A stretch of DNA of 51,480 nt, the filler included, from Malassezia furfur (taxonomy: Eukaryota), in the NCBI GenBank assembly GCA_052055015.1. It is 2 parts of 2 records of this genome, joined end to end, with 100 filler letters (N's around TTAATTAATTAA, not from the genome) between each part and the next. Parts side by side here need not be neighbours in the genome. Positions count along the whole stretch, not along the records: positions 1 to 25,698 come from JBQJIT010000132.1; 1 more part is not named here. One strand, given 5' to 3'. Below are positions 1 through 51,480 of the stretch, piece after piece. The number at the start of each line of letters is the position of its first letter. Position 1 is the stretch's first letter. The position numbers were made by a program, and so were the translations under genes. Under the pieces are notes generated by a model. That model had not been told where the DNA came from. It did no database searches and worked only from the letters and a program-made list of their open reading frames with translations.

Positions 1-308
1 TTGATACGTACTTTTCGCCACCCCCACGCAATGGTGCGGGGCGTGCGCGGGCGCACGGGGGCGACAGGCACGGGTCCTAGAGCATCGTGGCGCATGGCCG
101 GTGAAACGAGGGCGTCGGTCCGGTACTTGGTCTGGAATTCGTCGTAGACGTCCAGCGTCGGCGAGAATTTCGCGGCGGGTGCCTTGGGCCGCAGCGGAGG
201 TGGTGCGTGCACGGCGTCGAAATCGTCCGCGTCGTCGGGCGCGAACAGCGTCGGGGAAGCGCCGCTGCGCAGACTTTCGTCGATCCAGCGGTGGATCTTG
301 TCTCCCAT
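1..308 (-). CDS. 5' exon of an unknown protein, running off the window edge
   Basis: ATG at 308 opens a stop-free frame (MGDKIHRWIDESLRSG...AWGWRK) that ends at a GTACGT donor near position 11. CACGTG lies upstream at 410-415. No family recognised. Confidence 0.4.
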   Translation of the reverse strand, partial: MGDKIHRWIDESLRSGASPTLFAPDDADDFDAVHAPPPLRPKAPAAKFSPTLDVYDEFQTKYRTDALVSPAMRHDALGPVPVAPVRPRTPRTIAWGWRKVRI

Positions 309-545
309 CCGCGTCGTAGACGAGTATAAATGAAAAGGACGAGCGCCGTGTGCGCAGCGCCCTGGTCGCTGCTGTCAATGTGCCTTCGTGCGGTCATCTT
401 CCTCCACTGCACGTGATGCACCTCATGACAAGGGGGCGGCGCCTTGCAGCGTGCATCTTCGATACGGCCAATTACATTTATGGCTACTTTACGTGTGGGG
501 TACGCGGGCGTGGGGCGCAGCGGCTGCGATCGTCGCGTGTCCCTT

Positions 546-2252
546 CTAGAGGCCGCTGAACACGAGCGTTTTTTCCACGAGGAATTCGTCGATGCCAGTG
601 GGGCCGCCCTCGCGGCCGAAACCGCTCTCTTTCACACCCCCAAACGGAATGGTGTTCTGCGAGATCATGCCGGTGTTGATGCCGACCATGCCGATCTGCA
701 GGGCCTCGCCCACGCGGAAGCAGCGGCCGACGTCCTGGCTGAAGAAGTAGCCGCCGAGGCCAACGTTGACGTCATTGGCGCGCTGGATCACCTCCTCCTC
801 GCTGGAGAAGCGGTACAGCACGGCCAGCGGACCAAACGTCTCCTCGTCATCCGTAGGCTGTAGGTCAGATCTGGGGTGCTCCGTGCACGTACCATGGACT
901 TGTTCGCAGGCGCCTTGGCGACCGTCGGCTCGAAAAAGAGACCCTCGCCGGGCTGGCCGCCCACGAGGATCTCGCCGCCAGCCTGCTTGACCTTCTCGAT
1001 GTGCTCCTGCACCTTCTTCTTGCCCCCCTCGTTGTTCAACGGGCCCATCGTCACGCCCTTGTCCATACCGTAGCCGACCTTGAACTCACCGACCTTGGCC
1101 ACGAGCTTCTTGGCAAACTCGTCGTAGATCTTGTCCGCGATAAAGATGCGGTTCGCCGAGACACAGGTCTCGCCCGCGCAGCGGAACTTGCACTGGAGCA
1201 GGTTGTCCACCGCCAGGTCGAGGTTCGCATCGTCAAACACAATGAACGGCGCATTGCCGCCCAGCTCCATCGACAGCTTCTTGAGCGTCGACGCGCTCTG
1301 CTCGGCCAGGATCTTGCCGACGCGCGTGCTGCCCGTGAACGAGATGGTGCGGATCTTGGGACTCTCGCACAGCGTGCGGCCCATCTCCTGCTCGTCCTCA
1401 CCGCGCTCGGCAATGAGCACGTTGACGACACCCTTCGGGAAGCCCACCTCGTGCATGAGCTGCGCGAGCGCGAGCGCACTCAGCGGCGCCTCACACGGCG
1501 CCTTGACCACGCCCGTGCACCCGGCCGCCAGCGCGGGGGCCAACTTGCGCGTGATCATCGCCAGCGGAAAGTTCCACGGGGCCAGCAGCCCGGCGACACC
1601 GATCGGCTGCTTGATCACGATGTTGCGCACGGCGGGGTTCGGCGCGGGCACCGTCGTGCCGTACGCACGCAGCGCCTCCTCGGCGAACCACTCGACAAAC
1701 GAGTCGCTGTACGCCACTTCGCTCTGGGCGTCCATGAGCGCCTTGCCGTTCTCGGCGACGATAATGTGCGCAAGGTCCTCGGAGTGCTCGTTGATCTTGT
1801 GGTACAGCTTGTACAGCAGGTCGTGGCGCTCCTTGGGCGTGCGCTTCGACCAGCCGGGGAAGGCATCGTACGCCGCGTCGATCGCCGCCTCGGTATCGGC
1901 CTTGGCCTGCGCCGGGACGTGCGTGATCTCCTGAAGCGTCGCCTTATCTGGGTGTGAGCTGGACGTCTACGCACTGATCACTTTCTGCGTCTTGCCGGTC
2001 TTCGCCTGCACCCACTCGCCGTTGATGTACGCATCGCTGCGCAGCAACGTCGGGCAGTTGAGCTGCGTCAGTGGCCCGCGCACGTACCGCAAGCTCTTCG
2101 CGCCCCTCCTTTACGACACCCTTGGGCATGTACTTAAACGTGTCTGTGGCAACAAATTGCGGGTTCTCGTTTCCAGCAGCAACCATGATGGATCGGACTT
2201 GGTGGCGTACGGTGTATCGCACCGCGGCGCTATTTAAGACAGCACGGAACAT
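546..2252 (-). CDS. UGA2: Succinate-semialdehyde dehydrogenase (ALDH family), probably mitochondrial; 3 introns (2063-2087, 1948-1974, 858-892)
   Basis: ALDH motifs PWNFP, FTGST, MELGGNAP, KFRCAGETC, EETFGP and PFGGVKESGFGREG. Arg-rich N-terminus MFRAVLNSAAVR. GT-AG introns of 25, 27 and 35 nt restore the frame. Confidence 0.92.
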
Positions 2253-2347
2253 CAGGGTTGTGTGGAGGTTACGCCAGGGTCCCACGGGTAGTGCTCATTC
2301 CAGGGCCCCGGGCAACCGAGCCAAGATGCCATAGAACCAATCGCGCT

Positions 2348-3895
2348 TCACTCGGCCAAAATGTCGCGCTTACATGTTGGGCACAGACGCCGCGTCCCAG
2401 TCAGCCAGTCGTCTCTGACGTCAGTTGGGGTCGTCACGCACACTTCGTCCTGGTGGTATACATGTCCACACGGCAATACACGCACGTGGTCCCTGCGTCA
2501 GTGGTGGCGCGCACGTACCCCTCCTCGAACCCCGCCAGGCAGATCGGGCACACGTCCTGCGCGTACCGCCGCACGTCGAGCGCCGTGGCGATCGCCTCCG
2601 GCACCGGCTCGGGGTCGAGCGCCAGCGGCACGCGCTCCGACTGCGCCTCGAGGGCGACGGCGGCCTCGGTCTCGGCGCGGGGCGCCGCTTGCGGTGCACT
2701 GCAGCCGGCGGCCCAGCGCGCGACAGCGGAGCGCGCGCGGTCGTACGCCGACGAGACGTAGTATGCTGCATGGGCCAACCACCCGGCCCCCTTCGGCGGC
2801 GCGGCCGGCTGCGACGATGCCGGGAGCAGCTCCCACGCGCCCTCGGCATGCCAGCGGTAGCATGGCAGGTGGCGCACCGCGTGCACGGATGCGCGCTCGC
2901 GGTACTGCTTGATCACCTGCTTAAGGTGCTGCACAATCACAAACACGATCGTCAGAATCGACGGCATGAACAGCAGCAGCATGCCGAGGTCGACGGCCGA
3001 CAGGTCCGGCAGCGAGCTGTCGAGGAACAGGCCGACCTCGAGTCCGTCGGCGTGCCGGCGGAACAGGCCGCCACTGGATGCCGAGAGCGATTCGTGGACC
3101 AGCTCGAGCAACTCAAGGTAGCTGCTGCGGATCACGAAGCACGACGGGATCACAATGTCGTCTGCATCGCCATCGGGGTACATGGTGATGGGCCGCGTCT
3201 CGCCCGTGTCCCATTCATCATTGTCCCACGGAATGTCGCGCAGCGACACGAGGCGCTCGATCTGCGAGTCCTCGTCGTACTCGTGCTTGGCGTCGCCCAC
3301 AACGACGGCAATCGCGCCCAGTTCCTGCGCCAGGCGCACCTTGTCGCTAAACGCACACTCGCCACGTTCCACGAGCGCAATCCAGTCGGGCGGTGGACGC
3401 CGTGCAGCGTTGGCACCCCATAGTCCGGCCCATGTGGACGTAGACGTGGGCGGCATGGCCGCATGCGATGCCGTCGGGCACCCGTAGTTCGGCACGACAC
3501 CGTCCGCGTCCTGCTCTCCGTAAAAGAGGCGGATGGGGAGCAAGTGACCCCACAGTCCGTCGTCGTCAACCTTGCCCGGCCCAAACGCGGCGGGGCGCGT
3601 CAGGTACGATGTGTCGGCGCTCTGCGTGAGTGTGACCACGCACCAGTACAACAATTTTGTTTCCAGGCCACTGCGTGCGTGGGTTGGGCGTGTCGGGCGC
3701 GCCCTCCTCGGACGTGCCGTCGGCGGACGGCAGGGGCGCCACGACGTCGTCCGACACCATCGAGCCCACGAATCCGTACCGCGCGAGCTGGTCATACGGC
3801 CCTACGTGCGGCACCGTACTGGCGCGTGCGCTCTGCGTGCACGCCACGCCCCACATCCCGAGCAGCGCGACCGCCGCGGCGCACCGTGCATGCAT
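2348..3895 (-). CDS. PA-domain / transmembrane / RING-H2-type E3 ubiquitin ligase (RNF13/GRAIL-like); 3 introns
   Basis: Signal peptide, RPAAFGP, PA motif [30 protein letters not shown] and a TM helix. Spliced C-terminus reads [46 protein letters not shown]. Confidence 0.88.
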
Positions 3896-4049
3896 GTCGT
3901 TAGGTGGCGGCGCGTGCGTCCTGCCGGAGCCCGATCGCGGCCCGATGCGCCGCGCTGCGCACGGCGGACCCGCGGCGCGGGGTAGGCGAGGAAGAGGCGC
4001 GCAGAGCGTGTGAATGAGCATGGACTGGGATTCGCATTGCAAAAATGGG

Positions 4050-5430
4050 CTAGGACTTGGTAATTGCAGGTGCCAGCTCGCCGTTCAGCGGGCCAGTCAG
4101 CTGCAATTCGTCGCCCTTGTCTACGGGGTTGGCGAGTTCTGCCGTATCGGTCAGCGGTGGGGCGAGCTCGGTCGAGGGGCGCGCCTTGAGCGACGACTGC
4201 GTCCCCGACACGGGGATCACCGCTTCATCCTCGGGGCCAGGGACCACGATCAGGGCCTCTTTCTGCGCGTCGCTGCTGGGCGCGCTGGTCGCCTTGTCTG
4301 TCGTGCTGCCGGCGCCCGCAGCAGCGGCGCCGCCCGCGCCCGCGGCGGCCACGGCGCCACCGTCCTTGTCGTTAGCCGCGCCATCCTTTACGCTGGCTGC
4401 ACCTGCGCCCGACGCCGTGTTGGGCGCCTCAGGCGATGCGTCTCCGCCGCGCTCGTAGGACTCTTTGGCCTTCTCCTTCTCCTCCTTGACCCGCTGGATG
4501 ATCGCCTCGCCCTCGGGCGTGTTCCAGGGGCCTGCATCCGAGAGCTGGCACCCTCCGGGGCAGTTGCACTGACCGCCGATGATCGACGGCAGGTTCTCGA
4601 GCGGGATTTGCTTGCGGAGCTCACTGACGGGGCTCGAACCGAGGATCTGGATCTTTTCCGTGGTCACGGGGTCGAGCCAGCCCTTGACGACGCTCCAGAC
4701 AGTGGTGAAGATGTACGGAGCATTGATGATATAGAAGCGGCCTGGGTCAGTATACTCGCGACGCACCCATCGTCTCCGGGTAGTAGTACTGTCCGATGCG
4801 GCTCGCCTGCTGGACGTACGAGGAGACCTTCCAGAACTGCGCCACACCGACGTTCTTCAGATCCATGATGGTGCAGCTCGTCTCGATCAGCTCATGACGG
4901 AACTCGGAGCAGACCGGCAGACGCTCGCGCTGGAAGCGCTCGTATTCGACAATCAGCTGCTGAATCAGGCGCTCGGGCGTCGTGCTGTGGGTCAGCTTCT
5001 GCACACAACAACGCACATTTCGAACAGTTTCTTGATGTTCAGATTGCCCAGCTGCTCAATGTATACCGGCCGGCCATCGACATCCGTCTTGTGGTAAAAC
5101 TTGGGGTACAGCTCGCTCACGGCCTTCTTCTCGGGGAACGTGAACGTGGCATACAGCTCGTCGACCTTGTTCTCCTTGCGCCAGTTCTCGGCCTCGAGGA
5201 ACATTTCCTCGGCCGCGGCAAGGTCCCACTTGCGCGCGCGAAGGAAGCGGCACACTGTGTCAGGAGTAAGGCAACGTACGGCACGCATCGTCGTGACGGT
5301 CGGCCGCATAGACGCCCTTCTGCTGGATGTCCTTGCGGAACTTGTCCAGCTGGTGCTGTTGGCCGGGGTTCAGGTTGCCGGGGTGGCCCGGCTTTGGCCC
5401 GGTGGAAGCAGCGCCGTGTTCGTGCGCCAT
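4050..5430 (-). CDS. SEC14: Sec14 phosphatidylinositol/phosphatidylcholine transfer protein (CRAL-TRIO) with a long low-complexity C-terminal tail; 3 introns
   Basis: [66 protein letters not shown]. Confidence 0.93.
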
Positions 5431-5721
5431 GGGTCGTTCGATTTCGCTCGACTTGCGGTGGTGCTTGAAATAGCTAAACATGGAGCAACAAACGAGGCAG
5501 CACCACTGATTTCTGGCCAGGAACTAGTGAGTGCGGGGTGTGTACGTTGTACTCAGCACAAGACACAACGATCCGGGACAAGGTCCAGCCTGCAACCCAC
5601 GCTGCGCTGTTGTTGGAAGCCAACCCACTGCCCGCGCCGAGAATGGCTGCGCGACGGACCTGGCCTCCCACGTGACTCAACATTTCCCCGAACGTTGGGC
5701 CAACACGACGGCGTGAGAAGG

Positions 5722-6287
5722 ATGAACATACGGCAGGCGACGGTACGCGGCGCGGCACTCACACAGGTCGATGACCTCTTGGGGATGCAGAACTGCAATC
5801 TGCACAACCTTCCGGAAAACTATACCATGCGCTACTGTACGTGCACCGCTTACGCAGACTTTTACCATGCGCTCACCTGGCCGCAGCTGTCCTACGTCGC
5901 CGAGGACGAAAAGGGCAAGATCGTCGGATACATCCTAGGGAAAATGTACGTCGGGATATGCCATGCCGCTCACACCAGGGAGGAGGACCCGACGGATGGG
6001 ATCCCCAACGGCCACGTCACCAGCATCTCGGTGCTCCGCTCGCACCGCCGCTTGGGCCTGGCGAACAAACTCATGAAGCTCAGCCGTGCGTGTTGCCCCT
6101 GCTCACCCCAGAGACCGCGATGCGAGACACCTTCAATGCCCAGTACGTGTCGCTCCACGTGCGCGAGACGAACCGCGCAGCGATCGCCCTGTACCGCGAC
6201 ACGCTTGGCTTCCAGGTGCACGGCACCGAGCACAAGTACTACGCCGACGGCGAAAATGCGCTGGCCATGCGCATGCAGCTGCAGTAG
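5722..6287 (+). CDS. ARD1: NatA N-terminal acetyltransferase catalytic subunit; 4 introns (5743-5766, 5837-5857, 5946-5978, 6086-6111)
   Basis: Spliced product: [45 protein letters not shown]...[18 protein letters not shown]...[10 protein letters not shown]...KYYADGENA. Confidence 0.95.
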
Positions 6288-6398
6288 CGGAAGAGTTGAG
6301 GGTCGGTAAATACATATACATTTCCTATAGCCACTGCATGGTCTGATGGTGGAACAAGAGGGGCGGGGGGTGGGGTGGGGTTTTGCATGTCGTGTACC

Positions 6399-8045
6399 TC
6401 ATAACAGTCTCCGCTTGAAGTCCGACTCCCAGTAATCACGATCCCAATCGTTTGTGTTGGGTGTGAAGATACGGTCAATCGCAAAGTAGGCCGCAATAAG
6501 CGCCACAATGATGGCAGCAAGGACGACCCAAGCAGCAGCCTGGTAAATGTGCACCTTGTGGTTGTCCTCGGGGTCCTCTTGCTTGTTCGGCGTGCCCTTG
6601 GACTTGGGCGTATGCGGCAACCCAAAGGTATCATTCCGGGTCGCGTTAAAGTCCTTCCCAAAGATGAAGTCCAGCGATGAGGTGGCCGCAATCATCGGGT
6701 AGTCCTGATGCGAGACGCCTGCGACATAGCCCAGCGAATGGTTCACAGGCCAGGCATTGTTGTTCATGGTGGCGAGGGCCGAAACAAAGTTCGTGCCACG
6801 CTCCAAGTGGTTCGCACCCTGGTACTGGGCCTGGCAGTGCGTATCACCGGCACCATTGTCGAGCAGCGCGAGGCCATAGTGGATCTGCTTTTGAAAGAAA
6901 CGCTGGACAAACGGCTGGGTATCTTGCATGACCTCACTCCGAGCGTACTTAGGAACGACACTGAGGTTGTATCCGAGACCGTATGGCCACCGGTTTTTCA
7001 ACTCCACAGGGTCGCATTGCAGCGGTGCATTGGTCACAGGCTGCGTGTCGTTCTGGAGCCACGGCCAAGAACCGGGGTTTCCAATCCAGTACTTGACACT
7101 TGCATCGTACTTCTTTTCCCGCTTCAACAAGGCATAACGTGCCACAGCCTGTCCACCCATCGAATGGCCGGCGACAACCAGCTGGTTCACTTTCGGGAAC
7201 AGCGTCCGGTTCATAGCCAGGTCCAAGATTTTGTCCATCGCCGAGTAGAACGACACCGAGTGCGTCAAGTTGGGGTAATGCGTCACGCCACCCATCTGCC
7301 AGATGGACGAGTTGTACGCTGCCCAGTTGGGCTCAACACCTCCAGCAGCCTGGTCGTCGAGGTTCAACACGGTAGGCGCAATGATCATCACTTCGCCTGG
7401 CTGGATGCCGTACAGTGACTGGTTGTACACCCAGTTCCGTGCGTTGTAGAACAGGTTCGCATACTTCCACGAGTCACGAGGCTTACCTGGAAGCGCGACG
7501 ATAACACGCTTTACTTGCGTATAGTCGACATCGTCAGAAATGAAGTAGGGTTGCACCACCCCCATCGTGGTGGTGCCGTTCTCCATCGTGAAGGTCTGGT
7601 TCGTAATTTGCAACGACGTGTTCATGACAAATCCCTGAAAGTTGGGGGGGATCCACGACCATCCAAGGTTGTTGGCGCCCATGGGAACATTTGTGGTTTG
7701 CGTGAAGGGGAAGTTGCCTCCGTCGAACCAAGGCACCTGTGCTTCGTCACCATCCGCACTCTGAATGATTTGGCCATACTGTTCTTGGGCCCAAGTCGGT
7801 TCATTCTGCTTGAGGTTAGGGAAGGTCTTCACAAGGTTGATAGCACCAACTGGGTCCGTGTCGGACATAGATGCCGCTTGCTGTTGTTGCCCCCCATCTC
7901 CCGACGAACCCTGTCGTTTAGCCAGTCGAGATTTCCGCTCGTCCGGCCTTGCAATCCTCAACCGTCCCGCGGCTGAGTCGGCCACCACTACATTGGCAAT
8001 GAGGCATAGCACAGCGAGGAGCAACCATGCCTTCGGGGTCGTCAT
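6399..8045 (-). CDS. Secreted alpha/beta-hydrolase paralog 1 with C-terminal transmembrane anchor; intronless
   Basis: Signal peptide MTTPKAWLLLAVLCLIANVVVA, dibasic LAKR, nucleophile elbow GHSMGGQ, WIGNPGS, LLDNG and VSHQD. C-terminal hydrophobic helix AAAWVVLAAIIVALIAAYFAI. Confidence 0.85.
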   Translation of the reverse strand: MTTPKAWLLLAVLCLIANVVVADSAAGRLRIARPDERKSRLAKRQGSSGDGGQQQQAASMSDTDPVGAINLVKTFPNLKQNEPTWAQEQYGQIIQSADGDEAQVPWFDGGNFPFTQTTNVPMGANNLGWSWIPPNFQGFVMNTSLQITNQTFTMENGTTTMGVVQPYFISDDVDYTQVKRVIVALPGKPRDSWKYANLFYNARNWVYNQSLYGIQPGEVMIIAPTVLNLDDQAAGGVEPNWAAYNSSIWQMGGVTHYPNLTHSVSFYSAMDKILDLAMNRTLFPKVNQLVVAGHSMGGQAVARYALLKREKKYDASVKYWIGNPGSWPWLQNDTQPVTNAPLQCDPVELKNRWPYGLGYNLSVVPKYARSEVMQDTQPFVQRFFQKQIHYGLALLDNGAGDTHCQAQYQGANHLERGTNFVSALATMNNNAWPVNHSLGYVAGVSHQDYPMIAATSSLDFIFGKDFNATRNDTFGLPHTPKSKGTPNKQEDPEDNHKVHIYQAAAWVVLAAIIVALIAAYFAIDRIFTPNTNDWDRDYWESDFKRRLL

Positions 8046-8568
8046 GGTTACCCGGCACCGAACGTGAGGAAAACTCGTCGCAGTTAACGTCGAGGGAAAA
8101 GACCGTGACCCATGCCCTGAATCCCTTGCCTTGGAACTAAGTGGCGCGACACGTCTTGGGTGGACATTCGCAATGCAGGGCATGCAGCACGGGGGGAATG
8201 CCTGCCCGTCCTAACATGCCTCTTCCTCATTGGCCTGCTCGCCCTTTGCTGCGAACCTGTCGGGGAGTTATGCTGTTGTGCGAACTCGCCTGCTGTAATC
8301 TACATTTCTAGGGGGCTTACGCCCAACGGTTCGGTGGAGGGGTGGAAAATCGAACTGTGGCTATGCCAAAAAAATGAGGATCGCCAGTGCACGGCGTATG
8401 GCAGTGCTTCGCCGTGCACGGCGTGATCGGCGTAATTGTACAAAGATCTCGGAGAGTTTATAGTCTTGGTGTACAGGCGAGCTCATATAGCCAATTCATG
8501 AAAAGTGTCTAATGGTTCCTCCTAGCTAGGAACAACTACAAATTACGTAGTCCTCATTTCTAATCGTC

Positions 8569-9894
8569 TTAGATGCCGTTTCCAAAGATGAAGTCCAGCG
8601 ACTCGGTGGCCGCAATCATCGGGTAGTCTTGGTGGGAGACACCAGCAACATACGAGACGGCCTGCGTCGACGGTAATCCACCATCTTGCTTGCTCAGCAT
8701 CTCAACAAAGTTTGCGCCACGCTGAAGGTGGTTGGCACCCTGGGCGTACGACTCGCAGTGCGTGTCACCTGCGCCGTTGTCCAGCAGGCCAAACGCGTAG
8801 CGAATTTGGCGGCTGCGGAACCGGTTCACCATGTCACCCGTGGTCTCGCCATCGTTGAGCATGCTCCGAACGTATTTAGGGAAGTTGGAACTCTCGTCGA
8901 GACCATACGGGAACTTGTTGGTGTTGCCGTCACAGTCGCCACCGGCGGGCCGGTCCGCCGTGAGCCACGTGAAAGAACCGGGGTTGCCGATCCAGTAAAG
9001 AACGTCGTCGTCGTTGTCCTGACCATGACGGAAAAGCGCGTAGCGCTGAGCGGCCTGGCCACCCATGGAGTGGCCACCCACAACCACCTTTCCCAGGTTC
9101 GGGTAAACCGACTTGTCCAAGAGCATGTCAATCATTTTGTCGAGCGCAGTGTAGAAGGACACGCTCGAGTCTGCGGCAGGGGCCTGCGTAGATCCACCAA
9201 ATTCCCAGTTGGAGCCACCGTACACAGCCCAGTCCGCGCCATCATCGCTGGTGGCACCGGCAGCTTGGTCGTTGGTGTTGAGTACAATCGGCGCCACAAT
9301 GATCACTTCACCTTCTTGGATGTCATAAAGCGATTGGTTGTACACCCAGTTCAGCGCGTTGTTGAACAGGTTGGCATACTTCCAGGAGTCACGCGGCTGT
9401 CCAGGCAAAGCAAGAATGGCACGCTTGACCTTCGACGCATCAAAGTCGCTGGTGATGAAGTAGGGCTGAACGACCCTCGTGTCGCCATCCGAGATGACGA
9501 GGTCCGTCTTCATCTGGAATCCCTCAAACGACGTAGGAATTGACGTCCATCCATCACTCGAGCCGTCGACACTAACCGTATCCGTAAAGGGAAAGTTGCC
9601 GTTGTCGAACCAGGGAACTTGGGAGCTATCCCCGTAGTTCGAAACAAACAACCCGTTGTCTTGAGTAGCAAACGTCGATGCGTCAAGGTCGCCCAAGTTG
9701 GGCATCTCGAGGACTTCGTTGGTCGCACCAACGGGATCCGGGTAGGCTTGAGACTGAATAGATTGTTGTTCCTCGATGTCATACTGACGACGGTTCAATT
9801 GGTTGCTAGCCTTCTCATCAGCTTTCAAAGGAGCACCCTGCGCAATGGCTGCCAGGCACAAGCCGCACGCCACGGCAATTTGAAATTGCCTCAT
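8569..9894 (-). CDS. Secreted alpha/beta-hydrolase paralog 2 (soluble); intronless
   Basis: Signal peptide MRQFQIAVACGLCLAAIAQG, dibasic LNRR, GHSMGGQ, WIGNPGS, LLDNGAGDTHC and GVSHQDYPMIAAT. Long identical peptide blocks shared with paralog 1. Confidence 0.85.
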   Translation of the reverse strand: MRQFQIAVACGLCLAAIAQGAPLKADEKASNQLNRRQYDIEEQQSIQSQAYPDPVGATNEVLEMPNLGDLDASTFATQDNGLFVSNYGDSSQVPWFDNGNFPFTDTVSVDGSSDGWTSIPTSFEGFQMKTDLVISDGDTRVVQPYFITSDFDASKVKRAILALPGQPRDSWKYANLFNNALNWVYNQSLYDIQEGEVIIVAPIVLNTNDQAAGATSDDGADWAVYGGSNWEFGGSTQAPAADSSVSFYTALDKMIDMLLDKSVYPNLGKVVVGGHSMGGQAAQRYALFRHGQDNDDDVLYWIGNPGSFTWLTADRPAGGDCDGNTNKFPYGLDESSNFPKYVRSMLNDGETTGDMVNRFRSRQIRYAFGLLDNGAGDTHCESYAQGANHLQRGANFVEMLSKQDGGLPSTQAVSYVAGVSHQDYPMIAATESLDFIFGNGI

Positions 9895-10444
9895 TTTGGA
9901 ACGAAGAACAATGTACTGAGACGGTTGACGGGTTGTTCCTTCTTGTTTCTTATACTACTACGTCCTAATCACCCAGACACTCATAACCCGCTTCTACCGT
10001 TTACGGCCAGTTGCCAAGAATTGGTTGCGTGATCAGATCGAATCAGCCAATGAAATTGACAGTAAGTATAGCTTATAAACTTTTCATGGCCTACGTCGGG
10101 ATTAGGGGGTCTTGTAGCCATGGCATATCGGAATTTTAGCCGCAACGGGTAATCGAGTTACTGCACGGATACTGTTTTTGTGGAGGCAATCGAGCCTTAT
10201 CGCGGGGATCGCTCGATATTCTAGGGGTGCATCGGCCATCGACTGCGCATGCTCGCTATCGGTATCGACCGCGTTTTATATAACCAATGGCAAAAAATAA
10301 AAAGAAGAAAATAAGCCAACGACTGGCGAGCCGGTGACTACGGGGTCGGCTAGTATAGGGGTGCAGAGCAACTAGATTACAAGCACCGAGCATTTCGAGA
10401 ATCATGGGGTTATTTAACGCAACTTGAAGGGAAACATAGCCGAA

Positions 10445-11773
10445 TCAGTCACTCTTTGAGCTGATGATAAACTTCAATGACTCGTAATGCGACATCATGG
10501 GATAGTCTTGATGCGAAATGCAGGTAGCAAAGTCGGCAGTGTGCGACTTCGGGAACCCTCCAAAGACGCTCTCAAGCGACTTGAGCCAGTAGGCACCACG
10601 CGAAAGGCGATTGGGCCCTTGCGCTTGGAAAGCGCACTTCTCCGACGTGCCACCGTTGTCGTCCATACCGTACGAGTAGTGGACACGACGGTTCTTGAAG
10701 CGGTTCAACAGTTTGTTCTTCTTCCTGAAATCGCTCGTAGCGTAGCTGGGAGGAGTGCCGTCGAGGCCATAGGGGTATTCATTGTAATCACTGCAGTTGC
10801 TTTGGTAGCCCGACATAGGGCGATTGTCATCCAGGTACATGTACGAACCTGGGCTGCCGACCCAGTAGCTGATTTTGCCGTCGAAGTTGTCCGACTTGCG
10901 CATAATTGCGTAACGCTGAACAGTCTGACCACCCATGGAATGGCCAGCGATCACGACGTGTTTAATATTAGGGAAGTTGGTGCTGTTCAGCGCATAGTTG
11001 ACAAAATGGTCAATGACCGAGAATGAGCTGATTCCTTTGAAGCCCGACGGACCCCGCGTGGTTCCTGCCACCGCCCAGCCAGAGTCCTCGAAGTAGATTT
11101 CGTCCGAGTTCAGCGCACCACGCTCTTGGTCCTTCTGGTTGAAGAAAACGGGCGAGAGCATAAGCACACTGCCTTTCTTGACATCGAGCTCTGGGTACTT
11201 TCGGGCGATGTTGTATGCGTTGCCGATGATGTTGATATAGCTCCAAGAGTCGCGCCATTGTCCAGGAATGACAATCACCGCGCGCTCGATCTTTTCAGCA
11301 TCCTGATAATCATTGACGTAAAACGGCGCGATAGCAGTGTCGTCGCCGTTCGTACGGATAGGCATGGTACGGTTCAACTTGAAGCCCGTGAGGAACTGCG
11401 GAAGGCTAAAGTAGCCATTCTCGTAGTCTCCAAGGGCAATGGGGCTCAAATGGAGTGCGGCGCCACGTGCCCACGGCATCTGCTCCTGGATGACAATCCC
11501 ACGCCCAGGGACAATGTTTTGGTAGTCCCACAAGCCCTCGTTAGGGTCGAGCACGTTCGGAATCTTCAACACTTCATCTGCGGCTCCGATGGGGTCCGTC
11601 ACGCTCAACGTCGAGATCGACTCCTGCGCACTGCACGACGCTTGACGCGCCTGAAGCACTGGGGCGGTGTCGTGTGCACGCTCTCCATTAGCGGTGTCGT
11701 TCGCTGCACATGAGGAGACGATGCATGCCATGGTGCCGAGAAGCAGCGCGTTCAATTTTATGGTGGGCCGCAT
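10445..11773 (-). CDS. Secreted alpha/beta-hydrolase paralog 3 (soluble, more divergent); intronless
   Basis: Signal peptide, DPIGA, PGQWRDSW, GHSMGGQ, WVGSPGS, MDDNGG and ISHQDYPM. Confidence 0.85.
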   Translation of the reverse strand: MRPTIKLNALLLGTMACIVSSCAANDTANGERAHDTAPVLQARQASCSAQESISTLSVTDPIGAADEVLKIPNVLDPNEGLWDYQNIVPGRGIVIQEQMPWARGAALHLSPIALGDYENGYFSLPQFLTGFKLNRTMPIRTNGDDTAIAPFYVNDYQDAEKIERAVIVIPGQWRDSWSYINIIGNAYNIARKYPELDVKKGSVLMLSPVFFNQKDQERGALNSDEIYFEDSGWAVAGTTRGPSGFKGISSFSVIDHFVNYALNSTNFPNIKHVVIAGHSMGGQTVQRYAIMRKSDNFDGKISYWVGSPGSYMYLDDNRPMSGYQSNCSDYNEYPYGLDGTPPSYATSDFRKKNKLLNRFKNRRVHYSYGMDDNGGTSEKCAFQAQGPNRLSRGAYWLKSLESVFGGFPKSHTADFATCISHQDYPMMSHYESLKFIISSKSD

Positions 11774-12266
11774 TGGTTACGTTCTGGGAGGGGTTGAATA
11801 GCGAGATACGATCCTGGCGCCGTAGGCTGATCGACGATCCTCCCATATTTATGCTCTCCGCATTCAGGCTGCTAGGGCAGAGTGCACTTGCGCCTATTTC
11901 CGTGTCAACCCATGTAGGCTAATATTTGTCAGCCCCGATGACGTTAATCGGTCGTGCGCAGTGTTTTTACCGGCGAAACTGTCAAAAACGGACAAGACGG
12001 ACACGATGCCCACCCAGGGACAAAACCTGTGCCACTTCTCGGTAAATCTGGACCAATGAAGCGTGCGCATTTACGAATTTTTGATCTAATCTGCATGCCA
12101 ATGTGCCTCCAAATTAAAATAGCGGGCCCAATGCGGTAGATCAATACGCCCGCAGGCGCGAGATCAGCCACCGCGTCACACCCATGCATATGGATGGATG
12201 TGACCCTGCCATCCCGAAATAGTAGTGGGCGGCGACATCGTCGCGAATTGTGCCGTGCCGCATTGC

Positions 12267-14491
12267 TTAACGACTGCGCGAAGTGCCCAGCCCCCGTTTC
12301 CCTATTATGTTAGTACACTGGTACTGCCGTTGCAATGGAAAACGTACCTGCAAAGAGCCATTTGGGTTTGGATTCTTGGATGCGCCTGTCAGACTCACCC
12401 GCACGCGCCTCTTGGTTGCGTCCGCGGATGCCCATTTCATGCAAGTTCCGCGCCTTCTTTTCTTGTGCCGAGTCGCGAAGACCCTCCGACTGGCGGTTCC
12501 GCGCCGGAATACGAGCGGCACCGGCGCGGGCGGTAATGGGACCACCAACACGGTTGGTAGATGCCGTAGTCGAACTCTTGCCGCGAGTGAGCGCAGCGGA
12601 CCGCTTGACGCCCGCCGCACGGGCCTTTTTCCGGGTGGGCGCCTCGTCTTCCTCGACGGACATGGCCTCGCTGGATTCCCCATCCTCTTCGTCGTCCTCC
12701 ATATCCACATCCTCCTCGTCGCTGTCTTGGCGGCTCTTGCGCTTACCCACCAGGCCCTTGGCTTTAGCCAGGAGTTCGGCGCGCATCTCGATGTTGCTAG
12801 GGTCGATGCCCGCTGCGCGCATGTTCTCGGCCATCTGGGACAGCGTGCGGTGCTGCAGCTTGCGCGGAACCTGCGCACGGCCCTGCAAGGCCTTCTTGTT
12901 CTGTGCCATGAGCTTGGCCTTGTCTTTGCGGTCCTTGATGCCCTGCGCAATGGCACGCATCTCTTCGTCCTCGCTGTTCTGCTCGTCCTCGCTCTCGTCG
13001 TAGAAACCGTCGGCCTCGAGCTTCTCCTCTTCGCGCTCGAGCTTGTCGAGCGAGGCCATAATGTCAGGGTCGATAAAGTCGGCAATGTTCTTGCCCTCGT
13101 AAATTTCGGGAATCGTGTCGTACTTCCACTCATCGTTCGCGAGCATGTAGTTTTTCTTCAAGTCGATGTTGTGCACACCTGCACCGCCCTGCTCCTCCTG
13201 CTCGTCGCGTTCCGTCCGGCGGCGACGGGGGTCGTTGATGTCAAACTTCTTGCGACTGCCATCGGCAATAGCCGGCGGCACAAACGGCTTACGTTCGACA
13301 TCGTCGCGGCGCTGTGGCGTGGCGACGTGGAGACGGTTCATAATCGAGTTCGCCTTGGGGCCCTTGACCTTGCCCTCAACGCGGGTGGCAAGCAGCGTCT
13401 CGCAGGCGTTCTGCTTGAGCTCCATGATACCCTCGTCGGTAAAGGTGCTGATCTGTGCCAGATGAACGTTGCCCTCCTCCAAGAGCCCACGCACCATGCC
13501 CGCGCGCTCGTCATCGAGGTCTTCGAGCTTGGCCACGTCAATCTTGTTGATCACAAGGAAGGTCGGCTTGTTGGCGAAAAGAGGCTTGATGCTGTTGAAG
13601 AGCTGCACTTGCGCCTCAATCGTGTAGCCACACTGCTCCGAGAGATCCATAAAGTACATGACTGCCGCACGCAGATGCGCCAGCGCCGTGATGGCCTGCA
13701 TTTCAATCGTGTTCATCTCCTCCAATGGGTGGTCGAGGATACCAGGCGTGTCGATGACCTGCCAGCGCAGGTACTTGTAGTCCATATGGCCCACGAACAG
13801 CGACTTGGTTGTGAACGCGTACGGCTGCACGTCAACGTCGGCACGCGTCACTTTGTTGATAAAGCTCGACTTGCCGACGTTAGGGTAGCCACAAATGACC
13901 AGCGTCCGTGTTGACGGGTCGATCGAGGGCAGACGCGAGATATGCTGACGGACCTGCTCAAGGTACGCAAGCGGGTCTTTGTTGCGGCGCATGATGGTGG
14001 CCATGCGACCGAGCGCCGCGCGCTTCAGCTGCTTGCAGCGGAACAGACTGTCACCAAACTTGATCAGGCGGACATAGTCCTTAGCCACCTGCTCGATCAG
14101 ATGCCGCGCAGTGTTAATCTGGCCAAGCGCGAGCTTGTAGTGATTCTTGTCGTAAAGGACACTGCGGGTGTTAGTACCAAATCCAAGGTGGGGTGCAACT
14201 TACTTCATCAGGGACGACGTGAAAGGATGCAAATTCTACACGGTCAGCAAGCTGGGTACCTGCAACACATACCTCAAGAACAGGAAACTCATTGAGAATG
14301 CCCTGCAGCTTTTCCACGAAAGCATCCTTGGTGAACATCACCTTGCGCATATAGAATGAGCGGATGCGCGTGATTTTGAAGCCAGGGTGAATAACCGTCG
14401 GCGTCTTCCGCTGGGTCTTCGACAAGACAATGTCCAGAAAGTCATTTGCGGTAGGTACCGGCGCAATCGACGCCTTCAACGTTGCCGACAT
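12267..14491 (-). CDS. NOG1: Nucleolar GTP-binding protein Nog1 (60S biogenesis); 3 introns
   Basis: [58 protein letters not shown] and NKID. Spliced C-terminus [17 protein letters not shown]. Confidence 0.96.
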
Positions 14492-14546
14492 CGTGTCAAC
14501 CAGGCACAGCAACCCAAAGAGAAGTGGCCTCTGCCGGTGATGGCAA

Positions 14547-14650
14547 CAAAATTTGCAGAGCCTGCGTCGCTGTGGAAATTTTTGGCCCCCCTGCCTTACT
14601 AAACAGGTAGACCAATGCTGCTTGACGCCACGCCCCGGCCAAAATTTTTT
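14547..14650. promoter_or_regulatory. RRPE-like (AAAWTTTT) elements upstream of NOG1
   Basis: GAAATTTTT near 14575 and AAAATTTTTT at 14641, within about 160 bp of the start of a ribosome-biogenesis gene. RRPE is the established Ribi motif in yeasts. Confidence 0.5.
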
Positions 14651-15291
14651 TTGGCAGCCGTCCCCAACCATTGGCTGGATCTTATGGCACACCGCCAGGA
14701 CGCGCGCTTAGTCAAGCCGGAAGAGAAAAAAGTGCACGAGCGCCCGGTGATACACGCCGCGCTGGCTTGTCAAGGCGAGAGCATTTATCGCTGTTGGACA
14801 GCCATCTGCGGGCGCTACGGCCACTCTCCCGTCCACGTTTTTGCGTTCTACCCAGACTGGCCGGATTTGTGCTACACTTTGCTTGTGCGGACCTTGCTTC
14901 GTTTTCCGCACTTGTTCTCTGCTCAAAGTATGTATGCAGAGCTCCGCCTTTTCGGTGGGGCGACACCCGACCCTTGAACATGTCTAACACACGCCGTCCA
15001 GATCATGCTTGGAGTGTTTCTACTGAGCTCACAGCCATTCACGATACCTACCAAAACGGTCAATTTGATTGACAATTCTACCAACCTTGAACAACAAACG
15101 TACATTGATTCCTATCAAGACCTTGAGCTGGGGCATACACCGCAAGCCCTTTGAGAGAGGTTCTCTTTTTTGAATTTGCTTGGGTTATTCAGGTACGATA
15201 CCTTGGGTGTGCCCGGCAACGTACTTACACTTCTGCTTCAGCAATAGCCCGAGAACTGGCGCAAACGAAGGACAACCATACGTTGGCCAAG

Positions 15292-17916
15292 ATGCAAGTT
15301 GCGCCCAATCCAGCACCCCTGGCGACCTCGCCAGTACACGACAACCACAATACACAACGAACTTCGCGCCTGGGCACCTCGTTGACAGGCGCTGCATGCA
15401 AACAGCCCGAGGATGACAACACAGACGACGATGCCGATGCGACAGATCTCGGCGAAGTCGTCAATTCCGACGATTACCTCTCGAACGACCAAGACTCGAC
15501 GGGAGATCTCTCGGAAACAGATGATTCGGACATGGCGAAACAAATTGAAGCGGCGGGCGAGGGAGAGTCCCTGCTCGGCTCCGACGATTCCAGCGATGAA
15601 GCCCACCTTGCCGAGGAGGAAAAGTACATCATCGACGATGAGCTCCATCGGTCGCACACCAAGCACAGTCATCCAGACCTGGTGGACGGTAAGTCGGATG
15701 ATGGCTATCGGTCCGAATCTGCCGGCACTGAAGAGGAGCTCAACTTTGACCATGACACCGACTTTTGGAATGCGCTTTCGCCGGCTGCGCAAGGCACCGA
15801 CGAAGACATTGGCGAGGAAATGTTCAAGCCCCAGCGCGGGTTTGCCACGTCCCCTGAGCCGTCCTTCTCCGACTTTTTCGCATCTTCCGACGAGGTGGAC
15901 GAGGGCAAGGAGAGCGGCGATGACGAGATGCTGACCACGGACGAGGATACCATGGAGGAGTCTGACGGGAGCTCTACAATCAGCTCCGCATCTGTTTCAG
16001 CGCCGCTGATTGCGCATTTCGGCACATCCCAGGAACTGCCTGGGGGTGCAGAAGGCCAGCACGTCGACGATCCCGATGCGGACGAAGACAAGTCGCTCAA
16101 GAGCGCCATTCCTCTCCTCGTCATCGAGGACCTGGATGGACGACTAATTTACGCGCGCGCCGGCGATGGGGAGGCGGTCTTCGGCTCGGACGGCGAATTT
16201 GAGTTTGTTGGCGAGAGCGAGGACGACTCGTCGAGCGATGACCTGGACGGCGGAGCGGGTTACGGTTTTGCGGGAGATGCAAACGCGCTACCTAATCCGA
16301 CACGCGCCCCAGGCGCTTCTGATACCCAAACCTATGACACTGGTGATGACGGTGATACAACCGACGAGCTCCCCGACGAAGATATGCCATATCCCCGCCT
16401 GCTTGTGGGCTCGATCGCACCCAGGGGCGGCCGCAACGCTCGCCGTGCGCGTGAGATTGCCGCGCGATCACGCAGGTCGTCGCCGCGCGTGTCGTCGCCC
16501 GCACCGCATGGCGGCGCAGCTGAGATGCGCGGTGGCCCGCGTACGCCCAGCGCACTCTCGCAGGCCTACCCCATTTCGGACGATGAGTCGGAGCTTACAG
16601 CGCATGAGGGTGCTTCCGATGCAAGCCCAACGAAGGGTGCTGCGGCGCACGACACAAACGGTAGTGCAGGCCATGGTTCTGATGCAGTTGCCGGTGTGTC
16701 GCGCGACAGCGACTCGGCCACGGGCTGCTGCAAGCCCGAGATGGGCCAGTTCATCCCCGCACTTTCCAAGTCAGTGCACCGTGCGGTGATCGATGGTTCC
16801 CATCGCGCTCCGTCCCCGTTCAGCAAGCGTACTCCTTTGAAACACGGCTTCGGAAGGCGTCGCGCCGCTTCGCGTGCCGGCCTTTCGGAGGACTCGCTAG
16901 AGCATGCGCTAAGTGCGCCCTCGCGCATGAAGCGGAAGCGGTCGGGGGGCATGCCCTACATGGCGCCCCAGTACGGAGCCATCTCCACGACGCGTCCCGA
17001 CTCATCGCCTGAACCCATGTCGCCCGAGCCGTTGGATGCCATGGACCTGGGCGATGTTTTGGATGAGAACCTGATCTGGGAGATTGCTTCGAGCGACTCA
17101 GAGGACGAGCAGTCTGGCAACAAGGAGCTGGAGGACGATTCCAATGCGCCTCGCTCCTCCAAGAACCGGATGCGCCGTACCGATCGGTCGAAACTATCCG
17201 GCGTACCTGGGCTAAACTACAATGCGTTTGCACGATGGAACCGTATTCCCATCGGCGCGTTCCGCGACTCGCAGAAGCAGACCGGAGGCAGCCATCCTTC
17301 GCCCATGTCAGAGGTCTATGCGAGCCATCAGCGACCGACCGGAGCCTATCTGCTAACCCATCCATTCCCGACCAGCCGGGAGCAGCACCTGTCGAACGCC
17401 ATGACGCCGCCAGCCCGGCCGTCGTCGATACTACGTGCCAAAGAGCGCTCACCATTCCAACGCACGGTCTCACAGGGGGTTGCTTCGCCGCTGCACAGGA
17501 CACTGGCAGATGCCTCTTCGCTGCAAGATCCTACGACGACGCAGTCGCCCTTGCAAGCGAGCTTGGCGTGGGCACCTGCGAGCGAGGGTCGTGCCAACGC
17601 CACGTCGCGCTGGATGGACCAAGCGGGTGACCACACGGTGGTAGGCGGTCATTTCCTCGTGTCGCCCAAATTAACACCCGTGAAGCACTCATCCAGAGGT
17701 CCCAATGCGGGAAACCTGGGCGCACCAAGCGCGCCCGGGCCCTTTCCGCATAGTCGCAAGGTCACGAAGCGGGAGAAACGCGAGCGGCAGGCGCGGCGCG
17801 AAGCGATGAAGCGCGATCGCAGGCAGAGCCGCTCGCATTCGCGCGAAGACAACGACTCTCGCCATAGCCCCTTGTCCTATACAGATGCCGCACAGGTATC
17901 TCGCCTCCGTAGCTGA
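15292..17916 (+). CDS. Large acidic, largely disordered protein; candidate Ifh1/Crf1-like transcriptional coactivator (both ends uncertain, possible 3' intron starting near 17896)
   Basis: About 875-codon ORF rich in D/E/S. Contains DDGDTTDELPDEDMP, RWNRIPIGAFRDS and basic NLS-like stretches. The CDS is certain; the functional call is tentative. Confidence 0.6.
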   Translation: MQVAPNPAPLATSPVHDNHNTQRTSRLGTSLTGAACKQPEDDNTDDDADATDLGEVVNSDDYLSNDQDSTGDLSETDDSDMAKQIEAAGEGESLLGSDDSSDEAHLAEEEKYIIDDELHRSHTKHSHPDLVDGKSDDGYRSESAGTEEELNFDHDTDFWNALSPAAQGTDEDIGEEMFKPQRGFATSPEPSFSDFFASSDEVDEGKESGDDEMLTTDEDTMEESDGSSTISSASVSAPLIAHFGTSQELPGGAEGQHVDDPDADEDKSLKSAIPLLVIEDLDGRLIYARAGDGEAVFGSDGEFEFVGESEDDSSSDDLDGGAGYGFAGDANALPNPTRAPGASDTQTYDTGDDGDTTDELPDEDMPYPRLLVGSIAPRGGRNARRAREIAARSRRSSPRVSSPAPHGGAAEMRGGPRTPSALSQAYPISDDESELTAHEGASDASPTKGAAAHDTNGSAGHGSDAVAGVSRDSDSATGCCKPEMGQFIPALSKSVHRAVIDGSHRAPSPFSKRTPLKHGFGRRRAASRAGLSEDSLEHALSAPSRMKRKRSGGMPYMAPQYGAISTTRPDSSPEPMSPEPLDAMDLGDVLDENLIWEIASSDSEDEQSGNKELEDDSNAPRSSKNRMRRTDRSKLSGVPGLNYNAFARWNRIPIGAFRDSQKQTGGSHPSPMSEVYASHQRPTGAYLLTHPFPTSREQHLSNAMTPPARPSSILRAKERSPFQRTVSQGVASPLHRTLADASSLQDPTTTQSPLQASLAWAPASEGRANATSRWMDQAGDHTVVGGHFLVSPKLTPVKHSSRGPNAGNLGAPSAPGPFPHSRKVTKREKRERQARREAMKRDRRQSRSHSREDNDSRHSPLSYTDAAQVSRLRS

Positions 17917-18534
17917 CCAAGGCTATATTTCCTTGACTACGGCCAACTTTCAGGCCATATTCCCTGCTATACCCGCTATGGACCCTTGGTCTAGTAGAGC
18001 GAGTAAGACTCCGTCCCGTCGCACAGACGCTCCCGCTGCGAGGTATTTAGACCAATAGAGCCGTGCTGTTAGGGTCTCGCAAGGTCGCCCCAGGGCCCTC
18101 GTCTCTATGGGCGCAAGTGGTGATATCCCCAGCCCTCACGGCTGAATTTGTTCTACCCAGGGTAACGGGGGGGAATTATGTGGGAACCAGTTGTGTTTAA
18201 AAATTGATTGGGTCATGGGACCCGATTACTGCAGCCACTTATAACAGTGCATGTCACCGTGCTGGTCTGCAGCAAATGGAGCTGCGAAATAAAGTTGCAA
18301 ATTCGCAGGGCAAAAGCACGGTGTACCCTTCTTCACGCTCTTGCGGGTTGAAGCTACCCTTGTTTCTATCTTGCCTGTAAAGGCTACATTGCTCTCGCTC
18401 GAGTTGCCCTCGCTCCAGCAGTTAGGTTTTGTCGCTCAACGTACCCTGTGCACACCGAGCAACAATCAACCACACACAATTGACATACTGTACAACGAAC
18501 CTACGGCGTTCGATTGATTCCATCCGAACGTCCC

Positions 18535-20430
18535 ATGAGCACGTCTCCTCACGCTGCCTTGGAAGCAGAAGTGCCAGGAAATCGGCTCGAGGAGCGCGAT
18601 GATCCTCGCACAAACAGCCAGACCAGCGTGTCGGCCGTGCTCGTGCAAGAGAAAGGGCCAAGCGTGAATACACCGTCAACGCAGCAGCCTGAAGATCGGC
18701 GAGATGATGGCCACGATCGTGAAATACGGTCACAGAACCCTTCAATGGGCGCAGCTCACGTTGGTCGTGACGAGGAGATACATAAATCGCGTGAGGAGAC
18801 AACCGATGGGAGATCGCATGGATCCAATACGTCGCCGAACGACTCTACGCCGTCGACGCAGAGCGAGGGTGCAACACCCAGCACGAACAGTGGAGCTGCC
18901 ATTTCACCCGAGGCGAGAGCCAAATCGTCCAGTGACTCTTCCACGCCCGGAACACAGTCCACCAAGGCTTTACCTCAGGGCCGAGAGTCTCGTGGGAGCA
19001 TCAATGTCGGGGGAAAGAGGCGCTACCCATGCCCCTTCCCTGGCTGCGACAAGACGTTTTCGACTAGCGGCCATTCGTCGCGTCACAGCCGCATCCACAC
19101 CGGGGAGAAGCCTTATCGTTGCTCTTACCCTGGCTGCAATGCTCAATTCTCACGGTACGACAACAGCCTGCAGCATTATCGGACGCATATTATTTCCTCC
19201 AAGGGCGGAAAGAAGACGTGAGGAAAGTCCAATGCACAGGCGGCATCGGACGAGGCCGCTGCGGCCGAGCCCAGTCGGCCATCCAGTGCGGTAATGGCGC
19301 GAACGACCAATGAGCTGCCGGCCACCACCGCCCCCGTGGTTGAGGCCGTGCCTGCGGATGACCGTATGCTACGTGCCGTGCCTCCGCCTGCTTCCGCTGT
19401 GGCGCGTTCCATTCCGGCCAAGCCTGCGTCTGCCCTCTCGTCGCCAGCTGCGCGACCGGCTCCGAGAATGTCGGTATCGCCGCTGGATGGACCCGTTGCA
19501 GGGTCGCACGTGGAAACCAAGATGGTCCCCTTGGCCCTGGATGGCGCACGTCCCGACTCTCTTACACACTTGACGGGCGTCGAGGCTGATCGCGTCACGG
19601 GCGTGTCGGTGGCATCGCGTACGGCGGACGGTACCAAGAAGATGCGGCTGGACAGAACAGGAGGTGTGGCTGCTTTGGGGTCGCCGTTCGATGCGCCCCG
19701 TGGGCGGTATGCTCCGCCGTACGATCCGATGGATGCCCGCGATATGTATGCCCCCCACGGACCCTATGTGCCGCTGCATCCTGGCAAGATGGAGGGCGCT
19801 GTCCGGGCGGACCATGGAGACCATATGGACATGAAGGGACTGCCTCTGGATCCGGCGCCGGTCTATGGTGCTGTGAACACGAGGGTGATGTCTGCTGAGC
19901 TTTCTCCCAGCGTATCATCGCGGCGCTCAGGGCCATCAATGGTACAGGATGCCAGCTCGAAGCCCCCGATGGCCGAGAGCCAGACCTTTGATTTCGGCGT
20001 GCGCTCGATGGCATATCCTCTATCGGGCACGGAAAGCGATCGGGTACCACTGCCCCTGGCCTCGTATGTGTCCGAAACGGGCAACCGCGGCTTCCGCAAG
20101 GTGGTTTCTCGCCATGGCCCCGAGTCGCCGATCCTGCAGTCGCGCCCTCCTAGTTTCCGGATGCGCAAGAGCGGGAGCACTCCGTCCCTTTTGACGCTCG
20201 AAATCCCCCGCTCGGAGAGCTCACATTCGCTGTTCAAATATTCACTCTCCTCCGGGATGCCGGCAACGAGCCATCCGTTGAGCCCTGCTCAGAGCGTGGA
20301 GCGCCCAGGGAACCGTGTCACGGTGTCGGAGCAGTATATTCCCGATGAGTCCAAGATGACCACACAAGACTCTGTGCATAATGTGCCGAATTCGGAGCTT
20401 GTCTTACCGCCGCTCTCGCGCCTGGCATGA
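18535..20430 (+). CDS. NRG1: Nrg1-like C2H2 zinc-finger transcription factor interrupted by an in-frame TGA at 19219-19221
   Basis: Two fingers, CPFPGCDKTFSTSGHSSRHSRIHTGEK and CSYPGCNAQFSRYDNSLQHYRTH, match the Nrg1 signature. ORFs 18514-19221 and 19294-20430 are in the same frame, separated by a single stop. Confidence 0.75.
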
Positions 20431-20754
20431 GTGGTGGACGGCAGTTGAGAGCTCTGCCGGCTGCGGCACCCGCGTTGTGCAGGCGATATGCTTGCTATGC
20501 GAGGCCCCTATTTTCTTCCTGACTTGATGACTTCCCGCGTTTCGTGCCTGCTGTTTCTTCCCGTGCAGCACGACTGATTTCAAGATGGCTCTTATGTATT
20601 CTTAGCGTCCCTTGTACGTAGCCACCCACCTCGCCTATGCATCGGCCACCGCGCCAAGCGATTCCTGTAATGTTTACTCATCGGACTGCGCGCGTGGGCC
20701 ACCGTGGCAAGATCTGCGCAGGGACTGCGTGGCGTGAACTTCTCAACTACCGCT

Positions 20755-22433
20755 ATGACGACGCCTACTCCGACGTTGGGTGACTTTCACCTCCCCGAAA
20801 TCCTCAATGAGCCCATGGTATGTTGTTTGTTGAGAGTAAACTTACTCAGCGCAACTTTGAGCCGAACTCGGTCGACCGTGCTGAGCTGCAAAAGGCGGTT
20901 GATGAGCTGATTGCGGCGGGCCCCCAAGAGGTGCCCGTCGTTATCGATGGCCGCGAGTTCACCTCGGGCAAGAAGAGCCAGCAGGTGAACCCCGGTAACC
21001 ACAAGCAGGTGCTGTGCAACTACTACGAGGCCGACGAGGCCATGGTCGACACGGCGATCCAAGGTGCGCTCAAGGCCAAGGAGGTCTGGGCGAACATGCC
21101 GTGGAGCGAGCGTGCCGCCATCGGCCTCAAGGCCGCGGACCTGATCGCGAACAAGTACCGCTACAAGCTGCTTGCCGCGACGATGGTCGGCCAGGGCAAG
21201 AACGTGTGGCAGGCTGAGATTGATGCCGGTGCGGAGATCTGCGACTTTTTGCGCTTCGGTGTGAAGTACATCCACGACATGTACTCCATCCAGCCGCCGC
21301 GCAACTCGCCTGGCGTGTGGAACCGCACTGAGTATCGCCCGCTCGAGGGCTTTGTGTTTGCTGTGTCGCCGTTCAACTTCACGGCGATTGCTGGCAACCT
21401 GGTGATGACGCCGGCGCTGGTCGGCAATGTCGTCGTGTGGAAGCCGTCGCCGATGGCCATCTACTCGAACTACATCGTGTTCCAGATCCTCAACGAGGCC
21501 GGCGTGCCTGACGGTGTGATCCAGTTCGTCCCCGGCGATGCGCCGACGGTGGCGAACGCGGCGATCAACCACCGCGACTTTTCGAGTCTGCACTTTACCG
21601 GCTCGACCTTCGTGTTCCGCTCGCTCTGGAAGCAGATCTCGAACAACCTCGACCTGTACCAGGGCTACCCCCGCATTGTCGGCGAGACGGGTGGCAAGAA
21701 CTTCCACTTTGTGCACCCCTCTGCGAACGTGGATGCGGTGGTGACGCAGTGCATCCGCGCCGCGTTCGAGTTCCAGGGCCAGAAGTGCAGTGCGCTGTCG
21801 CGCCTGTACGTGCCCAAGTCGCTCTGGGAGGGCGGCATGAAGGACAAGCTCGTGAGCGCCACCAAGAGCATCAGCCTGGGCCCTGTGAACGAGTTCAAGC
21901 ACTTTATGGGCCCGGTGATCGCCAAGCATGCCTTTGACAAGATCCTGGGCCTGATTGACGAGGCCAAGCAGCAGGGCGGCCAGGTGCTCACCGGCGGCAC
22001 GGGTGACGACTCGGTCGGCTACTACGTCCAGCCGACGATCATCGAGACCACGGATCCGCGCTCGGTGACGATGGTCAAGGAAATCTTTGGCCCGGTCATC
22101 ACCGTGTACGCATACCCCGACGATGAGATTGACGAGACGTGCAAGCTCGTCGACACCACGACCGAGTATGCGCTCACCGGCTCCATCTTCTCGTCGGACC
22201 GCCAGGAGCTGCTGCGTGTCAGCAACCTGCTCCGCAACGCGTCGGGCATGATGTACTACAACGACAAGTGCACGGGCGCGGTTGTGGGCCAGCAGCCGTT
22301 CGGCGGTGCGCGCGCCTCGGGCACGAACGACAAGGCGGGCAGCATGAACATCTTCTTCCGCTTCGTGTCGCCGCGCACGATCAAGGAGTCGTTCCTGGAG
22401 CCGTCGACCTACATCTACCCCTCGAACCAGTAA
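20755..22433 (+). CDS. PUT2: Delta-1-pyrroline-5-carboxylate dehydrogenase; intron 20818-20849; possible non-AUG N-terminal extension from 20704
   Basis: MVGQGKNVWQAEIDA, SPFNFTAIAGNL, LHFTGST, VGETGGKNFH, FEFQGQKCSA, QQPFGGARASGTNDKAGS. Confidence 0.96.
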
Positions 22434-22512
22434 GAAGTAGCGTTCCAGTAGCCGTAGATCACTTGGGCTTACACGCCGTGCATTGGTCCCGCCAACTATG
22501 CTACAACCACTC

Positions 22513-23244
<732 letters not shown>

Positions 23245-23766
23245 GGCGGCGGACGCGTGTGGAGCCGGGGTGCGATGTGGAGGTCCACCCCCCACCAACG
23301 AGCACGGCCGCGTGGACTGTCGGGCGGCCTGGCCGCCGCGCGGCGCCCCCACCTCCACTTGCGTGGCTCTCAGTCGGATCCTCGTCGCGGTTTAGTCAGA
23401 CACCGGGTGCATGTCGGTAGATAATCTATGCGGCGAATCGGCGGGCGAACGCACGGGCGCAGGAGGAAATCGGGCTGCACGATGGCACGACCGTGGAAGT
23501 TGGCTCAAGACAAACGATCGTGGAGCAAGATGGGCGTCTCGCGAGCAGATTCTACTCGGCCTCGCGACGAGGTCGAGCAACACACATCTCTCACCATACA
23601 CCACCGTTGAGGCTGGACCTTGACCTTTGCGTGCGCTCGCGGAGAAGCGCGAACGGCTGATTGTTGTGCTCGGATTGCGAGCACTGCGCGCGACCTTTGT
23701 GCTCGCGAGGTATCCTTTTTCGAGCAAGCGCCTACACACGTTTTTCGTGTCTACACACTTCTGAAT

Positions 23767-25698
23767 ATGCCCTCGGCTGTGCCCAGAGGGAAAGGGGTGC
23801 GCTGGTTGCTGCTGCTGGCAGCGGCACTCCAGGCTGCACCGTCGTGGGCCGATGTCCGCGTGGGCGTGTCCATTGCGGACCAATACCCCCCGCTGGCCCA
23901 CGTCAACCAAGCATACGACTGGCAGTTTCTGTCGAACACGTTTACGGCGGACGGTGATGCGCTCACCTACGCTGCATCCGGCCTGCCGAGCTGGGCAAAG
24001 ATTGATTCCGACAGCGGGCGGATCACCGGTATGCCGTCCAAGAGTGGGTCGGGCGACATGACGAACCATGTGACGATCACGGCGACCGACGGGCGTGAGC
24101 ACGCGCAGTCTGAGTTTGACCTTGTGACCATCGCAGCGCCTGCGCCGACGCTGCGTCAGTCGCTGCAGGACCAACTACCGCAGGCCGCGTCGATGGGCCA
24201 GGGCAACATGCTGCCCAACAAGGTGCTCCACCTGCCGCTCGGGTGGTCGTTCAGCGTGGGCTTCCGTGGCGATACGTTTGTGCTGCCCGAGGACGACCGT
24301 GTGTACTACACGTCGTACCTGGAGGGTGCGCAGCCGCTGCCTGACTGGATCGTGTTCAACGAGGAGGAGATGACGTACGACGGCATTGCGCCCACGCAGC
24401 CCGGCCCGAACGGCACGTACTACAACATCATCCTCTTTGGCTCGAACCGGCGCAACACGGGCGGCCCGTCGACCAACTTTACGATCTACGTTGCGGGCGG
24501 CATCATTACGACGAACCAGACGCTCCCGACGCCGATCGTGAACGTGACAGAGGGCCAGCCGTTTGCGTACACTGTGGACCAGCTGAACACGTCGACGATG
24601 CTGGTCGATGGCAAGCCGCCGCACTGGGGCTCGTTTTCCGTGGAGCCTGCAGCGAACGCGCCGACGTGGGTCTCGTTCGACACGCAGACCAACAACCTGA
24701 CGGGTACGCCTCCGTTCGAGACGAAGGAGAACAACTACACCACGACGACCGTGCCGCTGCGTGTCTCACACGACAATGCGAATCCGATGGACTTCAACGT
24801 GACGCTGGACGTATACCCCTCTGCCTTCAATGTCCAAACGTTGCCGAATGCCACTGTCTCGGCCGGGCAAGAGTTTGAAGTGGACCTGGCCAAGTACTTC
24901 CGGAACACCAAGGGGTCGTCGAGCATTGACGTGGATGCGCCGCTCGCGCGCCGCGACCTTCACCTCGTGATGGGCCACCAGGCGCACCGCCATTTGCGCC
25001 GCAGTCTGCCTAGCTGGCTGCACTACGACAGTGAGCACCAGCGGATCACAGGCACGGCACCCACCACCGAGCAGCAGGTGGCTGTGCGTGTCTCTGCGCC
25101 GAACCCGGTCGCGAATGCGCCCGTGCCCGACTCGCAGCTCGGATTCACCCTGTTTGTGCGCGATGAGCCGCACCCCGAGACGGCGCCGCACAAGCACGGC
25201 CTGACTTCTGGCGAGAAGGGCGCGATCGCCGGTTCGATCCTCGGCGCGGCGCTGCTTGCAGCGCTCGCAGGATTGTGCTTCTTCTGCTACCGGCGCCGGC
25301 GCCGTGCCGCGCCCACGACGACCACGTACGATGCGCCGGCGGACACGGTGGACGAAGCGGCGCCAGCGGCCGTCGACGAGGCCGTTGCTTCGCCGCACGC
25401 CGAGGCGGCGTCGCCCCACGCGGCGTCGACCCACGCGGCGTCGCCCGACACGCGCGCCCTGTCGCCGTACGTGCCGCAGTCGGAGCGCATGACGGAGACG
25501 CCGTACGACGATATCCGTGCGGTGCCGGACCGTTCGCCGCGTACGTATGGTGCGCCGGCCACCAGCATGGCCTATGCACCGGCTGCGGACACCACCTACA
25601 CCCCCCCGGCCGCCACGCACACGGAGGATGCGACCGGCGTCGGAAGCGCCGCGGGCCTCGCTGCAGGCGCGGGCCTGGGCGCCGGCGCCGGCGTTGCC
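23767..25698 (+). CDS. Axl2-like type I membrane protein with dystroglycan/cadherin-like Ig repeats; 3'-truncated by the gap
   Basis: Signal peptide, DQYPPLAHVNQAYDWQF, repeated LPxW motifs followed by TG/DG, and a TM helix followed by RRRRR. Confidence 0.8.
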
Positions 25699-25798
25699 NN
25701 NNNNNNNNNNNNNNNNNNNNNNNNNNNNNNNNNNNNNNNNNNTTAATTAATTAANNNNNNNNNNNNNNNNNNNNNNNNNNNNNNNNNNNNNNNNNNNN
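25699..25798. other. Artificial contig/scaffold spacer (N44-TTAATTAATTAA-N44)
   Basis: Exactly 100 bp of Ns around a palindromic linker that carries stop codons in all six frames. Confidence 0.97.
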
Positions 25799-27102
25799 AG
25801 CGGCGCGACGCCGAGGCCGATCGGCTCCTCCGACCGCGCCGGCGCCGCGGGCGGCACCTCGGTGCGCCGCTCGACGCTCGGCTCGGTCATGAACCCGCCC
25901 GGGAGACTCAGCTCCTGCTCGGCCTCTTGCGGGAGCGCAGGCAGCTCCGCCTCGCGCGCCGGCTGCGGCACCACCGGCGAGCGCTGGGGCTCGGCGCCGC
26001 GCGCGGCGGTCTGCGCACTCGCCGGCTCGTCGCGCTCGCGCGGCTGCTCGGGAATCGACTCGAGCACTTTGGGCTGCGGCGTGAGCGGCGACGCATCCGC
26101 CACGGGCATCGTCCGCAGCGACGTATCTTCGCGCGACTCGGGCGTCGACGAGAGCCCCGCGGCACTCCCCACGGCGCTCCCGACCGCGCCGGCAGCCGCC
26201 GCGGGCACGGCCGCAACCGCCGCGGCGCTCTCCGCAATGCTCGAGGTGGTATCGCGCGCCGGTGCGGCGTCTTCCGTGCGCGGCTCGGGGATCGACGTGT
26301 CGGCCGTGACGTTGGCGGCGTCCTCGCCGTCGTCCTCGCTCTCGTCGCTCATCTCGAGGTACGCCAGCGGCGTGACGCCCGTGCCGAGGCTGATGTGGCG
26401 CACATTGCTCAGCGCATTGTTGGGGTCGCGCGACAGATCCTCGTTGTCCAGCGCGCCGCTCCGCCAGGGGCCGCCGACATCGTCCTGCTGCGCGGCTTGT
26501 GCCGCCAGGCTCTTTTGTGCGTTCTTCGCAAGCGCCTCGCGCGCCGCAGCACGCGCGGCAAAGTCGTGCACGGCGCCCTCGTCGTCGTCGCCATCGGTCG
26601 CGACACTGCCCGCCTGCGACAGACGCCCATTCTCTTTGCCGTGCAGCTCGGTGATGGCGTTGTCGATATCGGCCATCGTCGAGCGCATCACGCCGGGATC
26701 ATTGGCAGCCGTGCCGGACGTCGCGGCAGGCGCCGCAGCCGCGGCACCCGCCGTGCCGAGCACGGCGGCCGCACCGCTTTGCGCTTCGGCACTCGGCGCT
26801 TCGGCATCGTTCTTCGGCCGCGCGTCGGCGGGCGCGGCGCCCGCACTCGGCTCCTCCGAGGCTGCGTGCGCCGCAGCACCATCGAGCATTTTCTGTGCCG
26901 CAGCGCGGTCATAGGTCGTGTAGGAAAACGGAAAGAGGCCCGTCTCCCCACGCACGTTGGTGCCTTGGAACCAGCCGTCGCCGTACGCGTCGTCCTTCTC
27001 CACGACCGCGATCTGCTCGCCGACCTTGAAGCTTACTTCGTCCGGGTTTTCTGCCTCAAAGTTATACAATGCATAGACATATTCTCCCGCATTCGCGGCC
27101 AT
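25799..27102 (-). CDS. N-terminal SH3 domain protein, Boi1/Boi2/Pob1-like; 3'-truncated by the gap
   Basis: YVYALYNFEAENPDEVSFKVGEQIAVVEKDDAYGDGWFQGTNVRGETGLFPFSYT at the N-terminus, then MRSTMADIDNAITEL. SAM and PH domains are not visible and are presumably lost in the gap. Confidence 0.75.
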
Positions 27103-27227
27103 CGTGCGAAGCAATCCACAGTCGTGGCCGCGGCAACGAGGCGTGTGCTGAGCTCCCGGGTTCCACACGTGGCACCACCGATCGGCACCTGCGTTCCTGC
27201 CAATCACAGCGTCGAACCTATGGGCGA

Positions 27228-28486
27228 TTAAATCACAAACAGCAGATTCATGTCCATGGGGTGCGACGCGCTCATTTGCGGTTTTTGAGAGTACTTGGCC
27301 GCCAAGACGTCACTGGGTCAGCACAGGGAAGACGTACCGTGTGGCATTGAGTAGCTGCAGGTAGGACAGCTGCGAGTACTGGTTCAGCACCGTGATGAAC
27401 GCCCAGCTCATCGCGCCCGTCGCCTTGCCAGCCTCCATCGCGTCGGCCGACGTCTGACTGTCCTTGCAGCCGGACAGCATGACAACGTCCGCACCGGACG
27501 AGCGCGTCTGGCGCGTGTACTCGGCGGCATTGCGGTTCATCGTCGCCGACTTGAACGTCGACATGAGACCCGTCACCACACCACCAATGTCGCCGCTGCG
27601 CCGTCAGTCGCTCCACGTACCGTGCATAGTTCAGCGCCGCACCGAGCAGGCCCTTGCCGACGTTCACCGAGATCTTGGTCTCCTTGATGTTGCCTGACGT
27701 AGAGTACACATACGGCAGATCCAGCGCCGTACCCGAGTGGCACGAGTCGAACAGCGCCGTCAGGCGGCAGCCGACCGGCAGCGGACGCACCAACCGCGCA
27801 TGCAGCTCGTCGTCGGGCATCTGCCCGACTTGCTGGAAGTCGAGCGGGAGGATCGTCTCATTGTACCCATCCTCCTCGTCTCCCTCGACCGCCGCCTCCT
27901 GGCCACCGTGGCCCGAGTAGTGGAAGAAGAGCGCATCGCCCGGCTGTGCACCGGCCACGAGCCACTGCATTGCCGCACAGATGTTGGCGCGCGTCGGCAC
28001 CGACTTGGGGTTCACGCCCGTCTCATCCGTCAGGATCACCATGTCATCACGCTGGTACCCGCCAAAGCGGTGGATGAAGTCGGCCATGTTGTGCACATCG
28101 TTCCAGCACCCACGCAGCGCATTGCTGGTACCTTGATAGTTGATGCCAATCAACAGCGCCTTGCGCTTGCCGGTCATCGACGAGTACTCGTACCGCATAC
28201 CATTCTCCATCACACCACCCTGGGGGTTGGCGTGCACCTGCATGTTCTGGTACTCGGGCGGCGCCATGGCACCTTGCTGCATGTGGTAGCTCGTCGGCGG
28301 ACCCTGGCGGTAGCCCTGCGGCTGGCCGTAGCCTTGCGGCTGGCCGTAGCCCTGCGGCGCACCGTAACCTTGCGGTTGGCCATAGCCTTGCGGGGCCCCG
28401 TAGCCCTGCGGCTGGCCGTAGCCGTAGCCCTGCTGCTGGTAGCCCTGCGGCGCACCGTAGCCCTGCTGGCCGTATTGGTTGTACAT
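27228..28486 (-). CDS. MCA1: Type I metacaspase; 2 introns
   Basis: Q/G/Y/P-rich prodomain, [11 protein letters not shown], catalytic His in FHYSGHG and catalytic Cys in [17 protein letters not shown], spliced end [14 protein letters not shown]. Confidence 0.96.
28310..28475 (-). repeat. Coding tandem repeat of about 18 bp (PQGYG[A/Q]) in the metacaspase prodomain
   Basis: Repeated gtagccYtgcggYKSSccg units on the + strand. Confidence 0.85.
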
Positions 28487-28531
28487 CGTGGTCCTAGCTC
28501 ACGACGCGCGCGTGCCACGTGGGCCCTCGCC

Positions 28532-29384
28532 ATGGCCAATGCGGCCGCTTCGTCCGCGTTCTTCGCGACGTTCCCGCGCGAGCTGCAGGGTAAGTGATGC
28601 GACTCAGACAGCGTTGCGCGACCTCATAGAAACCGAGCTCCCGGACAAATCCGATGTCGCCGTGCAGGCGCTCGCCGACGCTCGGCGGACGCTGCAGGAC
28701 GCCGCGCCGACCCTGCCGGCGCACGACCGGCAGACGTACGAGCACGAGCTGCAGTCCATCCAGCGCGCACTAGCGCAGCACACACAGGCAACCCGCAAGC
28801 GGTTCCAGTTCCGCCGCACCAACGCTCCGGCGCCTGCCAAGCCGACCACGTCTTTGCCGGCTGAAACCGCAGCGCCGGCACGGACCGACGTGCGGCACAC
28901 CGCAGCGCGGCTCGGCGCGCAGGACATCGCCCAGGCATCTGGCACGCTGGTCGGGCTCGATACGTGCGTCGTTGACCTCCGCGGCACAGCTGTACCGACT
29001 CTGCGCCTGCGCGACGTCGTCAACAGCCTCGTGTTTCTGGGCGACGTCCAAGGCAGCGTGTTGGTCGAGCAGTGCACGCGGTGCCTCATTGCCGGCCAGG
29101 CGCGCCAGTTTCGCGCCGTTGACGTTCATAACTGCGCACTGCTCATCACCACACCCTCTTCTCTCACGCTCGAGCTGAGCGATCAGGTGTGCGTGGGCAG
29201 CGACCTTCTCCAGCCCCCTGCCGAGCCGCCGCACGTCCAAGACTTCCAAGACGCGTTGGGCGACGCGCATCACTGGCGCCGTATTGATCCCGAGACCTTT
29301 GCAGCGCTCCAGGCGCGCATCGAGGGGGCAGAGATGGATGCCCAAACCGGCGTCGTCGAGGCTATCCTGGCTATGGCATTATGA
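28532..29384 (+). CDS. Tubulin-folding cofactor C-like protein; intron 28590-28611
   Basis: Helical N-terminus (LPAHDRQTYEHEL), RKRFQFRR, beta-helix region LGDVQGSVLVEQCTRC..QARQFR and VQDF. A 22-nt intron joins ATG 28532 to the long ORF. Confidence 0.82.
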
Positions 29385-31184
29385 CCGCTTCTTGCGTGGC
29401 GATCCAAGGTCCCGCTCTAGGGCCATCCGCCGCTTTTTGCGCTTCTTCAGATCGCGCTGCTTGATCAGACGTGGCTCGGCATCGGTGCGTGGCACGGCGG
29501 GCAGCTCATGGTCGACACTCGCCTCGTCGGAGCTGTCGCTCGACCTGGCGCCGCGCCGCGTCTTGACCAGGCTCTCGTACTCACCGCGCTCGAGCGGTTC
29601 GCCGATCGCATCGTCGTCGAGCGAAAAGGAAGGTGTACGCTCTTTGAGCACGCGCTTGCGCTTTTCGGGCGAGGGCGACGACGCAGCCAGTTTGCGCTTC
29701 TCGGGCGACGACATCGACGCCATCGGCTTGCGCTTCTCGGGCGACAAGTGCGACACCAGCGACGCGGTCGCGACATCGAGCGCCACGGGCTCGCGCAGGT
29801 AAAACAGCACATAGGCGCTCGGGTCATCCAGCGGGCACTTGGGCAGCCGCGTGATGTAGGCGTCGTCCATGCGCAGCCACTGGCCGTCGGGAGCACGCAC
29901 GCTCGCAACGTAGTGCCCAACGTTGGGCCCGCTACCGAAGTGGTGCACCACCGCATACAGTCGGTACTGCTGCAGAGCGCCAGCGGTGCTCGGCGACGCA
30001 TCGTCGTCACCTAGGCCCTTGGTGCGCTCGCTCATATACTTGCCCAGGTGCAGGCGCTCGCCATACGACACCGGGCGGTTGATCTTGTTGCCAAAAATCC
30101 CAAAGCGCTTCAGATGCACGGTCAGTGCCATGGGTGCGGCATCGATGCTGAAGCGCTTGGTCGCATCCACACGGCGCTTGCAGCTCTCGCACTTGTACTT
30201 TTCGGTGCCACTGAGCGACTCGGGGGCGGTAAAAGCATCCAGCGCTTGCTTCACACTGTTGATTCCCTTGCGCACATCAAGACTCAGGTCCATGATCGGG
30301 TCGAACGTGTCCGAATTATGCCGGCAGCTGTGACACGACACCCGACTGCGCAGCCGACCACCGAAGATGTCCTGCACGAGCGTTGTCGCAAGCAGTGGGT
30401 CGTTCGGCCGCAGCTTCTCCGGCGGAAAACTGATGCAGGCCTGCTGCAGCGCCTCGAGCAGGAGGCGCAGGTATTCGTGCGCATCCTCCTGGCGCCCAGG
30501 GCGCAGCGGTTTCGCAAATTTGCGCAGGTTGTTGATGAATTGCGACGGCGTCGCACTGCCACCCTGCCATGCTCGCTCGAAAAAGTCCTTCAGGGCGGCC
30601 ATGGGGTTGAAGACACTCGCGGCCTTGGCCGCTTGCTTGGCGTTGTGCGGCACACCGTAGCGTCCTAGCAACGTCGGGAGGCTTTGGGTGAGAAGCGCCG
30701 CGGCCAGCGGCGGCGTATGCAGTAGCGCCTGCATGACGCTGTTCAAGTAGCACGTATTTCCGCGGTTATACAGGCCCGCGGCGCGCATCTGTGTGCGGGG
30801 GAAGCGCGTGGAAAGGTGCGGCGTATACAGCGGCTGCACGCTGGACGCCTTGGCAGACGACGACGAGGGCGACTCCTCTTGCGGTGCCTGCGACTCGTCG
30901 TCGTCCGCATATGATACACGGGCACGCGTCTTCTCGGGTGCCACATCGTTGACCACCTCGTAGTGCGCTGCTCGCGCAGCTTCGAGGCTCATGCCCGCCT
31001 TGAGCTCTTCGCGCTGCGAGGACACGAACCGAACCGGATCCTCAAGCAAGGTTTTCAGCAAGGCCCCGGGCTTGATCGCCTCGTCGACGTCCGCTGCACG
31101 TTTTGCCGCCTTCACTGGCGAGCGAACGCTCGGCACACGGCTCCCGCTGCCCTTGGGTCGCGCGTGCTGCACCAGTTTGGCCAT
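29379..31184 (-). CDS. Ubiquitin-specific protease (USP36/Ubp10-like, family C19)
   Basis: Cys box GLYNRGNTCYLNSVMQAL, QEDAHE, and His box YAVVHHFGSGPNVGHY...MDD. Confidence 0.92.
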   Translation of the reverse strand: MAKLVQHARPKGSGSRVPSVRSPVKAAKRAADVDEAIKPGALLKTLLEDPVRFVSSQREELKAGMSLEAARAAHYEVVNDVAPEKTRARVSYADDDESQAPQEESPSSSSAKASSVQPLYTPHLSTRFPRTQMRAAGLYNRGNTCYLNSVMQALLHTPPLAAALLTQSLPTLLGRYGVPHNAKQAAKAASVFNPMAALKDFFERAWQGGSATPSQFINNLRKFAKPLRPGRQEDAHEYLRLLLEALQQACISFPPEKLRPNDPLLATTLVQDIFGGRLRSRVSCHSCRHNSDTFDPIMDLSLDVRKGINSVKQALDAFTAPESLSGTEKYKCESCKRRVDATKRFSIDAAPMALTVHLKRFGIFGNKINRPVSYGERLHLGKYMSERTKGLGDDDASPSTAGALQQYRLYAVVHHFGSGPNVGHYVASVRAPDGQWLRMDDAYITRLPKCPLDDPSAYVLFYLREPVALDVATASLVSHLSPEKRKPMASMSSPEKRKLAASSPSPEKRKRVLKERTPSFSLDDDAIGEPLERGEYESLVKTRRGARSSDSSDEASVDHELPAVPRTDAEPRLIKQRDLKKRKKRRMALERDLGSPRKKRS

Positions 31185-31265
31185 CCGTAAGAAGCAGTTT
31201 TTTTTTGTCCGTCCAAGTCGCTGAGTCAGCGTTCTCCCGTGCGCGCTTGGACCAGGACGGCAGCC

Positions 31266-33875
31266 ATGGGTACGCGGCGCGACTCACACAGAACCTTCGC
31301 TGCAAAAGGCGCTGTTCGACCGTGTCTATGACAAGCGCAAAGCTGCAGCGCTCGATCTGGAACGGTGCGTGGACCCCTCTTACGCAGGCAAGTGCGCGAA
31401 TGCGTGGGCCGCGGCGACCGAGCGCGTGTGTCGCAGATTGTGCAGCAGCTGTGCTCCTTTCTGAAGGAGCCGGTCCCCCAGAATACCAACGCACGCAATG
31501 GTGGGCTGATTGGGCTGGCCGGGGTCGGCATCGCGCTCGGACAGGAGATTGCGTCCTACCTGGACCAGTTCATGGACCCCATCCTGGCGTGTTTCAGTGA
31601 TCCAGACCCCAAGACGCGCTACTTTGCGTGCGAGAGCTTCTACAACATCGCCAAAGTATGCAAGGGCGAGATTCTCGTCTACTTTAACCAGGTGTTTGTC
31701 GTGCTTGCGCGCCTTGCGGCCGACTCGGAAGTGTCGGTAAAAAACGGCGCCGAGCTGTTGGACCGCCTGTTCAAGGACATTGTCAGCGAGGCCGCACCGC
31801 ACTACGTGTCCGTGTACCAGGACGTGGCGCGCGTCCGAGCCAAACAGGATGCAGCTGCCAGCGCCGCGAGCGGGGCCCTGGTGCGAGACAAGGCCGCGGT
31901 CCAGCAGCCGCTCCAGTCGGTTTACGAAGAAAAGGACGCACAAAACACCTCGATGAACAAAGCGTTTTCTCTCGTTCGGCTCATGCCGCTCCTGGCCGAG
32001 CGGATGCAGGTCATCAGCCCATTGACGCGCAACTACATGGTGAGCTGGATCGCTGTGCTCGACTCGGTGCCCGACCTGCAGCTGGTGAGCTTCCTGCCTG
32101 TGTTCCTTAAATACCTCTTCCAGTACCTGGCGGACCCCAACACGGACGTGGGTGTAGCGACCGCTGAGGTGCTGGGCAACTTTCTGCGCGAGATTCGCGA
32201 TGCGGCGCAGCATGCGCACAGCGCACTGCGCAACCGCCGCGAGGACAAGTCGGGTTCTCCAGCGGAGCCGGCGAGCGAGCAGCCAGAGCCCAAGGGCGAC
32301 GACGACGACCTAGTGTGGGTGCACTCGAACGACGTGCGCATCGAATACGGGGCCATCTTCGAAATCCTCCTCGAGCAGATCTCGAGCAACGACGAAGAAA
32401 TCCAGGCAACCACGTTTGAGTGGATCACAGAGTTTTTGCATGTCGTGCCATCGATGGTGATCTCGTTTACCCCGCGCCTGATCTCGGCAATTCTGCCGTG
32501 CCTGGCACACCCTGCCCCCGCGATCCAGACGGCGGCAATCGAGACGAACCGGCAGCTGATGCGTGCGATCGAGAGCCTCCCGTCGGCTCCAGCCGAAGAC
32601 GCCGACGAGGTGACCCAGTCGTCGCCGACGGTGTACGCCGATGCCGTGGACTACGCCGAGACCACCAACGCGCTCAAGCAGCACCTCTTGGACCAGAACG
32701 ACAAGACGCGACTGAATGCACTCGAGTGGCTCATCATGCTGCACCGCAAGAGCACTGCCAAGCTCATCTCGATGGAGGACGGGAGCTTCACCTTCCTGCT
32801 TAAGGTGCTATCGGACCCCAGCGAGGAGGTCATCCTGTGTGACCTGCGCCTCTTGACGCAGATCTGCAGCAAGTCGGACGCGCGGCATTTCGGCATGTTT
32901 ATCGAGCAGTTGCTGGACCTGTTCCGCTCGGATCCCAAGCTGCTCGAGACGTGGGGCAGTCTAATCATCCGCCAGCTCTGCTCATCGCTCGACACGGAGC
33001 GCGTGTTCTGTACGCTGGCCTCGACGCTTGAGTCGTCGGACGATTTGGAGTTCGCGAGTGTCATGGTGCAGAACCTCAACATGATCCTCGTCGCCGCACC
33101 GGAACTGGCCGTGCTCCGCCGCCGGCTGCGCGCGTTGGACCAAAAGGAGAACCAGACGCTGTTTGTGGGGCTGTATCGCTGCTGGTGCCACAACGCCGTG
33201 TCGGTATTTTGCTTGTGCCTGCTAACGCAAACCTACGAGCATGCGTACAACGTCCTGCGTACCTTTGCCGAGCTCGAAGTGACGCTCACCATGCTCATCC
33301 AAATCGACAAACTCGTGCAGCTGCTCGAGTCGCCCATCTTCACCGCGATGCGTCTCCAGCTCCTGGAGCCCGAGAGCCACCCGTACCTGTACAAGTGCTT
33401 GTATGGGTTGATGATGCTGCTGCCCCAGAGCTCGGCATTCTCGACGCTGCGCAACCGCGTGCATGCGATCAACGGCCTCGGCTTCCTCCCGGCTTCGGCG
33501 CGCACGTCAACACCGGCGAGCGGCGTGCGGACGCACCGCGCACCGCGCACCGACCTGTCCTGGTCGGATCTCCTCACCCACTTCCGCCAGATACAGGCGC
33601 GGCACGAGCAGGCGCGTGGGCAACGTGCCGATGCGCCGGTGAGCGACGCCGCTAGCGTGCGCGACCTGCAGGGCACGTCGTCGACCATGGCGCCGCCGGC
33701 CGAGGCCACCCCCGCGAATCGCCCGCGGCGCCGGCCAAACGAGCTGAGCCTCTTCCCCCCGGCACGGAGTGCCACGACGCCCCTCGGCACGATGCGGGGG
33801 ACACCCACCGAGGAGCAGCGGCTGAACTGGAGCAACGAGCGTACTGGGCGCCCGGCGAACCGGTCGGGGAAGTGA
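31266..33875 (+). CDS. VAC14: Vac14 HEAT scaffold of the Fab1/Fig4 PI(3,5)P2 complex; introns 31270-31291 and 31365-31387
   Basis: Spliced MEPSLQKALFDRVYDKRKAAALDLER, ARNGGLIGLA, RYFACESFYNIAKV, VKNGAELLDRL, QIDKLVQLLESPIF and LLPQSSAF. Confidence 0.96.
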
Positions 33876-33877
33876 AT

Positions 33878-35818
33878 CTATAGACCTTGTACATACTCCA
33901 GCAGGGCCTGTACTATATCTTGCGTCCGCATACCACCCTCCTCGCCGCCCGCCGCCACGACGGCGTCGCCGAGGTTGTCGCGGTACTCTTGGAGCGTGCC
34001 GAGGATGTCCTGCAGCGGCACGGCATTGCGCTCTAGCAACATGCGGATGTGCGCCTGCGCACCGTCGTCCTCCATCAGCAGCCACGCGAGCAGGTAGTCG
34101 ACCAGCTGCAGCGAGTACAGCCCCGATTCCAGACGGCGCAGGTACGCCAGCTCGGCAATCGCCTCGCGGTCCATGCCGCGCGCCTGGAAGAGGCGCTCCT
34201 CGTCAGCGATGCTGCGCTCGGCGCGCCGCACACGCGCCACGATCGTTTCGCGCAGCTCCAGCAGCCGGTCAATCTTGGCATAGTCCTGCTCCACAAACTT
34301 GGCCAGCACTCGGAGCCGCGCGGCGCTGTCCGACGCAAGGTTGTGCAACAGCGAGGCAAAGATGCCCAGCACATGCTCCATGTCCTGCACCTCGAGGCCA
34401 TGGTGCGCACGGCCCTTGCGCGCGCGCTCCAGCGGGAGCATAAACACGGAGAAGATGCTCTTGAGCCCAAGCACCTCGACGAACCGCTCGCACTGCGGCG
34501 CACCAGCGACGCCCGCGAGCGCCAAGTCGAGCACTTTGAGCGCACGCAGCTGCGACGCACGTTTCGCGCGCAGGATCAGTACCATCAACTCGATCCCTTC
34601 GTCGCGCAGAAAGAGCGGCTTGTTGACATCGAGCAACAGCGCCGAGCCAAGCGCATCGAAGCAGTTCTCCATAAACTCGGTCTCTTCTTCGTCTGCAGGG
34701 TCGCGCTTGCGGTAAGGCGCGAGCACTTTGAGCACCGCATCCATGCCCCCCTGTGCGCCAAACGCAGCGCGGTTCTCTTCGCTGTCTTGCAACAGGATGG
34801 CGAGGAGCTCACCGGCATACGCCATGTTCTGGTCGAAGCGCACAAACTGCATGCGCTGCAAAAGCCACGGAAGCAGCGACGTGTTTGCCACGACGTCTTC
34901 TGCGGCATCCGGCTGGAGAGACACCAGGTTCTCCAGCACGCTGAGTGTGTGGTATACGTTTTGCGCGTCACTGTCATAGTTTTCCAACGCGGCGACATCA
35001 TCTTCGGCCGGCGGCTTGTCGTTAAAGCGCGACAGATTGGACACGAGCAACGCAAGAACCTGGTTCTCGCGCAGCGCACGCACGAGCGCATGCATCGCAT
35101 CCAAGCCAGGGCGCTGGGCATTCTCGTCCTGCTCCTCGCCATCAAGGACGTCGTCATCGGTCAACTCCTCAAGCACCTGGATCGCAGCCCCAGCAATGTC
35201 CGCGTTCTCGTGCGAGAGCAGCTCTACAAGCACAGCAGGCCCATTGAGACGCTCAAATTCGGGGTACAGGAGCGCACAGTTCGTCGTGAGCACGACGAGT
35301 TGGCGCAACTCGTCGTTCAGGTCCGCCTCTGAATCGATGAACCGTTGCGGCTCGTCGGGGTATTTCGCGCGCATCGCCTGGTTCTGCCTCAGCGCCTTTT
35401 CGAGCTGCTGCATTTGCTTGCGGGTGTCTGCGAGCATATTTTCGGCGGTCTGGGTGAGAAGGCTCGACGTACCGCTTCTTCGATCGGCTCCTCTCCATCG
35501 CGGTTCATGATCTGCAAAATACGCTTCTGCTCCTCGTTCAGACCGCCGCCAAAGAACCGCCCACCATCCTCGTCCTCGTCGACCAAGTATTCTGCATCCT
35601 CGCCCACAGCCATCTCGGCCTCCTCGTCCTCTTCGTCGTGGATGCGCACGCGCTTGGGCACATTGTGCGAGGGCTCCGCGCGCTCCTCGTCATCCTCCGC
35701 ATTGGGAAGTTTCCCTGTGGGACCAGTCCACTTTCGCTTGTTCAATGCCGAGGAGGGCACCGAAGGAAGCTGCGGTTAGCACCGCGTCACCCACCTTGAA
35801 CAGCTTGTCGACGTCCAT
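33878..35818 (-). CDS. CTNNBL1: Beta-catenin-like protein 1 (spliceosomal Prp19-complex associated); 2 introns
   Basis: MDVDKLFK, GGRFFGGGL, RAKYPDEPQRFIDSEADL, LLSHENADIA, EETEFMENCFDAL, KFVEQDYAKIDRL. Confidence 0.9.
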
Positions 35819-35884
35819 CGTGGAGGCACGTCGATCAAGTCCACTTAATTCCCCGAAGGAGCGCACGGCGCGCATTTTGCCACG

Positions 35885-36634
35885 ATGAGCGGCAGCAGCA
35901 GCTCCTATAATGCAATGGATCCCAACAGCGATCCCTATGCCCCTTTCTACTACTGGGACTCGCTCAAGGGGAAATGGGAGTTTGATTATGACGGATACGC
36001 GCGCGCCAATGGGCCGATCGCGACAACCAGCTCGCTAAACACCACCGTCAATGCCAACGAGTTGGCTCAACAAGAGCAGCAGGCATCCGTGTACGACTAC
36101 GACCCGCACCGCTCTGCCCGCCTCGCAGAGCCACAGAAAATTGGACAGCTCAAGAAGGGTGAGACGCGGACAACAGTTTTGCGGCGCGCCGCTGGCAAAC
36201 TGTGGGAAGACCAAACTCTCCTGGAATGGGACCCCGCACACAAGCGGCTCTTTGTCGGCAACCTCGGCAATGATGTCCACGATGAAACACTTACGCAAGC
36301 GTTCGCCAAATACCCTACTTTTGTCAAGGCGCGCGTGGTACGTCAGCGCGGCACCGGCAAAACCAAAGGTTATGGCTTCGTTGCGTTTTCTGACCCCGAA
36401 GACTTCCTCAAGGCTTGGAAGGAGATGGACGGCAAGTACATCGGATCACGACCGTGTACGCTGAAGAAAGCGAACGAGAATGTCGCCCCTGTCGAGATTG
36501 GCGCGCGCAAAGACCGTCTGCTCGCCAACAATGCGAAATACGACCACTACCTATCCAAGCGTAAGATGGGCGGCACGATTGGTCACAATCTGCGACGCAA
36601 CGGCGGGATGGGCAAGCCCTACGCGAAAAAGTAG
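35885..36634 (+). CDS. RBM42-like RRM protein
   Basis: TVLRRAAGKLWEDQTLLEWDP, RLFVGNLGND, KTKGYGFVAF, KEMDGKYIGSRP. Confidence 0.9.
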   Translation: MSGSSSSYNAMDPNSDPYAPFYYWDSLKGKWEFDYDGYARANGPIATTSSLNTTVNANELAQQEQQASVYDYDPHRSARLAEPQKIGQLKKGETRTTVLRRAAGKLWEDQTLLEWDPAHKRLFVGNLGNDVHDETLTQAFAKYPTFVKARVVRQRGTGKTKGYGFVAFSDPEDFLKAWKEMDGKYIGSRPCTLKKANENVAPVEIGARKDRLLANNAKYDHYLSKRKMGGTIGHNLRRNGGMGKPYAKK

Positions 36635-36673
36635 CAAGCGATCTGTTGTCCTATTCGCGCTAGCAAATCCCAT

Positions 36674-37290
36674 TTAGACCTTGGTCTCCTTGAGACCGTC
36701 CTTCCAGAAGGTGATGAAAGGAGTGACACCATCCTCGCGGTAGTTGAGGAGGGCGACCATACCGTCGGGGTTCATCGACTCGCCGGTGTAGAACTCGTAG
36801 TCCTTGAAGTTAGCCACGATCTTCTTGGCGAACTCAGCGGCCTTCTTCTCGAAGACGGGCACACGCTCGGGGTTGCTGGCCTGGAGCTGCTGCTTGATTT
36901 CCTTCATGTAACCCTGGTGGTCAGTACGCGAGCGTCACAACATACCTTGAGGTAGGTCAGGTACGACTTCTTGTCGAACGAGGTGGCCTGCAGGTTGAAG
37001 CTGTGGACCAGGTTGATGACCTTCTCCGAGGTCGACTCCACCGCCTCCTCGGCCTCCTCAGCGGACGGGTTGCCACCAATGTCCACCTCGTTCTCCGTGA
37101 TGGTGATCATCGCGGCGTCCACCTCGTAGACAATGTCGTCAACGTCCTGGCTGCGAGGTTAGTAAAATAGGGGGAAAGTGACACGTACAGCTTGTAGCCG
37201 TCCGACACCATCTCATCGCCGCTGATCTTGTCCGTGTAGAGCTGAAACGTTAGTCCTGTTCTTCGCGCACACCGTCCAACTCACCTTCAT
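36674..37290 (-). CDS. TMA19: Translationally controlled tumour protein (TCTP); 3 introns
   Basis: Spliced [66 protein letters not shown]. Confidence 0.96.
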
Positions 37291-37431
37291 TGTGCCAAAA
37301 TTCCAATGGGAGTAAGGAAGATGCGCGGTGAGCAAAACAGAAATTTTTCGGATGCGCGGTTTCCTTCGGCCGGACGCATTGGCACGTGGGACTGGAGGAC
37401 GCGCGCGGTGGGGTGCATTGGCCACAAGACC

Positions 37432-38343
37432 ATGTCGGCTGCAGGCATCCTTCCAGCCGCACGGACACACGCATTGCGTGAGGCCCTTGAACATTTCGGA
37501 AAAGCTGCTCAACAGGCTCAAAAACCTCAGCTTCAAGTCGTATACGCCACCCGAAATGACTGGAATCGGACTAACAGTGCGCAGCATATGGCGGTGTTGG
37601 ATGCCTCTTTCAATCCCCCGACCCGCGCGCATCTCGCACTAGCACGGCTGCCTCGCAGTGCAACTCAGCCAGCGATTAACTACGACGCACACATCCTCAT
37701 TTTCTCTGTTCGTAACGCGGACAAGGGTCGCGGGCGGCCGGGCGACGCGACTGCCTTGCAGCGCCTGGAGATGATTGAACTTCTGGCCAAGCAGCTCGAA
37801 AGAGATTTGCCGGATCCGAACGTTGTGGTCGCGCTGGTCGACGAGCCGCTGGTGTTTTCCAAGTCAACCCTAATTCATGCTGCACTTGGTACCCAAGCGC
37901 CGCTCTACCTGTACTGGCTCATGGGCAGTGATACGATCACCCGCGTCTTCCAGGTGAAGTACTATGGGTCGGAAAAGCATCTTGAGCAGGTGTGTACACA
38001 ATTCTTTGGACAACAAAGGTCCAAGATTGTGTGCGCAGAACGTTCAGTCGATTCTGTACAAGGGCATGCTGGTCATCCCTCCTGGTCTGGGACCCAATCC
38101 GAGTCGGATGAAGTCAACATGCTACTACAACAGCCTGGGCCCGCCCACGAGTGGTACAGCAAAGGCGCCATCGAGTTGCGGAAACTGGATCCCGATGCTG
38201 CTCGGCACAGCTCGACGGCCGTGCGTCGGTTCCTTGAGAACTCACCGCGCACGCCCCATGTGCGTGAAGAGCTTGCACAGCTTGTGCCCAGCACTTTGGT
38301 GGACTACCTTTTTACTCAACCTATTTACGGTCCGACCGAATGA
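37432..38343 (+). CDS. Nucleotidyltransferase, Pof1/NMNAT-like
   Basis: VLDASFNPPTRAH (HxGH-like motif), NADKG, RLEM, LMGSDTITR, HSSTAVR. Confidence 0.85.
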   Translation: MSAAGILPAARTHALREALEHFGKAAQQAQKPQLQVVYATRNDWNRTNSAQHMAVLDASFNPPTRAHLALARLPRSATQPAINYDAHILIFSVRNADKGRGRPGDATALQRLEMIELLAKQLERDLPDPNVVVALVDEPLVFSKSTLIHAALGTQAPLYLYWLMGSDTITRVFQVKYYGSEKHLEQVCTQFFGQQRSKIVCAERSVDSVQGHAGHPSWSGTQSESDEVNMLLQQPGPAHEWYSKGAIELRKLDPDAARHSSTAVRRFLENSPRTPHVREELAQLVPSTLVDYLFTQPIYGPTE

Positions 38344-38358
38344 TGTGCTGGCACAGCA

Positions 38359-39255
38359 TTATGCTGCAGGCGATTCACCGAGATCTGGAGTCAGCAACAC
38401 ACGTACATTCGCTACGCAGCGCTGCCTTCTTTGCCCGTAGAAGGAAGCGTTCAATGTCTTTGCGATCAGGAACTTGAGGCATAGTCAGCTCGCTTGCGTC
38501 AATGGCATTCAGGTTGTGCATCGCAACATCTGTTTGGGTATCGTTTGCCTGAGCAGAAAGCGAGAGTTTTGTCGGCTCCGCACGCGGAATAGGTGGGAAT
38601 ACGTCCGTGTTGGGCAGTCCCAAGGCAGCTGCAATTCGTGCACAGCCTTGTGCCCAGCCAAGATCCTCTGACTCAACCTCCTCGGCAAGGAGCTTTCCGT
38701 CATGTTCGTCTTCGTTACCAAAGTACGCGCCACTTTGATTCTGGAACCGACGGAACTTCTGGGTCCGGTAGGACTCCAGCTCTTTTTCTTGCTCAGCGGT
38801 GCGATTGAACATTTCTTTAACTCCTGGGAGTTCCTTAGCACGACCAAAGTATTTGTACCCATGTGTCCCAGGTATCTCGTTGCCGTCGTCGTCGAGCAAA
38901 CGGCCGCCGGACGACGCAAGGTAATTCGCGCCACCAAGTGCAATAATATGCTTCTCCCAGGTGATCTTGTCGCGGAAATACTGATTGATTTCATCATTGA
39001 GGTCGCGAATCTCGTACTCATTCAGTCCATCTGCGCGTTAGTGGGTCACGTACAGTCCTGGATCTTGGAGATGCGGCGGTCCAACTCGCGAATGATCTCC
39101 TTGCGCCAGCGCTCACAATCGCGCAAGCTGGTAACTCCTGCTGTGGTTTTAGGACGGGCTTCAGGGGGCCCATTTGTAGGCATGTTCATCTCTATCGCCT
39201 GCGCCTGGCGGAAGCGGTACAGCGCGCTCTGCGCCTTCTCCTGACTCGGCGGCAT
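38359..39255 (-). CDS. ISY1: Pre-mRNA splicing factor Isy1; 2 introns
   Basis: EKAQSALYRFR, CERWRKEIIRE, KIQD, YEIRDLNDEINQ, GYKYFGRAKELPGVKE. Confidence 0.93.
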
Positions 39256-39364
39256 GGTCGCGGGTGAAGGTGGAGGTGGTGGAGCGGATCACGTGATAAA
39301 TTGCTGCGGCAAGTGCTAAAAGTGCTAGGGCACCGGTTCCCTCTTTTCTTACCTTCCTGCAAAA

Positions 39365-40059
39365 AGTATGTACTGAGTGAATGTCGGGGAACGATACTAA
39401 CCATCGCAGTGTCCAAAATCCAAGTGTCAGGTGTGCGATCGAGCGTCAAGGACGTCCTCACGGGTGCCGAGGAGAAGCGCCGCAACTTCGTTGAGACGGT
39501 CGAGCTTCAGATTGGTCTGAAGAACTACGACCCTCAGCGTGACAAGCGTTTCAGCGGTACCGTCAAGCTTCCGCACATCCCGCGTCCCCGTATGTCGCTG
39601 TGCATTCTCGCCGATGCTGCGGACGTTGACCGTGCGAAGCTGATCAGTCTCGACTACATGACCGTCGAGGACCTTAAGAAGCTCAACAAGAACAAGAAGC
39701 TGGTCAAGAAGCTCGCTAAGAAGTACGACGCTTTCCTGGCCTCGGAGGCTCTCATCAAGCAGATCCCTCGTCTGCTCGGCCCCGGTCTCTCGAAGGCGGG
39801 CAAGTTCCCGTCGCCCGTGTCGCACTCGGACGACCTCGAGAAGCGTGTGAACGAGATCAAGGCCACCATCAAGTTCCAGCTCAAGAAGGTGCTGTGTCTC
39901 GGTGTTGCCATTGGCCACGTTCAGATGACTGAGGACCAGCTTGTGTCCAACATCATGCTGTCCGTCAACTTCCTCATCTCGCTGCTGAAGAAGAACTGGC
40001 AGAACGTCAAGTCGCTGCACATCAAGTCGACGATGGGCAAGCCCCAGCGTCTCTTCTAA
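39365..40059 (+). CDS. RPL1: 60S ribosomal protein uL1 (L1/L10a); start codon split by intron 39366-39409
   Basis: [26 protein letters not shown]...[11 protein letters not shown]. The start A|TG is formed by splicing gtatgt...tactaaccatcgcag. Confidence 0.97.
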
Positions 40060-40316
40060 GCGCACACGCTTCAAAATCTTGCGGCTCCGCATCTCTCGGA
40101 ATACACCATGGCAGATCGCACGCTTGTACCCAGCCTAGGCTCGTTCATAGTTTAGGTGAGGGGAGCTCTGGAATGCATTGGAGTTGCTTTTACAAATCGC
40201 TCATAGACCAGTGGAGGAGGCGGGCCCCGCGTTTCGGCTTTTGTAGGAATTGACGGGCGGATAGCCTTTTTGACGCGAGCTAACTCCCCACAAGTGGCGC
40301 TCCCCAAGCTGCTTCG

Positions 40317-41753
40317 ATGCCTACCGATGGGCCTGGGCTAGAGCGCAGCTGGAGACAGCTGCATACGGAGGCGGCGGTGCGAGATGCCATTGAAACGCAA
40401 GAATTGGAGGACAATGAGCGTTTCGAGATCGGCCTGTCCCTGTTTGGGCATCGGCCCAAGCTGATGGCATGGCATAAGCGTGTCCATCAAGAGATGCGGC
40501 GCATCGCGCTCAACTTTCCTCCGAGTTGGTTCACCGTGGTTATGGGTACCAGTATCACTGCATCGCTGCTGTACACGTTTCCCTACCCCGCTCGATGGCT
40601 TGAATACCTTGCCTATATCGTTCTGGCATTTGATGTCTGCCTCTTTCTACTGTTTCTGGTGATCAGCATTGTACGCTTCATTCGCTGGCCGGCATTGATC
40701 CGGCTCTTATTGCGACATCCGCAACAATCCATGTTTCTCGGCGCGTTTGCCGTCGCTTATCAAGCTGTTGTCAATGCTAGCATCCAGATCATCGTCCCTT
40801 CGTGGGGTTTCAATTTCACACTGTTTCTATGGGCGTTATGGATGCTGGGATCTGTGATCGGGATGTTCATTGGGATTGGCATGCCCATCATCCAATTCAC
40901 GCGCCATGAACATACGCTCTCGTCGATCACCGGTGTAATGCTCCTGCCCGTGGTCGGACCCATCGTCTCTTCCGCAGCCGGCGCTAACATGGCCCAGTAT
41001 CTCCCTCCAGCACATGCCCGTTTTACTATTTGTGCATCGTACATCATGTGGGGAGCAGGGTTCACTATGGCCATGCTAACCCTGGCGATGTTTTATGCGC
41101 GTCTAACCATTCACAAGATCCCTGAGGCCGCACTCACCGTGACTATCTTCTTGCCATTGGGACCATTAGGCCAGTCCAACTACGCCCTGCTGCGTCTCTC
41201 TACGATGCTGCTTAAGCTGGCCGACGAGTCTGGTGCTGCCTTCGTCGGCAGATCTCAATTCTCCGCGGCAGACGCTCGAACAATGGCTCTGGCTGTGTAT
41301 GGCATCACGATTGCGGTCAGTCTCATGCTTTGGGGGTTTGCCTTAGTGTGGCTTTTGATTGCCATTTGCCTACTCGTTGACATGTGGCTTGTTTCCCGAC
41401 TGACCTTTAATTTGGGCTGGTGGGGCTTCACCTTCCCTCTTGGAACTTTGTGCGCAGCCACAGGGCAGCTTGCTTTGGAGTTCAACTCAACTGCCTTCCG
41501 TGTTTTTGGTTCCCTTTTCACGACGCTCGAGGTCCTTTTGTGGTTGGGAATCGGCTCAATGACTATGTATCGAGCGCTTCAAGGCGAAATTTTCGCTTCG
41601 CCTTGTCTGATTGATGTCGGGGGATTACCACCCAAAGGAGAGCACCAACTCAACCGAATTTACAAATACGAACCGCGCCATCCCGACCCAGTCGCAAAAC
41701 CTGATCCCGCGGTTGTTGCTCCTGAGAAACATGTCTCGGCCCCAGGCGAATAG
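40317..41753 (+). CDS. TDT/SLAC1-family transporter (Ssu1 sulfite efflux / Mae1-like); intronless
   Basis: About 10 TM helices, FPPSWFTVVMGT, HPQQSMFLGA, LPLGPLGQ, FNLGWWGFTFPLG, GEIFASPCL. Confidence 0.9.
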   Translation: MPTDGPGLERSWRQLHTEAAVRDAIETQELEDNERFEIGLSLFGHRPKLMAWHKRVHQEMRRIALNFPPSWFTVVMGTSITASLLYTFPYPARWLEYLAYIVLAFDVCLFLLFLVISIVRFIRWPALIRLLLRHPQQSMFLGAFAVAYQAVVNASIQIIVPSWGFNFTLFLWALWMLGSVIGMFIGIGMPIIQFTRHEHTLSSITGVMLLPVVGPIVSSAAGANMAQYLPPAHARFTICASYIMWGAGFTMAMLTLAMFYARLTIHKIPEAALTVTIFLPLGPLGQSNYALLRLSTMLLKLADESGAAFVGRSQFSAADARTMALAVYGITIAVSLMLWGFALVWLLIAICLLVDMWLVSRLTFNLGWWGFTFPLGTLCAATGQLALEFNSTAFRVFGSLFTTLEVLLWLGIGSMTMYRALQGEIFASPCLIDVGGLPPKGEHQLNRIYKYEPRHPDPVAKPDPAVVAPEKHVSAPGE

Positions 41754-42161
41754 CCTGGCCAGGCGCGGTCCAAGGTAACTCCATCTGACCCGTGCTGGTC
41801 TCGGGTGGTGGTATGGTTGCAGACACGCATTTCTCCGGTCTTTGTATAAGGCCTATGACGAACATAGTCATTCGCAGATTTTCATGACTTACGATTTATG
41901 TTTTACTGACTAGAGAACGATACGCGACTATTGCGTCTGCGTGCAGATCTGACTAGTCGGTGCTGACAAGGCGACATCCTTTTGGCGTGCACAAAACAGT
42001 TCGCTGGAATATGTTTTTGATTCTGGACTGATATGGACTATCCCTCAGAAGCGTGACGAAATACGGAAGTATAATGTACCAACAGACTCCCAAGCGCGGC
42101 TTAGGTATGCAAAGTCCGGTGTCGCAGAATCATCTTTTGGGGGCCATGCACGTCAAGTAAT

Positions 42162-42728
42162 TTAGAAGCGGTGGAACGCCTTGGCACGCTCCGTGCTCTT
42201 GTTCTTGATCACCTTAAGGGCGTTGAAACGCACAGTCTTCGAGAGAGGGCGGCACTGGCCTGCCTGTTAGAGGAAAATGATACGTACCGGCCACAATAAT
42301 GTCACCGATCTCGACACGGAACGCGGGGGAAACGTGGATGGGAAGGTTCTTGTGGCGCCGCTCGTAACGGTTGTACTTGGGCACGTAGTGCAGGTACTCC
42401 CGGCGAATGATCACAGTGCGGGTCATCTTGGTCGACACAACCTTGCCGGTCAGCAGACGGCCACGGATCGACACAAGACCGGTCCAGGGGCACTTCTTGT
42501 CTGGAATGGGTGTTAGAACAAATTCGGACAACGAGACGCTCGAGGCGTCGCGAGACACATACCAATGTAAGTACCGTTGATGGCAGCGCTGGGCGTCTTG
42601 AAGCCGAGACCGACATCCTTGTACCACCGACGGGTGCGGGTGGTCTTGCGAGCCGCCTTCGAGTTAAGGAAAAGGGGCTGCTTCTGGAAGGCCTTCTCCG
42701 TCTGCACACCAAGCTCCACGTTAGACAT
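42162..42728 (-). CDS. RPS11: 40S ribosomal protein uS17 (S11); 2 introns
   Basis: [63 protein letters not shown]. Confidence 0.97.
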
Positions 42729-42967
42729 AGTGACGTTGAGAGAACTACGGATACAGGGCCCGGAAGAAGCAAACGCGCTAGAAAACTATACAAAAGTCAC
42801 GTGAGAGGTTTGACTCCACGTGATGATGGTCTTCTCACCGGCGCGTACGCCTCATCTCTTCTTTACCCTTGAGCTGGTACGTGGAGCAGTGCAGTATTTC
42901 TGACCTACAGAGTCGGTTCTGCCTAGCGGACCTTTCGAAGAAGCACTCAATTCAATAACTTTTGATC

Positions 42968-43417
42968 ATGTCTGACGTTGAAGAGACCCCCGTGGATGTC
43001 CAGGTCGAGGAGACCGAGCAGGCCCCTGCTGCCGCTGCCGGTGGCTCGATGAGCATTGAGGATGCTCTCCAGCAGGTGCTGAAGAAGGCGCTCGTCCATG
43101 ACGGCCTTGCTCGCGGCCTCCGTGAGGCTGCCAAGGCGCTCGACCGCCGCCAGGCTCACCTCTGTGTCCTGTGCGAGACTTGCAACGAGGCCGAGTACAT
43201 CAAGCTGATTGAGGCTCTCTGCAACAAGTACGACATCAACCTCCTCAAGGTCTCGGACCCCAAGACCCTCGGCACTTGGGCTGGTCTTTGCAAGATCGAC
43301 CGTGAGGGCAACCCCCGGAAGGTTGTTGGCTGCTCGTGCGTGGTCGTCCGCGACTACGGCGAGGACTCGGAGGGCCTGAACGTGCTCCTCGAGTACTTCA
43401 AGAGCCAGCGTGCCTAA
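42968..43417 (+). CDS. RPS12: 40S ribosomal protein eS12; probable 5'UTR intron at 42877-42910
   Basis: [19 protein letters not shown] and [22 protein letters not shown]. Upstream gtacgt...ctgacctacag looks like an intron. Confidence 0.97.
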
Positions 43418-43714
43418 AGTTGTTCTGTTTGGACAACCCCGGTTCATATCCTTGCGGCCTAGGAGAATCTCGCTAACGGAGTGATTTGTGTTATGTTCAT
43501 TGCTTCTTTGTGGATGAACAATCGATCCTTTTGCACACGTATAGCATTTAGAGCCGCACAAAAATGCTTATATGCAACACTTTTGTCGCAATGACAGCTT
43601 GATTATTGTGTGTCGTATTTATAGCGAATGATGGCAGGATGCAAACTGGACTGTGGTGGTATAGAAGCAACAACGGTTAATCCACGCGTAAGAATCCGTC
43701 GGACGTTACACGAC

Positions 43715-44355
43715 CTAGCTACGCAGACGCTCAGCTCGTCGGTGCGGGTTTCCCCCGGCTTGTCGCTCGCGCCCCGTGCTTGGTGCGTGAATGACACATT
43801 CAATCACATCCCCTGGAGAAAAGTGTAAGTCCATAAGCGTTTGCGACGCAGGGTCCTTAATTTTCCCCCTCCCATCTGCACGTTCGGTTTCGCGGAGAAT
43901 CGAACGAGCATCCAATGGTTCCTGCGCAGGTCCGAGTAATGCCCCAACTTGACGAGCGGTCACGCGGGTGATTCCCCTAATCGGTGGATATGCCCGATAC
44001 GTGCCTGTATCGAGATCGAAAAATACAACACGAAAATCGTGTTGCGAATGGGGATGCGAGGACGCTGGATTGGCCACGTAGATTAAATTTGCTAGTTCGC
44101 GCAGCGAAGTTGTTGGCCTGCAGAGTTGTGAGTTTGGGGAGCCCGTACCATGCGTATATTCCATATTCCTGTGACTGCGCTATCCGCCCAGACCCGAGGT
44201 CATCTGGTTGTCTAATATTAGCGCCAAGATCTAAAACTATTACTTACCTGAAATCATTTTGAGATAAAATGCACGGAACCAACAGTGGGGCGTTCTGTAC
44301 TATGAGTCGTTACTCGGGGTCGTACATCAGCGTCTTCTGACTGCACCTTCGACAT
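43715..44355 (-). CDS. SAP18-like protein (divergent); 3 introns
   Basis: Hand-spliced NAPLLVPCILSQNDFRQPDDL...EYGIYAWPTTSLRELANLI...FRVVFFD...TLMDLHFSPGDVIECVI follows the SAP18 pattern. Confidence 0.72.
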
Positions 44356-44846
44356 GGTGGGCGTAAAATCACGTGGTGTCAACCCGCACGACCAACTGGG
44401 GGGCATGATCGCCAAGCTGCGGGGCATGCATTTCCTCCTTTCACCGCCAGCGACATCGAAATGCGCAAATAATTTTTAATTCCTTCGCGCAATATTATAG
44501 GCTAGATTACGATTCCCTGTGTCGTATGCGTAGCCAAACTTGTCGTTGGCGTTGCCGGACCGCGATGCGGCATAGCTGCTGCTGCGGCCGAAATAGCTAC
44601 AACGTCTTGATCCTTCAGCTTCCATATTCCTACTTTAATGGCCACCGCTATCCGTGACAGATTGGATTAAGACATCTGATTGTGATACGGCGGTGACACA
44701 GACATTACAACGAACCATTGAGCGTCGACATTTGCTTCTCGAACATGAATCGTTCCGCATGCACTACTGCGCCGCAAACTTCCATGTTCCCCATCTAGGG
44801 ATTCAGTGGCAGGTATATAGCGCAGCTGCCGCAAATCTCCCCCGCA

Positions 44847-46244
44847 ATGTCGCACGCAACTTGCACTCGCACGTTTGACCCCAGTTTTGCATTGGATGGT
44901 CCTGTGATGAACACGGAATCCCTTGCATACTCCCGGCCTGAAGTCTGGCTTCCAAGCGACCTTGCAATGAGTTGCGGTATTCGCCATGAAAGTGGAAGTC
45001 CCACTTCCTTTCTTACGCCTGGTCCCATTGACTCTTGGGACTCGGGCCATGCTGCGGAGCAGGTCGACACACTCGTTAGAGAGCCGCAAACGCAGCTCGA
45101 ATCGCTCCATGAACCACCCCTTCCCAGCGCATCCCCCATTTCTTTCCCTACACTCCATGTTGATCCATCCCAAGGATGGTCCAAGGCCATGGAGGAACGT
45201 CCGGCTTGCATGAGCAACCCTGAGAATGACCGGCGATCGCCAAGTGTCTCTTCGACCCAGAACAATGCTTTGACACCGAGTGAACCGTCCTCCGTGGGCC
45301 GTGATGCCAACTCGGAGACGGCCAGCGTCGCATCAACGGCTTCTGGCAACGTGTTGCTCATTGAGCGCCTAGATGGGAACGTCACTGAGGGTGACGTCGA
45401 GCAGCATTTTTCTCACCCACCCGAATGGCCTGCAAGCCATCCCATGCGTCGGGCGTACGCGCAAGTCTCGCAAAAGATGCGAGCGACTCTTCCCGTCTCG
45501 CCAGAGCCGTTTGGAGTGCAGTCGGTGCGCATCATCCGCCAGGGCAGCGTGTCCCAAGCCGAAGTGCGTTTCACGTCGCCGCAGGATGGCGAGCGTGCGC
45601 TTGTTGAAATGCAGCACACGATGCTTATCCCGAAGCAGACTCCATGGAATCCTGTTCGTGTTCTGTTGAGTACGGCTGCGGCAACACCGCCGCCCCCCGA
45701 GCGACGATCTCGGCCGCGTGTGCAGCGGACGACGACGACGCAGAGCGAACCGGCGTCGCGTCGCTCTGGACCTCGTCGACGCACCTCGGACCCGAACCGT
45801 TCGGCCTCGGTGCCAGATAGCCTGGCCACGGCTCCTCGTGTCCCCACCACTCTGACCTTTGTGCAAAGCGAAGATGGCGAAACCAAGTCCGGCGCCCCGA
45901 TGCTGGCGTCTGCGCTCGCCGTTGCGCACACTTCGAGTGCGCTTGATCCCAATAACACGACCGTCTTTGTGGGAAGTTTGTTTACGATGGCTTCCGAGGC
46001 GACCCTCTACTCACTCTTTTCTCCGTACGGCCCCATCTTGTCCGTCAACATCCCTCGTGGTCAGGATTGTGGGTTTGTCCAATTCGCCCGGAAGGAGGAT
46101 GCTGCTCGTGCCATTGCCGAGATGCAGAACTGCCCCATGGCCGGCGGCACTCTACGTTTGAGCTGGGGTCGCAGCATAGGCGAAAAGGCAGCTGCACGCG
46201 CCGCGACCCGGGCCGGTCTGCGCTGGGTCGAGGACGTAGCGTAG
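44847..46244 (+). CDS. RRM RNA-binding protein, Nam8/Ngr1/Csx1-like (one degenerate and one intact RRM); start uncertain
   Basis: DPNNTTVFVGSL, IPRGQDCGFVQF and LRLSWGRS match RRM3 of the Nam8/Ngr1 family. An upstream degenerate RRM is present. Confidence 0.75.
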   Translation: MSHATCTRTFDPSFALDGPVMNTESLAYSRPEVWLPSDLAMSCGIRHESGSPTSFLTPGPIDSWDSGHAAEQVDTLVREPQTQLESLHEPPLPSASPISFPTLHVDPSQGWSKAMEERPACMSNPENDRRSPSVSSTQNNALTPSEPSSVGRDANSETASVASTASGNVLLIERLDGNVTEGDVEQHFSHPPEWPASHPMRRAYAQVSQKMRATLPVSPEPFGVQSVRIIRQGSVSQAEVRFTSPQDGERALVEMQHTMLIPKQTPWNPVRVLLSTAAATPPPPERRSRPRVQRTTTTQSEPASRRSGPRRRTSDPNRSASVPDSLATAPRVPTTLTFVQSEDGETKSGAPMLASALAVAHTSSALDPNNTTVFVGSLFTMASEATLYSLFSPYGPILSVNIPRGQDCGFVQFARKEDAARAIAEMQNCPMAGGTLRLSWGRSIGEKAAARAATRAGLRWVEDVA

Positions 46245-46272
46245 AAAGTGGAGGTGGTTGCTCCGTGCATCG

Positions 46273-47408
46273 ATGTCGGACGCGGGCGCGCTTTTGGTAG
46301 TGTTTGTGCACGGGTAGGATAGAAGACAATTGACACAGGTTCAAAGGCAGTGCAGAGTCGACGTTTGAACAGTTTCCCGAGCGGCTCGCACATCTCCTGT
46401 TGCAGACGCACCCCCAGGCGGCGATCGCGTCCCGGGTGTACCCCACGTACGAGACGCGTGGCTCGCTCGAGGCCGCGGTCGACAGCCTGATTGCCTGGCT
46501 CGCGACTGAAGTAACCGCATACGAGCAGGAGCATGGGCGCACATGTATCGTGCTGTGTGGGCACTCGATGGGCGGGCTTGTATCAATGGACGCGGCGCTC
46601 CAGCTGCAACGGAGCACAGCGCGTGGGAAGGAGATGTGGCCACGCATCATCGGCGTGCTCGCTTACGACTCGCCATATCTGGGTGGTATGTAAGGTGTCT
46701 GACCCAGTGCATCCCCATGTGTTTAAGAACCAGTTCTCGGCCTACCACAACTATGCGAATTCCGCCCTCAAGCTCGGTGCGGTGCTGAGCCCCATCGGTG
46801 GCGGTCTCGCTGCGCAATTTGCGTCGCGCTCCACACAGGGCAGCAATGGCGCCTCTGCAACGCCCTCACGTCTATCCACTGCGGCATGGATCGGCGTAGG
46901 AACTGCGGCGGCAGCGGCCATCGGTACGGCGGCAGCGTCAGCGGTGATCAACAAAACCAACCCCGTCGACGAATCGTACCGGTGGGTGACGGAACATTTG
47001 GCGTTTGTGCGCAACCTATGGGAGGTCGATGCCATGTCACAACGTCTTGACGACTGCCACACGAACCACATCCCGTTCCACTGCTTCTATACACGGCTAC
47101 GCCCACGCCCGGGGTCGCTGGGCCCCCAGCCAACGGGGCCGCTGGATCCCACGCTGCGCACCTTTATCCTGCTGCCCGACGAGCACAAGCCGTATGCGGC
47201 CTACTTTTCGCCGCTTGACTTTCCGGTACGTGAATCGCTGACGCAGTCCACCGTCGACGAGATCACTGCGCATACGTCCATCTTTCAAGCGCGCGTGAAT
47301 ACGTCCTACTTTAGCATGGGTTTGGACTCGGCACAGCTTGCTTCCGAGTGGTTTGACAAGCATACGCAAGGGACACGTGCAAATCCCATCAGTCTCGACC
47401 TGGACTAA
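46273..47408 (+). CDS. DUF676/PGAP1-like alpha/beta hydrolase; 3 introns
   Basis: Spliced MSDAGALLVVFVHGFKGSAESTFEQFPERL, CGHSMGG, AYDSPYLGVHPHVF, RTFILLP, DEITAH. Confidence 0.82.
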
Positions 47409-48908
47409 CTACGACCAATGCGTCACCATCGTGTACACCATAGTCATCCAAGTTGCTCGTCATGTCATCGAGTGGCACGACGAGCGTCTCGCTCGACGGC
47501 GCACGCAGGAGTGCCAGCAGCGGATCGCGCGGCTTCGCACGTGGGCACGTCGACTGGACGCGCCGGTGCACGGCCCGCAGCGGCATCGTACGCAGCAGCG
47601 CGGCTTGCGTGTGTGCTGCGTCGAGCAGCGCCGCCGCCTCGTCCGGCGCCGGGGTATGATCGAGGCACAGGATGCCGACGTGCACGAGCTTGGCCTGCCA
47701 CGTCGCCGGCCCACGGTCCACCGGAGGCTCCATACCGTGCTGTGTACACAGCGCTCGGTAGCGTGGCCTGGCGCGCGCGTCAGGTGGGGCGTGCGTGAGA
47801 AAGTAGCGCTCGGCATCTTGTCGCTCCTCCGGAGAGACAGGGGTGTGGTTCAACGAAGCGAGCATGCCGAGCCGTGCAATGGCTTCGGTGCGAAAGGCGC
47901 GCTCGTCGGGCGCGAGCGCCGCAGGCGTGTCGAGTGTGAGCGCAAAGGGCACAGAAAAGAGTGTCTCGAGTGCCTCGATGCTGGGCCAGTCGGCGAGCGC
48001 ATTGCCCTGGAGCGCAAGGGTATGTAGGGCGGGGAACGGCGACGTGCGCTGCACCGACGTGACGCGGTTGTTTGTGAGAATGAGACGCTGCAAGCCTGGG
48101 AGCGTGCGGAGCGCGCCGACGACCGTGGCCATGTCAAGCGCGTTGTCCTGCAGATGGAGCGTATGCAATGCACACAGCACGTCCGCCGGCGGCGTGGCCA
48201 AGGTGGAAAGGCCGTTGGCAGCGAGCTCGAGGGTGCCGAGGCGAGGCAGGCCGGCGCTCAGCGTACACACGTCGGCCCACGATGCCTGTGCGGCGTTCAG
48301 GGCCAAGTGCGTGAGGTGCGGCAAAGCGAGCGGCGCAGTGGGGGCGGCGAGGCGGGTATGGCTGTGTGAGCGACGCACGTACGACAGGACGAGGGTGTCG
48401 AGGTGCGGCACGCCGGCGGCCAGGTTGTTCAGCGCGTCCCACGACGGCAGAAGCGCGTACGAGAGGTCGATGGCAGTCACATTGGCGCATGCGCGGTAGA
48501 TTGCCTCAGCATCGTCGATCGATGCGACGTACACACTGGATGCGTCCGGCACGGCGGGCGGCGGAGCGCCGCCGGTGAGCGAGAGCCAGGCGCGGACGTG
48601 GCCCTCGTACTTTTCATGGAGCGCGTGCAGGAAAGAGGTACCCCACTGGATAGGCGCTGACGCGCGCACAAAGCCCGCGTGGAGCGGCTCGCTGCGGGGT
48701 GAGCAGTGCGGCGCGTGCCGACATACGTGGTAAAGTAGCGCGTGCCGTCGGGCCCGACGCCGTCGTGTTTCCCGCGGCGTGCGCGGTCCCACGCGACGCC
48801 AATCCACTCGCCGTGCTCGGGCGGGAGCGGCCCGACGTAACGCACCGTGCCATATTCGCCGCGGTATACGAGCCGTGCGCCGACGCACGCGCTCACGGCC
48901 ATGGACAT
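47389..48908 (-). CDS. PAC2: Tubulin-folding cofactor E (CAP-Gly + LRR + Ubl); 2 introns
   Basis: GTVRYVGPLPPEHGEWIGVAWD..RGKHDG (CAP-Gly), LRR repeats, ERQDAERYFL and a C-terminal Ubl-like LDDYGVHDGD. Confidence 0.9.
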
Positions 48909-48969
48909 GCCCACTGCGCACAGGGCCCAGTCAAGTGGAGGAGAGAACACCAATAACAGAATGAGTGAC

Positions 48970-51480
48970 CTATGAGATTCGGATGACGACCACGCCGCTG
49001 TCCTTGTCGGATTCGCCGTCGTCGTCCAATGCCCGTGCGGCGTCTTCGAGCGGGAGAATGGACTGGATGCGGGGACAAATTGCGCCGCGCTGGGCGGCGA
49101 CTTTGATGGATTCGAGGGCGATGCGGCAGTCGGGGCCGGCGTCGATGCCGATCCATTCGTAGCCAATGCCCTTGCGGTCCTTGCGGAAGAAGGAGCGGCG
49201 GAGCGAGCGGAGGTGCGAGCGGTACGTCGGCGTGGGCAGCGCACGGTCGTCGCCGTAGCACGTCACAAACTGCCCCTGGTGCGCGAGGATGCGGCGGCAC
49301 GCGTCGTAGATGTGGCGCCCACCAATCGTGTCGACAATCAGGTTGAAGCTCGACTCGTGGAGCAAGTTGATCGCCCAGAGCGCCTCGCCGGTGATGACCT
49401 CGGTCGCGCCGTTGGCCCCGCAGATGCTCACGCCGTCGGCGGCATGCGCCGGGACGTGCGCGATGATGATCAGGCCAAGACGCGACGCTTCCTGCATCGC
49501 GAGCAGGCCAATGCCGTCGTGCGCGTTGAGGATGAGCACACGCGCGCCGCGCGGCAGTACCATGCAGTGGTTCTGTACAATCTGGTGCACCATCACACCC
49601 GTGCTCGGCAGCGCAGCGATCTGCTCGACGCTCAGGCGGCCCTCGGGCGCGAGCGCACACAGGTCCTGGTCGATGCTCATAAACTCGGCGAGTGCGCCGC
49701 ACTTGCGGTAGTCTTGCAGACCAAACACCGTGTCGCCCTTGCGGAGCTTCTTGACGTCCCAGCCGCTCTCGATAACGCGGCCGCAGAAGCTGCGTCCGGG
49801 CACGAAGGGCGTGCCAGGGTCGGTGTGCGCCCGCTCGCGGAGCAGCGCGCGGTCGATGTTGTCGATCGCGACGGCGATGATCTGCACGAGCACCTGCGTC
49901 GGGCTGATCTTGCGCGGCGGCGCCGAGTGCGACGAAAGCGCCACGGTCGACTGGATCGGAGCGTCGGACGTGCCGTTCTTTTCGTCGCGGCGGCGGCGCG
50001 TGCCTTCGCTCGAGGTCGTCGACAGCTTGCGGCGCAGCGCATTGCCCGAAGCCGGCGGCACATTGCTCGTGACGTTGACCGTGATCATCGTCGGGCGGCT
50101 GCGCAGCAGGTCCTTGGTCGAGATGCGCGTGCGGCTCACCGACGAGGTCATGCTCGGCGGGCTCAGCACGCTCTCGCTGTCGGTCGGCGCGAGGCCCAGC
50201 ACACGGTTCGTCGACGCACCCAGCGGCGCCTTTTTCATCACCGACGCCGTCGTGGGGTTCAGCACCGAGGTGCTCGCGGCCAGCGACGGCTCCCGCGTGC
50301 CGATCGGCGAGCCGGCTTGCTGCCGCAGCGTCGTGACGGCGCTCTGTGCGTCCATGTCGGGGCTCGCACGCATGCGCGCGTCGGGCATCGTCGGCGCACG
50401 CAGCGCTGGCATCTGCGAATCGTACCACGTCGACTGCCCAGCCACCGATGCAGGCGGCGACGCAAACTCGCCGCTCTCCGAGTACGGCACCGTCGGCGAG
50501 CCACGGAAGCGGCCGCCCATCGCCACGTCGGGCGTCGAGCTGATCCGGCGCACACCGCCAATCACCGGCGGCTCGTCCAACGGCGAAGTGGGGCGCGAGC
50601 TCTGCCGCTCGCTCGGCGGCAGCACCATCTGCGCACGCGGTGGCGCATGGCGCACAGGGACGGGGCGCGGCGCACGCAACGGCAGCGGCGCGCCGGGCGC
50701 CGCATGGCCAGGCGCCGGTGCACCCGGTGACATGCTGGGGTGCATGCCCTGGGGGGCACCTTGCGGCATGCCCTGAGGGACGCCCTGGGGAGCGCCCTGG
50801 GGAGCGCCCTGGGGGGCTCCACCTTCGGGCGCACCCTGGGCATACTCAGGGCGCACACGGGGGCGCACGTAGCCCTGCGGAGAGAAGCCGTACGCGGTCG
50901 GCGACATGGGCATGTGGCCCGTCGGCGAGGCGAAGCCGCCTTGGGGTGCACCCTGGGGGACAGCCTGAGGATGGCCTTGCGGCATGCCCTGAGGGGCACC
51001 CTGGGGATAGCCCTGGGGATCACCCTGAGGATGGCCCGGAGGAGGGCCCTGAGGATGGCCCTGCTGATGGCCCTGCGGCGCGCCCTGCAGCATGCCCGGG
51101 CGCACCGGCGCATAACGCGGCACCTGAACCGGCGCTCGCACGGGGGCGTATCCCTGTGCACCGACGTACGCTGGACGCGGCGCGTACGCCGGAACGCGGG
51201 GCACCGGCGGCACAGCCTCGTGAGTCGGCGCATCGTACGCCGCTGCCTCGGGCCCAGGCGAGGCGTATGCCGTGTGCGGCACCGTAGGCGGCGCACTCGG
51301 CACGCGGTTCGGCGTAATGGCCGCATGTGCGGGGCGCGCGGGGTATGCGTTCGGCGACGCATACGGGCCCTTTGTATAGTACGCGTGCGTCGGCGAGCGC
51401 GGCATCGCATGCGGCGGCTGCGGCTGCGGCGACATGGGCGGGCGCACGATGGGGCGCACGGCGCCGGGCGGCCCTCCCTG
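48970..51480 (-). CDS. MDR (GroES-like / quinone-oxidoreductase-like) domain protein with a long Pro/Gln-rich disordered N-terminus; probably 5'-truncated
   Basis: QVLVQIIAVAIDNID, PFVPGRSFCGRV, KGDTVFGL, GALAEF, VLILNAHDGIG and IVDTIGG. The frame is open to the window edge. Confidence 0.8.
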   Translation of the reverse strand, partial: QGGPPGAVRPIVRPPMSPQPQPPHAMPRSPTHAYYTKGPYASPNAYPARPAHAAITPNRVPSAPPTVPHTAYASPGPEAAAYDAPTHEAVPPVPRVPAYAPRPAYVGAQGYAPVRAPVQVPRYAPVRPGMLQGAPQGHQQGHPQGPPPGHPQGDPQGYPQGAPQGMPQGHPQAVPQGAPQGGFASPTGHMPMSPTAYGFSPQGYVRPRVRPEYAQGAPEGGAPQGAPQGAPQGVPQGMPQGAPQGMHPSMSPGAPAPGHAAPGAPLPLRAPRPVPVRHAPPRAQMVLPPSERQSSRPTSPLDEPPVIGGVRRISSTPDVAMGGRFRGSPTVPYSESGEFASPPASVAGQSTWYDSQMPALRAPTMPDARMRASPDMDAQSAVTTLRQQAGSPIGTREPSLAASTSVLNPTTASVMKKAPLGASTNRVLGLAPTDSESVLSPPSMTSSVSRTRISTKDLLRSRPTMITVNVTSNVPPASGNALRRKLSTTSSEGTRRRRDEKNGTSDAPIQSTVALSSHSAPPRKISPTQVLVQIIAVAIDNIDRALLRERAHTDPGTPFVPGRSFCGRVIESGWDVKKLRKGDTVFGLQDYRKCGALAEFMSIDQDLCALAPEGRLSVEQIAALPSTGVMVHQIVQNHCMVLPRGARVLILNAHDGIGLLAMQEASRLGLIIIAHVPAHAADGVSICGANGATEVITGEALWAINLLHESSFNLIVDTIGGRHIYDACRRILAHQGQFVTCYGDDRALPTPTYRSHLRSLRRSFFRKDRKGIGYEWIGIDAGPDCRIALESIKVAAQRGAICPRIQSILPLEDAARALDDDGESDKDSGVVVIRIS
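50745..51090 (-). repeat. Coding 12-bp repeats (PQG[A/H/M/Y/V])
   Basis: Repeated gccctgrgg units that translate as QGAPQGHQQGHPQG and APQGAPQGAPQGVPQGMPQG. Confidence 0.85.

What the first reader, a model, noticed from the sequence alone, without database searches (positions are those of the whole stretch)
6399..11773. Tandem array of three intronless secreted serine hydrolases: one membrane-tethered, two soluble
Seen: three co-oriented paralogs sit between the housekeeping genes NAA10 and NOG1. They share a signal peptide, a propeptide ending in a basic site (LAKR, LNRR, LQAR), DPxGA, PGxxRDSW, GHSMGGQ, (N/S)PGS, DNG..C..QGxN.L.RG and SHQDYPM, which suggests a Ser-Asp-His triad. They have no introns, are visibly less GC-rich than the genes at 0-6 kb, and are separated by 500+ bp spacers, whereas many other spacers here are under 100 bp. 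Only paralog 1 has a C-terminal TM helix and a cytosolic tail (DWDRDYWESDFKRRLL). I do not recognise the motifs of the well-studied Malassezia lipases (LIP family, class 3). Inference: an uncharacterised, lineage-expanded extracellular esterase system, with a cell-surface enzyme plus released enzymes, for skin lipid or ester use. The motif set recalls bacterial alpha/beta hydrolases, so ancient horizontal transfer is possible.
Basis: partly seen in the sequence, partly recalled or inferred. Interest (0 to 1): 0.72.

Follow-up and report, generated by a model that had tools for sequence, protein, structure and literature searches.

The report
Unanchored fungal PahZ1-like serine hydrolases
Three neighbouring genes of the skin yeast Malassezia encode secreted enzymes of an unstudied fungal family related to bacterial polyaspartate hydrolases; the family came from plant-associated ancestors, and what looks specific to Malassezia is the loss of the membrane anchor in some copies, while the substrate is unknown.

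Summary
The three intact, co-oriented ORFs are real and under purifying selection (dN/dS 0.09-0.11). The genome is a Malassezia furfur hybrid. All three keep a Ser-Asp-His triad. It maps onto the mutationally tested triad of bacterial poly(aspartate) hydrolase PahZ1, the closest solved fold together with 3D0K (Z 22 against 16 for the next hit). They match no Pfam family above cut-off and are not LIP or class 3 lipases.

Horizontal transfer into Malassezia is not supported. The family is widespread in fungi, the Malassezia copies nest among smut homologues, and plant-associated relatives also have three copies. The trio is not a recent triplication.

The membrane-anchored paralog is the ancestral form and sits at a conserved NOG1-NAA10 position. 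Loss of the anchor appears Malassezia-specific: 13 of 20 named Malassezia homologues against 0 of 42 others.

My best reading is secreted carboxyl-ester hydrolases acting on surface or polymeric esters. PahZ1-like amide cleavage is the main rival. Substrate and the location of paralog 1 are unshown. A sister subfamily, conserved across Dikarya, has the nucleophile Ser replaced by Gly.

The parts
6399..8045 (-). Paralog 1 (548 aa): signal peptide, propeptide ending LAKR (aa 41-44), alpha/beta hydrolase domain with S295-D396-H446, linker, TM helix, cytosolic tail; the ancestral anchored form
   Evidence: dN/dS 0.090; synteny
6477..6533 (-). Predicted TM helix of paralog 1 (aa 505-523)
   Evidence: hydropathy 2.71
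6402..6476 (-). Cytosolic tail, conserved in 7 of 7 named Malassezia TM homologues; acidic, two Trp, ends K-R-R-L-L; probable sorting signal of unknown meaning
   Evidence: Arg at -3 is not a canonical dilysine signal (PMC3521961)
7161..7163 (-). Nucleophile Ser295 codon of paralog 1 (Asp396 at 6858-6860, His446 at 6708-6710)
8569..9894 (-). Paralog 2 (441 aa): unanchored and acidic (pI about 4.2); S276-D372-H421; His389 at the PahZ1 Arg246 site
   Evidence: dN/dS 0.103
9067..9069 (-). Nucleophile Ser276 codon of paralog 2 (Asp372 at 8779-8781, His421 at 8632-8634)
   Evidence: invariant in 83 of 83 aligned homologues
10445..11773 (-). Paralog 3 (442 aa): unanchored, member of an older Malassezia clade; S279-D372-H421; Arg389 at the PahZ1 Arg246 site
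   Evidence: dN/dS 0.106
10937..10939 (-). Nucleophile Ser279 codon of paralog 3 (Asp372 at 10658-10660, His421 at 10511-10513)
5722..6287 (+). Flanking NAA10/ARD1 gene (intron-containing); synteny marker
   Evidence: MSYG_0032 annotated ARD1 next to MSYG_0033
12267..14491 (-). Flanking NOG1-like GTPase gene (intron-containing; ends inferred); synteny marker
   Evidence: name recalled from sequence

Best explanation
These are three active secretory-pathway serine hydrolases of an unnamed fungal family whose closest characterised relative is bacterial PahZ1/3D0K. Shown: intact genes under purifying selection, alpha/beta hydrolase fold, triad positions homologous to the tested PahZ1 triad, descent from fungal ancestors, anchored form ancestral at this locus, unanchored forms confined to Malassezia in my sample. 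Inferred: a signal peptide and Kex2-type propeptide are removed; the Ser attacks a carbonyl via an acyl-enzyme, helped by His and Asp; paralog 1 stays membrane-bound (surface or Golgi/endosome) while paralogs 2 and 3 are released. Most likely reaction (about 45-50%): hydrolysis of carboxylic esters on cell-surface or polymeric substrates, such as acylated wall glycans or glycolipids, hydroxy-fatty-acid or wax-type esters. The ancestral job was probably at the fungal wall or plant surface; release of copies would let Malassezia act on the skin surface at a distance.
For: Model pLDDT 92.8. Best structural matches 3D0K Z 22.4 and PahZ1 9O7U Z 22.2, next 16.2; Foldseek ranks 9O7U, 6VE6 and 3D0K first (E 4e-11 to 4e-9). 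Sequence bridge: fungal profile to bacterial profile E 1.7e-53, bacterial profile to 6VE6 E 5.5e-20. S276, D372 and H421 are invariant in 83 of 83 rows and align with PahZ1 S157, D225 and H280 (PMC13017698). dN/dS 0.09-0.11 between haplotypes. The Malassezia rows form one group (SH-aLRT 89) inside a starred fungal clade. Synteny NOG1-hydrolase-NAA10 with the TM copy always next to NAA10. Unanchored in 13 of 20 named Malassezia against 0 of 42 other named fungi. The M. sympodialis TM orthologue is made as protein (4 unique peptides, PMC6004016 Table S1A). For esters rather than amides: 114 of 120 close homologues carry His where PahZ1 needs Arg246, paralog 2 is acidic while PahZ1 has a basic trough, and the next structural neighbours are CE1 feruloyl and siderophore esterases. 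Fungal relatives are GPI-like, TM or WSC-fused.
Against: I found no assayed member of the fungal family or of the bridging bacterial clade. The only assayed relative, PahZ1, cleaves amides, not esters. Identity to any solved structure is 14-19%, too low to transfer a substrate. Expression and secretion of these three genes were not tested. The locus tag next to MSYG_0033, probably the soluble copy, is absent from the cell and vesicle proteome (0 hits), although supernatant was not the sample. Bacterial gene neighbourhoods gave no consistent functional clue. Model coordinates could not be read, so triad geometry and pocket shape were not measured.
Confidence: 0.55

Rival explanations
1. PahZ1-like amide or isopeptide hydrolases: they cleave non-alpha peptide bonds (beta-aspartyl, gamma-glutamyl) in acidic polymers or cross-linked proteins; paralog 3 is the best candidate.
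For: The closest assayed relative cleaves beta-amide bonds of poly(Asp) (PMC13017698, PMC4456602). Paralog 3 and several of its clade carry Arg at the position of PahZ1 Arg246, as do 109 of 117 bacterial homologues. In Pseudomonas the gene lies 4 bp behind a zinc metallopeptidase gene (L096).
Against: Paralogs 1 and 2 have His at that site. The PahZ1 His pair is replaced by a Cys-containing loop. Mature paralogs are acidic to neutral (pI 4.2-6.1). TM-score to PahZ1 is 0.72 against more than 0.90 among true PahZ1 homologues. The peptidase linkage is confined to one genus.
Confidence: 0.2
2. Nutritional lipases or phospholipases that free fatty acids from sebum triglycerides.
For: Malassezia is lipid-dependent and expands secreted lipid hydrolases (PMC4634964). 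Anchor loss is Malassezia-specific. An automated UniRef label calls two homologues 'Triacylglycerol lipase'.
Against: No LIP (PF03583) match in 83 members and Lipase_3 in only 2 of 83 at E 0.005. Lipases are not among the top structural matches. The family predates the skin lifestyle and has equal copy number in some plant-associated fungi.
Confidence: 0.15
3. Paralog 1 is a resident of the secretory pathway (Golgi, ER or endosome) that deacylates or remodels the fungus's own lipids, anchors or glycans; the released copies have drifted to other substrates.
For: The tail is conserved in 7 of 7 named Malassezia TM forms, and 7 of 34 non-Malassezia TM forms end in canonical KxKxx, like Golgi-localised yeast Emp47p KTKLL (PMC2200007 abstract start). 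The M. sympodialis orthologue is not enriched in extracellular vesicles (log2 -0.26). Weak PGAP1 matches in 17 of 83 members.
Against: Arg cannot replace Lys at -3 (PMC3521961), so KRRLL is not a canonical COPI signal. The PGAP1 match is below cut-off (16 against 24.3 bits) and limited to the nucleophile elbow. Many relatives have GPI-like ends or WSC domains, pointing outside the cell.
Confidence: 0.2
4. Horizontal transfer from bacteria into the Malassezia lineage followed by a recent triplication.
For: No introns, GC lower than upstream genes, clear bacterial homologues.
Against: Fungal homologues are far closer than bacterial ones; bacteria fall on one side of a branch (98*) and Malassezia nests within smut and agaric homologues. 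An AU test rejects the three as one clade (p 7.5e-5). GC3 matches other genes in the window. A much older transfer into early Dikarya is not excluded, because the tree has no independent root.
Confidence: 0.03

Closest known systems
Poly(aspartic acid) hydrolase PahZ1 (Sphingomonas KT-1, PDB 6VE6; Pedobacter KP-2, PDB 9O7U)
   Same: Alpha/beta hydrolase core over about 245 residues (Z 22.2, rmsd 3.1); triad positions; GHSxGGQ elbow, YGL and QGxxRxxRG motifs; exported enzyme.
   Different: 14-16% identity; TM-score 0.72; about 85 extra ordered N-terminal residues and a conserved Cys pair; His instead of Arg246 in paralogs 1 and 2; acidic rather than basic; eukaryotic propeptide and, in paralog 1, a TM anchor.
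Bordetella parapertussis 'putative PHB depolymerase LpqC' (PDB 3D0K)
   Same: Top structural match (Z 22.4, rmsd 2.8, 19% identity); same motifs.
   Different: Labelled 'putative' in the PDB sequence file; I saw no activity data for it (passages of PMC12278694); lacks the fungal extensions.
CE1 feruloyl esterases, siderophore esterases (EstB, IroE, Fes), esterase D, antigen 85
   Same: Next tier of structural matches (Z 13-16); Ser-Asp/Glu-His chemistry.
   Different: About 6 Z units below PahZ1/3D0K; 10-16% identity; no significant profile match.
Malassezia LIP-family (PF03583) and class 3 (PF01764) lipases
   Same: Secreted serine hydrolases, often duplicated in Malassezia (PMC4634964).
   Different: No Pfam match in the three proteins; different motifs and structural neighbours.
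GPI inositol deacylase PGAP1/Bst1
   Same: Lumenal alpha/beta hydrolase with a GHSMGG elbow and membrane anchoring (architecture recalled).
   Different: Match below cut-off and confined to about 40 residues; single TM helix here against several in PGAP1 (recalled).

Membership tests
alpha/beta hydrolase superfamily, serine type | Alpha/beta hydrolase fold | tested here: met
   (paralog 2 modelled; paralogs 1 and 3 by 52% and 33% identity to it)
alpha/beta hydrolase superfamily, serine type | Ser in G-x-S-x-G plus acid and His in order | tested here: met
   S276, D372, H421 invariant in 83 of 83; present in all three
alpha/beta hydrolase superfamily, serine type | Catalytic activity | not testable with these tools
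   needs assay
PahZ1 poly(Asp) hydrolases | Same fold with TM-score above 0.9 and about 40% identity or more, as among assayed homologues | tested here: not met
   TM-score 0.71-0.72 and 14-16% identity against 0.90-0.97 and 39-93% (PMC13017698 Table 2)
PahZ1 poly(Asp) hydrolases | Triad at homologous positions | tested here: met
   S157, D225, H280 map to S276, D372, H421
PahZ1 poly(Asp) hydrolases | Substrate-positioning Arg246 | tested here: inconclusive
   His in paralogs 1 and 2, Arg in paralog 3
PahZ1 poly(Asp) hydrolases | Positively charged substrate trough | tested here: inconclusive
   only whole-domain pI computed (5.5, 4.2, 6.1); surface map not available
PahZ1 poly(Asp) hydrolases | Cleavage of beta-amide bonds | not testable with these tools
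   needs assay
Secretory lipase LIP (PF03583) | Pfam match at cut-off | tested here: not met
   no hit at E up to 1 in the three proteins; not among families hit by 83 members
Class 3 lipase (PF01764) | Pfam match at cut-off | tested here: not met
   none in the three; 2 of 83 members at best E 0.0049
PGAP1/Bst1 (PF07819) | Pfam match at cut-off | tested here: not met
   16 and 13.8 bits against 24.3, elbow only
Dilysine (KxKxx) COPI cargo | Lys at -3 and -5 or -4 | tested here: not met
   paralog 1 has Arg at -3; Arg not accepted (PMC3521961); 7 of 34 non-Malassezia TM homologues do meet it
ESTHER family assignment | Match to an ESTHER family profile | not testable with these tools
   ESTHER is not among the libraries held
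Ustilago maydis Row family | Homologue is one of the Row genes | tested here: not met
   Row2-6 tags and architecture differ from UMAG_05987; Row1's own tag not seen; no sequence comparison made

The most novel reading that the evidence does not exclude
Fungi carry an unrecognised branch of the PahZ1 family that cleaves non-canonical amide bonds. Malassezia released ancestrally anchored copies, with paralog 3 keeping the PahZ1 substrate Arg, to cut isoaspartyl or gamma-glutamyl cross-links in the cornified skin layer. A Dikarya-wide sister subfamily lacking the catalytic Ser would act as a binding protein or receptor for the same kind of ligand. This would suggest a natural role for PahZ1-type enzymes and a new way for a skin commensal to act on the barrier.
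Probability: 0.12. Interest if true: 0.8.

Novelty: new variant of a known kind. Interest (0 to 1): 0.42.

Why it matters
Catalogues of Malassezia secreted hydrolases built on Pfam would miss this family, since the three proteins fall below every Pfam cut-off. M. furfur has eight family members per haplotype. The link to PahZ1 gives exact residues to mutate and a short substrate list. Malassezia-specific anchor loss is a testable signature of adaptation to skin. The conserved Ser-to-Gly subfamily points to an unexplained non-catalytic or unusual function across Dikarya. Without a substrate it remains one more uncharacterised alpha/beta hydrolase family, hence a moderate score.

Tried and rejected
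Library scans: NCBIfam gave 0 families for all three proteins. Single-sequence PDB search found only weak esterase D-like hits at the elbow.

Bacterial neighbourhoods: 80 loci were clustered; apart from the hydrolase itself, recurring neighbours were mostly confined to single genera, chiefly Pseudomonas. I scanned 28 of 102 neighbours against Pfam and they were unrelated to each other, so no guilt-by-association.

ChaC (gamma-glutamylcyclotransferase) fusions in M. equina and M. caprae records are probably merged gene models of neighbours; not used.

UMAG_02816 is up-regulated in infection tables. I dropped it, because the shared number with UHOD/UBRO_02816 does not show orthology. UMAG_05987 had 0 hits in the supplements of PMC6881057 and PMC10126416.

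The Row family of U. maydis was considered and rejected. A canonical dilysine reading of KRRLL was rejected. Low GC as a sign of transfer was rejected.

No paper describing these genes or a fungal PahZ1-like family turned up in searches. The library lacks most subscription journals and M. furfur, M. globosa and M. restricta tags were not searched, so this is weak evidence. Earlier scan notes returned nothing. Expression of this locus could not be tested with reads.
Full report
Observation. The three ORFs exist as described on the minus strand: 6399-8045, 8569-9894 and 10445-11773. Paralogs 2 and 3 are 52% and 32% identical to paralog 1 and share the listed motifs. Hydropathy gives each an N-terminal hydrophobic stretch and only paralog 1 a C-terminal helix, aa 505-523. 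Spacers are 523 and 550 bp. GC is 0.54 against 0.64 upstream, but GC3 (0.69) equals that of other genes at 15-20 kb (0.60-0.68), so composition says nothing about origin.

Organism and genome. Close database relatives are labelled Malassezia furfur. The 13.7 Mb assembly holds the array twice (C132, C131; 84-88% protein identity), as expected for a hybrid (hybrids are described in PMC9040865, abstract read). Between the two copies dN/dS is 0.090, 0.103 and 0.106, against 0.068 for part of NOG1, so all three are maintained as proteins. Two single-protein searches found eight family members per haplotype: this trio; a second tandem trio on C82/C90; one gene on C161/C129; and one on C140/C167, whose C167 copy is frameshifted. 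The C129 copy was seen only as a match, not translated.

What the proteins are. No Pfam family reaches its cut-off and NCBIfam gives nothing; weak hits cover only the nucleophile elbow. An AlphaFold model of paralog 2 from 83 sequences is confident (pLDDT 92.8) from about residue 40 on, with the signal and propeptide region disordered. Two structure searches agree. Foldseek ranks PahZ1 (9O7U, 6VE6) and 3D0K first. The exhaustive search gives 3D0K Z 22.4 and 9O7U Z 22.2, then 16.2. Sequence confirms the link in two steps: fungal profile to a profile of nine bacterial-type homologues, E 1.7e-53, and that profile to 6VE6, E 5.5e-20. The direct fungal profile also ranks 6VE6 and 3D0K first, but weakly (E 0.01, 0.018). 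I first recalled the PahZ1 resemblance from the motifs and then tested it with these calls. PahZ1 KT-1 needs S157, D225, H280 and R246 (PMC13017698: abstract, passages, section 18 and part 1 of the introduction). Counting along the alignments, these map to S276, D372, H421 and H389 of paralog 2. The triad is invariant in 83 of 83 rows and present in all three paralogs. At the R246 site, 114 of 120 close homologues have His, 109 of 117 bacterial hits have Arg, and paralog 3 has Arg (counts by a short motif pattern). So they work like PahZ1 chemically but are not members by the similarity seen among assayed PahZ1 enzymes (TM-score 0.72 against over 0.90).

Origin. Homologues are named from smuts, Tilletia, Exobasidium, Ceraceosorus and Schizophyllum (best 120 of 154 listed). 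The exhaustive search finds 1769 clusters at E 0.001 or better, including forms fused to WSC domains; an atlas cluster of such fusions is mostly Ascomycota. Bacterial homologues come mainly from soil Proteobacteria and Acidobacteria, and 104 of 117 have a hydrophobic N-terminus. In a 136-row FastTree and a 46-row IQ-TREE (rows hand-picked, LG+G4, SH-aLRT only), the Malassezia rows of this subfamily form one group (85 and 89). That group lies inside a starred clade with smut and agaric sequences, and the bacterial rows lie on one side of a branch (93 and 98*). Holding the three window genes together is rejected (AU p 7.5e-5): each has closer relatives in other Malassezia species. Transfer into Malassezia and recent triplication are therefore not supported. 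An older transfer into early Dikarya stays open, since there is no independent root, many rows are unlabelled and the bacterial sample is the top of one profile search.

What is specific to Malassezia. In skin-type metagenome contigs the order NOG1, hydrolase(s), NAA10, SEC14-like recurs. Several loci have one TM copy only (L022-L024, L028-L030, L032, L036, L052, L054); L019/L020 have two anchored copies; L018/L021, identical to M. sympodialis MSYG_0033, have a soluble copy upstream of the TM copy (tails read for 8 of these 14 loci, the rest by similarity). Relatives of paralog 3 lie at other loci in other lineages (L037-L057). Among named hits, 13 of 20 Malassezia proteins have no anchor, against 0 of 42 from other fungi: 34 TM plus tail, 5 hydrophobic ends, and 3 Tilletia proteins unclassified by the script but continuing well past the domain. 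Copy number is not special, since Exobasidium and Violaceomyces each have three named members. The signal is release from the membrane. These counts rest on automatic gene models and a truncated hit list.

Expression and location. I could not test reads for this locus. The M. sympodialis TM orthologue was detected by mass spectrometry (4 unique peptides, 8 spectra) and was not enriched in vesicles (log2 -0.26); the adjacent tag MSYG_0034 was absent from that table (PMC6004016, Table S1A rows and header). The supplement held for PMC5389616 gave no hit; its larger tables were not held and might bear on this. The tail of paralog 1 is conserved in 7 of 7 named Malassezia TM forms, and 7 of 34 other TM forms end in canonical KxKxx. 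Arg at -3, as here, does not bind COPI (PMC3521961, passages). The acidic two-Trp stretch resembles coat-binding motifs (recalled, untested). Paralog 1 may thus be at the surface or inside the secretory pathway.

Mechanism and rivals. Most likely these are acyl-enzyme serine hydrolases acting on carboxylic esters of surface or polymeric substrates. The basis is indirect: loss of the PahZ1 Arg in two of three, acidic surface, esterases as the next structural tier, and wall-targeting anchors across the fungal family. PahZ1-like amide cleavage (best for paralog 3), triglyceride lipase activity, and an intracellular remodelling role for paralog 1 are the rivals. The last is partly compatible with the best reading. 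Bacterial neighbourhoods gave no help.

Side finding. The second trio belongs to a sister subfamily (profile-profile E 8e-36). In it the nucleophile is Gly in 104 of 109 hits, with 5 not matching the motif pattern. It spans Malassezia, smuts, agarics, Fusarium, Aspergillus, Penicillium, Metarhizium and Dactylellina. The His is invariant in 57 of 57 rows, while the column aligned to the catalytic Asp is not among the invariant or nearly invariant ones. The fold is again closest to 3D0K and PahZ1 (pLDDT 90.1), and dN/dS is 0.054-0.057. It is a strongly conserved probable pseudo-enzyme.

Novelty and verdict. No paper on these genes or on a fungal PahZ1-like family appeared in searches. PMC13017698 has no occurrence of 'fung'. 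The passages of PMC4634964 and PMC13448219 that I saw do not mention it. ESTHER could not be searched. This is a new variant of a known kind; interest 0.42.

Noticed in passing
G000 C82:21698-26427 and C90:6028-10759 (loci L008, L010-L013, L015): Second tandem trio of secreted family members with Gly in place of the nucleophile Ser; the subfamily is conserved across Dikarya (104 of 109 hits), keeps the His and the PahZ1-like fold, and has dN/dS about 0.055. Probable pseudo-enzyme or binding protein.
   Followed up: partly
L014 (G000 C161:6692-7741) and C129:6732-7787: A member of the Gly subfamily that has Ser at the nucleophile position in the C161 copy, with a GPI-like C-terminus; reversion or retained ancestral state.
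   Followed up: partly
L007 (G000 C140) and L009 (C167): GPI-like paralog with a Phe before the Ser, as in PahZ1 KP-2; the C167 haplotype copy is split over two frames (frameshift or assembly error).
   Followed up: partly
window 25699-25798: Two runs of N; only window 1-25698 maps to contig C132, so the window spans a scaffold gap.
   Followed up: no
window 6402-6476: Cytosolic tail nearly invariant across Malassezia TM orthologues, while smut orthologues end in KxKxx or related basic-LL signals; a possibly undescribed sorting signal.
   Followed up: partly
proteins P0016, P0027 (M. equina, M. caprae records): Database proteins fuse a ChaC gamma-glutamylcyclotransferase domain to a soluble family member; probably merged gene models, but it places ChaC beside the array in those species.
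   Followed up: no
L096:3990-5867 and other Pseudomonas loci: The bacterial homologue lies directly behind a neutral zinc metallopeptidase gene (PF04228); that neighbour occurs in 23 of 24 Pseudomonas loci.
   Followed up: partly
proteins P0198, P0206, P0214, P0222, P0231: Fungal homologues carry the hydrolase domain fused to Cys-rich repeats (WSC confirmed by Pfam in P0198 and P0206, PAN-like in P0206), suggesting glycan-targeted action.
   Followed up: partly
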